Shown here: positions 1 through 64,000 of the stretch, piece by piece
Layout of the letters: every line of letters begins with the position of its first letter
How positions within the stretch are numbered: position 1 is the stretch's first letter
NCBI GenBank assembly: GCA_030688685.1
Contig: JAUYJF010000006.1
Span: 120 to 64,119, forward strand
Reading direction: 5' to 3'
DNA: 64,000 bases
From: Candidatus Yanofskybacteria bacterium
GTDB taxonomy: Bacteria > Patescibacteriota > Minisyncoccia > Minisyncoccales > UBA10102
The notes under the pieces: generated by a model
Databases searched by the model: none
What the model was told of the DNA's origin: nothing
The model's input: the letters and a program-made list of their open reading frames with translations, nothing else
Made by a program: the position numbers and the translations under genes

Positions 1-299
1 CCATAGAGCAGAACAGACCCTCGGAACCTCAGTACAAGCTTTTCGTCAATCGTATCTGGATTGAGATGCTTGGTATTGATCTTCACCTTTCGCTCGCCAA
101 GCCACTCAATATCAGCGCCCATGGATTTTAAAATCTCAAGAAACCGCAGAACATCCTCAATCAGCGGGAGGTTGTCAATAACACAATCCTCCGTTGTGAG
201 AATGGTCGCGGCCAACACGGGAAAAGCCGAGTTCTTGGCCCCCCTTACATCAATAGTCCCAGCAAGCGGCCGGGATCCGGTAATGACAAATCGCTCCAT
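1..299 (-). CDS. murA: UDP-N-acetylglucosamine 1-carboxyvinyltransferase MurA, N-terminal part; gene continues past window start
   Basis: The minus-strand translation from the ATG at 299 reads MERFVITGSRPLAGTIDVRGAKNSAFPVLAATILTTEDCVIDNLPLIEDVLRFLEILKSMGADIEWLGERKVKIN. This is the canonical MurA N-terminus. It is absent from the ORF track because it runs off the edge. Confidence 0.8.
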   Translation of the reverse strand, partial: MERFVITGSRPLAGTIDVRGAKNSAFPVLAATILTTEDCVIDNLPLIEDVLRFLEILKSMGADIEWLGERKVKINTKHLNPDTIDEKLVLRFRGSVLLY

Positions 300-442
300 A
301 GAATATGACTTATAGTATAAGAAACCGACAGGTTTAGCAAACCCTCCTCCTTAACGAAGGACAGTTTTAAAAAGAAGAAGCGCCCGGGCCCGCACAGTGT
401 TGTGCAAACCCAGGCACTTTGGAGCCGAAACCCTTCCTCCAC

Positions 443-649
443 TTACATAAGGAGGACCCTGATGGCAATACGGTCTTTGCCATCAAGCGGGTCTTTGGTC
501 TGGGCAGCCCTCACCTCGTGCTGCCCGCACGAGCATATGAATGTACCCAACCGATACGGATCCACGCAAGAAGGGAGTTCCCCCTCTTCGGCCCATAAGG
601 TCCCTGGAAAATCGTAGTCCACCTCTGACCGGTAAACAACCTGAGGCAT
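443..649 (-). CDS. small Cys-containing hypothetical protein (68 aa)
   Basis: A strong SD (GGAGGTGA) sits 5 nt upstream of the ATG at 649. It lies between a hypothetical gene and murA in the same orientation. It has a CxC plus C pattern and I recognise no family. Confidence 0.4.
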   Translation of the reverse strand: MPQVVYRSEVDYDFPGTLWAEEGELPSCVDPYRLGTFICSCGQHEVRAAQTKDPLDGKDRIAIRVLLM

Positions 650-677
650 CTATCACCTCCATCTTTTTTTGTGAGCG

Positions 678-1544
678 TTAGGCGCGGGCGCGGCGGATGC
701 GATTCACCGTACCCGCGACCTCCCGCATGATTGCCTCTACGAGGAGGCCATCCGGCAGGTCGTGGCCAAACGTTTCAACCGTATGGCCATGCGGCTCCAG
801 GAGCATCCAAAAGGCCTCGTCTTGCGCCATGCCATAGGGCGCACCAGAGGAGACCAGAAGTGACCCAGGAGTAGGATTGCCCTGGAGCCACTCCCGTATC
901 GTATCCTCTGTCGTGGGACGCACGGAAGGACCGCCTGGGATTATCGCTGGCTTCATGGAAGCGTCCACGAAGACAGCTGTGGTACCAAATTCCTGGGGCA
1001 TATCAACGGCTTGCTGCTCCCAGAGCCAGCGCATCATATCCAGCTCGGTCTTGATACCAAGTTCCTCGAAAGAAGCTTGAGGAAGAGGATCATATCCAGG
1101 ATACTCGAGGAGCGCCCATGCCTCCTGAAGATTCTCCCGGTCGGGTCGAAGCAACCGTTTTCCTCCAAAGACGATAGTCTCCTGCCATCGAACTCCATCG
1201 TCCCAGGCAGTCATAAGATCTTGAAGCCGGGCCACCGCCCGAACGAGGAGAGCACCCGGCCAAGCTGCCCGGGCATACCCCTGTTCGGAAGGCGTCGTTT
1301 TCATCCCGAACCCGCAAAGGTTCAGGTGGTAACGAAACCGCTCTGGGGGGCAAGAGATTTCCACTTCCTTGAGCTCCCACCGCTCCAAGGGCTGGCCATC
1401 CGGACCCTTCTGGAAGAAGCGGGCCTGGAGGGCATTATCAATGCTCTGCAGATCGTTTCCGGGCACCCGCACGTCCTGGAGGAACTGTGCAAACGCTTCC
1501 GTTGGTTGATTAACCGAGTCAAAGAGCAAATACGAACGACGCAC
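678..1544 (-). CDS. hypothetical protein (288 aa)
   Basis: Long clean ORF with a GTG start and GAGGTGA just upstream. It is upstream of the small Cys protein and murA in the same orientation. No domain recognised. Confidence 0.55.
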   Translation of the reverse strand: MRRSYLLFDSVNQPTEAFAQFLQDVRVPGNDLQSIDNALQARFFQKGPDGQPLERWELKEVEISCPPERFRYHLNLCGFGMKTTPSEQGYARAAWPGALLVRAVARLQDLMTAWDDGVRWQETIVFGGKRLLRPDRENLQEAWALLEYPGYDPLPQASFEELGIKTELDMMRWLWEQQAVDMPQEFGTTAVFVDASMKPAIIPGGPSVRPTTEDTIREWLQGNPTPGSLLVSSGAPYGMAQDEAFWMLLEPHGHTVETFGHDLPDGLLVEAIMREVAGTVNRIRRARA

Positions 1545-1610
1545 ATCTCACCTCATAGAATACAGATTTGTCCGCTTCGGACTATAAAAATATAACAATA
1601 AAATGGGAAC

Positions 1611-1639
1611 TTGTCAACTTCCCTGTTTTCGTGCATAAT
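1611..1639 (+). promoter_or_regulatory. sigma70-like promoter TTGTCA-N17-CATAAT, apparently giving a leaderless transcript for the PEGA gene
   Basis: TTGTCA at 1611-1616 and CATAAT at 1634-1639 are separated by a 17-nt spacer. The ATG at 1646 is about 7 nt downstream of the -10 and has no SD. Confidence 0.4.
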
Positions 1640-1645
1640 GAACAA

Positions 1646-3037
1646 ATGCAAAAGCGACACCGCACGATTCTTTTTTTTGTTCTGGCCGTTCTCTTTCTGC
1701 TCATAGCCCCCTCGCTTGCCTTGTATTCCCAGGGATACCGCTTTGATTGGAATCAGAGGAAGGTTACGCAAACCGGCGCCTTTTTCTTTAAGGTATCCCC
1801 TACCCGCGTTTCCATTTTCATTGACGGGGAACCGATCAGCGGCACAGACTTCTTTTTTGGCACCACCTTAACCCGCAACTTTCTTCCCGGTCCCTATCAC
1901 ATACGATTGGAAAAAGAGGGATACATCTCTTGGGAAAGAACATTAGAAATTCAGGAGAATGCCGTTACGGAAGCAAAAAATGTTATCCTCTTTCCCGCGG
2001 ATCTTAAATTCCAGGCGCTCCAAGAAGGCATAGAGAAAATGTGGCCGTCCGCTTCAGGTTCAAAGATTGTGTTTTTGGAACAAACCTCCCAAGGAGCGCT
2101 TCAGCTTTCTCTCCTGGACCGGAGCACAAACAGAAAAACAGTCCTCACTGCACCCTTGAGCCGTTCCAGCGAGATTCTGCATGTTCTTTTTGATCCCCAG
2201 GAGGAACGGGTATTATTCCAGGTCGCGGGCCAGGAACAAATCAATACCTTTATTCATCATATCAGCGCTTCCGCCACTCTCTGCGGTCAGCGGGCTTGTT
2301 CTCTTTCTCTTGCCGTAGCTCCCAAAGAAGTTGTGTTTTCGTCTTCACCAAATCGCGTTCTTGTCCTGCGAAACCTCGGGACGATCCAAATTCTCCAAGA
2401 GACAGATTACACAACAGGCCGGGATCTCGCGTATTGGGGAACACATGTTGCGGCTTTTACGGTTTCAGGGCAGAATCTTCTCTGGCTTGAACGTGAGGGC
2501 ACCATGTGGAGCGTCAATCTTGGCCCCCAAGCGTCACCGCAGATGATGCAAACAGCAAAGTTCCCGGTACGGCAGGAAACCTCATACATCCTTTCTGCTG
2601 AGGCGGGAAGAATCTTCTTGCGGGAGGCGGAAAAAGCATACCTCATAAAGAACCAAGAATTCCAAGAGATTGGAAACGGGGTGCGGGATATGCGCGTCAG
2701 CCCAGACGGCCGCAAACTTCTCCTGTCTAATAACTCTGAGATATGGATCCTCATGCTTCAAGACGATGACAGTCAACCGCGAAAGAGAGAGGGAGACAGA
2801 ATATTCATCACCCGCTTGTCAGAGCCCATATCCTTACCTCTTTGGATTACATCTTCCCATCTCATCTTCTCTGTGGGAAATACCATCAAAATAGCGGAAA
2901 CAGATGACCGTGACCGGATTACTCCTCTTGAAATTGCTTCCTTTGTGAACCCTCAGATCTTCTGGAGAGATGGGGAAAGAACTCTTCATGTTCTAAGTGA
3001 AGGAACGCTCTACGCTTCAGAACGCCTTATGAACTAA
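1646..3037 (+). CDS. membrane-anchored PEGA-domain / beta-propeller-like protein
   Basis: An N-terminal TM helix (ILFFVLAVLFLLIAPSLALY) is followed by a PEGA-like segment (FFKVSPTRVSIFIDGEP...GPYHIRLEKEGY). The rest resembles a TolB-like repeat region. The start was chosen at the internal ATG next to the promoter; the ORF track begins at 1568. Confidence 0.65.
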   Translation: MQKRHRTILFFVLAVLFLLIAPSLALYSQGYRFDWNQRKVTQTGAFFFKVSPTRVSIFIDGEPISGTDFFFGTTLTRNFLPGPYHIRLEKEGYISWERTLEIQENAVTEAKNVILFPADLKFQALQEGIEKMWPSASGSKIVFLEQTSQGALQLSLLDRSTNRKTVLTAPLSRSSEILHVLFDPQEERVLFQVAGQEQINTFIHHISASATLCGQRACSLSLAVAPKEVVFSSSPNRVLVLRNLGTIQILQETDYTTGRDLAYWGTHVAAFTVSGQNLLWLEREGTMWSVNLGPQASPQMMQTAKFPVRQETSYILSAEAGRIFLREAEKAYLIKNQEFQEIGNGVRDMRVSPDGRKLLLSNNSEIWILMLQDDDSQPRKREGDRIFITRLSEPISLPLWITSSHLIFSVGNTIKIAETDDRDRITPLEIASFVNPQIFWRDGERTLHVLSEGTLYASERLMN

Positions 3038-3046
3038 GGCGTTCTG

Positions 3047-3310
3047 TCAATTCCCCTCTTTCCACTCAATCCATTTTTGCTGGGGAATACCAGACTGACG
3101 TATAATGGTTTTCAGCGTCTTTGGATGAATGGAACTGTTTCCATGATATTGGACATGCGTTTGTCGCGGCCTTCCTCCATAATGTCCGAGATAATAAAAA
3201 TGACTTCCGCGCGCATGTGTGTGCTGGAAGCCATTTTCCTCTAGAAATTTCACAATATTTTTAAACGTCCAATTCTGTAATCCCCGAGACATATGCCTAC
3301 GCGTTGGCAA
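3047..3310 (-). CDS. hicA: HicA-family mRNA interferase toxin
   Basis: GFQHTHARGSHFYY...IHPKTLKTIIRQSGI matches the HicA pattern GSH...HP...TL..I..Q.G. It overlaps the upstream hicB by 14 nt. Confidence 0.6.
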   Translation of the reverse strand: MPTRRHMSRGLQNWTFKNIVKFLEENGFQHTHARGSHFYYLGHYGGRPRQTHVQYHGNSSIHPKTLKTIIRQSGIPQQKWIEWKEGN

Positions 3311-3626
3311 GCGTCATCCGTCCGGCATTGAGAATGCGCCCAAGATACTTTTGATATTTCTTCCGTAATTTCTCGTCTTGATACTCTGTCCACATGCCCT
3401 CATACTCGGCATCCGGTTTTTGGTTTAAGATGTCGTCACGAACTTTCACTTTTCGTGCCGCTTCAACATACCCTTGCACAGCATTCACAAGCTCAAAAAA
3501 AGCTTCTTGATACGAGCTTGCTTCAACCATGAGATTCAACTCAAGGGCAATACCAAAATACCTCCCGTCTTCATGAAAAATGAGATATCGAGTAGAACCT
3601 TTATCGCGAGTATTCCTGGATTTCAT
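3297..3626 (-). CDS. hicB: HicB-family antitoxin (RNase H-like fold, UPF0150-like)
   Basis: YLIFHEDGRYFGIALELNLMVEASSYQEAFFELVNAVQGYVE matches the HicB N-domain pattern. It is translationally coupled to hicA. Confidence 0.5.
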   Translation of the reverse strand: MKSRNTRDKGSTRYLIFHEDGRYFGIALELNLMVEASSYQEAFFELVNAVQGYVEAARKVKVRDDILNQKPDAEYEGMWTEYQDEKLRKKYQKYLGRILNAGRMTLANA

Positions 3627-3667
3627 GGTTTCATTATTCCACTTCCAGACGTTGCAGTCAACCTTTC

Positions 3668-3700
3668 TCCAAAAGAAAACGAGGCCTTTTGGGGGCCTCG
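3668..3700 (-). terminator. intrinsic terminator downstream of rpsI
   Basis: The GAGGCC/GGCCTC stem (3681-3699) is followed on the minus strand by GTTTTCTTTT. Confidence 0.5.
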
Positions 3701-3707
3701 AGTTCCT

Positions 3708-4136
3708 CTATCTCTTCCGCCACTGTCGCGCGCGTCTTGCTCTCTTGAGCCCTGGTTTCTGGCGTTCTCTGGCGCGAGGATCTCTCTTAAGGAATCCGAG
3801 GGCCTTGAGCTGAGGGCGCGTTTCAGGATTCAGAGAAACAATGGCGCGGGTCAGGCCATGGCGAACCGCTTCTGCCTGCGCGTGTATGCCGGATCCTGAA
3901 ACCTGAACGGAAACATCAAAGGGGGTATCCAGAGCTTGGAGAGCCTGGCGAACAATCTTTTGATCTTGGGTACCCTGGAAATGCGCCTCCATGGTTTTTT
4001 CGTTCACGACAAATTTCTCCTCCTTGCCTTTTTGGATTCTTACCCGGGCAATGGCGGATTTTCTTCTCCCTATTCCCTCCCAGTACTGCGGGGAGTCGGG
4101 AGTCTTTTTCTGCTGTGTGACAGTCGCTTTTGCCAT
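3708..4136 (-). CDS. rpsI: 30S ribosomal protein S9
   Basis: GRRKSAIARV...GGG..GQA.A.RHG.TRA and a C-terminal RRxRxxxKR tail. Confidence 0.95.
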   Translation of the reverse strand: MAKATVTQQKKTPDSPQYWEGIGRRKSAIARVRIQKGKEEKFVVNEKTMEAHFQGTQDQKIVRQALQALDTPFDVSVQVSGSGIHAQAEAVRHGLTRAIVSLNPETRPQLKALGFLKRDPRARERQKPGLKRARRARQWRKR

Positions 4137-4140
4137 AGTG

Positions 4141-4494
4141 CTATGCTTTTATCTTCAGCCGTTTTATCTGCCGGGAACGCAGTTTATTCTTTGGAAGCAT
4201 CCCATATACGGCTATTTTCAAAACTTCAGCGGGGCTCTCTTCAAAAAGCTTTTCCAGTTTCTTTTCCTTGAGCCCGCCCAAATATCCCGTGTGATGATAA
4301 TATGTTTTCTGCTTCAGCTTTCTGCCGGTGAACCGCATCTTGGACGCGTTTTCCACTATCACCTCGTCTTCTCCCTCCTTATAGGGAACAAAATCCGGCT
4401 TCTGCTTGCCTCGAAGAAGCACCGCGATCTGGGTCGCGAGACGACCGGGCGTTTGTCCAGTTGCGTCAATTGTATATGTTTGTTTTTCTGACAT
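4141..4494 (-). CDS. rplM: 50S ribosomal protein L13
   Basis: Typical L13 sequence (GRLATQIAVLLRGK...YHHTGY.GG). Confidence 0.95.
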   Translation of the reverse strand: MSEKQTYTIDATGQTPGRLATQIAVLLRGKQKPDFVPYKEGEDEVIVENASKMRFTGRKLKQKTYYHHTGYLGGLKEKKLEKLFEESPAEVLKIAVYGMLPKNKLRSRQIKRLKIKA

Positions 4495-4498
4495 ACGC

Positions 4499-4849
4499 TT
4501 ATTTTACAAATTCCAAAATCACCATGGGAGCTCCGTCGCTTGGTCTCGCCCCCAGCTTGATGACTCTCGTATACCCTCCTGCTCGCTCTTTATACCGAGG
4601 GGCTATCTCCTCAACAAGCTTCTTTGCGGTTTTTGTGTCGCTTGCTTGAATAAGGTATCTGCGGGCCGCGATATCTCCTCGCTTTGCTCTCGTAACTAAA
4701 CGCTCAACCACACGCACGGTCTCTTTTGCCTTTGCCTCTGTGGTCTGAATACGCTCTTGATCCACAAAAGAACGCGCAAGCCCTTTCAAGAGCGCCAGGC
4801 GCTGATTTCGCGGTCGTCCAAATTTTTTTCCGGTAACTCGCTTGCGCAT
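4499..4849 (-). CDS. rplQ: 50S ribosomal protein L17
   Basis: MRKRVTGKKFGRPRNQRLALLKGLA...GGYTRVIKLG. The start was placed at the internal ATG, 1 nt after the rpoA stop. Confidence 0.9.
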   Translation of the reverse strand: MRKRVTGKKFGRPRNQRLALLKGLARSFVDQERIQTTEAKAKETVRVVERLVTRAKRGDIAARRYLIQASDTKTAKKLVEEIAPRYKERAGGYTRVIKLGARPSDGAPMVILEFVK

Positions 4850-4850
4850 G

Positions 4851-5663
4851 TTATTTCTTTTTTGCTTTCGCGATCTTTGATTTTTTCGTAACGGGCGAAG
4901 CTCTCTTAACGAGAGAAGGTTGCTTCTCTCGTTTCTTCTCAACTGACTTTTTCTGCTCGGCGAGAGGGACTTGCTTTTCCTGCTTTTCTGGGCCCGCGAT
5001 CAAAGAAAAATGGTCGGTAAGAATTTTCGCCGCCTGGTAAAAAGCGACCTCAGGATCCAGGGTGCCGTCAGTCTCTATCTCCAGAATGAGGCGGTCAAAA
5101 TCTGTTCGCTCTCCCACGCGCATATTCTCCACCTTTTGGCTCACGCGGCGAACAGGACTATAGGCGGCATCCAAAAGAATAGTGCCGATTTCCTCTTTCC
5201 CCTTTCTCCGGTGCTCCGCGAGAATATATCCGACTCCCCGCTCAATCTGAAGCTCCATGGAGAATTCTGCCTGCTTGTCGGTAAGGGTGGCTATGTGCTG
5301 ATCAGGATTGGCAAGCTCCAGCTGAGAAGGAAGTTTCAGATCAGAACCCTTCACTTCTTTTTCTCCCTTCACGTGCAAGGTTGCGTGCTGGGGCTCATCT
5401 CCATGAAGGCGAAAACGGAGCTGCTTGATGTTTAGAAGAATGGAAACCACATCTTCATATACGCCCGGAATGGTGGTAAACTCGTGGGTTCCCTGGCCTA
5501 CTCGCACTTGGGTTACCGCGGCTCCCTGCAGTGAGGAAAGAAGAACGCGGCGCATGGAGTTTCCTATGGTAATGCCATATCCCGGATACAGTCCTTCAAC
5601 TTCAAAAACACCTCTCGTGCTCGTTTTCTCTGAAACTTTTGGTACGTTTGGAAAAGGAATCAT
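4851..5663 (-). CDS. rpoA: DNA-directed RNA polymerase alpha subunit, N-terminal domain only, with a Lys-rich tail
   Basis: It matches the alpha N-terminal domain (GYGITIGNSMRRVLLSSLQGAAVT). The last ~45 aa are a low-complexity KKEKQ tail with no recognisable alpha C-terminal domain. Confidence 0.9.
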   Translation of the reverse strand: MIPFPNVPKVSEKTSTRGVFEVEGLYPGYGITIGNSMRRVLLSSLQGAAVTQVRVGQGTHEFTTIPGVYEDVVSILLNIKQLRFRLHGDEPQHATLHVKGEKEVKGSDLKLPSQLELANPDQHIATLTDKQAEFSMELQIERGVGYILAEHRRKGKEEIGTILLDAAYSPVRRVSQKVENMRVGERTDFDRLILEIETDGTLDPEVAFYQAAKILTDHFSLIAGPEKQEKQVPLAEQKKSVEKKREKQPSLVKRASPVTKKSKIAKAKKK

Positions 5664-5665
5664 AA

Positions 5666-6193
5666 TTATCTGGAGTAATATTCTAAAATGAGAGAGATCT
5701 CAACCGACGGGGAAATCTCCTCCAATGTTGGTTCGCCTTTTATGGTTATGGACATTGCTTCAGGATCCAGGATCATCCAGGTGGGAGCTTCATGTTTCTT
5801 AAGGGCGAGTTTCACGTTTTGCATCAATATGGTTTTCTCAGATGAAGGATGCGCCTGAATCACATCCCCTTTCTGTACTTGATAAGAAGGGATGGTCAAG
5901 GGCTTTCCATTTACCAGAAAATGCCGATGGGAAACCATCTGGCGCGCTTGGTTCCGAGTCTGGGCAAATCCCGCGCGATACACAACATTATCCAAGCGCC
6001 GTTCCAGCCGCTGAAGAAAGAGCTCAGCCGCCGTTCCCCCTTTTGTAGCCAATTGCAGCGCCTCCTGCATATAGCGCTTAAACTGGCGCTCCCGTAAATT
6101 ATACTGAGAACGCAGCTCTTGCTTTTCACGCAGCTGCTTTCCGTATTCAGAGAGCTTTCCTCCTCCTCGTTTTCGTACGACTCCTTTTTGCAT
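5666..6193 (-). CDS. rpsD: 30S ribosomal protein S4
   Basis: S4 signature (LERRLDNVVYRAGFA.TR.QARQ.V.H). Confidence 0.95.
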   Translation of the reverse strand: MQKGVVRKRGGGKLSEYGKQLREKQELRSQYNLRERQFKRYMQEALQLATKGGTAAELFLQRLERRLDNVVYRAGFAQTRNQARQMVSHRHFLVNGKPLTIPSYQVQKGDVIQAHPSSEKTILMQNVKLALKKHEAPTWMILDPEAMSITIKGEPTLEEISPSVEISLILEYYSR

Positions 6194-6202
6194 ATATAAG
6201 TA

Positions 6203-6652
6203 TTATACTCGCCGAGGTTTGGGCGGCATGGGACCGTTATGGGGCACAGGGGTAATATCTCGTACGGAAAGAATTTCCATGGGTTTTGCCGCAAACGTGC
6301 GGAGCGCGGAATCTCGCCCAGGTCCGATCCCTTTCACGGAAATAGAAACCTTTCCGATTCCTTTATTTAAAGCGATCTGGGCAATGGCGTCTGCCACCTT
6401 GGAAGCCGCGAATGGCGTGGACTTCCTGGTTCCTTTGAACCCAACAGAGCCCGCGCTTACCTGCGCCACCACGTTTCCTGAGGCATCTGTTACAGATATA
6501 AGCGTGTTGTTATAGCTTGAAGATACATAAATCCTCCCCTCTTTTAGGGCTTTTTTGGAAGAAACAGGAGCAAGATCCGGCTGAACCGTCGCTTCCTTGG
6601 CAACTTCTGGAGTATCCTCCCCGCTTTTTTTTATGATTCGCTTTTTTCCCAT
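6203..6652 (-). CDS. rpsK: 30S ribosomal protein S11
   Basis: S11 core (ASGNVVAQVSAGSVGFKGTRKSTPFAA) with an N-terminal extension. Confidence 0.95.
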   Translation of the reverse strand: MGKKRIIKKSGEDTPEVAKEATVQPDLAPVSSKKALKEGRIYVSSSYNNTLISVTDASGNVVAQVSAGSVGFKGTRKSTPFAASKVADAIAQIALNKGIGKVSISVKGIGPGRDSALRTFAAKPMEILSVRDITPVPHNGPMPPKPRRV

Positions 6653-6661
6653 AGTTCTCTA

Positions 6662-7051
6662 TTAGGTAGGAGATGAGGCTGGCTTGCGGCCCGACCCTAC
6701 GGTCTTGCGCTTATTCCCGCGGACTGTTCGGGAATTAGTGCGTGTACGCTGCCCGCGCACGGGAAGGTTTTTCGCGTGCCGCGTCCCGCGCAATGATCCA
6801 ATCTCCCGCAAACGGCGAACATTCATTAGCAGATCCCGACGGAGCTCTCCCTCAACCTTACAATTTTTCTCAATAGCCTCTTTGATGGCGCTCACCTCTT
6901 GCGCCTTGAGATCCTTTGCTTTTGTCTCGGAATTTACGTTAACCTCTTTTAAGATGCGAATGCTCAAAGAAGGCCCAATTCCGTAGATTGAGGTCAAGGC
7001 AACCCATATTTTTTTTTCGTCTGGAATATTAATTCCTGCGATCCATGCCAT
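6662..7051 (-). CDS. rpsM: 30S ribosomal protein S13
   Basis: MAWIAGINIPDEKKIWVALTSIYGIG. Confidence 0.95.
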   Translation of the reverse strand: MAWIAGINIPDEKKIWVALTSIYGIGPSLSIRILKEVNVNSETKAKDLKAQEVSAIKEAIEKNCKVEGELRRDLLMNVRRLREIGSLRGTRHAKNLPVRGQRTRTNSRTVRGNKRKTVGSGRKPASSPT

Positions 7052-7067
7052 ATAATCAGAAAAGAAG

Positions 7068-7184
7068 CTAGCCTTGCCGCTGCTTATGTTTGGGTGTCAC
7101 TTTGCAAATAATTCGCAAGGCACCCTTTCTTCGCACGACTTTGCAGTCTTTGCATCGTTTTTTTACCGCAGCTCGGACTTTCAT
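7068..7184 (-). CDS. rpmJ: 50S ribosomal protein L36 (38 aa; missing from the ORF track)
   Basis: My manual minus-strand translation reads [38 protein letters not shown] followed by a stop. This is a classic zinc-ribbon L36 sitting between infA and rpsM. Confidence 0.9.
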
Positions 7185-7192
7185 TGGTTCTG

Positions 7193-7420
7193 TTACTTTT
7201 TATCGCGATACACAATTCTCCCTTTTGTCTGGTCATACGGGCTCATTTCTACCGTAACCCGGTCTCCCGGGAGAATGCGAATCCTATGGACAACCAGCTT
7301 GCCAGAAAGATACGCGTGAATTTCTCTCTCGTCATCCAGGCGAACGCGAAAACGAAGGCTGGGAAGTGTTTCAATGACTTCACCGCTCACTCGAAGTTCT
7401 TGTTTGGATTGATCCGCCAT
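7193..7420 (-). CDS. infA: translation initiation factor IF-1
   Basis: S1-like IF-1 sequence (GRIVYRDKK at the C-terminus). Confidence 0.95.
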
Positions 7421-7443
7421 TCTTGGTTTCCCTGAGTATGGTA

Positions 7444-8706
7444 TCAGAATGGCCGGCTTTCGTCAATATGGAGGTCTACCCGGATGCGATTCTCAGACCC
7501 GGGAACAGATTTTACCCAAAAAGGCCAGAGGGAAACCTTTGCCTGAGCCACCGACAGGTAGTCTGCCAGGATGCGCTCCGCGGCGCTTTCCTGGAGACCC
7601 TGGATCTGCTTCTTGATCTCAACTGGATCCACGGTTTCATAGGCAGTGCCGTGGGCTTCCATTTCCATGATCAGCACTTTTCCTTCTTCCTGCAAGCGGC
7701 CGTTCCCATAGGAAATCATCACCTCCCGCTCCAGTTCCTCATGGTGCAAAAGCCGCGTCCTCAGAAGTTCTGAGGCAAGCTCCTGGAGGTCTTCTAAGCG
7801 AAAGGCGACTCCCCGCACTTCTACCTTTGCAGAATAGTTAAATTCCCCGAGTTCCGCTCCTGGTCGAATGGGAGTTCCGGCCTCCAGAACGTGGAGTGAC
7901 AAAAGATCCGCGTCAAGCGTAAATCCGGCGGGAAGTTCAGCTTCCATGCTTTTATGCGCCTCCCGCTTGAGATCCGCGAGAATGGCATTCCGAGCCTGCT
8001 GAATGTCCTGATCGGTTACCACCGTGATCTGCTCAGTGCTTCCTCCTTTCATGGGTTCAAAGGACCTGGCGTATACCTGGGTATAAAGCGCGGATCCCGC
8101 GAGTCCCGGCAAAGCGAAATTTGATGATCCAATATTGTAACTCTCCCCCGCTTCGGCCGCTACAACCCGCACATCAAGCGTTCCCGGGGTCCCGGACGAG
8201 GCGGCCGCGGGAACAACAACGCGAGTCTCTATGCGAAAAAGTTTGTTATTTTCTGAAAGAAACCTCGTCTGGGCAACAAGCGTCTGGGCCGTTCTTTGGG
8301 TATTATAGACCCGAATGGTTCCCGTGGCGCGAGAACTCGCGCTTGAAAGCCCGAAAGCCGGATAGAGTTTTGTCGCTTGGCGCGATTCTGCAACCGCGTG
8401 TCCGGGAATTGAACGAATGAGCGGCTGAACAGCTTGAGAATCCGCAATAACGGAAACGCTTTCCTCCAGGGACAGTTCCCGAATCTGCGGCCAAACCTGC
8501 ACTTCTGCTTTTGCAAAAAAGAAATGCACCATGCCAAAGCCGCTCAAGAGCAGCAGCCCAAAAAGCATAAACAAGCTCCTTGGAACACGTCTTCCGTTCT
8601 GTTCATCTTCGTTCAAAGCATCTATGCGGAGCGTACGCTGAATGTCTCCCCGCCTGCCTACATGCGGCGGAGCTATGTCTATGATTTTTCTGTTATTTGA
8701 GGGCAT
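7444..8706 (-). CDS. single-pass membrane protein with a large extracytoplasmic domain, possibly PilN/PilO- or FtsQ-like (420 aa)
   Basis: A ~45-aa cytoplasmic N-terminus and one TM helix ([20 protein letters not shown]) precede a long ectodomain. It follows an FtsA/PilM-like ATPase gene. The function call is by position only. Confidence 0.5.
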
Positions 8707-9796
8707 AAGGCAAAAGAAGCATTGGAGTGTAGAGTGGATTTCCGGATCCTGGGAACTTGTCGTTTTTCGCGCAAAGGCTCGGGGTAAAAGAAGATATGGT
8801 CACGTGCTCTCCGAGAGCTTCGCGAAGCTTTTCCCGCAATACACTCTGAACTTCCGGAAGAAGTGATCCACCACCGGAAAGAAAAATGCGAGAACCAAGA
8901 ACGCGCTCACCCGAACACAGCGTCTCTACACATAGTGTAGCCCATCTCTCTGACTCTCGCAAGAACGCGCTGTGAAGTTTCGCGCGCAGGGGCTGAGAAA
9001 ACTCCCCCTGAGCATACCGCTCCTTGAGATCCCGCGCGCTCGCGTCCTGCATGCCGAGGATTCGTTCAAGATAGTGAGTGAAATACTTTGCTCCTCCTTT
9101 AAATTCTTGAAATGAAAGCAGCGTCCCCTGCCGCACCATGGCAACATGCGTCATGCTCTCTCCCATATCAATAAACGCGGAGTCTCCGCGAACACCCGGA
9201 AAGAAGCGCGCCGCTCCTTCTGCCATATGGACAAGCGAAACATCGGGGATCCCGGCAATCTCGTCAGTGTATCTGCGAGGAATGCACGTACCCAGATATC
9301 GGACGAGCAGCTGCTCTGCGGCAATTCCACGAAAGTCCTCTATCGCGTATCCATTCGCTTTCCGTTCCAGAACGCTCACGCGCGGAACTACGAGTTCCGC
9401 GGGAGTGATCCCCAATACTCTTGAGAAATACTCTTTGATGTCTTCCTCTGCCTTACTCTCCATTTCCTTTTCCAGGGTTTTTGCTTCCCTGTCGCTTATC
9501 GGACCTGAGCGTTTGCGCGCAAGAACATACTCTACCAGTTTTGCCCGGAAAATAGTCGGAGGGAAACTCAGGAGAACAGCATCCGGTTTTCCGTAGTGCG
9601 CCATCGCGGATTCCCGCATCCGCTCAACATCTTTTTTCCAGGAGAGCGCGTCGGTTTTCTTGTGCGAGAGAGAAAGAATATCCAGCGACTCTTTCCCCTG
9701 CCGAATCTGCGCTGACTTCATGAAAGAATCCCCGATATCCAAAAGAAAAAGGAGGGGGGAATCGCTTCTGGAATGAGACAACAGTGGAAATGCCAT
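8693..9796 (-). CDS. actin-like ATPase of the FtsA/PilM family
   Basis: The N-terminus has LLFLLDIGDSFMK (a phosphate-1-like motif). The C-terminus has IFLSGGGSLLPEV, which is typical of FtsA/PilM. Confidence 0.6.
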   Translation of the reverse strand: MAFPLLSHSRSDSPLLFLLDIGDSFMKSAQIRQGKESLDILSLSHKKTDALSWKKDVERMRESAMAHYGKPDAVLLSFPPTIFRAKLVEYVLARKRSGPISDREAKTLEKEMESKAEEDIKEYFSRVLGITPAELVVPRVSVLERKANGYAIEDFRGIAAEQLLVRYLGTCIPRRYTDEIAGIPDVSLVHMAEGAARFFPGVRGDSAFIDMGESMTHVAMVRQGTLLSFQEFKGGAKYFTHYLERILGMQDASARDLKERYAQGEFSQPLRAKLHSAFLRESERWATLCVETLCSGERVLGSRIFLSGGGSLLPEVQSVLREKLREALGEHVTISSFTPSLCAKNDKFPGSGNPLYTPMLLLPYALK

Positions 9797-9814
9797 TCTA
9801 TTAGTATACCAAAA

Positions 9815-11689
9815 TTACCCGTTCAGCCGCGCTTTTATGCGCCGAATGCCCGAAGACACAGCCTCTTCCTTTATAATTTTGAATACACCCAGCTCTTTGG
9901 TGTTCTGCGCGTGCGGTCCTCCGCAGAACTCCTTGCTGAATGCTTTTCCTTCCTTGTCCTGGGCAATATACACAGACACCACATCCCCGTATTTGACCCC
10001 GAATTCCATTTCAGCTCCCAATTTCAGAGCTTCCTCCTTTCGCATCTCTTTGCGCACCATATCAAGCTCCTCTTGGATCTTGGCATTCACGAGGTCTTCC
10101 ACTTGCTGAATCTGATCTTGGGTAAGTTTTGCAGGATAAGAGAAGTCAAGGCGCAGGCGTTCCGCGGTAATATTGCTCCCCCGCTGATGCACGTGGTCTC
10201 CAAGAATCTCTCGCAATGCCGCCAGCGTCAGATGGTGGGCGGTATGCAGTTTTGTCGTTTCGTAAGAAGTATCAGCCAAACCTCCCTTAAACTTGCCCGC
10301 GGAAGAGGTGCGGGAGAGCTCACGGTGCTCTTCTAAGAGCTTGCTGAACTCCTCCTTTTCAAGACCCATCCCCTCGCGTTCCGCGATTTCCTCCACCAGT
10401 TCAATGGGAAATCCATGGGTTGTAAAAAGAATGAACGCGTCCTGCCCCGAAACAACATTTCCTTTCTGGCGAATATGCTCTAAGAGTTTTAATCCTGTTT
10501 CCAAGGTTTTCGCGAATTTCTTTGCCTCCAGAGTGAGAATAATTCCAATCTCTTCCCGCTTCTGGGCGAGCTCCGGGTATGAGGATTTATAGAATTCAAT
10601 GTACGAGGATCCGATCTCAGAGATCCAGTTTGTTTCCTGTACACCCAATTGTCTTCCCTTAATCACAGACCTCCGAATAAGGCGGCGGAGAATGTATCCC
10701 CGCTCTTTATTGGAAGGCAGTACTCCGTCTGAAATCATCATAACAGAGCCTCGGATGTGGTCTGCGATCACGCGGAACGCCTCTTTGTTTTGCGCGTAGG
10801 GAATTCCCGCAACCTGTTCAATGGTCAGTAAGGCTTTTTGGAAAATATCCAGTTGAAATACGTCAGAATTTCCGGAAAGAGCGGCGGCAATCCGTTCCAG
10901 TCCTCCGCCAAAGTCCACGTTCCGCTGGGGCAGTTTTCCAAACGACCCGTCTTCTGCTTTCCGGTACTCCATGAACACAGAATTGCAGATTTCCATGAAT
11001 CTGCCGCAGTCGCAGTTTGGATGACATTCTTTCCCAAACGCGAGATTGTGCGGAGTATCCTCAAACTCATAGAATATTTCAGAATCAGGGCCGCCCGGCT
11101 CCCCCGTCGGCATCTTTTCAGGGACGCCAGATCTGCTCCACCAGTTTTTCTTGGAATCGTATAAGAAGATTCTTCCTCCCTGCATTCCTTTTTCGCTCCC
11201 CTGCTGTTCTGTTCCCAATTCCACCGCCTTTGCCTTAATCCCTTTTTCTTGGAACAGCTGCTTCCAAATCTCTATGGATTCTTCGTCCTTTGGTATTCCC
11301 AAGCGCGCGTCTCCCGCGAACGCCGTCACAGAGAGTTTTTCAGGATTGAAACCCAGCTCATCTGTCAAAAATGAAAAAACCCAGGGAAGCTGTTCCTGCT
11401 TAAAATACGCCCCGAGAGACCAGTTCCCCAGCATTTCAAAGAATGTGGTGTGCCGGTTATCTCCAACTTCATCAATATCTTCCGCGCGGAAGCACTTCTG
11501 GGAATTCACCAACCGCGTTCCCAGCGGATGCTTTTGCCCCAATAGATACGGCAAAAGCGGCTGCATGCCAGATCCCGTAAACAGAGTGGTGGGGTCGTTC
11601 TCTGGCACAAGCGAAGAAGAGGGAATAACAGTATGCCCTCTCTTCTGATAGAAGTCTAAGAACTTTTGCCGCACCTCGTTTGAATTCAT
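9815..11689 (-). CDS. alaS: alanine--tRNA ligase, short form (624 aa) lacking the C-terminal C-Ala domain
   Basis: Class II AlaRS N-terminal catalytic core (FTGSGMQP, CFRAEDIDE) is present. The editing domain HxxxH...CGG.H motifs are present (HTAHHLTLAAL, CGGPHAQNT). Canonical bacterial AlaRS is about 870 aa. Confidence 0.9.
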   Translation of the reverse strand: MNSNEVRQKFLDFYQKRGHTVIPSSSLVPENDPTTLFTGSGMQPLLPYLLGQKHPLGTRLVNSQKCFRAEDIDEVGDNRHTTFFEMLGNWSLGAYFKQEQLPWVFSFLTDELGFNPEKLSVTAFAGDARLGIPKDEESIEIWKQLFQEKGIKAKAVELGTEQQGSEKGMQGGRIFLYDSKKNWWSRSGVPEKMPTGEPGGPDSEIFYEFEDTPHNLAFGKECHPNCDCGRFMEICNSVFMEYRKAEDGSFGKLPQRNVDFGGGLERIAAALSGNSDVFQLDIFQKALLTIEQVAGIPYAQNKEAFRVIADHIRGSVMMISDGVLPSNKERGYILRRLIRRSVIKGRQLGVQETNWISEIGSSYIEFYKSSYPELAQKREEIGIILTLEAKKFAKTLETGLKLLEHIRQKGNVVSGQDAFILFTTHGFPIELVEEIAEREGMGLEKEEFSKLLEEHRELSRTSSAGKFKGGLADTSYETTKLHTAHHLTLAALREILGDHVHQRGSNITAERLRLDFSYPAKLTQDQIQQVEDLVNAKIQEELDMVRKEMRKEEALKLGAEMEFGVKYGDVVSVYIAQDKEGKAFSKEFCGGPHAQNTKELGVFKIIKEEAVSSGIRRIKARLNG

Positions 11690-11705
11690 TGCTTTAATGT
11701 ATCAT

Positions 11706-11740
11706 AAAAAAAGCATCCCGTTTAGTTTTTAGAGGGATGC
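11706..11740 (-). terminator. intrinsic terminator within the alaS leader, 17 nt upstream of the alaS ATG
   Basis: On the minus strand the sequence is GCAUCCC-ucuaaaaacuaaac-GGGAUGC-UUUUUUU. There is no room for a promoter between it and the ATG at 11689. Confidence 0.6.
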
Positions 11741-12018
11741 GATATAGTCTCCGCAGAGCTGAGAGCCAGGACAGAGCTAATGCGGATCAAGAAGTCCTAG
11801 CGAGGAGAGAGATTTCCGCTATACCCCCTCATCCGATTCCGTCCTGTCTCTGCAGCTCTCCAGAGGCTACCATGGTGTAACTCACCCTAATCTAGTTTTC
11901 CAAACAACTCCTGTTGAACTTTTATCACAGTTGAAGTTCTTCAACTTCAGTCAGGATAAAAACTCAATTGGAGGGGGCAGACATAAAGGATTGGACTTTC
12001 CTGCCTGCCCCAAAAAGA
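11741..12018 (-). promoter_or_regulatory. highly structured alaS 5' leader (candidate attenuator, T-box-like or other cis-regulatory RNA)
   Basis: There are nested inverted repeats. One is a 5' hairpin GGGGCAG...CUGCCCC. Another is the palindrome AGUUGAAGAACUUCAACU. The largest is an imperfect long hairpin of about 140 nt (CCUCUGGAGAGCUGCAGAGACAGGACGG ... GCUCUGUCCUGGCUCUCAGCUCUGCGGAG). The segment AGAUUAGGGUGAG resembles the T-box AAUUAGGGUGG core but is not next to the terminator. Confidence 0.4.
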
Positions 12019-12333
12019 TTATAAGTGCGTTCTCGCAGGATACAAGCGCACCACCTTTTTTGCGATGCATGCTTCGCCGAATTTTTCTTTCCAGGCTTCA
12101 ACAATCTCATCGCTGTTCTGCCCGGCCTCAATACGAGGTAGAACGAATTCGCGGGAGAGTCGTGCAGACGAAGGCACGACGCACCGCAGTTCGCATGCGC
12201 GCTTGTGAAGCGGCATGAGAACTTGCATGGCAATGGCCCATTGCCGAGCCATTGCCACTTCCTGGAATGTCGGCATGAATGGTGGACATTCTCCTAGAAT
12301 GTCCATTACAGTAGATGCCACCGACTCCGACAT
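12019..12333 (-). CDS. hypothetical small protein (104 aa)
   Basis: It has an AAGGAG RBS 6 nt upstream of the ATG. It is in an island of small genes and no family was recognised. Confidence 0.55.
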   Translation of the reverse strand: MSESVASTVMDILGECPPFMPTFQEVAMARQWAIAMQVLMPLHKRACELRCVVPSSARLSREFVLPRIEAGQNSDEIVEAWKEKFGEACIAKKVVRLYPARTHL

Positions 12334-12468
12334 TTTCTCTCCTTTCGTTTTTTCTTTCGGGCAATAAGCCCTAAAACATTTCTGCTCAAGAACTTATTGC
12401 CCAAAAGAAATCTATTTTTGAGTCAAAGAACTGCTTCCTCCTGTTGAATCTCCAAGTTTCCTTAGAAA

Positions 12469-12535
12469 CTCAATGAGAGTGGGAAGGGGCGCAAGGTCGT
12501 GCAGACCTCGATCCCTTCCCTTGTTTACCTCCTTT
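12469..12535 (-). repeat. conserved intergenic hairpin element, copy 1 (plus strand: CTCAATGAGAGT-GGGAAGGG...CCCTTCCC-TTGTTTACCTCCT)
   Basis: It shares GGGAAGGG/CCCTTCCC stem arms and the flanking CTCAATrAGAGT and TTTACCTCCT with copy 2 at 12897-12958. Each copy lies just downstream of a small minus-strand gene. The element includes an AGGAGGUAAA motif on the minus strand. Confidence 0.6.
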
Positions 12536-12546
12536 CTGCGGGGATG

Positions 12547-12855
12547 CTACCCCGCGTCGCTGATTGTAGCGTGTGGAAGGCGATGAAACGCCTCCCGCAA
12601 CTTCTCCGCCTGCTCCTCAGCAAGGACGCCCCTGCTGACGAGCTCCGGAAATATACTAACAAAAAACACATCCCCGCCGTCATCATACATATCTTCGTAG
12701 TAGAGGATTTGATTCTCCTCTACTACCACCGTTCCCTTCTCGTCATGGAACTGGAGTGTCTCCAGTCCCGGAATGACGTCGGGGTTGATGTCCGGAAAGG
12801 CGGCCACGAAATCCGCCTTTCGGACAAGTGTTATGTGCGATCCTCTGTAGGGCAT
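12547..12855 (-). CDS. small acidic hypothetical protein (102 aa)
   Basis: A GGAGG RBS is 5 nt upstream of the ATG. The sequence is D/E-rich. It has weak paralogy to 12950..13306 (YYEDMYDDGGDVFFVSIFPE versus YNGYAIATVVAEDVKEDRFFPGGE). Confidence 0.6.
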   Translation of the reverse strand: MPYRGSHITLVRKADFVAAFPDINPDVIPGLETLQFHDEKGTVVVEENQILYYEDMYDDGGDVFFVSIFPELVSRGVLAEEQAEKLREAFHRLPHATISDAG

Positions 12856-12896
12856 TTTGCCCTCCTATGAACCCCCAACAGTATAGTAATTGGGGG

Positions 12897-12958
12897 CTCA
12901 ATAAGAGTGGGAAGGGAAGCCGGAGTGCACCGACGATTCCCTTCCCCATTTACCTCCT
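12897..12958 (-). repeat. conserved intergenic hairpin element, copy 2
   Basis: CTCAATAAGAGT-GGGAAGGG-aagccggagtgcaccgacgatt-CCCTTCCC-CATTTACCTCCT. The stop codon of the upstream gene lies inside the AGGAGGTAAA motif of the element. Confidence 0.6.
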
Positions 12959-13306
12959 CCACCAACGCCACCACCTGCGCCGCCGCTTCAGGCGACGCAG
13001 CAGAATGGGATGAATTTGAATTTCAAGAATCACTATGCATGCGATCTTTCCGAAGCGGTCTTCACCGCCCGGAAAGAACCTATCCTCTTTAACATCTTCC
13101 GCTACCACAGTGGCTATGGCATAGCCGTTGTAGTTGTACGAAAAGATGTCGGGTACATATTGATCGTCCTCCAGTCCTCTGGAAAGACGATAAGCCCACC
13201 ACCTCGTCCTCTCTAGCGAGAGCGAAAAGTGGTGATACTCCCCAACCTCGTGGGGGACGTTCCCCGCGGAGGTGAGGGGAACAACCCGGAATCCTTGCGT
13301 GGTCAT
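12950..13306 (-). CDS. small hypothetical protein (118 aa) with an Arg/Trp-rich C-terminal tail encoded by the repeat element
   Basis: A GAAGGAGG RBS precedes the ATG at 13306. The C-terminus RRLKRRRRWWRWWRR is read through repeat copy 2. Confidence 0.55.
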   Translation of the reverse strand: MTTQGFRVVPLTSAGNVPHEVGEYHHFSLSLERTRWWAYRLSRGLEDDQYVPDIFSYNYNGYAIATVVAEDVKEDRFFPGGEDRFGKIACIVILEIQIHPILLRRLKRRRRWWRWWRR

Positions 13307-13393
13307 TCCTCGCCTCCTTCGGAGATCTTAATTTAATTTTGAAAGGTACTTCTTTCCCCTTCCCAAAAATACTTTTTCTAGAAAAGAATCTTT

Positions 13394-13439
13394 GGGAAAA
13401 GGAGCAGGCGCAAACGTAGCTTATTTACAACCTGCTCCA
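13394..13439 (-). terminator. intrinsic terminator immediately downstream of tRNA-Glu
   Basis: The GGAGCAGG/CCTGCTCC 8-bp stem is followed on the minus strand by TTTTCCC. Confidence 0.6.
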
Positions 13440-13448
13440 AAAAGTGCT

Positions 13449-13522
13449 CTGGTGGGGGCGAGGAGATTCGAGCTCCCGCTTCCGATGTGAAAGGCCGGTG
13501 ACCTTCCCGTAGTCGACGCCCC
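13449..13522 (-). tRNA. tRNA-Glu (anticodon UUC), CCA encoded
   Basis: My manual fold gives a 7-bp acceptor stem GGGGGCG/CGCCCCC, U8, a D-arm GACU/GGUC, the anticodon loop CUUUCAC (identical to the E. coli tRNA-Glu loop), a T-arm GGGAG-CUCGAAU-CUCCU, discriminator A and CCA. Length is 74 nt. Confidence 0.8.
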
Positions 13523-13641
13523 CACCGTAATGTGCTTGCTCCCGCGGTCCTTCCGGTGACTCCCCACCAGATTTCCGCTCATCGCGCGGAGCTTGCGCGC
13601 CCTGGTCTGACCCGCCAGGGAGGATTTTGACTGCGGTCTGC

Positions 13642-13983
13642 CTAGTCGACCACGTCCACCAGCACGTCCACCAGGCGAAAAGTGAACGTGGCGGCAGAGA
13701 TTTCCGCGTCGGTGAACTCGCGCGTCTCGCGCGGAACACCGGAAATCTCGGCCACTAGGCAGGAGTCCCCCGCCTCCAGGCGAATCCGCCCGCCCTTTGC
13801 AGAGCGAACATCAACGTCCAGATGCCGGGACACCGCGTCCAGGGTGTTCCCGTGGCTAGGGTTAGCCACGTTCTCCACTCCGGCGCGGATGAACTCCGCC
13901 GCTTCCTCGGGCGTTACCGTCCGAACGGCCACTTGGCCGTCGGGCAGCATGGAAAGCCCGAGGGTGGTATTGAAATACCTCAA
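13642..13983 (-). CDS. DUF1874 family protein (STIV B116 / AcrIII-1 / Crn2 ring-nuclease family)
   Basis: It aligns along its length with B116-like proteins. FNTTLGLSML matches FLTNAFSINML, NVANPSHGNTLDAVSRHL matches NAIGHDSTINLVNTL (with the conserved His), and RIRLEAGDSCLVAEI matches KVKMNEGDEALIIMI. The start was placed at TTG 13983, which has a perfect AGGAGG 5 nt upstream. The ORF track begins at 14109. Confidence 0.6.
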   Translation of the reverse strand: MRYFNTTLGLSMLPDGQVAVRTVTPEEAAEFIRAGVENVANPSHGNTLDAVSRHLDVDVRSAKGGRIRLEAGDSCLVAEISGVPRETREFTDAEISAATFTFRLVDVLVDVVD

Positions 13984-14332
13984 TTTTCCTCCTTTACCGG
14001 CATCCCATCTCGTTGCGGACTTATCGCGACAAGTTCTAGAGAACCGGAAATACTCGCTCTGTTTCCGGAGCGGCGAGCTGAACACTAATTTCTCTTGGAT
14101 CTCTTTCAATGAATCAAATACTGCAGATCAGATTAACTAATGCTCACTTCGCCGCTCCGGATGCATTTCAAAGAACAAACGGCTCCCTATATTGTTTGGA
14201 GAGAGCCGTTCAAGCAAAATTCGCTGCTATTTGCTAATCCTGCCTCTCTCCTTGCAGAACCAGCCCCTTTTTCTGTATTGACGCCAATATAACATACTAT
14301 TAAGAAAATGTCAAGTGCTGCGTGATGGTTCA

Positions 14333-14381
14333 ATAAAAAGGGGGCGAGAGCGCAAAACAACACGCGCGTTCATCGCCCCCC
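14333..14381 (-). terminator. intrinsic terminator after the 14398..14787 gene
   Basis: The GGGGGCGA/TCGCCCCC stem is followed on the minus strand by TTTTT. Confidence 0.6.
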
Positions 14382-14397
14382 TTCAGTAACCAAAGAG

Positions 14398-14787
14398 CTA
14401 GCTTGCGTAAACTGCGGATACGCTGTTTTGGAGTATCCACAAGAGCCGCCAGAGAGCTCCCTCTCCTTCCCTAAGCAGTATTCGTTCCTGGGCATCATCA
14501 ATGGCAATTTCCAATCGCCATTCCCCTTCAGGCTCCTTCGTGAAAACCCATAACTCCCCAGCGGTCTCAGGAGGCTCCATTACAAGGCTGTATACCTTGC
14601 CTGGAATTGAGACTACATCTATGGATATGTGACCTCCCCAAGAAGCCCGTAAGACGTACGAGGAGAGGGCTGCTTGCAGGCGCGCGATTGCCTCAAGCAC
14701 TGTTTCCAGGTTTTCCTGAGAGACTTCCAGGGAACCTCCGCCCCGGACAAACTTCTCCACCACCGCGCCAGCGTCGCGAGTAACCAT
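14398..14787 (-). CDS. hypothetical protein (129 aa)
   Basis: A GGAGG RBS is 5 nt upstream of the ATG and a terminator follows downstream. No family was recognised. Confidence 0.55.
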   Translation of the reverse strand: MVTRDAGAVVEKFVRGGGSLEVSQENLETVLEAIARLQAALSSYVLRASWGGHISIDVVSIPGKVYSLVMEPPETAGELWVFTKEPEGEWRLEIAIDDAQERILLREGEGALWRLLWILQNSVSAVYAS

Positions 14788-15085
14788 CTGTGCCTCCGTA
14801 TGTTTTTTGAGGATAAAACCCCTGTTGAATCCTCATCCATAGGATGAGAACTTAATGGGAGCGAGCAGGCGAAGGTATAATGAGTACTCTCCGCCTGCCC
14901 TTGTGTGCTACTTGGCAGGAGCGTTTTCTCCCTGCTTTTTACGGCAGGGAGCAAAAGCTCTTTGCCATGTTCTTGCCTTGTACCACGACACGCGGCTGCG
15001 TGGCACAAGGAAAGAGTATCCACTGAGCCAGTTCACCGTAACCATCATTTCTACCACCTCATCTGCCCGTATCTGCCATGGGCAA

Positions 15086-15400
15086 TCATTTACCGCATGC
15101 CTGCCGAAGAACTTCCACATCCTCTGGGCTGGGCCAATCGGCATACTGCCACATATGTGCTGGCGGGTGGTCGGCCAGCACAATTCCCGTCTCTCTGTCC
15201 ATTATCCAGAGAGTCCGGCCCCCCGCCGGGTTTATGATGGCTGCAACCATTACCACCCGATTAAAGGGCAGCGGAGCACCCGGCACAGATGCAAGGCGCA
15301 CAATGCGATCGCCATCCACCTCGTAGGTGCCCGGCGACAGTAGGCGTCGCCATTCCCAATCGTGCGCTTGCTGCCTGGTACTTTCCACAATGGCAGTCAT
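15086..15400 (-). CDS. hypothetical protein (~104 aa)
   Basis: The start was placed at the internal ATG, which has a GGGAGGGGAG RBS. The ORF track begins at 15490. Confidence 0.5.
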   Translation of the reverse strand: MTAIVESTRQQAHDWEWRRLLSPGTYEVDGDRIVRLASVPGAPLPFNRVVMVAAIINPAGGRTLWIMDRETGIVLADHPPAHMWQYADWPSPEDVEVLRQACGK

Positions 15401-15502
15401 AATACTCCCCTCCCGCGCATATCTTATGGAAAGGTCTATACTAGAAGTATCCCTTTCCCACGTTTTGTCAACCCCCCATGGAAAACTCACGAATTCTGCT
15501 CT

Positions 15503-16552
15503 TTAATGAGTCAGCACCCCTGCCCCAACCATCTCCTCTCCTTTATAGAACACCGCAAACTGCCCTGGAGTTATCGCGCGCTGGGCAGTCTGAAAGGAAA
15601 GGGTGTAGGAATCCTTTCCTGTTTCCGTAAGAGATACGGGAATTGATTGCTGGCGGTAGCGCAGGCGCACTTCCATGTCCAGATCCTGCGGCGCTTGGGG
15701 CAAGAGCCAATGCACGTTCGTCACATGCGCTTTTGCATGCAAGATATCTTTTTCCTGTTTGCTCACCGTAAGAGTGTTATTTAGCAGATCCTTTTCCACC
15801 ACATACCAGGGACCGCCAGACAAACCAATACCTTTTCTTTGTCCAATGGTGTAGTAGAAAGCGCCGTCATGCTCTCCCAATTTCTTGCCGGCTGTATCCA
15901 CGATAGAGCCCTTCTTTGGCTTGATGTACTGGCGCAAAAAGTCCCCGATCTCAATCTTGCCCACAAAACAAATCCCCTGGCTGTCTTTCCGCTCAGCATT
16001 AGGAAGACCGAACTTTTTTGCCATTTTTCTCACTTCGGTCTTTTTGTATTCTCCAATCGGGAAGAGAACCTTTGGTAAAACCTCAGGCCGAATAAAGGAG
16101 AGGAAATAGGACTGATCCTTCTCCTTATCTACACCTTGTAAAATGCGAGGCGCGGTACCATGCCGAGTAATACGGGCATAATGCCCTGTCGCCACATAAT
16201 CTGCCCCCAGAGCCATGGCACGCTCAAAAAAGAGACCGAACTTAATCTCTTTATTGCACATAATGTCCGGATTGGGAGTGAGTCCGCGGCGATATCCCTC
16301 CAGCATGTAATCCACTACTTTGGCGCGATATTCCACCAGGAAATTCCAGACATACAAGGGAATTCCCAGGTGCGCCGCTGCCAGCCTCGCTGACCGCTCA
16401 TCCTCTTGCGAGGTGCACGAGGCGCCTTCTGTCCAGCATTTCATGTATACCCCGATCACCTTGTATCCCTCTTTCCGCAAGAGAGCGGCGGCCACCGAAG
16501 AGTCCACGCCTCCGGAAAGTCCCACAAAAACTGTTTTCCCGTTCTGCTTCAT
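15503..16552 (-). CDS. mnmA: tRNA-specific 2-thiouridylase MnmA
   Basis: The PP-loop VFVGLSGGVDSSV is present. MnmA-type catalytic cysteines and C-terminal domains are present. Confidence 0.9.
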   Translation of the reverse strand: MKQNGKTVFVGLSGGVDSSVAAALLRKEGYKVIGVYMKCWTEGASCTSQEDERSARLAAAHLGIPLYVWNFLVEYRAKVVDYMLEGYRRGLTPNPDIMCNKEIKFGLFFERAMALGADYVATGHYARITRHGTAPRILQGVDKEKDQSYFLSFIRPEVLPKVLFPIGEYKKTEVRKMAKKFGLPNAERKDSQGICFVGKIEIGDFLRQYIKPKKGSIVDTAGKKLGEHDGAFYYTIGQRKGIGLSGGPWYVVEKDLLNNTLTVSKQEKDILHAKAHVTNVHWLLPQAPQDLDMEVRLRYRQQSIPVSLTETGKDSYTLSFQTAQRAITPGQFAVFYKGEEMVGAGVLTH

Positions 16553-16603
16553 CTGTTGTATTAAACCACAGAATGTTCAGCAGCGCAAATACGTGCGCGT
16601 ACA

Positions 16604-16632
16604 GAAAAGAGCAGGCGCTGCGCCCGCTCTTT
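16604..16632. terminator. bidirectional hairpin terminator between the small gene and mnmA
   Basis: AAAAGAGC-aggcgctgcgccc-GCTCTTTT. Confidence 0.5.
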
Positions 16633-16899
16633 TCAAGGTACAAAACTGACATTCTGACAGGAGAGGGCGGTTTTAACACCCTCCATGTCTTGCTCTGGTA
16701 CAGACTGGTAGTCAAAGAGGAGCAGCCCATCTGATGGATACTCCTCAGTGAGCTTGTACCCTATAACATGGATACGCTCCTCCTTCTCGCCCAAGACCAT
16801 GCGCCAGAGCACAACCCGTCCCTGCCAAGGCAGTTCTTGGACTTGCTCTAACCCATCGCTTGCCCCTTTTAGGAATGCGGGCATGCTTCGTCTTTTCAC
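16633..16899 (-). CDS. hypothetical small protein (88 aa)
   Basis: GTG start with an AAGGAG RBS 7 nt upstream. It is the last gene of the tpiA operon before the terminator. Confidence 0.45.
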   Translation of the reverse strand: MKRRSMPAFLKGASDGLEQVQELPWQGRVVLWRMVLGEKEERIHVIGYKLTEEYPSDGLLLFDYQSVPEQDMEGVKTALSCQNVSFVP

Positions 16900-16911
16900 G
16901 TTGGGTCTCCT

Positions 16912-17424
16912 TTACGTGAATTTGTCTGCAACGGAAGAAGCCACAAAGGACTCTGGCTTAATGCGCGGTTCAAATCCGTTGCCCCGAATCAATCCTGTAA
17001 TCTCTTTGATCATATCCCGCGTAAGTCCGTTCTGCCCCACATCCGCGTGGATGTATTCAAACGCCCAATCAATACCCTCCCCTTCCTGCTCCATAAACTT
17101 TACGAAATTCTCTCTCAGCCACAGAGCAAGCTCGCATGAGAGTAAAACCTCTTGAAGAATTCTGTCATGCAGATTGTAAAACCGACGGGGAGCGGGATAT
17201 TGGACCCGTTTAATAAAAAACCTCCCGCCTTCCCCTTTTCGCACCACAACAATAACGACAGGAAAGGTTGGGGTTTCTTCAGCTGAGGAATCGCATCCGA
17301 CAATCACTTCATAGCGCAAAGCAGGACGCTCTTTCATGTACGAGAGCATTTCCTTTAAGACTTCATCCACACCCATATTGCCCTTGGTAGGGTTGTAAAA
17401 CATCCCTTGAAGAACATCATTCAT
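16912..17424 (-). CDS. DUF458/YkuK-like RNase H-fold protein (tentative)
   Basis: EVIVGCDSS...PVVIVVVRKGEGGRFFIKR resembles YkuK-family proteins. The call is from memory only. Confidence 0.45.
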   Translation of the reverse strand: MNDVLQGMFYNPTKGNMGVDEVLKEMLSYMKERPALRYEVIVGCDSSAEETPTFPVVIVVVRKGEGGRFFIKRVQYPAPRRFYNLHDRILQEVLLSCELALWLRENFVKFMEQEGEGIDWAFEYIHADVGQNGLTRDMIKEITGLIRGNGFEPRIKPESFVASSVADKFT

Positions 17425-17441
17425 AGTAGCGCCTGCTCATT

Positions 17442-18158
17442 CTATACCTCTTCTGCCTGCTTGACAAGTTGGAGAAACTCTTGCGCGCGAAGAGACGCGC
17501 TCCCTACTGCCACACCGTCCGCCTCCCCATCTCGCAAGAATGAGGCCGCGTTGGAAGCGTCCACGCTTCCGCCATACAGAATACGCGCGCCGCAAGCCGC
17601 CTCTCGCATGCGCCCAATAGCTTCTTTCGCTTCTTCTGGACGCGCGGGCTCTCCTCCCTCGCTTGTACTGATCGCCCATACAGGTTCATACACCAAAAAG
17701 AGACGGGCTCTATCTTCCTTGGAAACTCCCGCGAGCACCCGCTCCATGGAATCCGCGAGCCCTTTTCCTGTTTGAGACCTGTCTTCCTCTCCGATCAGAA
17801 CAATGGGAATAAGGCCTGCTCCAAGAGCCGCCTGAACTTTTTTATTCACCATTTCCCGTGTCTCTCCCAAGTGGATCCTGCGCTCTGAATGCCCGAGAAG
17901 AACATACGAGCATCCCATGCTCTTGAGCTGGGCGGGCGAAACCTCCCCGGTGTACGCTCCTTCCTGTTCCCAGAAACAATCCTGAGCGCCAAGCGACACT
18001 CCAGGAGCAGCATCACGCACGAGATGGAGAAAAGGAAAAGGAGGGCACAGGATTATCTCTGCTCTGGCAACACGCTGAATCTCCTGCGCCAAGCTCCTTG
18101 CCTCTTCCGCGGAAGTCGGGTTCATCTTCCAGTTTGCTACAATATATTTTTTATTCAT
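17442..18158 (-). CDS. tpiA: triosephosphate isomerase
   Basis: ANWKMN, the catalytic His/Glu context (GHSERR) and the YGGSV motif are present. Confidence 0.9.
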   Translation of the reverse strand: MNKKYIVANWKMNPTSAEEARSLAQEIQRVARAEIILCPPFPFLHLVRDAAPGVSLGAQDCFWEQEGAYTGEVSPAQLKSMGCSYVLLGHSERRIHLGETREMVNKKVQAALGAGLIPIVLIGEEDRSQTGKGLADSMERVLAGVSKEDRARLFLVYEPVWAISTSEGGEPARPEEAKEAIGRMREAACGARILYGGSVDASNAASFLRDGEADGVAVGSASLRAQEFLQLVKQAEEV

Positions 18159-18789
18159 GGTTTTGCATATGGCGTTCCTGGCGAATCAAGCGAATATGCC
18201 TTCTGACCCACCAGGTAATAAAGAGAGTCGCGGCAATCAGAACAAGAATATCCACCTGTTTAAAGTATGCACTCATTGTATCCCAATTCTCTCCAACCAC
18301 AACACCAAGATACGTGAGAACAGCAGAATAGAGGAATGAGCCTACAAATACATAGAGGATAAAAGGCAGGACGCGCATCCTCGCCACTCCGGCCGGGATG
18401 GGAATAAACCCACGAAGCCCCGGAATAAGGCGGGAAAAAAAGATAATTGGGATTCCGTATTTCTGAAAAACACGCCACGCTTGATCAATGTCATGACGCG
18501 TCACAAACATATACTTGCCGTATTTATAGAGAAAAGGCAGTCCCAGATAGCGGGCTACAGAATAGGAAAAAAGAGTCCCCGCGATATTTCCCAAAGCTCC
18601 AACCAAGGCGACCATCCAAAGAGAAAAACGCTCCTGGGCAACCAAATACCCGGAAAATGGGAGAATGATTTCTGAAGGAAGCGGAAAAAATGAGCCCTCC
18701 AAGGCCATGAGCACAAAAATACCCGCGTACCCACCCGTGTCTATGACACTGAGAATAAAGTTGGTAATGCCTCCGACGATCTGATCCAT
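18151..18789 (-). CDS. DedA/SNARE-associated family membrane protein
   Basis: It has the DedA motif pattern (EGSFFPLPSE...GYLV) and multiple TM helices. Confidence 0.8.
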   Translation of the reverse strand: MDQIVGGITNFILSVIDTGGYAGIFVLMALEGSFFPLPSEIILPFSGYLVAQERFSLWMVALVGALGNIAGTLFSYSVARYLGLPFLYKYGKYMFVTRHDIDQAWRVFQKYGIPIIFFSRLIPGLRGFIPIPAGVARMRVLPFILYVFVGSFLYSAVLTYLGVVVGENWDTMSAYFKQVDILVLIAATLFITWWVRRHIRLIRQERHMQNHE

Positions 18790-18792
18790 ACG

Positions 18793-19863
18793 CTATTGCT
18801 TCCTGAGGAATTCAGCTGCTTTTTCCGGTTCAATCGTAGAAATCTCAATGCCCGTTCCCAATTCAAATCCGGCCCATGTGCCGGTCTTGGGGAGGATCTC
18901 TATGTGCCAATGATAGAGCGCGTACTCTCCCCCGTCCGGTGGGGCGGTATGAATGAAATAGTTGTAATCAGGGTCTCCCAAGCCCTTGGAGATCGCGCGC
19001 AGGGTTTTTTGAAGCGCAAGCGCCAAATCCCATTTCCCCTGCTCGGTAATGCCCTCAAAGTGCGCGGCATGCTCCTTTGGGTAAATCCTCGCTTCAAAGG
19101 CAACCCGGGAAGCAAAAGGACAGAGCGCCACAAAATGTTCGTTTTCATAAATAACGCGCGATTCATCTTTAATATCCCACGAGATCATGGCGCAATACGC
19201 GCAGGTTCCGGTGGCATCATGAAACTCCCGCAGTCCTTGAAGAGCCACATCCATGCCGGGACTTGTGGCAGGTATGGCAATAATTTGGGAATGCGGATGG
19301 GCAATGGAAGCTCCAGCTTCCTTTCCCTTATTTTTGAATATGGCAATATAGTGCACAAAGTCCTGTTGCTGGAGTTCCAGGTAGCGCGCGTGATACACGT
19401 CAATGAGCTCCTTTGTCTGCTCCTGAGAAAACTGGGAAATATCCTCTTGGTGATGCTTGGTAATAACCACTTCATGGAACCCCACTCCTTCCATTATTTG
19501 GTAGGGACCAATGAGATTGGTTTTCCACTGAAAGTTTTCTTGCGGGATAAACGCGGGATACTTATTCAAAAGGGAAATCGTGGTCCACTTTTCGGGGACT
19601 GTTCCATTGGAAGGAAGCTCTACCTGTTTTCCTTTGAAAAACGCGGCAGTGGGAGCTTCCTGATCAGTCAGATCCTCAAAAGGACAAGACTCTTTTCCGT
19701 TGAGCTCCTGTTGTTTCTTTTCCTGCTGAAAGCTTCCGGGCTTTCTCGCGCGTCCTGTGGCAATAGCAACCCAGCCACGCGAAATGACATCATACCTCAG
19801 CTCTGAGGGAGTTTGCGCTGCTTTATACCACTTGTGATTTCCGTTGAATTCTGCCATAGACAT
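18793..19863 (-). CDS. galactose-1-phosphate uridylyltransferase-like (HIT superfamily) protein
   Basis: The HPHSQI (HxHxQ) active-site motif is present. There is a CPFE near the N-terminus, and it has a GalT-like length. Confidence 0.65.
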   Translation of the reverse strand: MSMAEFNGNHKWYKAAQTPSELRYDVISRGWVAIATGRARKPGSFQQEKKQQELNGKESCPFEDLTDQEAPTAAFFKGKQVELPSNGTVPEKWTTISLLNKYPAFIPQENFQWKTNLIGPYQIMEGVGFHEVVITKHHQEDISQFSQEQTKELIDVYHARYLELQQQDFVHYIAIFKNKGKEAGASIAHPHSQIIAIPATSPGMDVALQGLREFHDATGTCAYCAMISWDIKDESRVIYENEHFVALCPFASRVAFEARIYPKEHAAHFEGITEQGKWDLALALQKTLRAISKGLGDPDYNYFIHTAPPDGGEYALYHWHIEILPKTGTWAGFELGTGIEISTIEPEKAAEFLRKQ

Positions 19864-20569
19864 TCAGTATGCTGTTCCAGCGAATCTTCAGCACTTCTCC
19901 CAGCATATTCACCATCCCACTCAGCTTTACTTTGCTGTTTGGATCATTGATCCACGTCACGGGAATCTCCCGAATACCGTACCCAAGCTTTTTTGCGAGC
20001 ACCAGCGCCTCCACGTCAAAGGCCCAACGGTCAATGCGAGTCCTCGCGAAAATATCCTCTGCGGCTTTCGCGGTGAATCCCTTAAATCCGCACTGAGTAT
20101 CCCAGTATCCCCACAGTCCTGAGAACGCTTGGACAATAATGTTAAAGACATCCCCGAGCCGCTGGCGAATCCACGGCTGGCGGACCGCGATAACAGATTC
20201 CTTGAGATCACGGGAACCAATCACCACCTCATACCCCTGCTCAAGCTCCGGCCACATGCGCTCAACCTGATCCACGGAAGTTGCGTTGTCAGCGTCCATA
20301 AAGAGCCGGAGGTCTCCCTTTGCCTCCAGCATTCCCTGGCGAACCACATACCCCTTCCCGTGATTCTGCTTGTTGTCCAAGAGGATAAGATTCTGGATGC
20401 GCTTCTGAGCGCTCTTTACCATGCCTGCCGTCCCATCTTTTGAGCCGTCATTCACTACAATAATTTCGTACTCATAGGGTTGGCGTTTGAGATACTTATC
20501 AACTTCTTCAAGAGTTTTCGGAAGCCGGCTCTCTTCATTGTACGCGGGAATGATAACAGATAAACGCAT
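19823..20569 (-). CDS. family 2 glycosyltransferase (polyprenyl-phosphate sugar synthase-like)
   Basis: VIIPAYNEE...VVNDGSKDGT and a DxD context. Confidence 0.8.
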   Translation of the reverse strand: MRLSVIIPAYNEESRLPKTLEEVDKYLKRQPYEYEIIVVNDGSKDGTAGMVKSAQKRIQNLILLDNKQNHGKGYVVRQGMLEAKGDLRLFMDADNATSVDQVERMWPELEQGYEVVIGSRDLKESVIAVRQPWIRQRLGDVFNIIVQAFSGLWGYWDTQCGFKGFTAKAAEDIFARTRIDRWAFDVEALVLAKKLGYGIREIPVTWINDPNSKVKLSGMVNMLGEVLKIRWNSILNVYGRIQRKSQVV

Positions 20570-20632
20570 TCAGCTAGTATAGCAAATCCAAAAGAAAAAC
20601 AGAATCCTGTTCAGGGTTCTGTTTTCACTTTG

Positions 20633-21379
20633 CTAATCCCTCGTAAGAACTTTGGGACCACTTGCTGTAATAGCTATGGTATCTTCAAAATGCGCTGAAA
20701 GCTTTTCATCCCTTGTAGAATAGGTCTGGCCGTCTTTCTCCAGTTTGAGATGGTAGGCGCCCGCGGTAATCATAGGTTCAATACAGATGACCATGCCTTC
20801 TTTCAGCTTCTCCCCTGTTTTCCGCTGTCCGTAGTTTGGGATCTGAGGATCTTCATGAAGATCGCGGCCAATCCCATGCCCGCACAATTCACGGACTATT
20901 CCGTATCCTTGTCCCTCCACATACCGCTGGATAGTATTCCCGAGATCCCCGATGGTGTTTCCTGGTTTTGCTTTCTTTACGCCCAAGCGCAACGCTGTTT
21001 TCGCGACGCGAACAAGGCGGCTTGCTTCTGGGTCCACTTTGCCCACAGGGAAAGTTCGCGCCATATCCAAATAGAGTCCCTTCCAAATCAAGCCAATATC
21101 CAGAGATACGATATCCCCCTCTTTCAGTGTTCTTTCAGTGGGAACTCCGTGCACAACTTGCTCATTTACAGAAACGCAAATATTTCCGGGAAACCCATGA
21201 TATCCCTGAAAGGCAATCTGAGCTCCCTTTTCTTTGATGAGTTTTCCCGCAAGCGCGTCAAGCTCCTTTTCCCGAATGCCGGGCGCTACGTTCTTCTTGA
21301 GTTCCTTCATGACCTCAGAAAGCATGCGCCCTCCTTCCGCCATAGAGCGCAGCTCTTCCTTTGTCTTCAGAGAGATCAT
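20633..21379 (-). CDS. map: type I methionine aminopeptidase
   Basis: Pita-bread fold motifs (HGVP, DIVSLDIG, HGIG). Confidence 0.9.
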   Translation of the reverse strand: MISLKTKEELRSMAEGGRMLSEVMKELKKNVAPGIREKELDALAGKLIKEKGAQIAFQGYHGFPGNICVSVNEQVVHGVPTERTLKEGDIVSLDIGLIWKGLYLDMARTFPVGKVDPEASRLVRVAKTALRLGVKKAKPGNTIGDLGNTIQRYVEGQGYGIVRELCGHGIGRDLHEDPQIPNYGQRKTGEKLKEGMVICIEPMITAGAYHLKLEKDGQTYSTRDEKLSAHFEDTIAITASGPKVLTRD

Positions 21380-21951
21380 TATAAGGCGAGTTTCTGGAGA
21401 ATTTCCTGTTCCACTTCATCCATCGTCTGTTCTCCATTGATTTCAATAAGATTCCCTTTTTTTCTATAATACTCTACAACAGGTTCCACTTCTTGACGAT
21501 ACCAACGCAGGCGTTCTTGAATCGCCTCTTGTGTGTCGTCATGCCGTTCTCTTTCAAGGAGGCGTCGGATAGCTTCCTCGTCAGAAAGATTCAAGTAAAG
21601 AACTTTGAAATCGCCCGCAAGTCCATAAAATCCAAGAGCTTCATCGAGAAGATGTGCTTCATACACCTTTCTTGGGCTCCCTTCAAATATAATTCCTCCA
21701 AGGTCGCTGTTCCCTTGGATCGTTTCAAGCTCATGAAGCCAGAGATGGAAAATAATAGGGGTTGGAATTAATCCACCTCGATCTAAAACCGCTTTGATTT
21801 GCCGCCCGGCAAAATCATCCACCTTTGCGCGAGCACGCAATAATTCGCCAGAACTGATTATTCTCAGGTTATATCTTTTCGCGAGCCGTTCTACCTGTGT
21901 CCCCTTTCCCGATCCTGATTTTCCCAGTACCGCAAATATCTTCATATGCAC
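21379..21951 (-). CDS. adk: adenylate kinase
   Basis: The P-loop GKSGSGKGTQ is present. It sits in the secY-adk-map order. Confidence 0.9.
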   Translation of the reverse strand: MHMKIFAVLGKSGSGKGTQVERLAKRYNLRIISSGELLRARAKVDDFAGRQIKAVLDRGGLIPTPIIFHLWLHELETIQGNSDLGGIIFEGSPRKVYEAHLLDEALGFYGLAGDFKVLYLNLSDEEAIRRLLERERHDDTQEAIQERLRWYRQEVEPVVEYYRKKGNLIEINGEQTMDEVEQEILQKLAL

Positions 21952-23232
21952 CTAAAACGTGTCGTACTCCCGCATTTGTAATTGCGCGCGCAGTTGGCGA
22001 AGAGTCTCCAAAACCACGTTCACAATAATGAGGACGGCGGTTCCACCCACAAGAAACTCAAAAGCAGCCACATCCGTAAGCCCTTGAATGACAGATGGCA
22101 TAACCGCGATCGTGGCCAAGAACAGAGCTCCCGTTACTAAGATCCTATTGAGAATATGCGAAAGGAATTTTGTGGTAGGAGTTCCGGGCCTCACTCCGGG
22201 AATAAATCCTCCCATTTTCTGGAGATTGGAAGAAATGGACTTGGGGTCAAAGGTTACGGCCGTGTAGAAAAAGGTAAACATAATGACCAGGCCAAAGTAC
22301 ATGAGCCCGGTAGCCCAGGGATTCGTAAAGAAGCTTTGCGCCGCGAGAGCGATCTGTCCGAGAATTCCGGGAGCGGCAACAAAGAAGGACGCTATCATTC
22401 CGGGAAACGTAAGAAGAGCCAGGGCAAAGATAATGGGAATAACGCCCGCGGGATTCACCGAAAGCGGAAGATAGGTGGAAGCTCCTCCGAACATTTTATT
22501 TCCCCGGACTCGCTTCGCGTATGACACGGGAATGTTCCGCCTTGCCTGTGTTACGTACACGACTCCCGCGATAATGGCGAGCGCCATGCAAAAGAAGAGA
22601 ATAAAGATCGGGAGACGCGCGGGATCCCAAAGAAAAGCAAACTGCGTGATCTGCTGGGGAACCATGGCGACAATCCCCGCAAAGATGAGAAGGGATACCC
22701 CGTTCCCGATTCCCTTTTCTGAAATAAGCTCTCCCAGCCACACCAGAAGCATGGTGCCTGCCGCGATTACCGTCAAAGCACCCAGCAGATGGAGAATCCC
22801 CATAGAAGCCACAACCCCCTGCTGTGTTAGGAGCATCAAGAATCCGTATCCCTGCACATAGGCAAAGGGAACAGTAAGCATGCGTCCGTACTGGTTGAAT
22901 TTCTGGCGCCCCTGTTCTCCCTCTTCCTTGTACAAACGGTTGAGCGCGGGAAAAATCATGGTCAGGAGCTGCATGATAATGGTGGCGGTAATATAGGGGC
23001 CTAATCCAAGCATGACAATAGACAAGCTGTCCATTGTCCCGCCCGTAAACAGGTTCAAAAGTCCGAAGATCTGGTTGCCTTCAAAGAATTCCCGCAGGCG
23101 GAGAGCGTCAATTCCGGGAACCGGAATATTCGCCATAATCCGGAAGACGAGAAAGACTCCAAGCACAAATAAAATTCGCCCTCGGAGGTCGTGTATTTTA
23201 AAAACTCTCAATACGTTGGAAAATACTCCCAT
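21952..23232 (-). CDS. secY: preprotein translocase subunit SecY
   Basis: 10-TM SecY sequence. Confidence 0.95.
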   Translation of the reverse strand: MGVFSNVLRVFKIHDLRGRILFVLGVFLVFRIMANIPVPGIDALRLREFFEGNQIFGLLNLFTGGTMDSLSIVMLGLGPYITATIIMQLLTMIFPALNRLYKEEGEQGRQKFNQYGRMLTVPFAYVQGYGFLMLLTQQGVVASMGILHLLGALTVIAAGTMLLVWLGELISEKGIGNGVSLLIFAGIVAMVPQQITQFAFLWDPARLPIFILFFCMALAIIAGVVYVTQARRNIPVSYAKRVRGNKMFGGASTYLPLSVNPAGVIPIIFALALLTFPGMIASFFVAAPGILGQIALAAQSFFTNPWATGLMYFGLVIMFTFFYTAVTFDPKSISSNLQKMGGFIPGVRPGTPTTKFLSHILNRILVTGALFLATIAVMPSVIQGLTDVAAFEFLVGGTAVLIIVNVVLETLRQLRAQLQMREYDTF

Positions 23233-23237
23233 AAAAA

Positions 23238-23669
23238 TTAGTCCTGAACTGTGCCTCCCGCTTCAAGAATTTTCTTGCGGGCGGGAGCTGATATTTCGCA
23301 ATCCTGAATCGTGAACGCTTTTGAAATCGCTCCTGTTCCGAGAATCTTCACGCGTGGTTTCTCTGCCTTCATTATACGGAAGGCGCGCTTTTCAATCAAC
23401 GATGCGGGAGAAACGGTTTCCCCGGAAGCAAACAGCTTCTCGAGGGTAAGCACATTGACCTCCTGCGCTTTGTGCTTGGAACTCTGGGTCCTGTACCCTC
23501 TCATCTTCGGGTATCGCTTGATGACTTCCCGGATGGACGGCTTTAAGCGCGCTCCCGCGCGGGATTTCTGGCCCTTCATGCCTCGCCCAGAGTACGTGCC
23601 TTTCTTGCCGCCTCTTCCTACGCGTTTCCTCTGTGTTGTTTGAGTTGTGGTAAGATTATGGATCTGCAT
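23238..23669 (-). CDS. rplO: 50S ribosomal protein L15
   Basis: KRVGRGGKKGTYSGRGMKGQKSR. Confidence 0.9.
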   Translation of the reverse strand: MQIHNLTTTQTTQRKRVGRGGKKGTYSGRGMKGQKSRAGARLKPSIREVIKRYPKMRGYRTQSSKHKAQEVNVLTLEKLFASGETVSPASLIEKRAFRIMKAEKPRVKILGTGAISKAFTIQDCEISAPARKKILEAGGTVQD

Positions 23670-23673
23670 ATGC

Positions 23674-24228
23674 TTATGCCTGTTGCGCTGCCGGTGTTTC
23701 AGGCGTCGCGGAAGGAGTATCCGTACTCACAGAAGCAGTTGCCGCCTGCGGTTTGCTGTCTCCGCGCAGTTTCTGAAGGGCCGCGATCACCGCGAGCGCG
23801 TTATTCAATTTATTGTGGGATTTGGAAAGAAACTTTCCTGAGACATTGCGAATTCCCGCCTTTTCGCAGATAACGCGCACAGGACCCCCGGCCACGATTC
23901 CTCTTCCCGCTCTCTGGGGACGGAGGAGAACCCGGGAAGCGGCGAACTTCGCTTCCACTTCATGGGGAATGGTGTGTCCCGCGACAGGGACCGTGACAAG
24001 ATTCTTTTTTGCCTGCTTGCCCGCTTTCTCAATCGCCATGGCAACATCCTTTCCTTTCGCAATGCCAACCCCCACGCGTCCTTTTTTGTCCCCCGCGACT
24101 ACAACAGCGCGGAAACGGAAACGCCGTCCGCCGGCGGCAACACGCGTAACGCGAGCCAAATCAAGAAGCTGAGGATCAAATTCATCCTTTTGGGCGGTAT
24201 ATGGTTTTCTGGCGCGTGTGTCTTTCAT
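23674..24228 (-). CDS. rpsE: 30S ribosomal protein S5 with a low-complexity A/T/P/S-rich C-terminal extension
   Basis: S5 dsRBD plus the C-terminal domain are present. No L30 gene lies between rpsE and rplO. Confidence 0.9.
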   Translation of the reverse strand: MKDTRARKPYTAQKDEFDPQLLDLARVTRVAAGGRRFRFRAVVVAGDKKGRVGVGIAKGKDVAMAIEKAGKQAKKNLVTVPVAGHTIPHEVEAKFAASRVLLRPQRAGRGIVAGGPVRVICEKAGIRNVSGKFLSKSHNKLNNALAVIAALQKLRGDSKPQAATASVSTDTPSATPETPAAQQA

Positions 24229-24233
24229 AATAG

Positions 24234-24587
24234 TTAAAAATTCAGGCCTGCCTTGCGTGCCCCATCGGCAACCGCTTTGACGCGCCCATGATAGGTATAT
24301 CCTCTTCGGTCAAAGACAGCAGCTTGTATATTCTTGCTTTTCGCTTTTTCACCAAGCAATGTTCCAATCTCCGCCGCTCTCTCCATTGGTTTCGCGCCTT
24401 TCTTGCTCATGTCGCGATCTGAAACAGAAGCAAGCGTATGCCCTTTGGTGTCGTCAATGAGCTGGGCATACAAATGCTGGTTGGAACGGAATACCACAAG
24501 ACGCGGGCGCTCCGGGGTCCCCGCGATCTTTGCCCGGATTCTTGCATGCCTCCGCGCGCGCTTCTCTTCTTTCAATTGCGTGTTCAT
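24234..24587 (-). CDS. rplR: 50S ribosomal protein L18
   Basis: L18 sequence. Confidence 0.9.
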
Positions 24588-24593
24588 AGTATA

Positions 24594-25154
24594 TTATTTT
24601 GTAGCTCCCGCCTTCTTTCCTTCTTTTCTGCGCACCCGTTCTCCTTCATATTTGATCCCCTTTCCTTTATAGGGTTCCGCGGGCCTCGTTGACCGAATCT
24701 GCGCGGCCCATTTGCCAACCTCCTCTTTATCAATGCCAGATACGGTTACGACATTCTTCTCAACAGCAAAGACAATGCCGGGAGCAGCTTCAAACCGCAC
24801 CGGATGCGTAAACCCCACAGAGAGTACGAGGGCCGTTCCCTCGAGGGCAGCCTTATATCCAATACCTTCAATTTCCAGCTTCTTTTCATACCCCTCGGTC
24901 ACTCCTTTCACCATATTGTCCAGCAAAGTGCGGGAAAGTCCCCAAAGCGCTTTCGCCTTGAGCGCTTCTCTGCCCTTGCGTTCAGGATACGCCGGCTCCA
25001 CAATCAAAGTTCCGTCTTGCTGTTGAACTTTGATCTCAGGTCGGATTTCACGGGAAAGCTTGCCCTTGGGCCCCTGGATAGTCACCAGGGTTCCCTCAAG
25101 GGCGACTTGCACCCCGGGCGGTATTTGAATTGGTCGTTTTCCTATTCTGCTCAT
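24594..25154 (-). CDS. rplF: 50S ribosomal protein L6
   Basis: Start placed at MSRIGKRPIQIP. Confidence 0.9.
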   Translation of the reverse strand: MSRIGKRPIQIPPGVQVALEGTLVTIQGPKGKLSREIRPEIKVQQQDGTLIVEPAYPERKGREALKAKALWGLSRTLLDNMVKGVTEGYEKKLEIEGIGYKAALEGTALVLSVGFTHPVRFEAAPGIVFAVEKNVVTVSGIDKEEVGKWAAQIRSTRPAEPYKGKGIKYEGERVRRKEGKKAGATK

Positions 25155-25161
25155 ATGCGTG

Positions 25162-25551
25162 TTACCAAATTTCACACAATAATTCCCCACCGATATTTTT
25201 TCGCTTCGCGTCTGTCTCCGTCATGATTCCGTGGGACGTGGAAAGAATCGCCATGCCTCTCCCGGTCTTCGCTTTGGCGATCCCCAACATTCCCGCGTAC
25301 ACCCTGAGACCCGGCTTGGAAACACGCTTGATGCCCGTAATAGCCGGCCTTCCGTCCTGATACTGCAGCTCAATCAGAATAATCTTTTTCGCCTGACGCC
25401 CCTTAAATTCCACGTTTTTAACGAATCCCTTTTTCTCTAAAATCTTTGCCACCGCGTATTTCAAGCGGGAAAAGGGAACTTCAACCGTGTGCTTTTTGAC
25501 GGTCTGGGCGTTGCGAATGCGGGTGAGCATGTCTGCGATTGGGTCTACCAT
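25162..25551 (-). CDS. rpsH: 30S ribosomal protein S8
   Basis: [15 protein letters not shown]. Confidence 0.95.
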
Positions 25552-25730
25552 GATGCTTTTCTAATTCCTGGAATTAATCCTTGATTCGCGAGTTCTCGGA
25601 AACAAATTCTGCACAAATTAAAATCACGAAGATATCCATGTTTTCGTCCGCACCGAAAGCAGCGGCGAATGGTTCGCGACTGAAACTTTGGTTTTCGCTT
25701 TGCGCGCGCGATAACTGATTTCTTTGCCAT
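25545..25730 (-). CDS. rpsZ: 30S ribosomal protein S14, zinc-binding Z-type (61 aa)
   Basis: CxxC...CxxC ([20 protein letters not shown]). Confidence 0.9.
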
Positions 25731-25811
25731 ATCTGAATATTTTTGAAGAATAAGGAAAATTTATTTTACGTGATTCTGAGAAAATATGAAAGATATATCG
25801 GAACGTATATA

Positions 25812-26369
25812 TTAGCTCTTGGTAAATGGGAATCCTAACGCGGAAAACAACTCCAATCCTTCTTCACGGGTTTTCGCGGATGTCGTAATCGTTACTTCCA
25901 GTCCGAAGATATTCCTGACCTTCTCTGGGCTAATCTCGGGAAAAAAGATGTGCTCTCTTATTCCTAGAGTAAGATTGCCCTCCTTGTCAACGGATGAGGA
26001 CTTTATCCCTCTAAAATCTCGGGTCCTCGGCAGCATGATATGGATCAGGCGATCAAGGAAATCAAACATGCGCGTTCCCCGGAGCGTAACCTTTGCTCCC
26101 ACCGGCATTCCCGCGCGGGTTTTAAAAGCCGCAATGGATTTTTTTGCCTGCGTGATCTGGGCTTTCTGGCCAGTAATAATCGTGAGATCTTTCACGATTT
26201 CTTCCGCGGTCTTCCGCTGATCATCTGATCCCTTGCCAGAAATAAGCCGTCCGAATGAGGTATTTACGGTTACTTTCTCAATCCTAGGCACCATCATCAC
26301 GCTCTTATACCCGAATTTCTCGCGGAGAGCCGGTGCTGCCTTTTTTTGTTGTTCTTGAAGCTTTTGCAT
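25812..26369 (-). CDS. rplE: 50S ribosomal protein L5
   Basis: L5 sequence. Confidence 0.9.
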   Translation of the reverse strand: MQKLQEQQKKAAPALREKFGYKSVMMVPRIEKVTVNTSFGRLISGKGSDDQRKTAEEIVKDLTIITGQKAQITQAKKSIAAFKTRAGMPVGAKVTLRGTRMFDFLDRLIHIMLPRTRDFRGIKSSSVDKEGNLTLGIREHIFFPEISPEKVRNIFGLEVTITTSAKTREEGLELFSALGFPFTKS

Positions 26370-26373
26370 AAAA

Positions 26374-26679
26374 TCACATGGCGGCCCCGCACGACTTGCA
26401 CATTCTTGTTTTTGTTTTTCCCTCTATCTTATATCCAACACGCGTGGCTTTTCCGCATTTGGGGCACACAACCTTTGCCTTGGAAACACCAAAGGGAGCG
26501 GGAATTTCAATAACTTGGCCTTTCTCTCCTGATTTCCTTGGGCGCACATGCTTTTTCAGAATATTGATTCCTTCCACGGCAATTTTCGCGTCTTGTGAAT
26601 GGACGCGCAAAACCTTCCCCTTTTTTCCCCGGTCTTTCCCCGCGATTATAAGAATGGTGTCGCCTTTCTTGATCTTCAT
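26374..26679 (-). CDS. rplX: 50S ribosomal protein L24 with a C-terminal CxxC...CxxC zinc ribbon
   Basis: KOW motif (KKGDTILIIAGKDRGKKGKV) plus a VVCPKCGK...CKSCG tail. Start placed at the internal ATG. Confidence 0.85.
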   Translation of the reverse strand: MKIKKGDTILIIAGKDRGKKGKVLRVHSQDAKIAVEGINILKKHVRPRKSGEKGQVIEIPAPFGVSKAKVVCPKCGKATRVGYKIEGKTKTRMCKSCGAAM

Positions 26680-26689
26680 GTGTTTGTCG

Positions 26690-27061
26690 TTACAGGACTT
26701 CGCTTGAAAGAGAAGCGATTTTTGTATAACCCGCCTCTCGAAGTTCCCGGGGAATGGGTCCGAAAATTCGGTTTCCCCGCGGTTCCTTTTTTCCTTTTTC
26801 AATAATAACAGCCGCGTTTTCGTCAAAATAAATGGAGGACCCGTCGGCTCTTCGGTATGGCTGGCGCTGGCGTACAATAACCGCGTGCACAATTTCGTGC
26901 TTCTTCACAAGCCGGCGGGGCTCCGCGTCTTTCACGGCGGCCACAATCACATCTCCGATCCTGGCGTATCTCCGCCTTGTTCCTCCCAGCACGCGGAAAC
27001 ACTGGATCATTTTTGCTCCAGTATTATCTGCCACCGTAAGTTGTGTTTGCGGTTGAATCAT
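26690..27061 (-). CDS. rplN: 50S ribosomal protein L14
   Basis: [17 protein letters not shown]. Confidence 0.9.
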
Positions 27062-27297
27062 GCTGTTTCTTTTGGTACTACTCTCCACCGTTTCTCGCGG
27101 GAAAGAGGGCGTGTTTCTTCAATGGTCACTTTCTCGCCTTCTTTGCGTTCATTCTTCTCATCATGCGCCTTATAGCGCTTGTGCGCCCGAAACCGTCTCC
27201 CGTATTTGGGGTGCTTTTTCCAATCCTCAACCTCCACGACAACGGTCTTGTCCATTTTGTCTGACACAATAATTCCGTGTAATTGCTTTTTTGGCAT
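27058..27297 (-). CDS. rpsQ: 30S ribosomal protein S17
   Basis: [17 protein letters not shown]. Confidence 0.9.
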
Positions 27298-27301
27298 ATG
27301 G

Positions 27302-27484
27302 TTAGGTTGTTTTCTTCGTCATTTCCGTGCATATCCGCGCGATATCTTTTCTCAACAGGCGAAGAGAACGCACGTTTTTCACCTTGCCCGCGGCAAGCTG
27401 AAAGCGAAGGGAGCGCGCCTCTTCCTTCTTGGCAGCAACAAGCTGCTCTAACTCTGCTTTTGTTTTGTCTTGAAATGATTCCAT
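27302..27484 (-). CDS. rpmC: 50S ribosomal protein L29
   Basis: L29 helical hairpin sequence. Confidence 0.85.
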
Positions 27485-27486
27485 AT

Positions 27487-27897
27487 CTAGAGTATCCGCT
27501 TTACAAATTTCGTCCGCACGGAAAGCTTGGACGTTGCTTGCTTCAGAGCTGTTTTCGCAACCGTTTCCGGAATCCCGTCCAGCTCAAACAGAATCCGGCC
27601 GGGCTTTATGGAAACCACATAATGATCCACGCCCCCCTTTCCTCCGCCCATGGGGGTTTCCGCTCCCTTCTTGGTGACCGGCTTGTCTGGAAACACGCGG
27701 ATCCAAAGTTTTCCCCCTTTCTTCAGGTGCCGGATAATGGTGCGGCGGGATGCTTCAATTTGGCGCGCGGTAACCCACGCGGTTCCCATGGATTTTAATC
27801 CAAAGGTTCCGAAATTCAACACGGTTCCCCGGGTTTCCAGCCCTTTCGCGCTGCCTCTCATCCATTTCCTGTGTTTTACTTTCTTTGGCGTTAACAT
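27487..27897 (-). CDS. rplP: 50S ribosomal protein L16
   Basis: L16 sequence. Confidence 0.9.
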   Translation of the reverse strand: MLTPKKVKHRKWMRGSAKGLETRGTVLNFGTFGLKSMGTAWVTARQIEASRRTIIRHLKKGGKLWIRVFPDKPVTKKGAETPMGGGKGGVDHYVVSIKPGRILFELDGIPETVAKTALKQATSKLSVRTKFVKRIL

Positions 27898-27913
27898 AAT
27901 GCTGACTGTTTAC

Positions 27914-27976
27914 TTGTGACTTTTGACTTGTGACAACTTCTGTCAACAGTCAATCGTCAAATGTCAATTGTCAAAT
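27914..27976 (-). repeat. strict 7-nt periodic array in the rpsC-rplP spacer: on the minus strand (TTGACA-like)x5 followed by inverted (TGTCA/AGTCA)x3
   Basis: On the plus strand TGAC is at 27917, 27924 and 27931, and GTCAA is at 27942, 27949, 27956, 27963 and 27970. The spacing is exactly 7 nt throughout. It overlaps the last three codons of rpsC. Confidence 0.6.
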
Positions 27977-28608
27977 ATTTCCCCTTTATATATCCAAACT
28001 TTAATTCCAATGGTCCCGTACGTGGTTGTCGCGACCACCTGCGCGTAATCAATATTGGCCCGCAGGGTCTGGCGGGGAAGCCGTCCGTCCTGCACCCATT
28101 CCCGCCTGGACATATCCGCTCCTCCCAAACGTCCCGCGATCTCAATCCGAGCGCCTTCTATTCCTTTCGTGCTCATGATCTTGGAAAGCGTCTGTTTCAA
28201 CACGCGGCGAAAAGGCATTCGCTTCTCAAGCTGTTGGGCAATAGCCTGGCCGGTTAAGGAAGCGGATTCCCAAGGATTCCTGATTTCCCGAATATCCAAC
28301 TTTATTTCTGTTTTCCTGGCAGTTCCAATAAGCTTCAGGAGAGCGCGGCGCAATTCCTCAATGCCAGACCCTCCTCTCCCGATTACCAATCCGGGCCGGC
28401 CCGTTGAAATAATAATGTTCAATTTCCCCGCCTGTCGCTCAATCTCAATACTGGCAATACCCGCTTCCTTGAGCTTTTTTGAGAGATAGGCGCGAATCCG
28501 AACATCTTCCTCCAAAAGCTTGGGGTAATCTTTCTTTGCGATCCATCGAGACGCCCATCCCTGGGTATCCTTGAGGCGAAATCCAATTGGGTGAACCTTA
28601 TGCGACAT
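27964..28608 (-). CDS. rpsC: 30S ribosomal protein S3
   Basis: KH plus the S3 C-terminal domain. Confidence 0.95.
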   Translation of the reverse strand: MSHKVHPIGFRLKDTQGWASRWIAKKDYPKLLEEDVRIRAYLSKKLKEAGIASIEIERQAGKLNIIISTGRPGLVIGRGGSGIEELRRALLKLIGTARKTEIKLDIREIRNPWESASLTGQAIAQQLEKRMPFRRVLKQTLSKIMSTKGIEGARIEIAGRLGGADMSRREWVQDGRLPRQTLRANIDYAQVVATTTYGTIGIKVWIYKGEIFDN

Positions 28609-28951
28609 GGTTTTCTTTGGTATCTGCTTGCTGTTCTGCTAATTCAATGGTTATATGCGAGGTCTTTTTCTGGATCGGAGTGGCCTGCCCTCTCGCTCGC
28701 GGCAGCCAGCGCTTCAGTTTGGAACCCTCCGCAACTTCAATGCGCGAGATAATCAAACGATCTGCCTCTTGTTGCGCGTTCGCGATCGCGGAATTGAGCA
28801 GTTTCAAAACAGGGTCTGTTCCCTTCTTTTGCGCAAATTGGAGAATCGTCCGCGCGCTGCCCGCGTTTTTCCCGCGAATAAGATCAACGACAAGCCGAAC
28901 CTTGCGGGGCGCTATGCGGAGATTGGAAAGTTTTGCTTTTGCGACTTTCAT
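28598..28951 (-). CDS. rplV: 50S ribosomal protein L22
   Basis: L22 sequence. Confidence 0.9.
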   Translation of the reverse strand: MKVAKAKLSNLRIAPRKVRLVVDLIRGKNAGSARTILQFAQKKGTDPVLKLLNSAIANAQQEADRLIISRIEVAEGSKLKRWLPRARGQATPIQKKTSHITIELAEQQADTKENHVA

Positions 28952-28953
28952 GG

Positions 28954-29241
28954 TTATTTCTTTGGTTTCTCTGCCTCTTTCTGTATTTTTCCTCCATGCC
29001 GCACAAATTTCTTCGTGGGGGAGAATTCACCTAAGCGATGCCCAACCATTTCCTCTCGCACAATGACAGAAATGAAATCTTTTCCGTTGTGCACAGCAAA
29101 TGTCATTCCAACCATTTCAGGGGAAATCGTGGAGCGCCGGGACCACGTTTTAATCGCGGTCTTCTCGCCGGGAGCAAGCTTGCTGATCTTCTCAAGAAGC
29201 CTGCTGTCTATATAGGGGCCTTTTTTCAGTGACCTGCTCAT
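28954..29241 (-). CDS. rpsS: 30S ribosomal protein S19
   Basis: [12 protein letters not shown]. Confidence 0.95.
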
Positions 29242-30029
29242 GATTTCTTTTTCTTTTCCCTTCTTCTCACGATAAGCTTATTGGACCATTTTTTCTTTCC
29301 GCGGGTCTTCACTCCCAGCGCTTTCTTGCCCCAAGGAGTCTTGGGCGCCTTCAATCCCACGGGGGCCTTTCCTTCTCCTCCTCCGTGCGGATGGTCAACG
29401 GGATTCATGGCGGTCCCGCGCACATTTGGCCTTCTTCCCTTTCTGCGCGCCGCTCCCGCGTTCTTCACGCGCTCATAGCGATGTCCTGGATTAGATACCA
29501 TACCCACAGACGCAAAACAAGAGCTCAGCACCTTGCGCACCTCTTTGGAAGGAAGCTCCAAAAGCGTATACTGCCCTTCGTGAGCGAGAATGGGAGCTCC
29601 CGCTCCCGCTCCCCTGGCCATCTTTCCTCCCTCTCCGGGAGCAAGCTCAATATTATACACCATGGTTCCCACGGGAATGTACCCTAACCTCATGCGATTC
29701 CCTCCTTTGATGTCGGTCTTTTCAGCGCACAGGATTTCCTGCCCTGCTTCTATTCCCTGGGGCGCAAGAACGTACCCTGATCTGCCGTTGTCATAGGAAA
29801 CGAGCGCGATGTGGGCGTTTCGGTTGGGATCGTATTCAATCCGTTCCACTTTTCCTTTCCTATTCAAAAATTCCTGGCCAAAACTTACGTTCCTCCATAA
29901 TTTTCTGGATCCTCCTCCCCGCTGCCAGGCTGTAATATGTCCAAACATATTCCGGCCCCCTGTTTTCTTCAGGGATTTCAGCAAGCTTTTCTTGGGCTGA
30001 TTTTTGCTCAGGGTTGTTTTCATGGTCAC
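29238..30029 (-). CDS. rplB: 50S ribosomal protein L2
   Basis: L2 signatures are present. The N-terminal start is uncertain. Confidence 0.9.
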
Positions 30030-30421
30030 AGAGAAGCAAATTCAATATGATCTCCTTTTTTCACCTGCACGATTGCTTTTTTCGCGATCGTTTTCTTGCC
30101 GATACCGCTTCGTCTTCTCACGTTCTTGATTCTGGAAGCTGCCATGCGCACACCGGTCACCTTCACTCCAAAGACACTTTCCACGGATTCCTTTACCTGG
30201 TGCTTGGTGGAGTTGGCAAATACATCAAACACATAGGTCCCGTGTTCGGCGCTCTTCACCGCTTTTTCGGTAACATGCGGCCGGATAAGCGTGCGTTCAG
30301 CCAATACAGAGGGATTCTTTGTTTTAGAATCTCCCTTTGAAACAGCGCTGGAAGATTGCTTTTTGCTTGCAGCCTTCTCTGCCGGTTTTTCTTTTTTCGC
30401 GAGGATATTTTTCAAAGGCAT
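30026..30421 (-). CDS. rplW: 50S ribosomal protein L23 with a Lys-rich N-terminal extension
   Basis: Start placed at ATG 30421, 1 nt after the rplD stop. The ORF-track TTG start at 30454 overlaps rplD. Confidence 0.85.
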   Translation of the reverse strand: MPLKNILAKKEKPAEKAASKKQSSSAVSKGDSKTKNPSVLAERTLIRPHVTEKAVKSAEHGTYVFDVFANSTKHQVKESVESVFGVKVTGVRMAASRIKNVRRRSGIGKKTIAKKAIVQVKKGDHIEFASL

Positions 30422-30422
30422 A

Positions 30423-31058
30423 CTATTTCTTTTTTCCCGCAAAGGTTTCTTCAAGAACCTGGATGGATTCTTTGGGAAGCACCAAATAGCGCGTATTCAG
30501 CAGATCCAGCGCGTTTAAGTCCCTCGCCTGCATGGGAACAGCAAAGGCAATGTTCTGGATCGCCCGGATCAACGCCTGGTTCATGGACGGAAGCGCGATC
30601 AGGGTACGCTTGCTGTCGCAGGGAAGGGAGGTAAGCATGGAGGCAATATTTTTGGTTTTTGCTTCCACGGCGCTCAGGTCATCCACGATAAGGATCTCCT
30701 TGTCCTTCATTTTTTCAGAGAGCACGCAAAAGAGCGCTTTTCTTCTCATTTTCTTGTTAATCTTCAGCTCAACCGTGCCGGTTCTCGGTCCAAAGGTTAC
30801 TCCTCCTCCGCGCCAAATGGGAGATCTCGTGGATCCGTGGCGGGCGCGCCCCGTATGCTTTTGCGCCCAGGGTTTTCTTCCTCCCCCGGAAACCTCAGCG
30901 CGAGTCTTCGCGTGAGCTGATCCTTGGCTCCTGTTGTTTTTCTGAGACGTTACAACCTGATGAACCAACGCGGGATTCCACGCCACATTAAACAGCTGCT
31001 GGGGCAATTCCATTGTCCCGATTTCTTCTCCTTTGGTGTTGTAGAGAGAAATAGTCAT
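30423..31058 (-). CDS. rplD: 50S ribosomal protein L4
   Basis: L4 sequence. Confidence 0.9.
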   Translation of the reverse strand: MTISLYNTKGEEIGTMELPQQLFNVAWNPALVHQVVTSQKNNRSQGSAHAKTRAEVSGGGRKPWAQKHTGRARHGSTRSPIWRGGGVTFGPRTGTVELKINKKMRRKALFCVLSEKMKDKEILIVDDLSAVEAKTKNIASMLTSLPCDSKRTLIALPSMNQALIRAIQNIAFAVPMQARDLNALDLLNTRYLVLPKESIQVLEETFAGKKK

Positions 31059-31654
31059 AGGGTATGTGAGCCGCGAATTTCCAGAAGCGTACCCCGAGCT
31101 CCAGGTACCGCTCCCTTCACTGCCATCAGACTATGCTCAGCGTCAATTTTCATAACCTGCAGATTTTTCACCGTTATGCGGGACCTGCCTGCTTGTCCCG
31201 GCATTCTCCTTCCCTTGATAACCCGCTGGGGAAACCTTCCTCCGACAGATCCGATAGTTCGCTGTTCATGCTTTACTCCGTGGGTTGAGTTTCTTCCCGC
31301 GAATCCGTGGCGCTTTACTCCCCCCTGGAATCCCTTTCCTTTTGAAACGCCCGCGACCGTAACCATATCTCCCTCCTGAAACAAAGAAACATCCAAGCTT
31401 GAGCCAGCTTGGAATGATTCGCCCTCACCTACCTTGAACTCTTTCAAATGCGTAAATGGGGCTGCTTTCTTGGACTTCTTGGGCTTTGCAATTTGCTTCA
31501 ATCCCGCCTGAATCGCGGAATACCCGTCTTTCTCGCTTGTTTTAATCTGGGTAACCGTCATTGGGCGCACTTGAAGAATGGTAACGGGAACAACCCGTCC
31601 TTGTTCATCAAAGATCTGCGTCATTTCAATTTTCTTTCCCAGTATTGCTTTCAT
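31055..31654 (-). CDS. rplC: 50S ribosomal protein L3
   Basis: Start placed at MKAILGKKIEMTQIFDE. The ORF-track N-terminal extension reads through the leader. Confidence 0.9.
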   Translation of the reverse strand: MKAILGKKIEMTQIFDEQGRVVPVTILQVRPMTVTQIKTSEKDGYSAIQAGLKQIAKPKKSKKAAPFTHLKEFKVGEGESFQAGSSLDVSLFQEGDMVTVAGVSKGKGFQGGVKRHGFAGRNSTHGVKHEQRTIGSVGGRFPQRVIKGRRMPGQAGRSRITVKNLQVMKIDAEHSLMAVKGAVPGARGTLLEIRGSHTL

Positions 31655-31777
31655 GTTTCCTGTTGTCGTGAATATCCAACAAAACACCGGGTACTGCCCC
31701 CGGTATGAAAAACGGAAGTCTGTACCTGAAGGGATCACCAAATCCTGTAGCCTGAAAGGTGAAACCGCATGTGCGTA

Positions 31778-31806
31778 AGTGTAACGCATTCCGCGCATTG
31801 CGTCAA
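31778..31806 (-). promoter_or_regulatory. candidate promoter TTGACG-N17-TACACT for rplC and downstream genes, with a ~117-nt leader
   Basis: Read on the minus strand. It is needed because a terminator and inserted genes separate rplC from rpsJ. Confidence 0.35.
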
Positions 31807-31835
31807 TAGGCATAAAAACTGAGCCTTGTACGGCC

Positions 31836-31877
31836 CTTAAAAAGGCGGGGGCGCTCAAGAAATGCGCTTCCCCCGCC
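31836..31877 (-). terminator. intrinsic terminator after the zinc-ribbon gene
   Basis: GGCGGGGGCGC...GCG-CUU-CCCCCGCC is followed on the minus strand by UUUUUAA. Confidence 0.6.
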
Positions 31878-31894
31878 TTATATTGAAGAGGTTA

Positions 31895-32104
31895 TCACCC
31901 CTTTCCATATGAGGCTACCTCCAAAGTACGTAGGTTCGCCTTGAGATTCTTCTTGCAGTCCGGACACCAGGCATTGCCATCCTCCAGCCGGTGGCCTCCC
32001 ACGTCTACCGAGGTGTTCCCCTCATAGTCCGTCGTCAGTACCTCCTTGTACCTTTCTCCACATATTCTGCACTGTGTGAAGCCTTGCCACTCTGTGTTTC
32101 TCAT
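31895..32104 (-). CDS. small zinc-ribbon protein (~69 aa; CRIC...CPDC)
   Basis: The RBS AGGAGGAGTAAGGAGG precedes ATGAGATG, and the second ATG is in frame. There are two CxxC pairs. Confidence 0.5.
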   Translation of the reverse strand: MRNTEWQGFTQCRICGERYKEVLTTDYEGNTSVDVGGHRLEDGNAWCPDCKKNLKANLRTLEVASYGKG

Positions 32105-32169
32105 CTCATCCTCCTTACTCCTCCTGAACTCCCTTTCTCGCTTCGGATGCTTCTTTATACGCCGCAAAG

Positions 32170-32229
32170 AGAAAAATGCAAATATACAAATAAAGAGACG
32201 AATGAGAGGCGGGATTCTTCCCGCCTCTC
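32170..32229 (-). terminator. hairpin terminator downstream of the TauE gene, about 300 nt after its stop
   Basis: A perfect 10-bp stem GAGAGGCGGG/CCCGCCTCTC is followed on the minus strand by a T-rich tract. Confidence 0.5.
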
Positions 32230-32529
32230 TCACGCGATATGCTTGGCAATCTCTTTTGAAGGAGCGTAAAGCTCCTTACTTGGCTCCGTAGGAGAATGCC
32301 AGCAAACTCTGCCGGTTCCGTCCCGGCATACCCACAATCTCCACCTCCCCTCATAGGTAATGCCTGGATTTTTACACCGCGGGCAAAAGAGCATGAAAAT
32401 CCTTCCTTTCTGCAGAAAGGGTGCAGGAGGTTCTTGCTAGTGTATCTTCCGCAGCAGGAAAGCGTCAAGAGGAATCCTCTCGTACTTTCGGTGGATCCGG
32501 TTCCTTGTTCCGGCCAAGGATAAACTTGT

Positions 32530-33249
32530 CTAGGCGAACACGAGAAGACGAAAGCCAACAAGGAGAAGAAAAACAGCTACAAGAAGTCGGAAGTACTTCT
32601 GGGGCACCTTTTCCACAATCCCCTTTGCGAGGACAGCCCCCAGCAAAGAAGCCGGAACAAACAAGAAAAGCCCCCAGAAAAGATGGGAGGGCAGAGTCGC
32701 CCCGCCGCTTATATACGCTCCAACGCGCGTACTATCCACCGCAAAGCCAATCGCCCCGGAGGTAGCAAGATACACCGCCTTTGGTAGATCAAACAGGCTC
32801 AGGAATGCGCCCCTCACCGCTCCCCCAATTCCAAAAATACCCGCAAAGAATCCGGACAATACCCCTCCCGCAAGCGCAGTACCACTGGTTTTAGGAAGCT
32901 TGAGCCGCGGCTTTAACAAAAGAAGCCCAACATAGCCAATAAGGAAAGCACCCAGTACGCGAGAGAGCAAAATCTCTGGTACCTCAAATACAAGCTGAAC
33001 GGCAAAGAAAGTCGCCAAAACCCCTGGAGCTCCAAAGAGCATGATAAGGCGCCACCGCAATCCCTCCCGGAAAAGCGCCACTTTCCAGATATCAACTGAC
33101 CAGTGAATAATCCCCGCGAACAGCAGGGTAACAGGGAGCGGAAAGAAAAAGAGCAAAACCGGCACCATGATAGTTGAGGTGCCAAAACCGCTCACTGTTC
33201 CCACAAAGGAAGCAACCGCAACAAGCAGCGCGAGCGCGAGGGTTTCCAT
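32530..33249 (-). CDS. TauE/SafE (DUF81) family anion exporter
   Basis: Two repeated 4-TM halves with Gly-rich motifs (GFGTSTIMVP, GIFGIGGAVR). Confidence 0.8.
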   Translation of the reverse strand: METLALALLVAVASFVGTVSGFGTSTIMVPVLLFFFPLPVTLLFAGIIHWSVDIWKVALFREGLRWRLIMLFGAPGVLATFFAVQLVFEVPEILLSRVLGAFLIGYVGLLLLKPRLKLPKTSGTALAGGVLSGFFAGIFGIGGAVRGAFLSLFDLPKAVYLATSGAIGFAVDSTRVGAYISGGATLPSHLFWGLFLFVPASLLGAVLAKGIVEKVPQKYFRLLVAVFLLLVGFRLLVFA

Positions 33250-33302
33250 GAGTGCTTTATACCATCAAATACGTGAATGGGGAAAACTTAGCCGAGCTAA
33301 GG

Positions 33303-33354
33303 TGGGACTAAAAATGACCAAGTCGAGTGAGTCATTTACGGAGCGGGGCGGTTT
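33303..33354. repeat. direct repeat copy L with the near-perfect palindrome AAATGACCAAGTCGAGTGAGTCATTT
   Basis: TGGGACTAA...ATGACNNAGTCGAGTGAGTCATTTACGRRGCGGGGCGGTTT is shared with 34154-34238. It lies between the TauE start and the NYN stop. Confidence 0.6.
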
Positions 33355-33486
33355 GGGGGTTTTCCAGCCCGCGAGCAGGTCCTTTGGTTCAGGACGACTC
33401 TTGACAGCTCTTGATCCTCTTTGCTATCATTAGAGTATCACCACGAAAAAGACCCTTGCATGGATCCGTCCATACTGGGGGCTTTT

Positions 33487-33987
33487 TCATTTTAGCTCAT
33501 ACCCTACCTTATGCTTTACCTCGTTTAAATATACAATCGGAACGCCTGTTCTCTTTAATAAAACAGAACACTTGCTTGTGGGCGCGGGAGAGACGATGTC
33601 ACAATGGACCCCTTTTTCTGCCCAAAACTTTACCAATGGAGTGTAGTCGCCATCGCTTGAGACAAGCACAACAGAGGCAACGCCCTGCTCAAAGTAATCT
33701 CTTGCCGCCTGGAGCACCAAATCAGCATCACAATTTCCCTTCGCCCTTCCGTTGCCATCGTAAATAACCTCTTTAAAGACCAGCACATACCCGATGTTTT
33801 GCAGAGCGGTATAAAGATTCGCGTGTTTGGGCATCAAGCCAATGAACAAATAAGCATCCGTCGCACCGAATTTTTGACGGATCCAAGACCGGAATTTTCG
33901 ATAATCCAGCTTCCACAATGAGGACTCAACACCCTTGTGAAGGTTTGCTCCGTCTATATACGCAATATTCTTGGGGGTGGGCTGCAT
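33487..33987 (-). CDS. NYN-domain (LabA/PIN-like) putative RNase (~166 aa)
   Basis: IAYIDGANLHKG...VLVSSDGDYTPLV is the NYN signature. Start placed at ATG 33987. The ORF-track TTG start at 34086 adds an unrelated N-terminus. Confidence 0.7.
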   Translation of the reverse strand: MQPTPKNIAYIDGANLHKGVESSLWKLDYRKFRSWIRQKFGATDAYLFIGLMPKHANLYTALQNIGYVLVFKEVIYDGNGRAKGNCDADLVLQAARDYFEQGVASVVLVSSDGDYTPLVKFWAEKGVHCDIVSPAPTSKCSVLLKRTGVPIVYLNEVKHKVGYELK

Positions 33988-34153
33988 ATTTTTGGATTTT
34001 ATTGACAAACTATCTCCACCATACCCCCTTTGGAAGTGGGTTTCAATCCTTCGACTACGCTCAGGACAAACCTGAATTTGAGGCAAATTTCCACCATTTG
34101 GCGCAGGGCTGGGCTAAGCCGTACTTAGTCTAGTTCACAATATGACACTAGTC

Positions 34154-34238
34154 TGGGACTAAGCGAGGAAAACTTGTCCCGATGAAGTTTTGGGGAAATG
34201 ACTCAGTCGAGTGAGTCATTTACGAGGCGGGGCGGTTT
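34154..34238. repeat. direct repeat copy R with the perfect 26-bp palindrome AAATGACTCAGTCGAGTGAGTCATTT
   Basis: The palindrome is at 34196-34221 with 10-6-10 architecture. Copy R has a 36-nt insertion relative to copy L. It lies between the NYN gene and the divergent small gene. Confidence 0.6.
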
Positions 34239-34357
34239 AAATTAGAGGCCCGTGGATGCACAGAGGTGCTTGCGCACCGGTGCTCATTGTACTAGCATGG
34301 GGCCAGAACATTTGTGCTACTCCCGCCATTCCATCAATCGCCAAAAAAGGAGGTAGC

Positions 34358-34534
34358 ATGCCTGCACGAAAAGAGCCGCCACTGGAGTTGCTGAGCCGGG
34401 ACGAGTTGCTCGCCTATTGCCAACAACTCCGCGCAAGTTGTTCGTTTTGGCAATGGTTATTCGGTGCTACACTGTTAGCGGCGATCATCGGAGGGCCAAT
34501 CGTCAGCACCATTCTTCGGCGCGGCATTTGTTAG
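34358..34534 (+). CDS. small single-TM protein P1 (58 aa)
   Basis: A perfect AAGGAGGT is 5 nt upstream of the ATG. The C-terminal TM is LFGATLLAAIIGGPIVSTIL. It is paralogous to the convergent minus-strand small ORF. Confidence 0.5.
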   Translation: MPARKEPPLELLSRDELLAYCQQLRASCSFWQWLFGATLLAAIIGGPIVSTILRRGIC

Positions 34535-34562
34535 GACATTGCTGAATCCAAGGCAGAACCCA

Positions 34563-34596
34563 GAAGGCTACTTCACCGCAGAAGTAGCCTTTTCAA
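34563..34596 (+). terminator. hairpin terminator after P1
   Basis: GAAGGCTACTTC-accgca-GAAGTAGCCTT-TTCAAT. Confidence 0.45.
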
Positions 34597-34643
34597 TGTG
34601 GATAATTTAACTAGACTGAGTTTGATAGGATTTCCAACTCCAG

Positions 34644-34675
34644 AAAAAGACCGCCCTTTGGGGGACAGTCTTTTT
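34644..34675. terminator. bidirectional A5/T5-flanked hairpin between the convergent small genes
   Basis: AAAAAGAC-cgccctttgggggaca-GTCTTTTT. Confidence 0.5.
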
Positions 34676-34697
34676 GTCTCATTACCTCAGCTAACAG

Positions 34698-34877
34698 CTA
34701 ACCCGATAGCCGACATACGTTATACGCCACTCCGAGCACGATGATGCCCAAGATTAAAGCTACAACGGTGGCCCACCAGCCTCTTTTCTCTCGACGCAGC
34801 TCTTCGGTGAGGCGCAGGCATTCCTGTGCCAGCTGCTCTCGACTCATTGAGTTATAGTCGTTCAAGGGGCTATTCAT
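34698..34877 (-). CDS. small single-TM protein P2 (59 aa; below the ORF-track cutoff)
   Basis: My manual translation reads MNSPLNDYNSMSREQLAQECLRLTEELRREKRGWWATVVALILGIIVLGVAYNVCRLSG. A GGAGGGA RBS is about 9 nt upstream. It aligns with P1 over SR[DE][EQ]L..xC..LR...W.W plus the TM. Confidence 0.45.
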   Translation of the reverse strand: MNSPLNDYNSMSREQLAQECLRLTEELRREKRGWWATVVALILGIIVLGVAYNVCRLSG

Positions 34878-35093
34878 CTTTCCCGTCCCTCCGCCTCGTA
34901 GAATTGGGGAGAAGTGAGGGGTTTCACCTGTTCTCCCATGAGGAGGGGAAGGAGAGATGCTTTAGAGTACATCAGCATGCGGTTTTGTTCAAGGCTGAAT
35001 GGGGATAACTTAACGAAGTTAAAGCAGGATTCTGGGAAAACCAAAAACCGCCTTTCGGCGGTCTCTGATCCAGACAAGTAATGCCTGAGTTTG

Positions 35094-35426
35094 CTACATT
35101 TTTATCTCAATATCCACTCCGGCGGGCAAATTGATGCTTGAGAGAGCGTCAATTACTTTCTGGTTGGGATCTGGGATATCAATGAGGCGTTTGTGAGTTC
35201 GCATCTCAAACTGTTCCCTCGCGTCTTTGTGCACAAACGGCGAGCGGTTCACCGTGTATTTGCGGTGCTCTGTAGGCAAAGGAATAGGACCTATCACCTC
35301 GCATCCCTGCCGAAGAACCGCTTCCACAATCTGCTTTGAGGAAGAGTCTATCACCTTGTGGTCATAGGCAGAAATACGGATCCTTAATCTTTGCTGAGTT
35401 GGTGTGTGCTTTTCAGCGGTCGCCAT
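35094..35426 (-). CDS. rpsJ: 30S ribosomal protein S10
   Basis: [18 protein letters not shown]...GPIPLPT. Confidence 0.95.
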
Positions 35427-35451
35427 TGGTGTTTGTAAGCTTTCTATGGAA

Positions 35452-36645
35452 CTAGTTTACGATCTTCGTCACAACTCCAGCTCCCACGGTTTTGCCTCCT
35501 TCGCGGATCGCGAATCTCTGCTGTTCTTCCATGGCAATGGGAACCTGAAGCTTTACCTTGACAGAGACAGTGTCTCCGGGCATCACCATTTCCGTCCCTT
35601 CAGGAAGCGTAACATCTCCGGTTACGTCCGTTGTTCGGAAATAGAACTGAGGCTTATACCCTGAGAAGAAAGGAGTGTGGCGTCCTCCTTCTTCTTTCGT
35701 GAGGACATAGATCTCGCACTCAAATTCCGTATGAGGAGTTACTGACCCTGTTTTTGCCATGACCTGCCCTCGCTCAATTTCATTCTTCTCAATGCCGCGG
35801 AGAAGAAGACCGACATTGTCTCCGGCCCTTCCTTCATCCAAGGACTTATTAAACATTTCAACTGATACCACGGTTGTCTTTCGCGTGTCGCCCAGACCAA
35901 CAATCTCCACTTCCTCGTTCTGGTGAACGATTCCGCGTTCAATGCGTCCGGTTGCCACGGTTCCGCGCCCCTGGATGGAAAATACGTCTTCCACCGCCAT
36001 AAGGAAAGGCTTGTCAATTTCCCGAACAGGCTCTGGAACATAGGAATCAACCGTACTCATAAGCTCGAGAATGGGCTTCACTGCCTCATCCTCGGGAGAA
36101 GCTCCTTCCAAGGCCTTCAAAGCGGATCCCCGAATGATTGGAGTTGTGTCTCCAGGATATCCATACTTCTTTAACAGCTCGCGGACCTCAGATTCAACCA
36201 AGTCAATCATCTCAGGATCATCCACCATGTCTACCTTGTTCAAGAATACGACAATGGAAGGAAGTCCCACCTGCCGAGCCAACAAGATGTGCTCGCGGGT
36301 CTGGGGCATAGGGCCGTCAGGAGCGGAAACCACAAGAATAGCTCCGTCCATCTGAGCCGCTCCCGTAATCATGTTTTTAATGTAGTCAGCGTGACCTGGG
36401 GCGTCAATGTGCGCGTAGTGCCTGTTTTCTGTTTCATACTCCAAATGGGAGATATTGATGGTAATCCCCCGCTGTCGCTCCTCTGGAGCAACGTCAATCT
36501 GATCCACCGATTTCTCCGATGAAATCAAGCCCTTCAGTTTCAGGGCATGGAGAATAGCGGCAGACAATGTGGTCTTTCCGTGATCCACGTGACCAATTGT
36601 TCCAATGTTCACGTGGGGCTTTTTTCTTTCAAATTTTTCTGCCAT
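35452..36645 (-). CDS. tuf: elongation factor Tu
   Basis: [22 protein letters not shown]. Confidence 0.97.
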
Positions 36646-36688
36646 ACGTCAGGATAATAAATAATGATGTAATAATGCTCTAGCTCAA

Positions 36689-36922
36689 TTATAGGGGCAA
36701 ATCCTCAATTGTCAATTCTTCTCTGGCTCTCACAGGCTCAGGAGAAGCAGGGCGCCCCCTTTCTTCCGGAACACTTGGCAATGCCGCGGTTTTGGGCACA
36801 ACCGCTTTCTGTCCTTTGTATTCTTCAAAGGAAAGCGCGACCAGAACCGGCTTGCCGTTCTCTACGATTACGACCTTTCCTCCTTCATGTTCAATAAATT
36901 CTTTAAGCTCTTGAATATCCAT
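36689..36922 (-). CDS. Phd/YefM-like antitoxin-fold small protein (77 aa), with no toxin gene adjacent
   Basis: ELKEFIEHEGGKVVIVENGKPVLVALSFEEYK matches the YefM/Phd N-domain pattern. The C-terminal half is Pro/Glu-rich and looks disordered. It lies between fusA and tuf. Confidence 0.45.
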   Translation of the reverse strand: MDIQELKEFIEHEGGKVVIVENGKPVLVALSFEEYKGQKAVVPKTAALPSVPEERGRPASPEPVRAREELTIEDLPL

Positions 36923-36928
36923 ACCGTG

Positions 36929-39037
36929 TTATTTTCCCCGTGCTTCAATGACGCCTTGCGCAATATGCGCTGAAGTCTCTTCATACGCTTCAAACTCCAT
37001 GGTAAACGTGCCTCTTCCTTCTGTAAGGGAACGAAGATTCGTGGCGTATCCGAACATTTCAGAAAGCGGCACCTTCGCGTGAATGATTTTCATGCCAAGC
37101 TGGTCTTCCGTTTCCTCAATCTTTCCCCGCTTTGAGGCAAGATCCCCGATGATATCCCCAAAAAACTCTTCAGGAATGGTAACCTCCAGGCGCATGATCG
37201 GTTCAAGCAGTACGAGATTCGCTTTTCGTGTCGCCTCCTGCAGTCCCATGGATGCGGCGATCTTAAAAGCAATCTCGGAGGAATCCACCTCATGGTAGCT
37301 TCCGTCATACAATGATACCTCAAAGTCAATGAGGGGGTATCCCGCGAGGACTCCTTTGTCTGCCGCCTCCCTGATTCCCTTTTCTACCGCGGGAATATAT
37401 TCATGAGGAATTGACCCTCCCTTAATTTCGTTCAAAAACGCGAAGCCCTGTCCGCGCTCTCGCGGCCTGACCCGAAGATACACGTGTCCGTATTGTCCGC
37501 GTCCTCCCGATTGCCTCACGTACTTGCCTTCGGCCTGCGCCTCCTGGCGAATCGTCTCCTTGTAGGCAACCTGAGGCCTGCCCACGTTCGCTTCAACCCC
37601 GAACTCCCGGCGCATCCGATCCACGATAATATCCAGGTGGAGTTCGCCCATTCCAGAGATGATCGTTTCTCCGGTCTCCAGATCCGTCTTGACGCGAAAC
37701 GTTGGATCCTCTTCCATAAGCCGCTTTAAGGCCTGGCCCATCTTTTCCTGGTCTTGCTTTGTTTTCGGTTCAATGCGTACGGAAATAACGGGTTCTGGGA
37801 ATACGATCTGCTCCAGAAGAATGGGGTTGTTCTCGTCACACAAAGTATGTCCGGTGGAAGTTCCTTTGAGCCCCACGGTGGCCGCGATATCTCCCGCGTA
37901 TAATTCTTCCACTTCTTCCCGCTCGTTCGCGTGCATGAGCAAGAGACGGCTGACGCGCTCTTTCTCTCCAACGGTTGAATTGAGCACGTAGGATCCTTTC
38001 TTCAGCGTCCCAGAGTAGATGCGGAAATACGTTAAGCTCCCCACGTACGGATCAGAGGCGATCTTGAAGGCGAGAGCGGAAAAGGGTTCTTCGTCCGAAG
38101 CCTTGCGCTCTACCTCTTCTCCTGTTTTTGGATGCACTCCCGTAACCGGCGGAACATCCAAAGGGCTGGGCAGGTAATCCACAACGGCATCCAGCACAAG
38201 CTGAACGCCTTTGTTGCGGAGAGCCGTACCCACAAGCACCGGAACAAGCTTTGAGGCAAGTGTCGCTTTCCGGAGCGTCTTCTTCAGTTGTTCCGCGCCT
38301 ATCTCCTTTCCTTCCAGGTAGGCATTCATAAGCTGCTCATCTTCTGCCGCGATTTTTTCCACCAGGGTATCATGCAGCTCCTTTGCCTTTGCCTTGAGAT
38401 CTTCTGGAATTTCCCGCTCCTTGGTAATTTGGCCGAAATCTCCCTCAAATTCATAGGCCTTCAAGGTGATCAGGTCCACCATTCCGGAAAATTCCCCTTC
38501 TTGTCCTATGGGCAAGTGGATGGCAACCGCGTTCTTGGTGAGTTTTTTTGCGATAGATTCCAGGCACCGATCAAAGGAAGCTCCCGTTCTGTCAATCTTA
38601 TTAATAAAGCAGATGCGGGGAACTTTAAATTTGTCTGCTTGCCGCCATACCGTTTCTGACTGGGGTTCCACTCCGGAAACCCCGTCAAAGACAACAACCG
38701 CTCCATCCAAAATGCGGAGGGAGCGCTGTACCTCCACGGTAAAGTCAATGTGGCCGGGGGTATCAATAATGTTAATGCGGTATTCATTTTCCTTGCCCCG
38801 GCTTTGCGTGTAGGTGGGAATCCAAAAGCATGTGGTCGCCGCCGAAGTGATCGTGATTCCCCGCTCTCGCTCCTGTTCCATCCAGTCCATGACAGCGGCG
38901 CCCTCATGCACTTCCCCGATCTTGTGGGAAATTCCCGTATAAAACAAAATCCGCTCGGTTGTTGTTGTTTTCCCAGCGTCAATATGGGCAATGATCCCAA
39001 TGTCGCGAACCCGTTCAATTGGATACTGTCTCGGCAT
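36929..39037 (-). CDS. fusA: elongation factor G
   Basis: [20 protein letters not shown], and full domains II-V. Confidence 0.97.
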
Positions 39038-39040
39038 AGA

Positions 39041-39508
39041 TTACCTCGCAAAATGCGCGAATGCGCGGTTGGCCTCAGCCATGCGATGCACGTTTTCCTT
39101 TTTCTTAATGGCCTCTCCCTCGTTATTGTAGGCAGCCAGGAGTTCCGCGGCTAGTTTCTCGCGCATGGGTTTTCCTTTTTTTGCGCGGGCTGTCCCAATA
39201 ATCCATCTCATGGCCAGACTCATTCTCCTATCCCCGCGCACTTCCATGGGAACCTGGTATGTTGCTCCTCCCACCCGCTTTGACCGCACCTCCATAGTGG
39301 GGGCGGCGTTGTCCAAGGCCTGCGCCAAAAGCTCCGCTGCTTCTTTCTTTGTCGCCTGGGCGCATGTTCCAAGCGCTTCATATACGATTTTGCGCGCGAT
39401 AGACTTTTTCCCATCCTGCATGACGTGATTGATGAATGAGGAAACAAGGGTGCTGTTATACACCAAGTCGGCTGGAATGTCTCGTTTTGCGATAATGCCT
39501 CGTGCCAT
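39041..39508 (-). CDS. rpsG: 30S ribosomal protein S7
   Basis: S7 sequence. Confidence 0.95.
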
Positions 39509-39511
39509 GTA

Positions 39512-39922
39512 TTACTTTTGCTTCTTTGTCCCGTATTTAGATCGCTCTTGCTTGCGCCCATCAACCCCAGCGGCATCAAGAATCCCGCGCACCACGTGGT
39601 AGCGCACGCCAGGAAGGTCTTTCACGCGTCCTCCCCGGATAAGGACAACAGAGTGCTCTTGCAGGTTATGTCCTATCCCCGGAATGTACGCTGTGGTCTC
39701 CATGCCGTTGCTCAGGCGAAGACGGGCAACCTTCCGAAGAGCGGAGTTCGGTTTCTTGGGAGTAGTGGTAAACACCCTGAGACACACTCCTCGCTTAAAA
39801 GGAGAAGCGTAATCCATGGGCCTGTTCGTCAAGGTATTGAACCCAAACGTCATTGCAGGGCTCTTGCTCTTTTTCTTTGTGGTTTTCCTTCCCTTTTTTA
39901 ATAGTTGATGAATTGTAGGCAT
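39512..39922 (-). CDS. rpsL: 30S ribosomal protein S12
   Basis: KKPNSALRK, and PGVRYH near the C-terminus. Confidence 0.95.
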
Positions 39923-39987
39923 GATAACGAAAATGCGCGTATGCGCACAAAGGGAGTATATCAGAGTGAATTTTCAGTGTCAATTCC

Positions 39988-40644
39988 TTAGTAGCAAAAA
40001 GGGAAGATTCCGGGGAGCGCGCACACAGGCACTCCTACAATAAGCTGAAAAAGCCCGAGGATAGGGATGAGGATAAGGCCAAAAAATAACCCGGGAAACA
40101 GGAAGATAAGCGCCAAGAGCATGAAGAATCCGTATCGGAAGAAGAAATCCCGAACCTCGGCAAGCTGCGGAGGAAGAAAGACGGATAGAACATGCGAGCC
40201 ATCCAAAGGAGGAATGGGAACCATGTTAAAAATACCAAGAATGATATTCAGGAGCACAATATCCCGAAGAATGGGAACTATCGCTTGAAGCGCTTCCTGG
40301 TTCATTCCAAACCGAAGAAGGAGCCCAAAGGTAACAGCCAAGGCAAGATTTGCCGCAATGCCCGCCAAACTTACCTGTACCTCCCCCCATTTCCTGTTTC
40401 TAAAGTTGAGGGGATTTACCGGGACCGGCTTTGCCCACGCGATAAGTCCCCGCACCGGAAGCAACACTAAAATAAGCGGCACCAGGATGGATCCCACAGG
40501 GTCAATATGAGGAATGGGGTTGAGCGTAAGGCGCCCCGCGTCCTTTGCGGTGGAATCCCCTTGCGAATAGGCGGCCAGCCCGTGAGAAACCTCATGAAGC
40601 ACCACAGAGAAAATCAGAACACCAATCAGGAAAATCACTTCCAT
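39988..40644 (-). CDS. site-2 protease (M50) family membrane metalloprotease, small form
   Basis: HEVSHGLAA (HExxH) within a TM helix, plus a downstream LDGSHVL (LDG) motif. Start placed at the internal ATG. Confidence 0.7.
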   Translation of the reverse strand: MEVIFLIGVLIFSVVLHEVSHGLAAYSQGDSTAKDAGRLTLNPIPHIDPVGSILVPLILVLLPVRGLIAWAKPVPVNPLNFRNRKWGEVQVSLAGIAANLALAVTFGLLLRFGMNQEALQAIVPILRDIVLLNIILGIFNMVPIPPLDGSHVLSVFLPPQLAEVRDFFFRYGFFMLLALIFLFPGLFFGLILIPILGLFQLIVGVPVCALPGIFPFCY

Positions 40645-40765
40645 ACCTTTTCTATAACACAGATTTCGTCTGAGAGCTACTTTGCCCTTAGTTTGCTCCA
40701 CCAAAATCAAGAGGGATGTGTTCTCATGGGAACATCCCTCTCATGTTGGTGCAGAAGCTGGAAGA

Positions 40766-41725
40766 CTACGCGGGACACAACTCCACATACTGCTGCACGA
40801 TGTTGGAGAACACCTTTGCGCCACGATTTGCAAATGCGGTGTTGATACCCACCGCCTTGGCACCTGCCAATCGGTAGTCCTGCACATCCTTCCCACACTG
40901 CACTCCCCCGGCCCCCATGAGGTCAATGTCAGAACGAAGCAGTTCCCGGAACTGCACTACCTGGCCTAGGGCGATTCCCTTGAAGCCTGGCCCTGCAAAT
41001 CCCGCCTTGCCTCCGCCGGGCGTAATGGCGGTCTTGGTACCGTCCCACCCAAAGCCATTGGGCCAGGTGTTTGATGCAACCACGCCCCGCACGACTCTCG
41101 AGCCATTGAGCACCTCGGCTGTTTGGCTCAAAAGATTGGGGGGAAGCGGTGAGAGCTTCACGGTAACCCTTACGGTAGTGGAGAAGAATGGGTCCTTCAG
41201 TTCCTGGAGAACTTCGTCCACGAGCACAGGTTCGTAGGAGAAAATCGTTTTCTGCCCGCCTTCTCCCCAAACATTGGAGCAACCGAGGTTGAGCTCAACC
41301 TGATCTGCCCACTGCGCTGCGAATGAGGCGAGCGCATGATACTCCTTCGGGGAGAATCCTGCCACACTCACAATGAGAGGTTTGTCAGTAGCATGAGCGA
41401 GTTCCCTCATCCTGGGAAGCGCCTTCTCGTAGTAGGGCATTCCCCCATTCGGCAGACCGAGAGAGTTGAGGGAGTACCTCCCCTCAGGGTCCATCCAGTA
41501 GGTATCACCCACGTTGAGCTCTCGCCGCTCCATTGTGATGGAACCCACGGTTATGGCACCGACAGGTGTTTTGGCGAGCTGTTCAACCTCCTCTATTGTT
41601 TTACAGCTCCCAGCTGCATTCACCAGGGGACACGCCAATGAAATCCCAGCAAAGACCGTCTCCACGGCACACCTCCAAGAATCAAGATCTGTCTCTCTCC
41701 TACCACTCTCAACAGAGAGCGTCAA
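40766..41725 (-). CDS. dihydroorotate dehydrogenase-like (class 1 DHOD/DHPD family) flavoprotein
   Basis: TIM-barrel DHOD motifs (NLGCSN, ASNTW, GGV..G.D). Confidence 0.7.
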   Translation of the reverse strand: MTLSVESGRRETDLDSWRCAVETVFAGISLACPLVNAAGSCKTIEEVEQLAKTPVGAITVGSITMERRELNVGDTYWMDPEGRYSLNSLGLPNGGMPYYEKALPRMRELAHATDKPLIVSVAGFSPKEYHALASFAAQWADQVELNLGCSNVWGEGGQKTIFSYEPVLVDEVLQELKDPFFSTTVRVTVKLSPLPPNLLSQTAEVLNGSRVVRGVVASNTWPNGFGWDGTKTAITPGGGKAGFAGPGFKGIALGQVVQFRELLRSDIDLMGAGGVQCGKDVQDYRLAGAKAVGINTAFANRGAKVFSNIVQQYVELCPA

Positions 41726-41850
41726 CGAAACCTTGCGTTTTTATAGAAAATGAGTATACTGGTCTTTGTATACGCGTTTCGGTATAGTTATCGTATTTTC
41801 TCGAAATCCGCTAACGTACCCATTCTCTCATTTCTTAAAAATACTCAACT

Positions 41851-42066
41851 ATGGCAAATCGGTGTGAAATATGCGCGAAAAAGAAGAACATCGCTTGGAC
41901 GCGGATAAAACTGCGGGGAAAGTACAACCCTACTTCCAAGCACGCCCAAAAGCCAAATCTCCAGTGGACCCAGCTTTTTGAACCATACGCCGCAAAATTC
42001 GGCGTGAGTGCCGGCACCCGCGTAAAAGCATGCGCCAAGTGCATGAAAGCGCTCTCAAAAACATAA
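41851..42066 (+). CDS. rpmB: 50S ribosomal protein L28
   Basis: MANRCEICAKKKNIAWTRIKLRGKYNPTSKHAQKPNLQ...CAKCMKA is the L28 pattern. Confidence 0.85.
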   Translation: MANRCEICAKKKNIAWTRIKLRGKYNPTSKHAQKPNLQWTQLFEPYAAKFGVSAGTRVKACAKCMKALSKT

Positions 42067-42083
42067 CATTAACTACTCATGAT

Positions 42084-42114
42084 AAAGCTCCGGCCCTCCA
42101 GCCCGGAGCTTTTC
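42084..42114 (+). terminator. intrinsic terminator after rpmB
   Basis: GCTCCGG-ccctccagc-CCGGAGC-TTTTC. Confidence 0.6.
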
Positions 42115-42148
42115 AGTAAGCATTTTTTCTGCTATCTTTTAAAGTATA

Positions 42149-42219
42149 CGGGCTGTAGTATACCGGCAGTACGCGTCCATGGGGTGGATGTAGACTGGGT
42201 TCGATTCCCAGCAGCCCGA
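42149..42219 (+). tRNA. tRNA-Pro (anticodon GGG)
   Basis: My manual fold gives an acceptor stem CGGGCTG/CAGCCCG with the C1-G72 pair typical of bacterial tRNA-Pro. It has U8, a D-arm GTAT/GTAC with GG in the loop, an anticodon stem CGTCC/GGATG with loop AUGGGGU (U33, GGG, G37), and a T-arm CTGGG-TTCGATT-CCCAG. CCA is not encoded. Confidence 0.8.
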
Positions 42220-42305
42220 CATCAAAATCTCATTTACTAGCGGGTATAAAAAACTTGCCCACAGCAGAAGTTGAATCTGCAACTTTTCGGACAGAAACTG
42301 TCTCA

Positions 42306-42334
42306 TTGACTTCTCTTTGCCGTTTTTCTAGGAT
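42306..42334 (+). promoter_or_regulatory. promoter TTGACT-N17-TAGGAT for the MazG-like gene
   Basis: Good -35 and -10 boxes with a 17-nt spacer. It is about 40 nt upstream of the RBS-preceded GTG start. Confidence 0.45.
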
Positions 42335-42375
42335 GCGCCTAGATCATTCAAGTACATGGCGTATAGGAGGTTGCC

Positions 42376-43029
42376 GTGAAAAAATCTTTGTCGTTGCATC
42401 AATGGCAACACATAGTTCGAAGAATATATGGTTGTAAGGACATGCGGGATTATACTCCCGAGTCACTTCTCCTCCACATCGTAAAGCAGATGGGGAGAAT
42501 CGCAAAAGCATTGCGGCGAGAGGATCAAAAGGACCTGCTGCGCGCTTTGCCCCGTTTCTATATCTGGGTAGTGTCATTCTGCGTGATGTACCGCATTGAT
42601 TTGGAGGAGGCGGTATGGAACAAGTACAAAGGCTGCTGTCCGTACTGCGGCGCCACAGAACATTGTTCCTGCGCCTCCAACAGCACCAAACCCGCGCAAT
42701 GGTACCGCAATGAATCAGTAATGCGGCCGCGGACTGTCGCAGAGTGGCAGGAAATGTTCAGACGGATATACGGAGAGACCAACCATACCCTGTCCCTCAC
42801 AGAAATCGGCCTTCACCTCGCAGAAGAGGTGGGCGAAGTCAGTGAGGCGTTTTATCTCCGGGAAAGAGACGGGGAAGCGCCCCTCCATTACGAGATAGCA
42901 GACACAATAGCGTGGCTGTTCGCGCTCGCAAATCGCCTGGGCATTGACCTTGGGGCCTTATCCTGGGAGGCGTACCCTGGGGTATGCGATACCTGCAGAA
43001 TGCGGGAATGCGCATGCCCGCTTGTATAA
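42376..43029 (+). CDS. tandem MazG-like nucleotide pyrophosphohydrolase domain protein with Cys clusters
   Basis: There are two EEVGE..EA...E.AD..WLFALANRLGIDL-type MazG helices. The GTG start has AGGAGG upstream. It contains CCPYCG...CSC and C-terminal CDTCRMRECAC motifs. Confidence 0.6.
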   Translation: MKKSLSLHQWQHIVRRIYGCKDMRDYTPESLLLHIVKQMGRIAKALRREDQKDLLRALPRFYIWVVSFCVMYRIDLEEAVWNKYKGCCPYCGATEHCSCASNSTKPAQWYRNESVMRPRTVAEWQEMFRRIYGETNHTLSLTEIGLHLAEEVGEVSEAFYLRERDGEAPLHYEIADTIAWLFALANRLGIDLGALSWEAYPGVCDTCRMRECACPLV

Positions 43030-43103
43030 AAATCTTTAAAGCTCTTCCATCCGCCTCGTGGGAGAGCTTTATTTTATGGAAAGTCATGCTACTATAGAAA
43101 ATC

Positions 43104-43400
43104 ATGCGTTTTGAAATTCCCCTCCAGAACCAAAATCTCCCGCAAATAATGCGGCAATGCGGATACGCGCCCGAAGGGCAGGACGGAGATGAATGGAAAT
43201 TCACGCGTCCCCTCCGGGGCGCCAGGTACCCGAGATTCCACATGTACGCCAGGACATCTCCGGATGCCGCGAAAGCCTCTCTCAATCTTCACTTGGATCA
43301 AAAACAGCCCTCGTACAGAGGGAGTTCAGCTCACAGCGGCGAGTACGACGGCCCGCTCGTGGAGCAGGAGGCCGCCCGTATTCAATCTCTTGTTTCCTGA
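43104..43400 (+). CDS. hypothetical protein (98 aa)
   Basis: An ORF with no SD. It converges on the HD gene with a 19-nt overlap. Confidence 0.35.
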   Translation: MRFEIPLQNQNLPQIMRQCGYAPEGQDGDEWKFTRPLRGARYPRFHMYARTSPDAAKASLNLHLDQKQPSYRGSSAHSGEYDGPLVEQEAARIQSLVS

Positions 43401-43966
43401 GCAAGCACTTGCTCCTGAATCTTTTTCCACCAGGAAAATTCCTGGTTTTTCAGCAGAGAAAGCTGCTTCTCGTAGATGCCTTGAAAAAACTTATTTCCTA
43501 CCCGCACTTCTTCCGCGCATTTTGCGATGAGGGAAAGGCGGTCTGCCGTTTTTACCATTTGCGCCTCAATTGATTTCCCCTCCCCTTCTTCCACCCACAG
43601 GGAGATGTATCGCTCTTTGAGGGTATCGGGGAGCCCCTCAAACTCTTGAGGAATGACTTCTTTATTTACCCTGCGTATTGTCTCTGTGATCTCCGGGGAA
43701 TAATGCTTAAAGGGAGTGAGAATATCTCCGGAAAACGCCTCTTCTTTATCATGGACAAGAGCCATGGCAAGAACCTTTTCCTTGTCCACCGTCTCCCCGC
43801 GCGCTTGCGTAAGATCGCAGAGAATGAGAGCGATATACGCGGTAAAGAATGAGTGTTCCGCCACGCTCTCGGGAAAATGCTGAGGCGTGGAAGAAAACCG
43901 CCGAATATGCGCGAGAGACCGTTGTAAAATATGCCCAAAGATTCCCATACAAAACCCTGCTCTCAA
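43382..43966 (-). CDS. HD-domain phosphohydrolase (YfbR-like 5'-deoxynucleotidase family)
   Basis: H...HD motif (VAEHSF...LVHDKEEAFSGDI). Confidence 0.7.
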   Translation of the reverse strand: MRAGFCMGIFGHILQRSLAHIRRFSSTPQHFPESVAEHSFFTAYIALILCDLTQARGETVDKEKVLAMALVHDKEEAFSGDILTPFKHYSPEITETIRRVNKEVIPQEFEGLPDTLKERYISLWVEEGEGKSIEAQMVKTADRLSLIAKCAEEVRVGNKFFQGIYEKQLSLLKNQEFSWWKKIQEQVLAQETRD

Positions 43967-44105
43967 ATTACCGATTCCGAAATAGATCTAGGTGAGTGCC
44001 GTATCCTTGAGCCCACAGGCCCAAGGAGCATCCAGCTCTCTTGGAACGATAATGCGGAATCGTAAAAAGGAGAACAGGGCACTTCTATTGTATCGTGCTC
44101 CAGAG

Positions 44106-44693
44106 CTACTCGTCAATGCCAAATCTCCGGTATTTGTAGATAGCAGCGTCGTGGAACCACTGCTGTAGTTCATGCGCGGCTTCCTCTGGTGTTTCAGAGG
44201 CATGCACTAGATTCATCACCGCTCTTTTTTCCTTGTTGGCAAGCAGAGGCGAGTCAGCGGAAAAGTCCCCGCGAATTGTTCCCATGTCCGCCAGATATGG
44301 CATAGTAGGACCCGCGATCTTGCGAACCATGTCCACGGCGTGGATTCCCTGCACCGCCATCTTCACCAGGGGAGCTGAGGTCATAAAATTAATAAGCCAT
44401 CCCCGTACCATTGTTCCAATTTCCAGATCATCTGCCGTTCCAAGTTCTTCTTTGGCGTCAAATCCGTACTTTTCGTAGGTGGCGAGAGTTTTCTGTCCCA
44501 GGCGCCTGATCCATGCCTCCTCCTTCGGATAATGATCATCCATTTCTTCGCGGGTTGGCTGGAACATCTGCAGGGCGATAATCTTGAGATCCCGCTGTTC
44601 AATTCGTTTGATGATCTCCCCGATCAAACCTTTCCTGACTCCGTCCGGCTTAATGAGCACAAATGTTTTTTCCTCTTTTGGATGCTCTGGCAT
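44106..44693 (-). CDS. ndk: nucleoside diphosphate kinase
   Basis: TFVLIKPDGV and NLVHAS (catalytic His region). Confidence 0.85.
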   Translation of the reverse strand: MPEHPKEEKTFVLIKPDGVRKGLIGEIIKRIEQRDLKIIALQMFQPTREEMDDHYPKEEAWIRRLGQKTLATYEKYGFDAKEELGTADDLEIGTMVRGWLINFMTSAPLVKMAVQGIHAVDMVRKIAGPTMPYLADMGTIRGDFSADSPLLANKEKRAVMNLVHASETPEEAAHELQQWFHDAAIYKYRRFGIDE

Positions 44694-44713
44694 TTCGTAT
44701 GATGTTATATGTT

Positions 44714-45547
44714 TTAATAGGAGAAGGAGATCGTAATATCCCCGTCCAGGTCCGTTCTCAATATACCTATACCATAGCGCCCGAAAGTTTCAATGGTTTC
44801 CTGGTGCGGATGCCCATAGGGATTGTCAAATCCGGCGGATACAACCGCAAGAGACGGACGAACTGTTTCCACAAACAAAGGACTGCTTGAGGTCTTGCTT
44901 CCGTGATGCCCAGCCAGCAAAACATCCGAAGCGAGCTGCTTGCCGGAATTCACCAGCTCTTGCTCAATACTCTTGGGCGCGTCCCCGGGAAAAAGGGCTG
45001 ATCCTCCGGGGGTTTCCAGGCGCAGCACGATTGATCCCTCATTCGCGTCCTTCTCGTATGCCGCCATATGATCCAGGGGAGCAAGCACTTCTAAAAACCC
45101 GCGATCTCCCCAGTACATGACTTGCCTTTCCCGCGCGAGAACGCCTTGGGCTCCCGAGCGTTCCATGGCGCTGAGAAAACGCTCAAAGGTGCCGGTCTCC
45201 TTCCCTTCCCCGGTCCATAAGATCCGCGCGACGGCATAGCGCTCAAACACAAACGCCAGCCCCGCGATATGATCCGCGTCAGCATGCGTCGCAACCACAA
45301 GATCAAGGGATCTCTTCCAAAAAGGAAGCGCTCCCCCAAGTTTTTTGAGAATAGTATCTCCTCTTCCTCCGTCAATAAGAATGGCGTGCCCTTGGCGCGT
45401 CCGTATCAGAATCGCGTCGCCCTGCCCCACGGCAAAAAAATGCGCATGGAGAGATTGAGACGCTTGCACCTCTTTCCATACCTCAATATTCGCGAACACA
45501 AGTAACCAAAATACTCCAAGAAGCAGCGGAGCAAGGCGAATACCCAT
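44714..45547 (-). CDS. metallo-beta-lactamase fold hydrolase (ComEC C-terminal-like), secreted or membrane-anchored
   Basis: HADADH motif (VVATHADADHIAGL). It has an N-terminal TM or signal segment. Confidence 0.7.
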   Translation of the reverse strand: MGIRLAPLLLGVFWLLVFANIEVWKEVQASQSLHAHFFAVGQGDAILIRTRQGHAILIDGGRGDTILKKLGGALPFWKRSLDLVVATHADADHIAGLAFVFERYAVARILWTGEGKETGTFERFLSAMERSGAQGVLARERQVMYWGDRGFLEVLAPLDHMAAYEKDANEGSIVLRLETPGGSALFPGDAPKSIEQELVNSGKQLASDVLLAGHHGSKTSSSPLFVETVRPSLAVVSAGFDNPYGHPHQETIETFGRYGIGILRTDLDGDITISFSY

Positions 45548-45779
45548 ACGCCCGAACGGTTACGCGCTTGGAAGAAACCGCATCATTTTTGTCTGGCAGA
45601 CAGGACACGCTCCCTGCATAGCTCTTCGCTTCTTCCCTCCCTTTGCGTCAATCTCTACCTCCTTCTCGTTTGCCATTTCTCTTTTTGTCTTGCATCGGAC
45701 ACAATATGCTTCAGTTGCCATATGAGTGTGGTATGTAATTGCTTATTGGATATAAAAATGACCTTTCAAACAGTATACT

Positions 45780-46487
45780 CTAACAAACAAGGACGCGAAA
45801 TGCCTCTCCATATTTCACACGCTTCTTTTTCCCAGCCGCCCGAGCCCGAGCAAGGATATGGCCCTTTGTCTGATCCAATGAAAACCACTGACTTTCATGG
45901 GAAAGAACCGCCTGAAGTTTTAATTGCATCGTGCTTGAGACATCAATAAAACGGTTCGGGGAATCAGAAGAGAAAAACCACAGCTCTTCCACCTGATGCG
46001 GAGCAAGCCCCTTTTTGAGGAGCGCGGGGAAAAAAGATATGTTGCCCACCGCAGGATACACCGCGTCAAATACCGTTTCAGCTCCCACGCGATGATCGCG
46101 GTGAGATCGATACGTACTTTCAAAACCGGAACTCGCAGGATCAAACGTAAAGATGATATCCGGGCGCAAGTCCCGAATGAACGCCACGAGCGCGCCTCTG
46201 AGCTTTTTTGTGTTCTCAAGCTCCCCATCCGTCTCTCTGAGAAAATGCACGGAAGAAACTCCCAACACATCCGCCGCGTTCTTCTGCTCTCTTTCCCGGA
46301 TACGCGCCAGCTTTTTTCCCCCAAACCCTGTTTTGTGGCTTCCCTTTGATCCGTCCAAAAGAATGAGTTCGTACACATCGCTCCCTTCGCGTACAAGGCG
46401 GGCAAGCGTTCCCGCGCATCCAAAATCTGAATCATCCGGGTGGGGAGAAATTACCAAAACCTTCTTTTTCTTGGCAAATACTGGCAT
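45780..46487 (-). CDS. PIG-L/LmbE family N-acetylglucosaminyl deacetylase
   Basis: VISPHPDDSDFGCAGT. Confidence 0.8.
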   Translation of the reverse strand: MPVFAKKKKVLVISPHPDDSDFGCAGTLARLVREGSDVYELILLDGSKGSHKTGFGGKKLARIREREQKNAADVLGVSSVHFLRETDGELENTKKLRGALVAFIRDLRPDIIFTFDPASSGFESTYRSHRDHRVGAETVFDAVYPAVGNISFFPALLKKGLAPHQVEELWFFSSDSPNRFIDVSSTMQLKLQAVLSHESQWFSLDQTKGHILARARAAGKKKRVKYGEAFRVLVC

Positions 46488-46524
46488 TTTCTCAGAAAAT
46501 TGCTATACTAGAGCAAACTAGTCC

Positions 46525-46817
46525 CCGCACTTACTACATTTCATTGCCTGAGAAGCTCGAGAATAAGCTCTATTCAACGAGCGACGACGAGACCTGTACC
46601 CGTAGGTACGTTGAGGAGGAGCGAGGAAGAAGATAGCTTTATTATGGAGCTTCCCTATGGGCAAGTGAATTTGAACCACCTTCTTTGTTGTCCCGCTGCG
46701 CGGGATCTCGCAAAGCGAGACTCGTCGTTCACGTATCGCCTGATACGCGTCACTCCTCGCGCCTTGAATCTGGTTCAACATTCATCTTGCTCAGACAACG
46801 AAATGTAGTAAGTGCGG
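46525..46817. repeat. 293-bp element bounded by a perfect 18-bp inverted repeat (CCGCACTTACTACATTTC at 46525-46542 and GAAATGTAGTAAGTGCGG at 46800-46817), possibly a MITE or a structured ncRNA
   Basis: The IR is perfect over 18 nt and about 20 of 22 when extended. The 257-bp interior has many local hairpins (UCUCGCaaaGCGAGA, CCGCugcGCGG, CGACGAG/CUCGUCG). It sits in the divergent spacer between the PIG-L gene and hup. Confidence 0.5.
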
Positions 46818-46866
46818 AGACGAAAAGGTCGGATAAAGGAATACACGAGAAATTGTATCATTTCCC

Positions 46867-47139
46867 ATGACAAAAGAACAAGTATTAGAAGCTATGGCCG
46901 AGGGAGCTGACATGTCCAAGGCGCAAGCAGACAGAGCTCTCGGCGCATTGTTGGATTCCATTAAGAAAGCGCTCAAGAAGGGAGATTCCCTCACGCTTTC
47001 CGGATTTGGAACATTCAAGGTTTCAAATCGCAAGGCCCGCCAGGGAATCAACCCGAAAACAGGGGCAAAACTCCAAATCCCCGCACGAACCGTTCCAAAG
47101 TTTACCGCGGGAAAGGGACTGAAAGAGGCAGTACGTTAA
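46867..47139 (+). CDS. hup: DNA-binding protein HU
   Basis: GFGTFKVSNRKARQGINPKTG. Confidence 0.9.
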   Translation: MTKEQVLEAMAEGADMSKAQADRALGALLDSIKKALKKGDSLTLSGFGTFKVSNRKARQGINPKTGAKLQIPARTVPKFTAGKGLKEAVR

Positions 47140-47156
47140 AGAGAAACTATAAGCAA

Positions 47157-47178
47157 AACCCCCATTCGGGGGTTTTTG
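47157..47178. terminator. bidirectional terminator AAAACCCCC-attc-GGGGGTTTTT
   Basis: A perfect hairpin flanked by A and T runs. It lies between the convergent hup and the response regulator. Confidence 0.7.
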
Positions 47179-47182
47179 CTTC

Positions 47183-47575
47183 TTACGGAGTCGCGGGAGA
47201 AAGTATCCGTTCCTTTACCTTGGTTATAATATCCTCCACCGTATGATCTGACTTTACAATGTAGTCAAACTCATCTTTTCCAAGCGCGCCCGCTATTTCA
47301 TGAAGAATATTTACATTCGTCAGCACGATCACTCTCGCATTTTTTCCCCATGGATCTTTCCGGAGGTTCCTGAGCACGGTCATACCGTTCATCTTGGGCA
47401 GTAAAAGATCCAGCAATATTAAATCGGGTTTCATTGCTAAGGCCGCTTCATACCCGTCTTTTCCATTATGCTCACAGCGCACAGAGAACCCGCTCAAAAG
47501 GAGCTGGTCTTCCAGGATTTTCGCGAGCGCCTCCTCGTCTTCAATGACAAGCACGGTATTTTTATGCTCTTCCAT
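47183..47575 (-). CDS. single-domain CheY-like response regulator
   Basis: Receiver motifs (VLVIEDEE, DLILLDLLLP, LTNV..K). There is no output domain. Start placed at the internal ATG. Confidence 0.8.
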   Translation of the reverse strand: MEEHKNTVLVIEDEEALAKILEDQLLLSGFSVRCEHNGKDGYEAALAMKPDLILLDLLLPKMNGMTVLRNLRKDPWGKNARVIVLTNVNILHEIAGALGKDEFDYIVKSDHTVEDIITKVKERILSPATP

Positions 47576-47624
47576 AGTCTTCAGTATGCCAAAATGCGCA
47601 AAACAGGTCAACCCCAGAGCACCT

Positions 47625-50168
47625 TTATTCGTATGTGTTTTCCTCCACCTCTCCCTTGACGGGCAGCTCCAGGTAGAACGTTGTGCCTTTTCCTTCCACC
47701 GAGGTAAACCAAATCCGCCCGTTTGAAATATCAATGAGGGATTTTGCGATATACAAACCAAGTCCTGTTCCCTCTTCCTTTGTATTGTCCGCGCGGAAAA
47801 ACTTGGCAAACACTTGCCGCTGCTGTTCCCGGGTGATCCCTATGCCCGAGTCAGACACCATGCACAGCACATGGTGTTCTCCATTGCGCAAAATACTGAT
47901 GCGTACCTGTCCGCCGTCCGGAGTGTACTTAACCGCGTTTGAAAGAATATTCTGCATAATAATCTGGGCTGCCACAGGATCCATGAAGACCTGGGGCAGA
48001 GAGGCCTCATATTCTTCCCCCAGATACAGGCGCTTGCTTTTCAGTCGCTCTTTCATTTCCTCAATCGTGTCCCGTACGATAGAAACAATGTCCACGGGCA
48101 CTGCTTTCACAAAGAAGGTTCCGGATTCCAAACGCGTTACGTTCAGAAGAGCATTGACCAGCTGAATCATGCGGCGATCAGCCCGATAGATAGAAGCGAG
48201 GTATTCCTTCTGCTTTTCATTGATGGCCCCCAAGGATGCCGAACTGAGGATTTCCGTGTACCAGCTAATCGTCGTCAGGGGGGTTCTCAGTTGATGGGAA
48301 GCAATAGAGACAAAATCCTGCTTGACCCGGTCCAATACTTGCTCTTCCGTCAAATCGCGCATGACAAGAACAGCACCAAACAATTCCCCTTTGAACATGA
48401 AGGGGGAACCGACAACTTCCACGGAAACTCTGGTTCCATTTTTTCGTATGTACACATACCTGCCCACAATTTTTCCTCTGGAAGTCAGCACCTGCGTCAA
48501 TGGGCGATCCTCTATCATAAGAGGTCTTCCTTTTTCTTCCCCATATTGCTCTGCGGGAATAACATTGGCAAATACTTTCCCGGAGAGTTCATGCTCCTTC
48601 CATCCGAGGATTTGTTCGGCTGTCCTGTTCGCGCGCACAACGCGTCCCGCGTTATCGGTAACAATAATTCCATTCCCGATGCTTTCAATCAGCGCTTCTT
48701 CTCTAATCCTTGCCTCATCCAGTACCCGGTTCCTCTCCTCAAGAAGCAGGTTGGATCCGATGAGCACTTCTTTCTGTTTCTCGGTTTTGACAAGCTCCTG
48801 CGAAACCCGCTCTGCCTTTCCTTCCAGCCTTTTTTCAAATTCCCAGGTACGCTGCACAAAGTAGCGCAACGCATGGGACAATTCTTCAACCTCATCTCCC
48901 GTAGGCGAATACGGAATAGGATGATGCTTGCCTGATGCCGCTTTTTTCGCGGCAGCAGTCAGCACCCTCATTGATCTGCTGAAAGAACGAGCCGCGAACA
49001 CCACGACTCCGAACGCGACACAAAAAATGAAGAGTTCCGCGAACAAAAAAGAAAAGAAAGAGACGGTAAGATATCGATAAAAATCCGTCAGATACACAAG
49101 AGAAACTGTTTTTTCTCCGGAAGCCGGATCTTGGCTGAATGCCACGAGCTTCACGTCCCTTGTGAGGTCATCCACAATACCCCTTTCGCCGGACGCGATT
49201 GCCCGCAAAGTTTCCACAGACACTTGTTTGCCAAGCTGATCCGCGTCGCGCGGAAGCATAAGAACCTCACCGCGGGTCCCGAGAGCAGCTCCCGCAGCTC
49301 CCTCTCTTCGCACGATCTGCTCCATGCGAGCGTACGTCTGATCCCGGAGAACGCGATGCAGGGCTTTAAAGGCGATAATATCCACAAGAAGGAAAGAACC
49401 CAGGAGAATAATAAAAGACGTGATCAACGACTTCTGGAGAATAGTGAGTCGGGGACTTTTCTGAAAGAGTCCGAATTCCTGCTCAATGCGCGAACGCGTA
49501 GATAAAAGCACTCTCCCAAGCAAAAACGCGTAGACAATCGCCAAAAACAAGGAAAGCGCGACCCCATTCAGCAGCACTTTTATAAATTCTACAAAAGGAA
49601 GGTGCGCAAAGAGCACAAGCTGCAAGCCTCCAATCGCATACCCTGCTACCATGAATGCCGCGGTGAGCAACCCCACGATGAGGGGAAAATACATAATTCT
49701 CCGATAGAGCGCCTGCGGAGAAATCGGCGAAAACCCGCCCTCAAGAAACTGCTGAATATGCCGAAAATAGAGAACACAAGATCCAATGAACAATCCCCCA
49801 ATAATCGGCAGTTCCCAGACAAACGCGAACGTAATCCAATGAAGCTGGAGGACGTTCAGGTTAATCGTGAGAAGAAAATAAACAGGCGCGAACACCCAAA
49901 ACCAGATCAACAGTCCTCCCCAGAGTATGAAAATCACTTGGCCGCGAGGAGCGAGCCCATCCCTTCGCTGAAACGCGAAAAAGTAGAGAGGAAGATTCAG
50001 GAGCACAAGAAAAGCGAGGAGAGCCGGAAAGGCCCACCACGAGATCGGAACATATCCTAGGATCGCGAGAAGCGCGTAGAGAGCGACACAAAAAAATCCC
50101 ACCCCAAGAAGGAGAATGAATCCAATGATCCTTCTCTTTTCTGTTCCATTGCGGTAAAGGAGATTCAT
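47625..50168 (-). CDS. multi-TM PAS-domain sensor histidine kinase
   Basis: About 9 N-terminal TM helices, PAS domains, an H-box (SHQLRTPL), an N-box, and G1/G2 (DSGIGI, GTGLGL). Confidence 0.85.
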   Translation of the reverse strand: MNLLYRNGTEKRRIIGFILLLGVGFFCVALYALLAILGYVPISWWAFPALLAFLVLLNLPLYFFAFQRRDGLAPRGQVIFILWGGLLIWFWVFAPVYFLLTINLNVLQLHWITFAFVWELPIIGGLFIGSCVLYFRHIQQFLEGGFSPISPQALYRRIMYFPLIVGLLTAAFMVAGYAIGGLQLVLFAHLPFVEFIKVLLNGVALSLFLAIVYAFLLGRVLLSTRSRIEQEFGLFQKSPRLTILQKSLITSFIILLGSFLLVDIIAFKALHRVLRDQTYARMEQIVRREGAAGAALGTRGEVLMLPRDADQLGKQVSVETLRAIASGERGIVDDLTRDVKLVAFSQDPASGEKTVSLVYLTDFYRYLTVSFFSFLFAELFIFCVAFGVVVFAARSFSRSMRVLTAAAKKAASGKHHPIPYSPTGDEVEELSHALRYFVQRTWEFEKRLEGKAERVSQELVKTEKQKEVLIGSNLLLEERNRVLDEARIREEALIESIGNGIIVTDNAGRVVRANRTAEQILGWKEHELSGKVFANVIPAEQYGEEKGRPLMIEDRPLTQVLTSRGKIVGRYVYIRKNGTRVSVEVVGSPFMFKGELFGAVLVMRDLTEEQVLDRVKQDFVSIASHQLRTPLTTISWYTEILSSASLGAINEKQKEYLASIYRADRRMIQLVNALLNVTRLESGTFFVKAVPVDIVSIVRDTIEEMKERLKSKRLYLGEEYEASLPQVFMDPVAAQIIMQNILSNAVKYTPDGGQVRISILRNGEHHVLCMVSDSGIGITREQQRQVFAKFFRADNTKEEGTGLGLYIAKSLIDISNGRIWFTSVEGKGTTFYLELPVKGEVEENTYE

Positions 50169-50270
50169 CCTATATACTACTATGAAACAAAACTACAAAG
50201 CAGTCAACAAAAAACTCAGGAGAACTGCCGTCTCCAGTCACAGAAATAACTTCGTTGCAGAGAAACCGCT

Positions 50271-50585
50271 TTACTCTTCAGCGGTAAAACACATATAGCA
50301 GACAACTCCTGGGATAAGCTGGAACTCAATCCCCTTTTCCCGGTCTTCCTCGGAAACCCCCGCATTCTTTGAAAGAATCCGTAAGCTTCCCTCGCCGTCT
50401 GCGATCTTGTTCTTGCAAACCGCGCACACGGTATGCTCTTTTTTTGTGTGAAGCGTGAGCAGCATGAGCTCCGCGTCCGCGAGGAAACTTTCCGTAACCA
50501 GGTCAGCGTCAGCTTCACGGATCGGTACCACCCCCTTCACTTCCCTATTGCACTTCTCGCATATTACGATCACGGCTTTTTTCAT
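50271..50585 (-). CDS. zinc-ribbon-like hypothetical protein (CEKC...CAVC...CYMC)
   Basis: Three CxxC motifs. No family recognised. Confidence 0.45.
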   Translation of the reverse strand: MKKAVIVICEKCNREVKGVVPIREADADLVTESFLADAELMLLTLHTKKEHTVCAVCKNKIADGEGSLRILSKNAGVSEEDREKGIEFQLIPGVVCYMCFTAEE

Positions 50586-50667
50586 ATATCTGCCATCCGC
50601 GTCATGAGAAACGCGCCATCATGAAATACTGCGCATACCGTCGACTCGTATGCTCCGTTGATTCTGG

Positions 50668-50713
50668 GAAAAACAGAAAAGGAACCTGCTTACTCTGGGT
50701 TCCATTCCTGTGT
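50668..50713 (-). terminator. terminator after trxB
   Basis: GGAACC-cagaguaagca-GGUUCC is followed on the minus strand by UUUUCUGUUUUUCCC. Confidence 0.5.
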
Positions 50714-50785
50714 TCTCTTGCCAAATTTCCCTTTCTTATACGATCGCGCGGTTTTTCTTGGCAGAAGGACTCCATAGGCAGAGTG

Positions 50786-51733
50786 TTACGCGCTCGCGTG
50801 AAATTCGCATCTGGACCCGTTCTTGCGCACATAATCGTACGCGGAAGTTGCCGCTACCGCCCCAAGCGCCGCGGCTGTGATATCTTGCTTGAACCCCTCA
50901 AAATGATTTACCGCGTCTCCAGCAGGAAATACCCCCGGAACATTGGTTCTCATCATGTTGTCCGCCTTCAGGTACCCGCGTTCATCAAGTTCAAGCCCCA
51001 GCTGATCCGCGAATGTTTTGTCAGGATCAAAGCCAATCTCAACAAACAGCCCGTCCACCGCGAGGCGTTCTTCTCCTCTGTATGAACGGCTCAAGACCAA
51101 GGATTCCAATTTCTTCTCTCCCACAATCTCTTTGACTTGTGTTTCAGCAAGTATCTCAACCTTCTCTCCGTGCGCTTTCATACGCTCCATGTTTACGGGC
51201 TCAGCATGCGGTTCTTTTTCCCTGGTAATAAGGTAAATCTTCTCTGCGTATTCCGCGAGGAAATTCACTCCCTTTACGGAAGAATCGCCTCCTCCCACCA
51301 TGGCAACCGTCTTTTTCGCGTACACGGGCCCATCGCATGTCACGCAATAGTGAACGCCCTTTCCGGTCAGCTCCTTTTCATTGGGAAGGTTCAGATGCCG
51401 GCGCTGAGCTCCAATAGCAAGAATAACCGCTTTCGCGTGCACACTCTCTTTTTCAGTGAAAACATCAAAGCACGCGTCCTTTTTTTTCACGCGGATCACT
51501 CTTCCCTCCCGGATTTCAGCCCCCGCGGCCAGCGCCTGCTCTTTCATGGCAGCCATGAGCTCGTATCCGTCAATAATCTTGTTGCCGGGCCAGTTCTCAA
51601 TCGCTCCCGCGGTCGCCGTTTCTCCTCCGAACTCCTCTCCGATAAGCAAGGTATTCAATTTATACCGCTCAGCATAGATGGCAGCCGACAAGCCCGCCGC
51701 TCCTGTTCCAATAATAACAAGATCGTAGGTCAT
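50786..51733 (-). CDS. trxB: thioredoxin-disulfide reductase
   Basis: FAD (GTGAAG) and NADPH motifs, and the CVTCDG redox-active pair. Confidence 0.9.
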   Translation of the reverse strand: MTYDLVIIGTGAAGLSAAIYAERYKLNTLLIGEEFGGETATAGAIENWPGNKIIDGYELMAAMKEQALAAGAEIREGRVIRVKKKDACFDVFTEKESVHAKAVILAIGAQRRHLNLPNEKELTGKGVHYCVTCDGPVYAKKTVAMVGGGDSSVKGVNFLAEYAEKIYLITREKEPHAEPVNMERMKAHGEKVEILAETQVKEIVGEKKLESLVLSRSYRGEERLAVDGLFVEIGFDPDKTFADQLGLELDERGYLKADNMMRTNVPGVFPAGDAVNHFEGFKQDITAAALGAVAATSAYDYVRKNGSRCEFHASA

Positions 51734-53592
51734 ACTGTTTCAATAGGCCTAGTATAGGTAATTTTCTTCTTTTCTTCAAAACGGGTTTCGTCCGCGAGGT
51801 AGAAGGCGCTGTTGATAAGCCCGATATGCGCGTACGCCTGAGGGAAATTCCCCAGAAATTCAAAGGACGAGGGATCCATCTGCTCAGCGTACAGTCCCAG
51901 GTGATTGGCGTATTCTACCATTTTTATGAAATGCTCGCGCGCTTCCTCTTTTTGGCCCGCGAGGGCGAGAGCGTCAATAAGCCAAAAAGAAGCAGGGACG
52001 AACGCCTCCTTTCTTGTGTGCAGGCCGACAGCCTCCGTATACCTGAGCAAAAGCCCGTTCTCCAGAGAAAGCTCCCGCTGGATTGCCTGGATCGTGAGGA
52101 GCATTTTTTCATCGTTCCCCTGAATAAATCCCACCGCGGCAAGCAAGAGGAGAGAGACATCAAGGCCCGTGGAATCAAAACTTTGCACAAACGATTTCTT
52201 TTCCTCTGACCATCCCCGTTTCATTACCTCCTCGCGGATCGCCTCTTTTTCTTTCTTCCAAAGCTCAATTTCTCCCTCAAACCCGTAGGCTTCAGCGATC
52301 TTGAGCGCGCGATCCAGCGCGACCCAGCACATCACCTTTGAATATACAAAATGCCGCTTTCCTCCCCGCACTTCCCATATGCCTTCATCCGGCTCGCGCC
52401 ATACCTTTACGACGTACTGGGCAAGCTTGCGAAAGATATCCCACGTGTATTCGGGAATTTCATAGGTAGGATCAAATCGGTGAATACGCCACACCGTATC
52501 AAGAAGGCTTCCGTAGATATCCCACTGTTTCTGAAGCGAAGCCTTGTTTCCGATACGCACTGGATGTGACCCGCGGTACCCTTCCAGATGCGAAAGAACT
52601 TCCTCGGTGAGATCCTTTTCTCCCCGAAGCCCATACATAACCTGCATGTCTTCGGGCTGAAATGCTTCCACGTTGCAGCATTCCCGGAGCAGCCAGTCCA
52701 TGTATCTGCGTGCTTCAGCATCATATCCCATCAAAAACAGGGCCTGTAATGTAAAAGCGGAATCCCGAATCCAGGAAAACCGGTAGTCCCAGTTCCGCTT
52801 TCCTCCCACCGCTTCAGGAAGAGAGGTCGTGGCGGCAGCGGCAATGGAACCTGGCGGCTCAAAGAAGAGGATCTTGAGAACAAGGGAAGAACGCACCACC
52901 ATTTCATGCCAAGGACCCGCGAACGCGCAGGTGTTCAGGTCGCAGTGATGCACCCAATCCTCCCAGAATTTTTTTGTTGCCTCCAGTTCTTTTTCATGGT
53001 GGGGCGCCTCCCATTCTTCAGGGACAGTGTCGTGGTAGTGAAACGTAAAATAGGCGGTTTCTCCCTCCTCCATGCGCAAGACGCAGCTTGCCCCGTTTTC
53101 ATCAAGAACGTACGCCCCTGGACCCACCAGCTCCCCTCTCTTATTTCCTTCATGGTATACGGCAATACCGTGTTCCATAAGAGAAAGCGTGGTCTCCCCC
53201 CGCGCGTAGTCAAAACGCGGGCTGAACTCAACCTTGAGCTCACACACTCCCTTTGCGCACACGAGTTTCCGATGAACCTCCGCTTTTTCTATTTCCTTCA
53301 TGTCACGCCCGGGCTGCGCTGGAATGAAGTCAATCAGCTCAGCAACGCCTGTTCTGGTTGTGAACCTGGTTATGAGAATATTGGTCTGCCCAAGATATTC
53401 CTGCTCCGCGTCATAGGATCCAGAAGGAGCGATAGACCACTTTCCGCCCTTCTTGTCATCTAAGATCGCCGCGAACACCGAGGGAGAATCCAGATAAGGA
53501 GCTGGCTTCCAATCAATAGAGCCGTCTTTTGCGACCAAGGCGGCGGATCTGAGGTTTCCAATAATTGCGTAATCCCGAATAGGTTTATACAT
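51730..53592 (-). CDS. glycoside hydrolase family 15-like (glucoamylase/trehalase-related)
   Basis: Typical GH15 N-terminus (IGNLRSAALV..DGSIDW) and an (alpha/alpha)6 catalytic region. Confidence 0.75.
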   Translation of the reverse strand: MYKPIRDYAIIGNLRSAALVAKDGSIDWKPAPYLDSPSVFAAILDDKKGGKWSIAPSGSYDAEQEYLGQTNILITRFTTRTGVAELIDFIPAQPGRDMKEIEKAEVHRKLVCAKGVCELKVEFSPRFDYARGETTLSLMEHGIAVYHEGNKRGELVGPGAYVLDENGASCVLRMEEGETAYFTFHYHDTVPEEWEAPHHEKELEATKKFWEDWVHHCDLNTCAFAGPWHEMVVRSSLVLKILFFEPPGSIAAAATTSLPEAVGGKRNWDYRFSWIRDSAFTLQALFLMGYDAEARRYMDWLLRECCNVEAFQPEDMQVMYGLRGEKDLTEEVLSHLEGYRGSHPVRIGNKASLQKQWDIYGSLLDTVWRIHRFDPTYEIPEYTWDIFRKLAQYVVKVWREPDEGIWEVRGGKRHFVYSKVMCWVALDRALKIAEAYGFEGEIELWKKEKEAIREEVMKRGWSEEKKSFVQSFDSTGLDVSLLLLAAVGFIQGNDEKMLLTIQAIQRELSLENGLLLRYTEAVGLHTRKEAFVPASFWLIDALALAGQKEEAREHFIKMVEYANHLGLYAEQMDPSSFEFLGNFPQAYAHIGLINSAFYLADETRFEEKKKITYTRPIETV

Positions 53593-53638
53593 GCGCGAGC
53601 TCTCTTTGACTGTGATTCGGTCATTCTACCACTGAACA

Positions 53639-53923
53639 CTAGGAACCCAAAGAAAGCAGTTCTGAGAGCTTCTGGCGGTCAAACCCGATAACAATGGTTC
53701 CGTCAACGTCAATAACGGGAACTCCCATCTGCTCTGATTTTACGATCATATCTTCCCTTGCCTGCTCGTCTTCCGCCACGTTCTTTTCCTCGTACGCCAC
53801 GTTATTCTCTTTGAAGAACTCTTTTGCCGCGCGGCAATATACGCATGTTGGAGTTGTGTAAATGGTAACTTTTGCCATACTATCAATGAATTTATTTGTA
53901 TCGGTGATCGACTCGCTTCTCAT
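53639..53923 (-). CDS. glutaredoxin/NrdH-like thioredoxin-fold protein
   Basis: CVYC active site in VTIYTTPTCVYCRAAK. Confidence 0.8.
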   Translation of the reverse strand: MRSESITDTNKFIDSMAKVTIYTTPTCVYCRAAKEFFKENNVAYEEKNVAEDEQAREDMIVKSEQMGVPVIDVDGTIVIGFDRQKLSELLSLGS

Positions 53924-53929
53924 TGTACT

Positions 53930-54289
53930 CTATCTTTCTTTTTCCTCAAGTTCCTCGTCACTGTACCCAAAGTAATGGGCGAATTCATGGATAATCGTGC
54001 GCCGGATAATCTCTTGCAATTCTTCTTCATTCCCCGCCTGGCTCTCAATCGCTTGGCGGAACAAAGTAATCTTGTCTGGAATGCTTCCTCCGAACCCTTT
54101 CCCCCATTCCGTTTCAGGAACTCCCTCGTACAGCCCGAGGAGAATCTCTCCCCGTTCCAGCTCAAGACGCTTCTTCTGCTCTTTGCTGGGAGATGGTTCA
54201 ATGCACACCGCAACATTCCGCAGGCGATCTTTAACATCCTGAGGAAGCCCTTCTATGGCTTTTTCCGCGAGCGCTTTAAATTTCTTCAT
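53930..54289 (-). CDS. zincin-like metallopeptidase-family small protein (HEFAH)
   Basis: HExxH (IIHEFAHYFG). Start placed at the internal ATG. Confidence 0.55.
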   Translation of the reverse strand: MKKFKALAEKAIEGLPQDVKDRLRNVAVCIEPSPSKEQKKRLELERGEILLGLYEGVPETEWGKGFGGSIPDKITLFRQAIESQAGNEEELQEIIRRTIIHEFAHYFGYSDEELEEKER

Positions 54290-54332
54290 GGAAGCAGTAT
54301 ACACTACCCTCTGGCGCCCAACCAAAACCCCG

Positions 54333-54899
54333 CTAAAAGCGGGATTTGAGCTGGCGTTCCATTTGACGATAGTTCGGGAATGTTTTTGCCACCTGATGCC
54401 AAAAACGGGCGGAGTGGTCCAGATGCCGCAAATGGCAGAGCTCGTGCACAATAATGTAGTCAGCCACCTGGCGAGGAAGAAACAAGAGCTTGTAATTAAA
54501 GTTCAGGTTTTTCTTTGAGGAGCAGCTTCCCCACATGGACCTGTGGTTTTTAATGCGCACCTTGCCATATTGGACCCGATAGAGAGACCGATAATAAGCA
54601 AGGCGGCGGTTTACGAATTCCCTCGCCTTTTCCTTATGCGCCAGGTAGAGCCTACGGTCGCTCTTAAAGAAGATCCCGCCCTCAAATTTGCGGAAGAGGC
54701 GAATTTGCTCAATCATCCAAAGAGCCTTCTGCCGGATGAACGCCCGAATGAGCCCCTCATCCATCCCTCTGGGGATCGTCAGGACAAATCTGCCATCGTA
54801 ATAGGCATCCAGGCGCATGGTTTTCGCGCGCCGGCTCACCTTTACCGCGTAGCGGAGTTTGCGATTTTTTATCGTTATTTGCCGCTGCATAGACTTCAT
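54333..54899 (-). CDS. YgjP/DUF45 family metal-dependent hydrolase (M48-like)
   Basis: HELCHLRHLDHSARFW motif. Confidence 0.7.
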   Translation of the reverse strand: MKSMQRQITIKNRKLRYAVKVSRRAKTMRLDAYYDGRFVLTIPRGMDEGLIRAFIRQKALWMIEQIRLFRKFEGGIFFKSDRRLYLAHKEKAREFVNRRLAYYRSLYRVQYGKVRIKNHRSMWGSCSSKKNLNFNYKLLFLPRQVADYIIVHELCHLRHLDHSARFWHQVAKTFPNYRQMERQLKSRF

Positions 54900-54982
54900 G
54901 TATAGCAGAACTCCCCTTTTCCGTCAAAAGGAGTCTGATACAAGCAACGACGTTTGAGAGCGGCCTCTTCTTGCAAGGAAGA

Positions 54983-55471
54983 CTACCGTATCTCCAAGAG
55001 TTCCACCTCAAATATGAGTGTTGCATCTTGCGGAATAACGCCGGGAATCCCCTGCGCTCCGTACGCCAAATGAGGAGGGATGGTCAGGAGACGCTTTCCT
55101 CCTATTTTCATTCCCTGAACCCCCTGCTCCCATCCCTGGATCACCTGCCCCGCCCCCAAAGTAAATTCGAGGGGAGTGCCTCTATCAAGGGAACTGTCAA
55201 ACTTCGTTCCGTCCAGCAAAGTACCCGTGTAATGCACGGAGACCTCATCTCCATTCTTTGCCGCTTCTCCCTCTCCTTCCGTGAGATCTTCGATGACGAG
55301 TTGTTCTGCCATTATGGTTAAAGATTCTTCTTGGTTATTTTGCTCCTGATTCACCGGAAGGGTTAGGGTATCTGCACCAGTATCCAGGGAGACTGTGTCC
55401 TGAAAGTAAAAGAACGAAAACACCCCGCCTGCCGCAAGAAATAAAATGAGAGAAATAAGGTACTGCTTCAT
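54983..55471 (-). CDS. FKBP-type peptidyl-prolyl cis-trans isomerase, secreted
   Basis: FKBP signature (VHYTGTLLDGTKFDSS...GWEQG..GMK.GG.R). It has an N-terminal TM or signal segment. Confidence 0.85.
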   Translation of the reverse strand: MKQYLISLILFLAAGGVFSFFYFQDTVSLDTGADTLTLPVNQEQNNQEESLTIMAEQLVIEDLTEGEGEAAKNGDEVSVHYTGTLLDGTKFDSSLDRGTPLEFTLGAGQVIQGWEQGVQGMKIGGKRLLTIPPHLAYGAQGIPGVIPQDATLIFEVELLEIR

Positions 55472-55476
55472 AGTAT

Positions 55477-55923
55477 TTAGAGTTCTTCCCTTCTTTGCCG
55501 CTGAATAACCCGCCAGTGGTAGAGATACAGGGGAAACCCTACCAATGCCATGGCCAAGGAATTGGATGCTTCCCGCTGTCGGCGCACAACGACAGGATCA
55601 ATCCGGGCGGAACGTTCCTGCCACTCGTTGTACTGGACAATCCACTGGGCCAAAAACTCCTTCTCTTCGTCTGTAAGAGCAATCTCCTCCTTCTGTTCCA
55701 GCGTGCCATTGGTATCTTTTGCAACTCTCTCCAGAGAGAACGCAGGGTATGGAGCGCGATCCCATAAACGTTCCTCTTGTTCCACTTGGGTAAACACAAA
55801 CGCCTTGAGAGCCATATCAATGAACCTTACCCCGCTGATGATAATCAGTACCAATCCCACCAGCGCGAACAGATACAAATAAATAGTGCGAATAATGGGA
55901 GCTGCGACAGATTGTTTTGCCAT
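55477..55923 (-). CDS. hypothetical membrane protein (2 TM)
   Basis: Hydrophobic N- and C-terminal helices. Confidence 0.5.
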   Translation of the reverse strand: MAKQSVAAPIIRTIYLYLFALVGLVLIIISGVRFIDMALKAFVFTQVEQEERLWDRAPYPAFSLERVAKDTNGTLEQKEEIALTDEEKEFLAQWIVQYNEWQERSARIDPVVVRRQREASNSLAMALVGFPLYLYHWRVIQRQRREEL

Positions 55924-56065
55924 GCGTTGTTATAGATATTATTGGTAATTGAGTCAGTATAGCATATTCCCTTTCCGCGCCATAGGCCCATATAGACGCT
56001 TGATTTTCCCTGGAGAATCTAGTATGCTCGCTTTTAGTAAATCTCTGTGAAAGTGAGGCAGGATC

Positions 56066-56707
56066 ATGGATAACGTCGACCCCGCGCAGTTGGAAATCAT
56101 CGACAGCCTGATCCGGGATGGCATCCTTACCAAGGTAAACGGCACAATGCCAAATTCCCTTGAAGGAAAACGCTGTCTTCTGGTGATGTGCGGCGACATG
56201 AATCATCGGCGCGATGTACAAGAGTTCTTCGAGAGAAAAATGGGAGCAGAAATTCACCTACTCAAGCTCCCAGGAGGCGCTGTTGAGCTTTCCCCGTACT
56301 CGCCTCGCAATAGGCTCTTTCCAGGCGACTTCGCTGCGCGCATGCGGGACGTGGTCAGGGCAATCAAAGCGCAGGGTCTGAATCATATCATTTCTGCCGG
56401 GCACTACCGATGTGGATCATGTTCACTCGATGAACTTGATCCAATCGGCAGCATGCTCCTGATCAAAAACGGGAAGAAGGAAACTATCCGCGCACTTACG
56501 GATAATTACCGAGAGCTGCGGGAGGCAGTGAGAGGAGCCGACTTCTGGAAGCCTAGCGAGCAGGACATCTCCTGCTTTCTCCATTGTTTTGCGGGAGATA
56601 TACTCACCGAGCACATCCAACAGGCGCGCACAGCATGGTTCATTTCAAGTGGTCTCGAGCCATGGATCATGCAGCACCACCCTGAGCTCATGCAACTCCT
56701 TATCTAA
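56066..56707 (+). CDS. hypothetical protein (213 aa)
   Basis: A GTGAGG RBS is about 7 nt upstream of the ATG and a strong terminator follows downstream. No family recognised. Confidence 0.5.
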   Translation: MDNVDPAQLEIIDSLIRDGILTKVNGTMPNSLEGKRCLLVMCGDMNHRRDVQEFFERKMGAEIHLLKLPGGAVELSPYSPRNRLFPGDFAARMRDVVRAIKAQGLNHIISAGHYRCGSCSLDELDPIGSMLLIKNGKKETIRALTDNYRELREAVRGADFWKPSEQDISCFLHCFAGDILTEHIQQARTAWFISSGLEPWIMQHHPELMQLLI

Positions 56708-56717
56708 GCAGGACCAA

Positions 56718-56752
56718 AAGCCACCAGAACAATTCTGGTGGCTTCCCTTATT
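56718..56752 (+). terminator. intrinsic terminator after the 56066..56707 gene
   Basis: AAGCCACCAGAA-caa-TTCTGGTGGCTT followed by a T-rich tract. A second hairpin CAGCCAGGTG/CACCTGGCTG at 56788-56814 follows. Confidence 0.55.
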
Positions 56753-56832
56753 TGTATAAACGTAAGCAGAACAAGGGGAAATAATACAGCCAGGTGAATT
56801 GTTCCACCTGGCTGCTTTTCTCCGCGAAGGTG

Positions 56833-57282
56833 TCATGAAGGGTCGGAAGAATCCTCAAGCACGAGGACTACCAACTCTTTCGGCCCACCCACACCCGGTA
56901 TTTTTTCCAGCAGAGTGTGGATGTGCCTCTTGACCATCTTTACGGATATTCCAAGCAATTCTGCGATTGCTTGGTTGGAAGCGCCCTCCCGCAACAGTTT
57001 CAATACCTGTTCTTCGCGTGGCGTGAGGGGTTTGGCAAGCTGCAAAGCGCAAGAGTAACCAAAATGTTCGGCTGCAAGCTTTACCAGCTCTCTCCTCCTC
57101 AACTTTTCTTCGCTGGTCCGGAGAAGCTTGCCACTAAACCTAGATACGTGCGCTTTGACGGTGCGCACGGTCATGCCCAACATTTTTGCGATTATCTTGT
57201 TTGAATGCCCCTTCCCTACCTCCCGTAGCACCTGCTCCTCGCGGCGCGTAAGAGGAGGGATAGCTTGCGGAAGAACTACCAT
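56833..57282 (-). CDS. tandem LuxR/GerE-type HTH protein with no receiver or ligand domain
   Basis: There are two copies of LTxREx(Q)VL...G.SNK.IA..LG.SV.TVK.H. Start placed at the internal ATG. Confidence 0.7.
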   Translation of the reverse strand: MVVLPQAIPPLTRREEQVLREVGKGHSNKIIAKMLGMTVRTVKAHVSRFSGKLLRTSEEKLRRRELVKLAAEHFGYSCALQLAKPLTPREEQVLKLLREGASNQAIAELLGISVKMVKRHIHTLLEKIPGVGGPKELVVLVLEDSSDPS

Positions 57283-57366
57283 ATCGCGCCTCCTTCTTTC
57301 TGCTATAGAACATATATACATTGAGAGCCTGTTTTGTCAACACCACACTTCAAGCCGCCAGACGAA

Positions 57367-57687
57367 CTATGTCGCTGGCGGCTTTTTCATTTTTTCCCGA
57401 TGATCGCGGAGCCCACGAATAGTTCCTATAGTCGCAACAATGACTATCGTGGTAGTCGCTGTGGCTCCCGCAACAATAAAGAAGGTTCTTCTGCTGAAGT
57501 GCAGGAGCGCCAGCTTTTTGGCGAGCTTGCGCAGCTTTTTTTCTGCCCCGCGGGGATCTTTGGCAGCCTCCCTGGCAATCTCTTCTGGATTGCCAGGGAT
57601 TCTATACTTCCTCATAAACCTCTCAAGGGTGGTAGAGGCAACCACCACACCAGGATCTTCACCAGATCCGTGATCATCTTGATTCAT
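57367..57687 (-). CDS. hypothetical protein with a C-terminal TM helix
   Basis: An ORF with a hydrophobic C-terminus (FFIVAGATATTTIVIVATIG). Confidence 0.4.
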   Translation of the reverse strand: MNQDDHGSGEDPGVVVASTTLERFMRKYRIPGNPEEIAREAAKDPRGAEKKLRKLAKKLALLHFSRRTFFIVAGATATTTIVIVATIGTIRGLRDHREKMKKPPAT

Positions 57688-57746
57688 TCTCTCCTCCTTT
57701 CAGAACCAAACTGCGGCGTATGTATCAGTAGACGACCAATGTGCTT

Positions 57747-58169
57747 TTATCTTCCAACTTCCTCTTTCTGGGGCGTCATGGGAAGAATATCTCCGGAAAG
57801 GCGGATGAGAAGTTTCTCAATGGCGGCATTCGGGAAATGCGCTCGTAAGGCAACTTCCGCGCGATCAAGCTGTTCTCTTTGGAACTGCGTTTCCTCTTCA
57901 AAGCCGGCGAACGTTTGGCTTCCTCCATACGCGCCGCAATCCTCATGCTGAATAAGAATAATAGTATCTGGATGATGAAGCCGATCTGAAACCAGGAGAT
58001 CTCCAAGCTCTACGTTGTTCTGTTCCCCGTCATCCAAGAGATGCTTAATCCCCCCGGCAAGAGAAAGAAGATCGTAATTCTCAGGGTATCGGGTGTCCAA
58101 ATACGTGTTCAAATATTTCTGAATGCGGAAATCAATGCAATGAACCGCGACTGCTTTACATGAATGCAT
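57747..58169 (-). CDS. beta-carbonic-anhydrase-like protein
   Basis: A CxDxR-like motif (VHCIDFR) and HxxCG (HEDCGA). Confidence 0.5.
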   Translation of the reverse strand: MHSCKAVAVHCIDFRIQKYLNTYLDTRYPENYDLLSLAGGIKHLLDDGEQNNVELGDLLVSDRLHHPDTIILIQHEDCGAYGGSQTFAGFEEETQFQREQLDRAEVALRAHFPNAAIEKLLIRLSGDILPMTPQKEEVGR

Positions 58170-58178
58170 AGGTTTTTA

Positions 58179-60722
<2,544 letters not shown>

Positions 60723-60725
60723 ATA

Positions 60726-62276
60726 CTATGCGCTTAAAAAACTCACTGAAAATTCGCTTATCGCTTTTTTCATCTTCTCTTGCGCCTCTTCCGGGAAATC
60801 TCCTGTTTCCTGAATCGAAGAAAGGATCGCGGGGTGATGGTTCTTCAGGTACTCCAGCAATTTTCCCTCAAACTCCCTCACGCGCTCCAAGGGAATCTCA
60901 TCCAGGTACCCTGAAGTTCCCGCAAAGAGTACCGCGACCTGCTCCTCAAAAGGCAGAACCTCCCCCTGGCCTTGCTTGAGGAGTTCTGTGAGGCGAGCTC
61001 CCCGCGTAATGCGCCTGCGGGTTGCTTCGTCCAGGTCTTGGGCAAATTGCACAAAAGCAGCAAGCTCCTGGTACTGGGCAAGTTCCAGTTTCATGGGTCC
61101 TGCGACTTTCTTCATTGCCTTGGTCTGGGCAGCTGACCCCACCCGCGAGACAGACGCTCCGATATTGACGGCGGGCCGCTGGCCGCGCGCGAAAAGATCG
61201 GTCTCCAGAAAGATCTGCCCGTCGGTAATAGAAATAACGTTTGTGGGAATGTAGGCGGAAATATCATTCGCCTGTGTTTCCACAATTGGAAGAGCGGTTA
61301 AGGAACCTCCTCCTTTTGCTTTTGAGAGCTTGGCGGCGCGTTCCAATAACCTGGAATGAAGATAAAAGACGTCTCCCGGGTATGCCTCGCGGCCAGGCGG
61401 GCGACGGAGCAACAGGGAAACCTGCCGCCATGCTTGGGCGTGCTTTGAAAGGTCATCATATATAATGAGCACATCTTTGCCCTTGTCCCGGAAGTATTCT
61501 GCCATGGTGCATCCCGCGTACGGAGCCATGAACCAAAGCGGTGAGGGATCAGAAGCTTCAGCTACAACGACAATCGTATAATCCAGCGCTCCTTTTGTTT
61601 TCAGTTCCTGCGCAATCTGGGCAACCTTGGAAGCTTTCTGGCCAATAGCGACGTACACACATACAGGACGGGTTGCTTCCGGCTCATTCTTTTGGTTTAA
61701 AATAGCGTCAATCGCAAGAGCGGTCTTGCCAATCTGGCGGTCCCCGATAATCAGCTCGCGCTGTCCTCTCCCAATGGGGATGGTAGCGTCTATTACTTTG
61801 ATACCGGTGGCAAGGGACGTATTCACGGACTCCCGGTCAATCACAGAAGGAGCCCGACGCTCAATGGGAAGCTTCTCAAGCCCCGCAGCAAGAGGCCCTC
61901 GCCCGTCTACGGGAACACCTAAGGGATTCACAACTCTCCCTAACAAGGATTCCCCCACGGGAACTGAAAGAACGTGTTCTGTGCGCCTCACGATATCCCC
62001 TTCCTGCACCTCAGATTCCCCTTCCAGGAGTACAGCTCCAAGGGAGTATTCCTCCAAGCTCAACACAAGAGCGGAAAAGGAAGCTGCCTTCTCGTTCTGT
62101 GAGGGAGCGGGAAACCGCTCCACGCGAATCATCTCTGAGAACATCGCGTTGGGAAGTCCTTCCACCTGTACAATGCCATCGGCCACAGAGACGACCCGGC
62201 CCACCTCTTCCCCTTTTGTCTTGATCTCTACTCCTTCAAGCTGTTTTTTTAATATGTCAATAAATCCCTTGTCCAT
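60726..62276 (-). CDS. atpA: F1 ATP synthase alpha subunit
   Basis: GDRQIGKT Walker A. Start placed at [11 protein letters not shown]. Confidence 0.95.
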
Positions 62277-62280
62277 GAAA

Positions 62281-62673
62281 CTATGCATTATGCAATTGAT
62301 TTTGAATTCTTTGAAGCTTTCCCCGCACGGTCGCGTCAAGGAGCGTATGTGTTCCTAAAAAGAGGGCGACTCCTTCTCCGAGCGCGGGATTCCGCGACAC
62401 TGTACTATCATATCCCAGCTCAGAAAGCCGCTGTTCCAGAGCGCGCATCATCTTCTCTGGCATCTCCTCTCCTCCGATGAGCTGAGCGTGAGAAGAGTTC
62501 TGAGCGCGCCATCTCCGGGAGAACTCAAAAAGTATAGCCCCTCTCAGTTTTCCATCTCCCTTCTTCTTTAAAAACTCAACGAAGCGCGCTCCCATTGCCT
62601 CAAATTGCCGTTTTCCTTTTTCTTCCGCGAGTTCCGCGAGAAGCTGCGCATAGAGAGAAACTTTACCGTGCAT
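62281..62673 (-). CDS. atpH: F1 ATP synthase delta (OSCP) subunit, short
   Basis: Identified by position and an OSCP-like helical sequence. Confidence 0.7.
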
Positions 62674-63172
62674 GGCTTTGGAGTGATTCTTCTATTTCCT
62701 GAAGAAGCGCTTCCCTATCCTTCGCGGTCATTGCGCGCTTGAGAACCTTTTCGGCAGAGAGGAGCGCCAATGTTGCGATTTCCTCTTTTGCCTCCTGGAT
62801 AGCCTGATCCTTTTCTCTCCGAATATCTTCTTGCGCGCGAGCGAGTTCTTTGCCCGTCTCCTCTTTTGCGCGGGCGATCATCTCCCGCTCCCGTTCCGCT
62901 CCCCTTTCCTTCGCCTCAGACAGGAGCTGCTCTGCCTGACGCTTTACGCGGGCCAATTCCTGCTTGCGCATTTCCTGCGTGCGCGCTATTTCATCCTCCG
63001 CTTTCTGGCGCATCTCCAATCCTTCCTGAATGCGCTTTCTCCGCTCTTCAAGAAAGGACAAGAGTGGACGGAACACAAACCAGGCAAGGAGACCTGCTAC
63101 AATGCCAAAATTGACCGCTTGCGCAAGCAGCAAACGCCAGTCAATTCCAAATTGTGCGAGCAGATCTCCCAT
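62663..63172 (-). CDS. atpF: F0 ATP synthase subunit b
   Basis: An N-terminal TM then a long charged helix. Start placed at MGDLLAQ. Confidence 0.8.
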   Translation of the reverse strand: MGDLLAQFGIDWRLLLAQAVNFGIVAGLLAWFVFRPLLSFLEERRKRIQEGLEMRQKAEDEIARTQEMRKQELARVKRQAEQLLSEAKERGAEREREMIARAKEETGKELARAQEDIRREKDQAIQEAKEEIATLALLSAEKVLKRAMTAKDREALLQEIEESLQSHAR

Positions 63173-63192
63173 TTCCCAAGAAAAGGTCAAAA

Positions 63193-63420
63193 TTATACAA
63201 ACTTAATAGACAATGCGACTACCAGTGCGTAAATCGCGATGGCTTCCGCGAACGCAATCGCCAGAATCATGGCGGTTTGAACCTTGGAAGCAGACTCCGG
63301 ATTCCTTCCGATCGCTTCCATTGCTTTTCCTGCAAGCATCCCGATCGCAATGGCGGGACCTACGACTCCAAGTCCGATTGCCAATGCTGCTGCGAACGAT
63401 TTTGCGACTTCTAACTCCAT
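63193..63420 (-). CDS. atpE: F0 ATP synthase subunit c
   Basis: Hairpin with GRNPE and the conserved carboxylate context (FAEAIAIY). Confidence 0.95.
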   Translation of the reverse strand: MELEVAKSFAAALAIGLGVVGPAIAIGMLAGKAMEAIGRNPESASKVQTAMILAIAFAEAIAIYALVVALSIKFV

Positions 63421-63457
63421 ATCAGTAGGGAATAAATAAAATAATAAGCGACCTTGT

Positions 63458-64000
63458 CTAATGTTCTTCCGCGTGGCCTTCGGTTGCTATTTTCAAGAAG
63501 ACCAGTGTCAGCATAGCAAAAATAAACGCCTGGATAAACCCTATGAACAATTCCAGCCCGTAAAAAGGGACGGGCGCGAGGAAGGGCACCAGGGCTAAGG
63601 CAACCACCAGAAGCACTTTTCCCGCGAAGATATTCCCAAAAAGACGGAAGGAAAAGGAAAGTACTTTGGCAAGTTCTCCCACAAGCTCCAGTAATCCCAC
63701 GAACAGAAATACCGGTCCCTTGTTCAATACAATGTATTTGGATGCCTGCGTGAAAAATCCAAGTTTTTTCATGCCATATATCTGTGCTCCAACCACAGAA
63801 ATAAGCGCAAGGGCAAGCGTGGTGTTCAGGTCGCTGTTCGCTCCCCGGAAGATTGGCTTTAATACCTGTTCCCCGTGGTATTCCTGGAAAAACCCGATGG
63901 AACCCACTCCCGGGAGAATGCCCAGCCAATTATTGAGAAGAATAAAGAGAAAAAACGCGGCAACCAAAGGGAAAAACTGCATTGCTTGTTTGCGGTTTCC
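63458..64000 (-). CDS. atpB: F0 ATP synthase subunit a, C-terminal part; the N-terminus is beyond the window end
   Basis: Conserved Arg helix (FSFRLFGNIFAG) and C-terminal TM helices. Confidence 0.85.
   Translation of the reverse strand, partial: GNRKQAMQFFPLVAAFFLFILLNNWLGILPGVGSIGFFQEYHGEQVLKPIFRGANSDLNTTLALALISVVGAQIYGMKKLGFFTQASKYIVLNKGPVFLFVGLLELVGELAKVLSFSFRLFGNIFAGKVLLVVALALVPFLAPVPFYGLELFIGFIQAFIFAMLTLVFLKIATEGHAEEH

Follow-up and report, generated by a model that had tools for sequence, protein, structure and literature searches.

Genes that share a transcript can be set apart by signals lying between them, amongst them the RNase III sites between the early genes of phage T7, the hammerheads of prophage transcripts, and tRNA punctuation. 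Structured spacers are also known from T4-type phages. Their mobile promoter-early stem-loop (PeSL) cassettes combine a terminator-like stem-loop with an early promoter and border the orphan ORFs of hyperplastic regions, with identical spacers recurring next to other ORFs in other genomes. Our search of the literature on CPR bacteria with structured RNA, attC sites or leaderless mRNA found nothing relevant.

Here we analysed a 329-nt region (11690-12018, minus strand) directly upstream of alaS in the window, which is the whole 64,000-nt stretch of DNA from a Candidatus Yanofskybacteria (CPR) genome. An earlier note had read the region as a cis-regulatory leader of alaS (a divergent T-box, a riboswitch or attenuator, or an AlaRS operator), with alaS expressed only by regulated read-through. 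We find that the region is the downstream flank of ORF7, the last gene of an islet, and not a leader of alaS. We think it fairly probable that it is the terminal non-coding module of this islet, with a putative role in intercistronic RNA processing or stability and with an insulating terminator at its end, whilst alaS has a promoter of its own.

An islet between mnmA and alaS

In the two closest relatives, 18 and 117 nt separate mnmA from the alaS gene downstream of it, and the genes that follow are those of the window. The distance is at most 143 nt in 15 of 29 relatives with mnmA upstream of alaS; the gap in the window is 3813 nt and is filled by orphan ORFs (Table 1). None of these ORFs had a Pfam or PHROG match, and a search of 5.8 billion proteins with ORF7 recovered only ORF7 itself. 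ORF4 has a GC content of 64% and a GC3 of 0.78, against about 50% GC in the neighbouring genes, and its DNA is 81% identical to that of contig L237; for comparison, protein identity to the best AlaRS relative is 66%. Because the PDB sequence search with ORF4 gave nothing, we turned to a fold search. The AlphaFold model (pLDDT 95.4) gave 2j85, 6scf, 2x4i and Crn2 as top Foldseek matches (TM 0.6-0.75, probability 1.0), and a Pfam match to the DUF1874 family fell below the cut-off (16.9 against 26 bits). On this predicted structure ORF4 has the B116/AcrIII-1 fold. Members of this family use catalytic His and Glu residues to cleave cyclic tetra-adenylate (cA4); the family alignment contains an invariant His, which may be the catalytic one, and cA4 cleavage by ORF4 is putative. 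A tblastn search of GenBank phages with ORF4 was empty.

Because the ORFs lack Pfam and PHROG matches, ORF7 is an orphan, and ORF4 combines a deviant GC content with high identity to L237 and a B116 fold, we conclude that the islet is horizontally acquired and inserted between mnmA and alaS. Related islets occupy other chromosomal sites (rpsP|khpA and upstream of rplJ). We found no integrase, transposase or other recombinase amongst the islet ORFs or in the flanking mnmA and alaS (Pfam, PHROG), and we saw no duplication of a target site at either end of the islet.

Table 1. Positions of the islet, its genes and its structured elements in the window
Feature	Position	Strand	Description
alaS	9815-11689	-	624 aa, short CPR-type AlaRS; Pfam tRNA-synt_2c from residue 5
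Islet	11690-15502	-	3.8 kb, orphan ORFs, between mnmA (15503-16552) and alaS; from synteny
Candidate alaS -10 elements	11696-11706	-	TATGAT 11706-11701; TGaTACATT 11704-11696 (extended -10)
Intrinsic terminator	11706-11740	-	GCAUCCC 11740-11734, 14-nt loop, GGGAUGC 11719-11713, U7 11712-11706
H3, long imperfect hairpin	11744-11871	-	about 128 nt, -67.3 kcal/mol, z = -5.5
Linker	11872-11907	-	box UUUGGAAAAC at 11904-11895 and T-box-like AGAUUAGGGUGAG at 11893-11881
P2 of unit D	11908-11973	-	CUCC/GGAG base, 2x2 internal loop (AA / CA), UUGAG/UUCAA helix, variable tip
H1 of unit D	11974-12011	-	GC-rich hairpin GGGGCAG...CUGCCCC, first hairpin of twin-hairpin unit U
ORF7	12019-12333	-	orphan, 104 aa, good Shine-Dalgarno sequence; last islet gene
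Unit C and H3-type hairpin	12340-12521	-	unit 12521-12438, hairpin 12412-12350; model R1 67.1 bits
Unit B	12862-12947	-	model R1 62.7 bits; 3' GGAGG is the ORF6 Shine-Dalgarno sequence
Degenerate twin hairpin	13438-13360	-	follows the tRNA-like gene; model R1 17.9 bits, E = 0.035
tRNA-like gene (Glu, UUC)	13523-13450	-	45.4 bits; between two islet ORFs
ORF4	13642-13983	-	predicted STIV B116 / AcrIII-1 / Crn2-fold protein, 64% GC
Element X	14065-14160	-	conserved long hairpin, 5' UTR of ORF4; common to L237, L213, L229
Strong internal promoter (predicted)	14286-14314	-	TTGACA-17-TATATT, 11/12, with TG extension
Unit A	14819-14901	-	model R1 54-58 bits

The 329-nt region has a predicted folding energy of -130.5 kcal/mol on the minus strand, against -92.3 ± 5.6 kcal/mol for dinucleotide shuffles (z = -6.8), and none of 100 shuffles did equally well. 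All of the structures listed in the earlier note could be located on this strand: a 5' hairpin (12011-11974), an 18-nt palindrome (AGUUGAAGAACUUCAACU, 11946-11929), a long imperfect hairpin of about 128 nt (11871-11744), and a terminator hairpin with a U7 tract just before the alaS start. The first 104 nt belong to a twin-hairpin unit (U) that is present four times; this copy, unit D, begins 7 nt past the stop codon of ORF7. The palindrome falls within the variable tip of its second hairpin, which argues against the alaS-leader reading. The module containing unit D consists of U (H1 plus P2), a short linker with a UUUGAAAAC-like box, the long hairpin H3 and the intrinsic terminator. The linker box UUUGGAAAAC recurs 3' of other units and 3' of hammerheads, a YUUUGAAAAY-like box following many of the modules.

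The apex motif of H3, AUAGCGGAAAUCUCUCUCC (11822-11804), recurs in the mnmA-alaS spacer of relative L082, and the core GGAAA(N)UCUCUCUCC is also present in H3 of L241; in a scan of about 2.2 Mb, the motif GCGGAAA(N)CUCUCUC was found only in the window and L082. Region-homology searches that included 82 alaS loci found no homologue of the entire hairpin. Given the sequence shared with L082, part of the 329-nt region could predate the islet at the mnmA-alaS locus.

A permissive cmscan of 11000-13000 returned no Rfam match for the region even at E <= 10, be it T-box (RF00230), another riboswitch, RNase P or any other family, and at the gathering threshold the whole window gave a single tRNA and nothing else. 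Several further identities were considered and set aside. The sequence GGAAAGUCC (11999-11991) recalls the P4 strand of RNase P, but it lies in the H1 loop and has no partner strand. Two small ORFs in the region (14 aa on the minus strand, and 47 aa on the plus strand at 11737-11880) lack a Shine-Dalgarno sequence and toxin-like hydrophobicity. A weak PrrB_RsmZ match at 12910-13069 (23 bits, against a gathering score of 44 bits) is due to a GGA-rich repeat and does not indicate a CsrA/RsmZ-like RNA.

Twin-hairpin units in the window and on other contigs

Unit U is defined by H1 followed within 0-1 nt by P2 (CUCC-NA-UUGAG...UUCAA-CA-GGAG), in sense orientation between ORFs, and unit D has this layout. 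A filter-free search of the 64 kb with covariance model R1 gave strong matches only to the four copies (65.8 bits for unit D, E about 5e-13). All four lie inside the islet on the minus strand, each folds as a twin hairpin, and the ORFs between them are mutually unrelated. The H3-type hairpin that follows unit C drew a spurious miRNA match in the Rfam scan.

The sequences of H1 vary between copies with pairing retained in all, whilst the UUGAG/UUCAA helix of P2 is conserved. In an alignment of nine sequences, a small set of which several are related, 92% of cells were paired and nine pairs had changed on both sides; the covariation score was reached by none of 500 shuffles and a slide control peaked at register 0. 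P2 also contains a G.U pair that is invariant in 9/9 sequences, an indication that U functions on the strand in sense with the ORFs. Folding energies give a mixed picture of strand asymmetry, with the sense strand favoured in units B and C and the antisense strand slightly favoured in M1 and M3, and this leaves room for a role of U as single-stranded DNA.

A metagenome scan found eight loci (five distinct sequences) with the architecture of U and different H1 sequences. Outside the training set, model R1 matched L224 (46.7 and 40 bits) and L229 (30.7 and 24.3 bits), leading to arrays of three units each. A related array (L247/L248) adjoins a B116-like gene, and two of its spacers contain complete type III hammerhead cores, the only strict-descriptor matches in about 2.2 Mb; with Rfam Hammerhead_3 they scored below threshold (20.3 and 17.3 bits). 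Both hammerheads end in AACAGGAG, one has an H1-type hairpin directly 5', and a UUGAAAAC box lies 3' of one of them, as in U. The remaining spacers of that array are U-like twin hairpins. In the window itself, the strict descriptor found no type III hammerhead site and Rfam gave no such match at E <= 10 in 11000-13000. U might be taken for a degenerate hammerhead, given the shared 3' AACAGGAG and a tip placed like stem II, but it has neither stem I nor the CUGAUGA/GAAA core. Nor does U appear to be a promoter: TTCAACA resembles a -35 box, but units A-C have no -10 box at the proper spacing.

From these alignments and folds, U belongs to what we regard as a family of structured elements, placed between small unrelated ORFs in the orientation of those ORFs, an arrangement repeated in comparable islets on other metagenome contigs. 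The family is absent from Rfam and is not described in the literature we searched. In IMG/VR, scanning with loose motifs brought up nothing beyond chance matches lacking the H1/P2 structure, and GenBank phages gave no DNA match to the U modules.

The terminator and the start of alaS

The hairpin at the end of the region has the features of a Rho-independent terminator, with a 7-bp stem (5 G-C pairs) and U7 directly after it. A consensus terminator scan missed it because its 14-nt loop exceeds the 3-8 nt that the scan permits. The hairpin alone has a predicted energy of -11.5 kcal/mol (z = -3.7), and in a partition function of the full 329-nt RNA the stem pairs have probabilities of 0.995-0.998. 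In the same calculation the bases of the 5' arm pair upstream with p <= 0.002, the sole upstream complementarity being to the terminator loop, so that an antiterminator of the T-box kind competing with the terminator is absent. The T-box-like segment singled out in the earlier note is present, in that its heptamer UAGGGUG agrees with the T-box consensus at 7 nt, but it sits in the linker that follows a repeated unit, about 140 nt from the 5' arm of the terminator and beyond the 128-nt hairpin. The terminator most likely ends the islet transcript, at 11706.

The U7 tract ends 16 nt before the alaS ATG (11689), and it had been argued that this leaves no room for a promoter and that alaS must be transcribed by read-through. 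The start codon is correctly placed, since the N-terminus can be aligned from residue 1 in all relatives and the Pfam domain begins at residue 5. Amongst CPR relatives, a TATAAT-like hexamer (at least 5/6 matches) ends 4-12 nt before the ATG (mode 7) in 46/77, compared with 2-9/77 in control zones. In 26 of the 46 it carries a TGn extension, and a Shine-Dalgarno-like sequence was found in just 4/77. A -10 box that abuts the ATG is thus common in front of alaS, and in several relatives the T-tract of an upstream terminator abuts the -10 box, a geometry equal to that of the window.

The window alaS likewise has no Shine-Dalgarno sequence (no GGAG), and a promoter scan found no consensus -35/-10 pair. 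Its two candidate -10 elements are imperfect (5/6 without TG, or 4/6 with TG). TATGAT ends 11 nt before the ATG, a spacing also seen in L081, the closest relative; for TGaTACATT the distance is 6 nt. An ATG-anchored weight matrix gave a modest score of 3.6 bits, above 96.5% of controls. The window sequence thus follows the leaderless, -10-only pattern predicted for alaS promoters of CPR relatives, and alaS is most likely transcribed from its own promoter immediately past the terminator. Use of either predicted -10 element would give a leaderless alaS mRNA or one with a very short leader.

Nor is the region kept with the gene. Searches of 82 related alaS loci by blastn, nhmmer and model R1 found nothing like it upstream of alaS, and it is missing from the short spacers of the closest relatives. 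A reading as attenuator, T-box or AlaRS-binding operator is not supported.

Explanations of the region and comparison with known systems

In the reading that we favour, the islet RNA would be polycistronic, probably made from the promoter at 14314-14286 and ending at 11706. The U and H3 modules would then act as punctuation: by serving in RNA processing, in protection of 3' ends or in both, they would keep the cistrons apart and stable. The terminator at the end would halt transcription of the islet and insulate alaS, which would be expressed, like that of its relatives, from the -10 element abutting its start codon, its mRNA having no leader or almost none. We infer promoter use, termination and processing in the islet from sequence features. 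The lack of a hammerhead core in U counts against a processing role.

A different reading, which we consider unlikely, is that U (and perhaps X and H3) acts at the DNA level, as recombination sites or recombination-prone spacers that bound mobile gene cassettes, either as attC-like folded single strands or through homologous exchange like that of T4-type phages. Such cassettes would account for the unrelated ORFs between conserved modules in the ORF-U-ORF-U arrays. The same modules stand beside different ORFs on different contigs (e.g. the block AAUAGUUUCCCGG..., 3' of different ORFs in L213 and L224), variants of H1 and P2 are combined differently in M1, M2 and M3, the islets sit at differing chromosomal sites, and the arrays on metagenome contigs are often at contig ends. 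The layout of P2 is also attC-like, with a short conserved base, an internal loop, a conserved helix and a tip of variable length. Against this, the Pfam and PHROG searches gave no recombinase gene in or beside the islet, a target-site duplication was not seen, and the arms read 5'-TTGAG...TTCAA-3' rather than 5'-RYYYAAC...GTTRRRY-3' on either strand. Double-stranded DNA sites would not select for H1 pairing without H1 sequence, nor for a strand-specific G.U pair, and the hammerheads and the tRNA-like gene, which fill equivalent slots, work as RNA.

A bolder version of the processing explanation, quite unlikely in our estimation, is that U, the linker box and H3 form a cleavage signal of a novel class in RNA, which would either cleave itself as a ribozyme or be the dedicated substrate of a host RNase. 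It would be interchangeable with hammerheads and tRNA-like punctuation in cutting the polycistronic transcripts of small islets of anti-defence or orphan genes that travel among CPR (Patescibacteria) genomes.

It is improbable that the region, from about 11890 to 11706 or as a whole, is a stand-alone small RNA gene with its own promoter, unrelated to both alaS and ORF7. The very stable structure with a terminator at its end would suit such a gene, as would a weak promoter-like sequence (TCAACA-17-TAGATT) overlapping the end of unit D and the retention of the H3 apex motif in L082, an islet-free relative. However, a sigma-70 scan found no minus-strand promoter inside 11690-12018, and the region begins just past the ORF7 stop codon with a unit that is plainly intercistronic elsewhere; the lack of an Rfam match and of a homologue of the whole long hairpin also speak against it. 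The hedged option in the earlier note of an unrelated ncRNA that terminates before alaS comes near to the terminal islet module that we favour.

The alaS-leader model is already largely refuted and seems to us very improbable: what speaks for it (a structured RNA with a terminator so close to the ATG, an alaS with neither Shine-Dalgarno sequence nor consensus promoter, and the UAGGGUG heptamer) is outweighed by the evidence above and by the fact that one third of the region is a repeat unit found between unrelated ORFs, also on contigs far from alaS.

For alaS our results are deflationary, as there is no new aminoacyl-tRNA synthetase riboswitch here. A terminator abutting a -10 box that abuts the ATG looks normal for alaS in these CPR genomes, probably with leaderless mRNA, and this is a useful rule for annotation. 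The positive result is a family of structured elements, as predicted from sequence, that separate orphan genes within small islets breaking up CPR housekeeping operons, with an AcrIII-1-fold gene in one islet. If the U elements are processing sites, they show how minimal genomes express acquired gene arrays, and the covariance model would be a handle for finding further islets; if they are recombination sites, they would represent a cassette system without an adjacent integrase.

Like T-box leaders (RF00230), the region is a long structured RNA before an aminoacyl-tRNA synthetase gene, with an intrinsic terminator and a 7-nt consensus match. Unlike them, it has no covariance-model match, we identified no Stem I/specifier architecture, the T-box-like sequence is outside any antiterminator that competes with the terminator, and the region does not accompany alaS in relatives and is in part a repeat between unrelated genes. 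REP/BIME, ERIC, BOX and Correia/NEMIS elements share with U a structured repeat of about 100 nt that is co-transcribed in operons and may affect mRNA stability or processing. Those elements are genome-wide and in both orientations, whereas U is confined to the islet (4/4 strong matches in 64 kb), always sense, and common to distantly related contigs.

In integron attC/CALIN arrays, too, the small ORFs are unrelated and for the most part lack promoters, and behind each comes an imperfect palindrome whose ends are conserved and whose centre varies in length. However, U has no RYYYAAC...GTTRRRY signature or integron integrase and carries the extra H1 hairpin, and its aligned arms, 5' (A)TTGAG(Y) and 3' (R)TTCAAC, are in the reverse order to attC on both strands; the strand-specific G.U conservation and the RNA devices in equivalent slots also point away from a DNA site. 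The PeSL of T4-type phages resemble U as conserved structured spacers beside orphan ORFs, with the same spacers next to different ORFs, but U has no recognisable promoter and lies in chromosomal islets rather than phage genomes, with no matches in IMG/VR or GenBank phages.

The processing signals of phage and mobile operons differ from U in that cleavage of U is putative, that neither its sequence nor the layout of its twin hairpins corresponds to an RNase III site or a class of ribozyme described so far, and that the hosts are CPR bacteria. In common with U, they place conserved, sense-oriented hairpins with an internal loop between small genes that are transcribed as one unit, and a stable hairpin would remain at the 3' end of the upstream cistron. 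The likeness extends to the hammerhead motifs in the same slot of the related array, and to the tRNA-like gene in the islet of the window.

Structure of the 329-nt region and its repeated unit

On the minus strand, the 329 nt that separate the stop codon of the 104-aa ORF7 (12333-12019) from the alaS ATG (11689) are the last spacer module and terminator of a foreign islet (11690-15502) between mnmA and alaS. An earlier note had preferred to read them as a regulatory alaS leader; its fallback, an unrelated RNA terminating before alaS, was essentially right. The structure that it described is confirmed as real, with the 5' hairpin, palindrome, AGAUUAGGGUGAG, long hairpin and terminator all present on the minus strand. 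The full region folds at -130.5 kcal/mol, compared with -92.3 +/- 5.6 in shuffles (z = -6.8), and every sub-element is significant by itself.

Coordinates of features in the window and on related contigs
Feature	Position	Strand	Remark
5' hairpin	12011-11974	minus	
18-nt palindrome	11946-11929	minus	
AGAUUAGGGUGAG	11893-11881	minus	
Long imperfect hairpin	11871-11744	minus	~128 nt
Terminator	11740-11706	minus	GCAUCCC-N14-GGGAUGC-U7
Unit D	12011-11908	minus	H1 + P2
Internal islet terminator	14380-14335	minus	
Islet promoter, near-consensus	14314-14286	minus	11/12 with TG
Element X, window	14160-14065	minus	
Element X, L237	~4890-4975		
Element X, L213	~3960-4055; 5450-5540		
Element X, L229	1-76		
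Hammerhead motifs, L247	3048-3127; 5120-5170	sense	
Hammerhead motifs, L248	2328-2407; 4400-4450	sense	identical to L247

The motif CUCnnAUUGAG...UUCAACAGGRG has four copies in the window, all inside the islet, on the minus strand and shortly 3' of an ORF stop codon. All four fold as the same pair of adjacent hairpins, H1 and P2 (unit U). H1 is GC-rich and differs in sequence from copy to copy; in P2, a CUCC/GGAG base leads through a 2x2 internal loop to a UUGAG/UUCAA helix, topped by a tip of 4 to ~30 nt. The last copy, unit D, makes up one third of the supposed leader, and the 18-nt palindrome is simply the variable tip of its P2. Run filter-free over all 64 kb, a covariance model of U (R1) gave the four window units and no others as strong matches, and a weak fifth match after a tRNA-like gene in the islet.

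A metagenome scan with a strict U pattern gave 26 loci, eight of which (five distinct sequences) have the full H1 and P2 architecture with new H1 sequences; scans of viral contigs gave chance matches only. R1 found further copies outside its training set on contigs L224 and L229, making each an array of three units in one orientation. On L213 an islet lies between rpsP and khpA; on L218, rplJ has a unit ahead of its promoter and Rfam L10 leader. The module in the 329-nt region belongs to a structured-element family that was not found in Rfam or the literature searched.

In an alignment of nine U sequences, 92% of cells pair, nine pairs have changes on both sides, the covariation score was reached by 0/500 shuffles, and a slide control had its sharp peak at register 0. 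A single G.U pair, unchanged in 9/9 sequences, marks the ORF-sense strand. The main rival to a role in RNA is that U is a DNA-level cassette or recombination element; the folding-energy asymmetry between the U strands was mixed.

An islet at the mnmA-alaS junction

AlaRS (624 aa; Pfam tRNA-synt_2c and tRNA_SAD) is 100% identical to a Candidatus Yanofskybacteria MAG protein, and identity falls to 66% for the next best of 5.8 billion proteins, leaving no close genome for comparison. In the two closest relatives with context, L081 and L082 (the latter second-closest by AlaRS identity), mnmA precedes alaS by 18 and 117 nt, and downstream of alaS come the same two unknown genes as in the window, then infA, rpsM, rpsK and rpsD. 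The window has two conserved genes of unknown function 3' of alaS (7444-9796, minus strand; 367 and 420 aa, no Pfam match), which precede infA-rpsM-rpsK-rpsD-rpoA both here and in the closest relatives. A same-strand mnmA lies upstream of alaS in 29/82 related loci, with a gap of at most 143 nt in 15 and of 389-3487 nt in the remaining 14; in the window (mnmA, 16552-15503) it is 3813 nt. From this split, the junction is ancestrally tight and looks like a recurrent insertion site. L082 also carries two tandem non-coding units of ~350 nt (1850-2750; 71-87% identical in blocks), where no genes are called. They are flanked by mnmA and an RNaseH-like gene, and both have GC-rich hairpins and an end that resembles a promoter.

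The seven small ORFs of the islet all have good Shine-Dalgarno sequences, are mutually unrelated and have no Pfam or PHROG match; no ORF7 relative was found among 5.8 billion proteins. ORF4 (13642-13983, minus strand) has 64% GC (GC3 0.78) in a genome of ~50% GC. Its identity to homologues (up to 86% in protein; 81% in DNA on metagenome contig L237) exceeds by far that of any housekeeping gene and so speaks for horizontal transfer. ORF4 scores 16.9 bits, below cut-off, against Pfam STIV_B116-like, and its predicted structure (pLDDT 95.4) matches STIV B116, the anti-CRISPR ring nuclease AcrIII-1 (6scf) and Crn2 with TM 0.6-0.75, a family whose role has been described (bioRxiv 10.1101/778746; PMC8284326). 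Judged by the predicted fold and by the DNA identity to L237, ORF4 appears to be an anti-CRISPR-type mobile gene carried by a CPR genome. Between two islet ORFs lies a gene resembling tRNA-Glu(UUC), its CCA end encoded (13523-13450, minus strand; 45 bits, a low score). The islet sits directly downstream of mnmA, and MnmA thiolates tRNA-Glu, tRNA-Lys and tRNA-Gln. GGN-rich sequence (12950-13000, minus strand) codes for the C-terminal tail of ORF5 (RRLKRRRRWWRWWRR) and continues into unit B; it also gives a weak PrrB/RsmZ match. Because the block GGAGGUAAA, coding in this tail, is non-coding ahead of unit C, the tail may have arisen by accidental read-in.

The islets share further conserved non-coding blocks: element X, a box after the unit and H3-type hairpins. 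Element X forms a long hairpin whose arms are conserved in sequence (GCGGCGAARUGARCAUUAG / UUAGUGUUCAGYUCGCYGC), placed in the 5' UTR of the B116-like gene (ORF4 in the window) and of other GC-rich ORFs, without an Rfam match. A UUUGAAAAC-like box recurs 3' of U. The apex AUAGCGGAAAUCUCUCUCC of window H3, the long hairpin 3' of the unit, is also found directly 3' of the mnmA stop in L082, and a related core, GGAAA(N)UCUCUCUCC, in H3 of L241; part of the 329-nt region may therefore have been at this locus before the present islet. A non-coding block of ~100 nt (AAUAGUUUCCCGGUUUCGUGAAACCGGGCGGGAUGUCUCGCUCCC...), conserved in L213 (4750-4850) and L224 (~1800-1900, minus strand), lies 3' of two different GC-rich ORFs and just upstream of a U unit, with its homology boundary at or near the stop codon.

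Transcription of alaS

The earlier note held that alaS must be transcribed by read-through of the terminator. A TATAAT-like hexamer (at least 5/6) ends 4-12 nt before the ATG in 46/77 alaS relatives (mode 7), compared with 2-9/77 in control zones; the hexamer carries a TGn extension in 26 of those 46, and a Shine-Dalgarno-like sequence occurs in only 4/77 relatives. Across the 25 nt upstream of alaS in L001-L082, a -10-like box ~7 nt from the ATG without a Shine-Dalgarno sequence is typical of the clade. Such an arrangement would imply that alaS mRNAs are leaderless across Saccharibacteria and Parcubacteria. In several relatives (L003, L033, L040, L064, L082) a terminator T-tract abuts the box. 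The window has two candidate boxes and no Shine-Dalgarno sequence before alaS. TATGAT stops 11 nt short of the ATG, a spacing shared with L081, the closest relative, and TGaTACATT stops 6 nt short of it; an ATG-anchored weight matrix gave modest support only. With such boxes in place, alaS transcription would not need read-through.

The reading as an alaS regulator is not supported: the terminator forms with p >= 0.995 in the full RNA and its 5' arm pairs upstream with probability <= 0.002, leaving no attenuator switch, no T-box or other Rfam family matched even at E <= 10, and R1 found no unit U upstream of alaS in 82 relatives.

Hammerhead motifs in equivalent spacers

On contigs L247 and L248, small orphan ORFs form an array adjoining a B116-like gene, and two of the spacers hold complete type III hammerhead cores. 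Each comprises a stem I hairpin, CUGAUGAG, a stem II hairpin, CGAAAC and a predicted cleavage site, GUC or GUU. A strict descriptor matched only these sites in ~2.2 Mb searched; Rfam Hammerhead_3 scored them at 17-20 bits, against a gathering score of 48.5 bits. Both end in AACAGGAG; an H1-type hairpin lies directly 5' of one, and UUGAAAAC follows one, as it follows U. The remaining spacers include U-like twin hairpins.

Equivalent slots are taken by three kinds of element: U, the hammerhead and the tRNA-like gene. Since two of these, hammerhead and tRNA, are known RNA-cleavage signals, we infer that the U/H3 modules would act as processing and/or stabilising punctuation in a polycistronic islet RNA.

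Follow-up and report, generated by a model that had tools for sequence, protein, structure and literature searches.

Repeated two-hairpin modules between small orphan genes on a Candidatus Yanofskybacteria chromosome

Genomic setting of the island

The analyzed DNA, a stretch of 64 kb (64,000 nucleotides) on contig JAUYJF010000006.1 of a Candidatus Yanofskybacteria bacterium that is called the window below, is core chromosome carrying rpoA, secY, tuf, the genes of L2 and L3, and those of the ATP synthase. Between mnmA (15503–16552) and alaS (9815–11689) it contains a lineage-specific block of 3.8 kb (11690–15502, minus strand), which comprises six small open reading frames (ORFs), a tRNA-Glu(UUC) gene with encoded CCA (13450–13523, minus strand), and all four copies of the sequence module described below. 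A synteny comparison, as proposed in an earlier sequence-only reading of this DNA, found mnmA upstream of alaS in 30 related loci with gaps from 23 nt up, and neither the tRNA nor the ORFs of the block occurred in any of them (0/30). The GC3 of the island is 0.62–0.72 vs. 0.55 for the long genes of the window.

The three small genes around which the analysis is centered are all encoded on the minus strand: an ORF of 118 aa (Q8P39_00725; 12950–13306), one of 102 aa (Q8P39_00720; 12547–12855), and one of 104 aa (Q8P39_00715, annotated with 95 aa; 12019–12333). They had been described as small, acidic, and in part weakly paralogous. Acidity applies to the 102-aa protein (p102; pI 4.5) but not to the 104-aa protein (pI 7.7) or the basic 118-aa protein (pI 9.7), and the supposed paralogy could not be upheld, as a BLASTP comparison of the 102-aa with the 118-aa protein returned nothing at E ≤ 100. 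The coding score of the 102-aa ORF is typical; that of the 118-aa ORF is low, yet its frame is the best one, and its Arg/Trp-rich C-terminal tail runs into the adjoining module copy (E1). Word-indexed homolog searches with the three small proteins retrieved each protein only itself, and none of them had a match in PHROGs, PADLOC, Pfam, or NCBIfam. The 118-aa and 104-aa ORFs are orphans, and a relative of p102 was detected only by a full HMMER scan. The p102-family profile found nothing in the PDB, the best Foldseek hit of the single-sequence AlphaFold2 model of p102 (pLDDT 59) against the PDB had an E-value of 0.99, and the structure models of the small proteins are too poor to judge a DNA-mimic surface charge.

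The neighboring gene previously read as a ring-nuclease homolog codes for a B116-like protein of 113 aa (13642–13983) whose match to PF08960 (profile positions 13–100 of 101) stays below the threshold, with 15.6 bits vs. a cut-off of 26 (E = 0.017). A PDB sequence search with this protein yielded three unrelated matches (E 0.5–1.7) and no B116 or ring-nuclease structure, and the pLDDT of its single-sequence AlphaFold2 model (46) is too low for use. A region of two hairpins, E0 (13355–13438, minus strand), lies 3′ of the tRNA-Glu gene. The first hairpin (GGAGCAGG / CCUGCUCC) is followed by UUUU and is a canonical terminator, and its stem and 5′ flank CTTTTTGGRGCAGG resemble the first hairpin of module copy E3. 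The second hairpin is long and contains the string CCCCTTCCC without the UUGAG/UUCAA motif of the modules; what had been regarded as a degenerate CCCCTTCCC remnant at 13353 is an arm of a different hairpin (13355–13403) located 3′ of the tRNA-Glu terminator. Integration at the tRNA was dropped as a candidate explanation, as the 3′ end of tRNA-Glu is not repeated elsewhere in the window.

Architecture and copies of the module

Two elements with a shared sequence had been noted at 12469–12535 and 12897–12958, and the 64 kb indeed contain no further match, with none expected by chance. The window contains just two occurrences of CTCAATRAGAGTGGGAAGGG, at 12469 and 12897 (shuffle mean 0.02; 0 of 100 shuffles reached two), and the pattern GGGAAGGG-N(10-40)-CCCTTCCC also has exactly two matches at a chance expectation of 0. 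The observation that each element follows a gene holds as well, because the genes are located on the minus strand: E1 follows the 118-aa ORF and E2 the 102-aa ORF. The complete module has a length of ~95–105 nt, exceeds the repeat first noted, and includes a second conserved hairpin. On the gene-sense (minus) strand, the stop codon is followed by AGGAGGT(T)AAA, a GC-rich hairpin (HP1), and the second hairpin (HP2). The latter consists of a CUCY/GGAG base, a 2 × 2 internal loop, a UUGAG/UUCAA stem that is conserved and includes an invariant G·U pair, and a top whose length varies from 18 to 43 nt while the base is fixed.

A covariance model detected four copies (E1, E2, E3, and Ea; 58–67 bits), all at 11900–14872 and in direct orientation, the same as that of the flanking genes, within a span of 3.1 kb of the lineage-specific block. 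No other module was found in the 64-kb window, where the next-best score was 13.6 bits with filters off, and the model had zero matches in 1.0 Mb of sequence from 80 Parcubacteria alaS loci. E1 (12862–12958, minus strand; 58.3 bits) is situated between the 118-aa and 102-aa genes. Its flank AGGAGGTAAAT (12958–12948) includes the TAA stop codon of the 118-aa ORF, which falls within AGGAGGTAA as had been recognized from the sequence alone. HP1 of this copy (12947–12909) is formed by GGGGAAGGGAA / UUCCCUUCCC, an inner stem, and a UGCAC loop; HP2 (12908–12862) reads ACUCU-UA-UUGAG-top-UUCA-UA-GGAG, the 3′ GGAG being the RBS of the 102-aa gene. E2 (12438–12533, minus strand; 60.2 bits), 428 nt away from E1 and between the 102-aa and 104-aa genes, has the flank AGGAGGTAAACAA (12533–12521), HP1 at 12520–12481, and HP2 (CUCU-CA-UUGAG..UUCAA-CA-GGAG) at 12479–12438. 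E3 (11908–12017, minus strand; 67 bits) is located 3′ of the 104-aa gene. HP1 of E3 (12011–11974; GGGGCAGGCAG / CUGCCCC) is related to the stem of the tRNA terminator, and its HP2 (11973–11908) carries a long variable top. Ea (14818–14900, minus strand; 66.5 bits) is found 5′ of a 129-aa gene, with HP1 (GGGCAGGCGG / CGCCUGCUC) at 14900–14863 and HP2 (GCUCC-CA-UUAAG..UUCAA-CA-GGGGU) at 14862–14818.

Modules start 0–26 nt past the upstream stop codon in E1, E2, E3, and two elements of a second lineage on contig L084 (see below), Ea being the exception at ~180 nt past the stop codon of a 134-aa ORF. The module probably adopts its fold within the mRNA and demarcates adjacent genes. In a search of Rfam 15, the tRNA alone reached the gathering threshold in the region and the module had no match. 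Even at E ≤ 5, E1–E3 were overlapped only by chance matches far below threshold (scaRNA, CncR1, drum), and the miRNA-type matches obtained at this E-value correspond to generic long hairpins elsewhere in the region. No description of the module was found in the searchable literature.

Fold, covariation, and strand asymmetry

The covariation analysis of the stems, which the sequence-only reading had proposed, revealed compensatory changes in both hairpins. Across six HP2 sequences, 95% of the cells are paired compared with 41–67% when the partners are slid, four pairs have changed in a compensatory way, and the covariation score was reached by none of 500 shuffles, although these statistics are weak because the six HP2 sequences are not independent and come from just two lineages. 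In HP1, where pairs were tabulated directly from the sequences and not from the MAFFT alignment, compensatory changes occur at positions 4 (AU to GC or the reverse), 7 (GC, GU, or AU), 9 (AU and GC), and 10 (AU and UA). The sense strand folds better than the antisense strand by 0.4–13.4 kcal/mol in all eight elements compared, with 1–8 G·U pairs vs. 0–6 on the antisense strand, an asymmetry that cannot separate RNA from sense-strand single-stranded DNA (ssDNA), because ssDNA also tolerates G·T pairs. Differences between E1 and E2 are concentrated in the loops, with stems and flanks intact. The earlier statement that the loops diverge is correct in so far as the inner stem of HP1 differs between the copies, but the apical loop UGCAC is common to both.

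Conservation in a second lineage and a mosaic between sister strains

The 102-aa gene has a sole homolog family (P0004, P0007, and P0008; 43% identity), which stems from an unrelated metagenome lineage represented by independent ENA contigs (L084–L090) and is also bracketed by modules, with a module 5′ and an element consisting of HP1 only at the 3′ side. The neighbors of the p102-family genes differ, namely the 118-aa and 104-aa ORFs here and a Cys-rich ORF together with trpS in the other lineage. E2 and the module 5′ of the homolog on L084 are 72% identical over 99 nt, and E3 and positions 221–298 of L085 are 81% identical over 80 nt. The p102 gene and its homolog P0004 share 54% identity at the nucleotide level vs. 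the 72–81% of the modules, and only 6 of 19 fourfold-degenerate sites are identical, with a chance value of 0.26, which indicates synonymous saturation. The stems of the modules differ between the lineages by compensatory changes that keep the fold. Together with the 72–81% identity despite saturated synonymous sites, these changes support the earlier suggestion, made from the repeat pattern, that the hairpin would be under structural rather than sequence constraint.

The contigs L084 and L085 represent sister strains and are 99.6% identical across the 242 nt upstream of the top of HP2. They differ in the HP2 top, a 110-nt insert, and roughly the first 200 nt of the gene, beyond which they again agree almost completely. 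Both types of HP2 top are present in both lineages. Recombination may have caused this mosaic.

Alternative explanations

The conserved and repeated hairpins might be explained without any dedicated host function as selfish, REP/MITE-like palindromes moved in trans by a RAYT- or IS200/IS605-type Y1 (HUH) transposase, which would act on folded ssDNA so that copies build up in a permissive intergenic hotspot. REPs stabilize the mRNA upstream of them and also affect translation if a stop codon is nearby; their hallmarks and those of RAYT systems are numerous copies scattered over the genome, frequently in inverted pairs, and a cognate repeat-flanked Y1 transposase. The module is REP/BIME-like as a repeated extragenic palindrome presumably co-transcribed at gene 3′ ends, the strand-specific fold and conserved flanks are compatible with ssDNA recognition, and RAYT-like arrangements occur in other Parcubacteria loci: one of these (L018) has an IS200-like Y1 transposase (PF01797, E = 2.5e-6) and identical palindromic hairpins at 7253, 7981, and 9897, a second (L061) has an IS200-like Y1 transposase gene between identical palindromic hairpins, and a third (L020) contains four related hairpins in both orientations just 5′ of alaS. 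However, these hairpins have no sequence in common with the module, a tblastn search with the L018 transposase gave a best E-value of 0.18 in the 64-kb window and thus no RAYT, and the module, with ~100 nt, two hairpins, a variable top, and only four copies seen in the window, clustered in a single orientation in one 3-kb island, is unlike the 20–40-nt REPs. In a representative-genome collection, which does not include the source MAG, CTCAATNAGAGTGGGAAGGG had two chance matches in Clostridia coding sequence without a partner arm. We consider this explanation unlikely.

A further possibility, to which we assign a low probability on the order of one in eight, is that the modules serve a cassette-capture system as recombination sites, like integron attC sites, the unit from stop codon to module being a promoterless cassette exchanged as a circle. 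Unrelated small ORFs alternating with structured sites, here spaced by 428 and 506 nt, and a structure more conserved than the sequence are reminiscent of attC arrays and of CALINs, which are attC clusters without an integrase in genomes that usually have intI elsewhere. The layout of HP2 is attC-like in its conserved basal stem, unpaired central spacer, second conserved stem, and terminal structure of variable length over a fixed base; TTGAGY fits a TTRRRY core and GTTCAAC an RYYYAAC core; and modules flank the p102 family in two genomic contexts that differ in their neighbors. In attC sites, however, the core sites are arranged as 5′-R″ (RYYYAAC) ... R′ (GTTRRRY)-3′ and paired at the base, and it is the bottom strand, opposite in sense to the cassette ORFs, that forms the recombinogenic fold. 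The module has its core-like motifs in reverse order on both strands (aTTGAGY 5′, GTTCAAC 3′), folds better on the coding strand in all eight elements, shows no evident extrahelical bases, and possesses in HP1 a hairpin without attC counterpart, and no tyrosine recombinase or other integrase was found among 20 scanned ORFs of 212–453 aa. It appears improbable that the module is used by a novel gene-cassette exchange system of Candidate Phyla Radiation (CPR) bacteria at an mnmA-alaS hotspot, in which a putative recombinase would bind the folded sense-strand HP2, attC-like with opposite polarity, and insert or excise promoterless orphan cassettes. The sequence-only reading had favored a phage-derived anti-defense island with DNA-mimic proteins or a toxin-immunity array, in which the small proteins would be the point and the hairpins mere terminators. 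The block is lineage-specific between conserved neighbors, its GC3 is raised relative to the long genes of the window, its proteins are orphans, one of them acidic, and the weak B116-like (AcrIII-1 family) match adjoins the tRNA. Against this stand the core-chromosome context, the lack of paralogy, the PF08960 score below the Pfam cut-off and the PDB search without B116 or ring-nuclease match, and the failure to find an integrase among the scanned ORFs or an att repeat of the tRNA 3′ end in the window. Besides the protein-based searches of PHROGs and PADLOC, blastn against 50,697 phage records and against plasmid records gave no match, and pattern- and protein-based scans of viral contigs (IMG/VR) produced nothing but one chance match in a phage structural gene. 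Moreover, HP1 lacks the T-run typical of the terminators of this genome, and the island view would leave the conserved second hairpin unexplained. A phage, Acr, or toxin role of the island is therefore not supported, and we regard it as doubtful at best. Finally, the great similarity of E1 and E2 at a distance of 428 nt could suggest neutral, functionless leftovers of a recent local duplication, which is highly implausible: the flanking ORFs share no similarity, the differences spare stems and flanks, a second lineage with saturated synonymous sites retains the module, and compensatory changes keep its fold.

A possible intercistronic RNA module and recombination substrate

We propose, with the case for and against about evenly balanced, that the module is an intercistronic RNA element with an additional role as recombination substrate, comparable to the promoter-early stem-loop (PeSL) cassettes of T4-type phages (Arbiol et al., 2010, PMC2839356; Comeau et al., 2014, PMC4122927). 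The modules would be transcribed and form a ~100-nt structure on the gene-sense mRNAs of the small orphan-gene island. The module opens with the Shine-Dalgarno (SD)-like box AGGAGGT(T)AAA. HP1, which has no adjoining U-tract, could act as attenuator and/or as 3′-exonuclease barrier for the upstream cistron. In HP2, directly 3′ of HP1, the ACUCU base is predicted to pair with a downstream SD-like GGAG, and this hairpin may function as 5′ stabilizer, insulator, or protein-binding site for the downstream cistron. In E1, HP2 would also occlude the true RBS of the 102-aa gene, but uniform translational control by the modules fails, because the sequestered GGAG is located 130–220 nt from the next start codon in E2, E3, and the L085 sequence. 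Since the copies match almost perfectly over tens of nucleotides, with unrelated genes in between, the modules qualify as candidate substrates of homologous recombination, which would swap, duplicate, or delete small genes.

Other readings of the conserved motifs were rejected. TTGAG as a -35 box was discarded on account of its inconsistent spacing to -10-like hexamers among the copies, and TTGAG and TTCAAC are no -35/-10 pair because their spacing varies from 17 to 43 nt. A small ORF starting past AGGAGG was dismissed, as an ATG is present there in E1 only. The linker ACUCUUAUU resembles the NusB/NusE boxA (GCUCUUUA), but its predicted base-pairing argues against a boxA role.

Relation to known repeats and terminators

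PeSLs and the module have in common that they are repeated intergenic units of ~100 bp beside unrelated orphan ORFs in a hypervariable region, with a G-run/C-run stem-loop and an end close to a downstream SD sequence. In both, homology between copies is a proposed route of gene swapping: recombination between PeSL copies shuffles genes and yields mini-circles, and strain pairs differ by replacements starting inside the repeat in PeSLs as well as in the module, where those of the L084/L085 pair start at the top of HP2. The strong sigma-70-like early promoter of PeSLs has no counterpart, as a promoter scan of 11500–14500 identified no sigma-70-like site in E1–E3. The PeSL stem-loop is a terminator/attenuator; in the module, the stable GC-rich HP1 without U-tract may play such a part. 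The module differs from PeSLs in having another conserved hairpin, the base of which is SD-like/anti-SD-like, and in belonging to a CPR core chromosome and not to a phage, and the two share no sequence homology. BOX elements of Streptococcus and Correia/NEMIS elements of Neisseria are further modular intergenic repeats that form stable mRNA structures and can alter the expression of neighboring genes. In contrast to the four module copies in one island, they occur genome-wide in tens to hundreds of copies, and neither the terminal inverted repeats nor the TA duplication of Correia elements was seen in the module.

To our knowledge, CPR bacteria have tiny genomes with few recognized mobile elements and almost no characterized regulatory RNA. 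If the proposed action is true, the module would offer a handle on the expression of CPR accessory genes and on the gain and loss of such genes; if it is PeSL-like, the shuffling mechanism would extend from T4-type phages to a bacterial chromosome. With two lineages as its base, the finding should be taken as a lead and not yet as an established result.

HP1 resembles an intrinsic terminator in being a GC-rich hairpin that, for E1, E2, E3, and the two L084 elements, lies 2–26 nt past a stop codon, and the tRNA-Glu terminator in E0 combines an HP1-related stem with a true U-tract. Unlike in intrinsic terminators, the sequence after HP1 in E1, E2, E3, and Ea begins with ACUCUNAUU or CUCCNAUU and not with a U-run, and a terminator scan of the module region found none. 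The tails after HP1 read ACUCUUAU (E1), ACUCUCAU (E2), CUCCAAUU (E3), and GCUCCCAU (Ea), compared with UUUUUAUU, UUUUUAAG, and UUUUGCUU in ordinary terminators of the window, which have 4–7 U in the first 8 nt past the stem.

An additional hairpin of ~60 nt (12351–12410, minus strand), with two 18-nt arms that are 94% complementary, is located between E2 and the RBS of the 104-aa gene and is extended in the MFE fold. Absent from the sister strain L084, a comparably long hairpin occupies the same position in L085.

Genomic Setting of the Island

Almost all genes of the 64-kb window lie on the minus strand. In minus-strand order, mnmA (16552-15503) is followed by a 134-aa ORF, a 129-aa ORF (14787-14398), a 113-aa ORF with a weak, below-threshold B116-like match (13983-13642), tRNA-Glu(UUC) (13523-13450), ORFs of 118 aa (13306-12950), 102 aa (12855-12547) and 104 aa (12333-12019), and finally alaS (11689-9815). 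Sequence on either side of this block is core chromosome (rpoA, secY, L2, L3, tuf, ATP synthase, tpiA), and none of the 20 scanned ORFs of 212-453 aa encodes a recombinase. The genes of the block have a GC3 of 0.62-0.72, above the 0.55 of the window's long genes; the unusually high 0.72 belongs to the 113-aa gene, which has tRNA-Glu next downstream. Upstream of this gene lies the sole strong sigma-70-like promoter of the region (TTGACA-17-TATATT with TG, 14314-14286, minus strand).

mnmA precedes alaS on the same strand in 30 Parcubacteria loci that were retrieved via AlaRS (45-58% identity), separated by 23 nt to 8.9 kb and in 18 of the 30 by less than 900 nt. The gap contains neither a tRNA nor relatives of the six small ORFs in any of these loci. 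The 3.8-kb block (11690-15502) is therefore lineage-specific, being either inserted DNA or a variable region in the mnmA-alaS gap, which in Parcubacteria appears to be hit by insertions recurrently. A Logan contig, L001 (SRR13727534), matches the window with 100% identity along 3,080 nt of island sequence; at 3081-3191, compared with window 11409-11354, identity falls sharply to about 73% inside alaS, where either recombination between strains has left a boundary or the assembly is chimeric.

A Two-Hairpin Module Confined to the Island

The module is a real, non-chance structured repeat. In the 64 kb there are exactly two matches (about 0 expected by chance) to CTCAATRAGAGTGGGAAGGG, a 20-mer, and likewise two to GGGAAGGG-N(10-40)-CCCTTCCC; they lie where the sequence-only reading had placed two elements, here E1 and E2. 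In gene sense these are arranged as AGGAGGTAAA-nn(n)-GGGAAGGG-(inner stem, UGCAC loop)-CCCTTCCC-ACTCTYATTGAG. As described in that reading, E1 follows the 118-aa ORF, whose TAA stop falls within AGGAGGTAA of the element, and E2 follows the 102-aa ORF. A supposed remnant at 13353 proved to be the arm of another hairpin, 3' of the tRNA terminator.

The module exceeds the earlier description, since directly 3' of the first hairpin (HP1) lies a second one (HP2). At its base, a conserved ACUCU pairs with an SD-like GGAG located further downstream; next come an internal loop (2x2), a stem with the conserved arms UUGAG/UUCAA and finally a variable top of 18 to 43 nt. Motif search raised the number of copies to four by adding E3, which follows the 104-aa gene, and Ea, which precedes the 129-aa gene. 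Scored with R1, a covariance model built on HP2, the four reached 58-67 bits, all within 11900-14872; in the rest of the 64 kb the best match, with filters off, reached 13.6 bits. In the tRNA-Glu terminator (E0), both the stem and the 5' flank, CTTTTTGGRGCAGG, show a relationship to HP1 of E3 and Ea, but the terminator possesses a true U-tract, which these two lack.

Over six sequences, the pairing columns of HP2 hold standard pairs in 95% of cells, a share that drops to 41-67% once the partners are offset by 1-3 columns. Compensatory double changes occur in four pairs, one G.U pair is invariant, and the covariation score was reached by none of 500 shuffles. Pair types in HP1 also change between copies (counted from the base, AU/AU/GC/AU at position 4, GC/GC/GU/AU at position 7, AU/-/GC/GC at position 9 and AU/UG/UA/AU at position 10). 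In eight of eight elements the gene-sense strand is more stable than its complement, by 0.4-13.4 kcal/mol, with 1-8 G.U pairs versus 0-6. The structure is therefore strand-specific, be it RNA or sense-strand ssDNA.

Small Proteins of the Island

The array had been read as one of small, acidic, paralogous genes. Acidity holds for the 102-aa protein (pI 4.5), whereas the other two have pI values of 7.7 and 9.7, and the 102-aa and 118-aa proteins show no similarity. In each of the three ORFs the annotated frame outscored the other five in codon usage; the 102-aa ORF has a typical score (0.30; long genes 0.24 +/- 0.11), and the scores of the 104-aa and 118-aa ORFs are low, about 0.06. The latter two proteins are orphans, having no homologues among 5.8 billion sequences. 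Structure models were uninformative, and a search for phage, plasmid or defence-related signals of the proteins found none, leaving the suggested anti-defence role unsupported. The 118-aa ORF ends in RRLKRRRRWWRWWRR, encoded by a purine-rich run leading directly into E1 (12950-12997, minus strand); this tail may be a read-through extension and not the native C-terminus.

Conservation and Possible Exchange in a Second Lineage

In a full HMMER scan, the sole true relative of the 102-aa protein was P0004 (96 aa, 43% identity, E 2.4e-6), which with its close variants P0007 and P0008 is encoded on L084-L090, seven short metagenome contigs from ENA. The gene's neighbours there are trpS, in convergent orientation, and a Cys-rich ORF, compared with the 118-aa and 104-aa ORFs in the window, and the gene again has an element on both sides. 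The upstream element starts right after the TGA of the unrelated Cys-rich ORF (AGGAGGTTAAAAACA-GGGGAGGGGTCG-TGGT-CGACCTCTCCCC-ACTCTAATTGAG-HP2-TTCAACAGGAG; R1 scores of 66-73 bits), and the downstream one right after the TAG of the homologue (GAAGGGGTTAAAAAC-GGGAAGAGGAA-loop-TTCCTCTTCCC). R1 found no match in 1.0 Mb comprising 80 alaS loci.

Between the lineages the gene itself has 54% nucleotide identity, with 6 of 19 fourfold-degenerate sites identical (chance 0.26). Despite this saturation the module retains 72% identity over 99 nt (E2 versus L084) and 81% over 80 nt (E3 versus L085), which makes a neutral leftover very unlikely; it would have been kept either by selection or by recent transfer.

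Between L084 and L085, which are sister strains, identity is 99.6% in the 242 nt that precede the HP2 top. The differences comprise this top, an insert of 110 nt that bears a hairpin and the initial ~200 nt of the gene, beyond which near-identity resumes. HP2 tops are short in E2 and L084 and long in E3 and L085, each type thus being present in both lineages. This mosaic is evidence that the modules may act as points of exchange. The stretch from HP2 to the following RBS also contains a long hairpin, in the window at 12351-12410 (two 18-nt arms, 94% complementary) and in L085 at ~316-372 (~18 bp), the latter within the 110-nt indel relative to L084.

Possible Function and Relation to Known Systems

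The module matches no known RNA family. An ordinary terminator was rejected because T-runs abut the stem in this genome's terminators but not in HP1 of E1, E2, E3 or Ea, and a promoter cassette because the scan, which covered E1-E3, placed no sigma-70-like site in a module and the conserved boxes are spaced differently from copy to copy. A canonical attC (integron cassette site) would have its core-like motifs in the opposite order; moreover, it is the coding strand that folds better, and no integrase was seen among the 20 scanned ORFs. Nothing points to a REP with a local RAYT, as the 64-kb window has no Y1 transposase; however, two other Parcubacteria loci do have IS200-like Y1 genes flanked by their own identical hairpins, so that a REP is still a candidate, if a less likely one.

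The nearest precedent is the promoter-early stem-loop (PeSL) cassette of T4-type phages (PMC2839356, PMC4122927), from which the module differs in lacking a detectable promoter, in having a second conserved hairpin and in residing in a bacterial core chromosome. Known from two lineages, it belongs with the repeated cassettes, regulatory or structural, by which orphan genes are flanked, and has apparently not been described before.

We give even odds to the modules being intercistronic RNA structures on island mRNAs that act on the flanking cistrons and, as DNA, provide homology for gene swapping. The sequences themselves show the repeat and its confinement, its folding, covariation and strand bias, its conservation and the mosaic; transcription, the parts played by HP1 and HP2 and the way in which recombination would proceed are inferred from them. 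For the upstream cistron, HP1 would serve as an attenuator and/or exonuclease barrier; it starts 2-26 nt past the stop codon in E1, E2, E3 and the two L084 elements, and ~180 nt past it in Ea. For the downstream cistron, HP2, closed by the anti-SD-like/SD-like pairing that in E1 covers the true RBS, could provide a 5' structure or a site where a protein binds. At the DNA level, the ~100 nt common to the copies might allow the unrelated genes between them to be exchanged.

Other Structures near alaS

The alaS leader (11690-11900, minus strand; z-score -4.7) forms a long imperfect hairpin of ~125 nt (11870-11745), followed immediately 5' of the alaS ATG by a terminator-like GCAUCCC...GGGAUGC plus U7 (~11729-11698). 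No T-box or other Rfam family matched at E<=5; the structure may be an unrecognised attenuator or a "third hairpin" of E3.

Several of the 30 mnmA-alaS gaps (L011-L078) contain repeated hairpins and accessory genes (UDG, PD-(D/E)XK nuclease, M3 peptidase). In L018 (7253-9917) and L061 (133-952), the Y1 transposase genes (PF01797) each lie between identical palindromic hairpins, a REP/RAYT-like arrangement in Parcubacteria; the L018 protein has 232 aa, its L061 relative is 29% identical, and a third hairpin copy in L018 lies just upstream of alaS. In L020 (9183-9943), four related hairpins in both orientations (GTCATTCC..GGAATCCA and GGATTCC..GGAATGAC) flank a 90-aa methylguanine-methyltransferase DNA-binding-domain gene directly upstream of alaS. 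Upstream of alaS in L008 (1233-1700), a tRNA-Ala 5'-half-like sequence, GGGGCCTGTAGTCTAGTGGTACGACGCGGCATTCGCATTGCCGAAG, is repeated three times in tandem, each copy followed by a small hairpin, and only the final copy is a full tRNA-Ala(CGC).

Follow-up and report, generated by a model that had tools for sequence, protein, structure and literature searches.

The closest described relatives of the gene considered here belong to the ring nucleases of the AcrIII-1/Crn2 superfamily (DUF1874, PF08960; STIV_B116-like). AcrIII-1 proteins include SIRV1 gp29 (PDB 6SCF), STIV B116 (PDB 2J85) and a protein of Thermoanaerobacterium phage THSA-485A, and the gene of the latter has been shown by experiment to abolish cA4-based immunity (10.1101/778746). 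In gp29, His47 serves as general acid and its loss costs more than 2500-fold in rate (10.1101/778746). CRISPR-associated Crn2 has also been described (PMC12409355), and mutants of Crn2 at N451, H495, R514 and E536 have markedly reduced activity (PMC11317161). Orphan bacterial DUF1874 genes, usually on mobile elements, are likewise on record (10.1101/778746). Since orphan chromosomal DUF1874 genes have already been described, the gene reported here is of an expected kind: it adds a member, from a divergent subfamily, to a known ring-nuclease family and does not define a novel type of system.

A 64-kb stretch of DNA from a metagenome-assembled genome of Candidatus Yanofskybacteria, of the candidate phyla radiation (CPR; Patescibacteria), carries the gene on its minus strand; we refer to the whole stretch as the window. 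The following features lie in and around the gene.

13450..13523, minus strand: tRNA-Glu(UUC), recognised by Rfam and sequence; a neighbour, not part of the element
13524..13641, minus strand: GC-rich structured 3' tail of about 110 nt between stop codon and tRNA, from alignment and RNAalifold
13642..13983, minus strand: coding sequence of a DUF1874-fold (Crn2/AcrIII-1-type) protein, 113 aa from TTG, by homology and fold
13651..13674, minus strand: perfect 12-nt tandem duplication, CACGTCCACCAG twice over, within the 3' end of the coding sequence (TRF)
13988..13993, minus strand: Shine-Dalgarno sequence AGGAGG, 4 nt ahead of the TTG start
14286..14314, minus strand: promoter-like site TTGACA-17-TG-TATATT, 11 of 12 consensus matches, about 300 nt upstream of the start

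The open frame as a whole (13642-14109, minus strand) would encode 155 aa, and the 113-aa reading from the TTG at 13983 is the right one. This start is favoured because the N-terminal segment YFNTTLGLSM is conserved in 42 homologues, the majority of which start M-x-YFNT; in the predicted fold it makes up strand 1. Both the TTG start and the perfect AGGAGG ribosome-binding site proposed in an initial annotation of this DNA hold. The corresponding NCBI entry (MDP2641055.1, locus tag Q8P39_00735; the same sequence as P0001 in our set) is a 'hypothetical protein' of 102 aa that begins at Met12, a call that is too short and loses strand 1, and the public annotation is corrected here with respect to both start codon and label. 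An antisense ORF (13682-14140, plus strand) overlies the gene and was judged to be a by-product of its GC-rich codons.

Taken from sequence alone, the assignment of the 113-aa protein to the DUF1874 family is weak. A single-sequence search against PF08960 gives 16.9 bits (E 0.007; cut-off 26) over profile positions 12-100 of 101, and the same sequence run with phmmer against the PDB returns nothing relevant. A profile built from 42 relatives matches the PDB weakly (STIV B116, E 0.17), with spurious matches to the designed proteins OR280, OR276 and OR277, and the PHROGs search yields just two weak families, both of unknown function. The matter is settled by the relatives, 23 of 42 of which match PF08960 at E<=0.01 (best E 9.6e-7), and by profile-profile comparison: hhalign against SIRV1 gp29, STIV B116, AFV3-109 and the Marinitoga Crn2 domain gives 91.9% probability and E 7e-7 over 95 columns. 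At the levels of profile and structure the family call withstood the refuting conditions that had been set for it, although the single sequence itself, for all its full-length match, scores under the PF08960 threshold. Structure prediction, suggested as a check, agrees with the family call: the monomer is confidently predicted to have the AcrIII-1/B116/Crn2 fold and nothing else, Foldseek matches it to AcrIII-1 structures at E values of about 1e-5 to 1e-6 (TM 0.7-0.8), and the best viral structural match is the THSA-485A phage protein (E 7e-7, TM 0.74/0.81). By sequence profile, monomer fold and catalytic histidine, the protein is a member of DUF1874, and the Crn2/AcrIII-1 ring-nuclease family is thereby extended by a divergent subfamily that lies largely below the Pfam cut-off.

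This subfamily shares the motifs YFNTTLGLSMLPDG, NVANPSH(44)GNTL, GGR(66), GD(73)xCLV and PR(85)ETR(88)E(89)F. H44, the conserved histidine that had been picked out from an SH motif, is invariant in 42/42 sequences and aligns both with the catalytic H47 of gp29 (hhalign and MAFFT) and with H495 of Crn2. In the same 42 sequences R85, R88 and E89 are invariant, and N5, R66 and E86 reach 90% conservation or more. Judged by alignment, the conserved residues of the subfamily (N5/T6, H44, R66, R85, E86, R88, E89) appear to be of the same types as the Crn2 residues vital to activity. Several positions that contact cA4 in gp29 are replaced in sequence alignments (N8 by T6, S11 by G9, N13 by S11, S49 by N46 and Q81 by E79), R66 and R85 are placed two positions after their gp29 counterparts, and the mobile loop is two residues shorter, PRETREF standing against QRLEEGK. 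The catalytic histidine is established and the remaining active site is plausible; because several of the AcrIII-1 contact positions differ, cA4 is best regarded as a putative substrate.

The window gene shares with AcrIII-1 its fold, size and single-domain organisation, the alignment of His44 with His47 and a position away from cas genes. Identity is however only 15-21%, several cA4-contact residues differ, no virus or mobile element can be recognised around the gene, and its subfamily is missing from the viral collections searched. Crn2, with which sequence identity is 13-17%, differs in being associated with CRISPR, whereas no such association is seen for the window copy in the 64 kb scanned, and in being a fusion, whereas the window protein is a free-standing 113 aa. 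The loop reads PRETREF here, RPEEGK in the Crn2 domain and QRLEEGK in canonical AcrIII-1, and the counterpart of the basic residue R514/R66 is shifted by two positions. By CRISPR association, then, the window gene is not a Crn2, and by residence on a virus or mobile element it is not demonstrably an AcrIII-1. Compared by description rather than by sequence, it resembles Bacillus subtilis YddF on ICEBs1 (10.1101/778746) in being a chromosomal, foreign DUF1874 gene without a type III neighbour. YddF however resides in a defined conjugative element, whereas the transferred unit here appears to comprise only the gene, its ribosome-binding site and a 3' tail, and the orphan hosts in our set are mostly CPR. 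Among the listed results of a full-text literature search, none brought ring nucleases together with CPR or Patescibacteria.

An HMM search of 1.84 billion representatives recovered 196 clusters at E<=0.001, nine of them at E<=1e-30. In GTDB, sampled at one genome per species, nine loci were found, six of which are labelled Saccharibacteria, Daviesbacteria, Patescibacteria or unclassified 'bacterium', and three Gammaproteobacteria, Myxococcales and Aerophobetes. The relatives include a distinct subfamily with the PRETREF loop motif, and its members occur both within type III CRISPR loci and as orphans. One CRISPR-linked member (P0199, 55% identical to the window protein) sits immediately behind Cas6 (PADLOC E 6e-20) on 21 contigs, with a Csx1 CARF-HEPN effector (E 1e-79) 2.3 kb away on its other side. 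Another (P0201, 58% identical) is encoded in a III-D operon, its stop codon overlapping the cas10d start; genes for subtype III-D Cas5/Cas7 and for Cas11 come next. These two sister sequences have the CRISPR association that marks Crn2. Both come from GC-rich bacteria, and both carry the motif set of the orphans, with the exceptions of R66K and E86V in P0199. A neighbour-joining tree, whose backbone lacks resolution, supports the subfamily at 85% and the CRISPR-linked clade at 78%, the latter being sister to the orphans or nested in them. Because members 55-58% identical to the window protein lie within type III CRISPR loci, the PRETREF subfamily appears to work in a cA4-type signalling context. 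The subfamily thus has two settings: type III loci in GC-rich bacteria, and CPR genomes, where its members are orphans of foreign composition. Among the other homologues is a fusion protein (P0049) whose N-terminal 467 aa have no match in Pfam or the PDB, nor any likeness to the large proteins encoded beside other homologues.

The surroundings of the window gene are of a different kind. They consist of housekeeping genes (rpoA, S4, S11, S13, alaS, mnmA and tpiA), and further ORFs were read by eye, with no profile check, as ribosomal-protein, EF-Tu, EF-G and ATP-synthase genes. PADLOC, run on the 88 ORFs of the 64-kb window, finds no cas, CARF, SAVED or CBASS protein, and also no CD-NTase, TIR or cyclase; a search of the same stretch for CRISPR-like repeat arrays is empty, and Rfam reports only the tRNA. 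The earlier statement that no CRISPR-Cas or cOA effector is in view is thereby confirmed: neither Cas10, as a source of cA4, nor a cA4-dependent effector is visible in the 64 kb. Matches to the PADLOC model 'CARF3/CasR' were considered as a cA4 sensor and rejected, since scans with concatenated chunks traced them to the C-terminal LuxR-type HTH of 56836-57321 (minus strand), and they cover the HTH end of the models and not the CARF domain. The other PADLOC matches are generic domains (an MBL-fold protein, a histidine kinase, NYN, a HIT-family protein and a PP-loop ATPase). The same holds elsewhere, in that PADLOC finds no cas gene about 10 kb to either side of six other orphan loci, and six further annotated orphan contexts contain no Cas Pfam family. 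CRISPR-Cas is described as rare in CPR genomes (PMC4742961, PMC6509639), so the cA4 substrate may not exist in this cell.

The composition of the gene is foreign to its surroundings. Its GC content is 63.7%, against 50.6% for the window, and its GC3 of 0.78 (0.548 +/- 0.046 for 53 window ORFs; z 5.1) is the highest in the window. The initial annotation had placed the gene in a patch of higher-GC small genes; the gene itself is indeed GC-rich, but the neighbouring small ORFs reach only 52.7-56.3%, and the high-GC patch consists essentially of the gene, its 3' tail and the tRNA. A GC3 excess limited to the gene is also seen at L005, L006, L008, L010, L011, L012, L014, L017 and L018, that is, in at least nine orphan loci, and the excess in orphan loci falls off within about 100 nt of the ORF ends. 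One locus (L001) deviates in the opposite direction. The CRISPR-linked copies, for their part, match their GC-rich flanks in composition.

What is shared between loci is likewise confined to the gene. Against the locus of the closest relative (L014; identity 84% in amino acids, 81% in nucleotides), blastn similarity sets in 12 nt ahead of the start codon and so takes in the ribosome-binding site; it runs past the stop codon into the tail of about 110 nt and ends there. Neither all-versus-all BLAST and phmmer comparison of the ORFs from homologue loci nor tblastx of 12 kb of the window reveals a conserved neighbourhood; the gene alone is shared. These observations support horizontal acquisition of the gene as a unit of approximately one gene (ribosome-binding site, ORF and 3' tail, about 470 bp in all), and not as an island. 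In the orphan pairs compared, protein identity is 61-84% and four-fold sites match at just 0.11-0.53, a combination of high protein identity and diverged four-fold sites that points to an old split, with the protein held by purifying selection. That old orphans in AT-richer genomes have kept GC-rich silent sites possibly reflects continuing import from a GC-rich pool, or else selection at the nucleotide level.

The 3' tail is common to the window and the two closest homologue loci only (L014 and L028). RNAalifold on their alignment predicts 19 pairs, eight of them with changes on both sides, and a hairpin and its enclosing stem keep their pairing; folded as a single sequence, the tail is no better than shuffles (z -0.9). 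The tail was considered as a widespread RNA motif and rejected as such, given that a covariance model (R1) recovers only its three training sequences and Rfam nothing. As a mobile unit made up of an ORF and a structured 3' element would also describe an integron cassette, the tails of the window and L014 were inspected for attC. This candidate was rejected: RYYYAAC and GTTRRRY cores are absent from both, the predicted structure is a branched multi-hairpin, unlike the one long imperfect hairpin of attC, and no integron integrase was seen.

Taken together, we consider it probable that the window gene is a horizontally acquired orphan ring nuclease of the Crn2/AcrIII-1 type, kept under purifying selection, with a donor in a GC-rich pool carrying type III loci. 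By analogy with the characterised enzymes, the 113-aa protein would form a homodimer with cA4 bound at the dimer interface, and mobile PRETREF loops would close over the ligand. His44, as general acid, would protonate the leaving group in a metal-independent cut of cA4 to two A2>P (10.1101/778746; PMC11317161), and cA4-dependent effectors would thereby be switched off. Such quenching of cA4 might be an anti-defence function that came with a mobile element, or might serve a type III system elsewhere in the genome; alternatively, the role may be tied to the CPR lifestyle. The donor pool would be made up of GC-rich genes, among which the same subfamily belongs to type III CRISPR-Cas loci.

Could the gene instead be a host Crn2 proper, one that works in trans for a type III system encoded elsewhere in the genome and limits self-damage after cA4 signalling? 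Its nearest relatives whose context is informative lie in type III loci, the window samples just 64 kb of the genome, from a 65,435-bp contig, and ring nucleases in effector-less loci have been proposed to act in trans (PMC12409355). We nevertheless regard this as unlikely, as no cas gene occurs in the window, around the six other orphans scanned to about 10 kb or, as a Cas Pfam family, in the six additional contexts, the sources cited above describe CPR genomes as seldom having CRISPR-Cas, and the foreign codon usage speaks against a long-resident regulatory partner. The replacement of many AcrIII-1 ligand-contact residues and the shift of two basic residues by two positions raise a different prospect, namely that the fold is retained for another job: the protein might cleave or sequester some other oligonucleotide, whether cyclic or linear (a signal of CBASS, Pycsar or Thoeris, say, or RNA ends), or its role might not be enzymatic at all. 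An orphan 64% identical to the window protein (P0032) lies in an apparent AAA_28-CYTH-DUF1874-GNAT operon, which hints at a different nucleotide chemistry, and a preprint (10.1101/2023.01.10.523387) asks whether viral DUF1874 proteins are anti-CRISPRs in native systems. The same substitutions are however present in the members beside Csx1 and Cas10, and, being shared by CRISPR-embedded members, they are traits of the subfamily and no mark of a new role among orphans. As the histidine and the loop arginines and glutamate are also invariant, and PADLOC finds no CD-NTase, TIR or cyclase in the window, a change of job seems doubtful to us. CBASS antagonism in particular, which had been offered as one example of such a role, is something to which nothing points, the nearest informative relatives being in type III CRISPR loci.

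Genomic islands insert at the 3' end of tRNA genes, and the adjacent tRNA-Glu had been read as such an integration landmark, the gene being either part of an island or a prophage remnant carrying an anti-CRISPR of the AcrIII-1 type. The gene does lie directly 5' of the tRNA, as had been stated, the tRNA beginning 118 nt downstream of the stop codon on the same strand. This is however the wrong side for insertion of the usual kind, and the window contains neither an att-like repeat of the tRNA end nor an integrase. Nor is the adjacency conserved, an adjacent tRNA being found at 0 of the 17 homologue loci scanned. In favour of such an origin are the foreign composition of the gene, the small orphan ORFs around it (singletons at 90% clustering), an ORF resembling a small terminase subunit, by eye and without a profile check, next to a more distant homologue (L013, 31% identical), the conjugation-type ATPases on the contig of another (P0016), and the frequent residence of bacterial DUF1874 genes on mobile elements, YddF on ICEBs1 among them (10.1101/778746). 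Against it, the neighbours of the window gene include no phage or mobile-element protein by PHROG or Pfam, neither the anomalous GC nor the shared DNA reaches beyond the gene's borders, and the subfamily is found neither in IMG/VR (pattern scan) nor in INPHARED (tblastn). The tRNA-Glu thus loses its value as a landmark and the prophage reading finds no support among neighbours or viral collections, such that we hold a remnant of a prophage or island integrated at the tRNA to be very unlikely. Finally, a sharply bounded GC-rich patch in a contig of 50% GC, together with a Pfam score under the cut-off, might suggest an assembly chimera or a decaying fragment with chance resemblance to the family, in other words a gene that does not work. 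But the 113-aa ORF recurs unchanged in an independent Logan assembly (its 104-aa neighbour is on a Logan contig of equal length, 3191 bp, which is probably the same one), it is intact and preceded by a ribosome-binding site, conservation is family-wide alongside saturated silent sites, and the model is confident with the fold as expected. This we consider extremely unlikely.

If the orphans, acquired horizontally as we favour, are active cA4 nucleases, which cA4 signal must a CRISPR-poor episymbiont quench? One answer would be that host-dependent, CRISPR-poor CPR have captured a type III ring nuclease from GC-rich bacteria, perhaps their hosts or the phages of those hosts, and keep it as a gene-sized mobile unit used in cA4 counter-defence. 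We think this distinctly improbable as matters stand. If true, a cellular parasite would be using an anti-CRISPR enzyme as viruses do, having captured it perhaps more than once, and the lasting GC-rich codon usage would reflect ongoing flow from a GC-rich pool. Binding of host prophage particles to a CPR episymbiont, with limited infection, has been shown (PMC13578794); such particles are a conceivable route for gene flow into CPR, and are mentioned as background only.

Some smaller features of the locus deserve mention. The promoter-like site was the one site found in a consensus scan in which 0.7 would be expected by chance, and its assignment is accordingly tentative. It could drive the ring-nuclease-like gene, and possibly the tRNA-Glu too, because no terminator-like site lies between the gene and the tRNA. 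The 12-nt duplication in the coding sequence yields a C-terminal tail specific to the window protein (...VDVLVDVVD), and the aligned homologues are without it. In the predicted model these last residues have low confidence (mean pLDDT 63).

The public annotation of the DUF1874 gene of the window, Q8P39_00735, is a 102-aa 'hypothetical protein' that begins at Met12 (13950, minus strand). The conserved N-terminal strand is missing from this call; starting from the TTG codon at 13983 (minus strand) gives a product of 113 aa. A promoter-like site (14314-14286) is separated from the start codon by a putative leader of 300 nt, within which we noted a 32-nt inverted repeat (14064-14095 and 14130-14161) that is 78% complementary across a 34-nt loop.

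Base composition sets this gene apart in most orphan loci, that is, those where the DUF1874 copy has no CRISPR neighbours: its silent positions are far richer in GC than those of its own genome, with z values from 2.6 to more than 10. The excess is seen in the window (13642-13983, minus strand) and in homologue loci L005, L006, L008, L010, L011, L012, L014, L017 and L018, and it fades within about 100 nt of the open reading frame. The GC excess notwithstanding, silent sites are near-saturated between DUF1874 copies. Silent-site GC of the gene in locus L001 deviates in the opposite direction, and in one orphan lineage, that of protein P0032, the gene equals its flanks in GC. In L005, the region immediately upstream of the orphan gene (7775-9861) contains an open reading frame that resembles, by eye, an IS-type (rve) transposase, and a stretch of at least 0.8 kb with 58-72% GC as against 42% for the locus; together these suggest a larger foreign insert there.

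Downstream of the stop codon, about 110 nt of GC-rich sequence form a conserved 3' tail, present in each of the three closest loci:

Window 13524-13641 (minus strand), tail of the gene under study
L014 6060-6176, tail in the closest relative
L028 795-905, tail in the third locus

Both a hairpin and an enclosing stem still pair in this tail despite changes on both sides. It had no match in Rfam, and no copies were found beyond these three loci. It may work as a terminator or a stabiliser, or else be a site of recombination.

Among the surroundings of the orphan homologues, one arrangement recurs. Three copies share an upstream order of a large uncharacterised protein, a convergent TrmB-family regulator and then DUF1874:

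L008 4728-10330, large protein, TrmB-family regulator, DUF1874
L010 6627-10333, the same order
L014 1177-6062, the same order

The large proteins measure 688-1004 aa and have no detectable similarity to one another; L008 carries three TrmB paralogues within 20 kb. The P0032 lineage (64% identical) is represented by L026 (5207-7119) and L027, where AAA_28, CYTH (a weak match), DUF1874 and a GNAT acetyltransferase form a tight same-strand run that may hint at other nucleotide chemistry. Among the open reading frames from about 10 kb either side in L005, L006, L008, L010, L011 and L012, PADLOC returned strong matches to PDC-S01 (E 2e-131), SspH (3e-65) and mad8/mad2, which may place some orphan copies in defence-rich regions.

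At the CRISPR-linked locus L009/L021, a 615-aa protein (6503-8350, minus strand) is encoded between the DUF1874 gene and Csx1, and a PP2C-like gene lies ahead of Cas6. This protein has a PCMT methyltransferase domain and also matches mad2 in PADLOC; by eye, an HEPN-like RNxxxH motif is visible at its C-terminus. Fusion of the DUF1874 domain is seen in the metagenomic protein P0049 (578 aa), at residues 468-577 (E 1e-31 against the subfamily profile). As its charged N-terminal region of 467 aa has no match in Pfam or the PDB, it is not recognisable as a Csx1-type fusion.

Elsewhere in the window, an intergenic module is present in two copies about 427 bp apart, placed between small orphan ORFs downstream of the tRNA-Glu gene:

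12469-12533, first copy
12897-12958, second copy

On the minus strand each copy consists of AGGAGGTAAA followed by a GGGAAGGG...CCCTTCCC hairpin and, after that, ACTCTYATTGAG. The second copy has an ATG right after the RBS, opening a 68-aa reading frame that overlaps an annotated 102-aa ORF in a different frame.

56836-57321 (minus strand), LuxR/GerE-type protein of 162 aa with two HTH repeats

PADLOC matches of this last protein to 'CARF3--CARF' and 'CasR' are misleading, only the HTH ends of the models being matched. A HicA-type toxin ORF (PF07927, E 1.3e-8) lies at 3050-3310 (minus strand), about 10 kb from the DUF1874 gene. An NYN/LabA-like nuclease gene lies 20 kb from it (33490-34086, minus strand); L002 (6588-7154) and L003 (1212-1682) also have one, two genes away from their DUF1874 homologue, which is probably coincidence.
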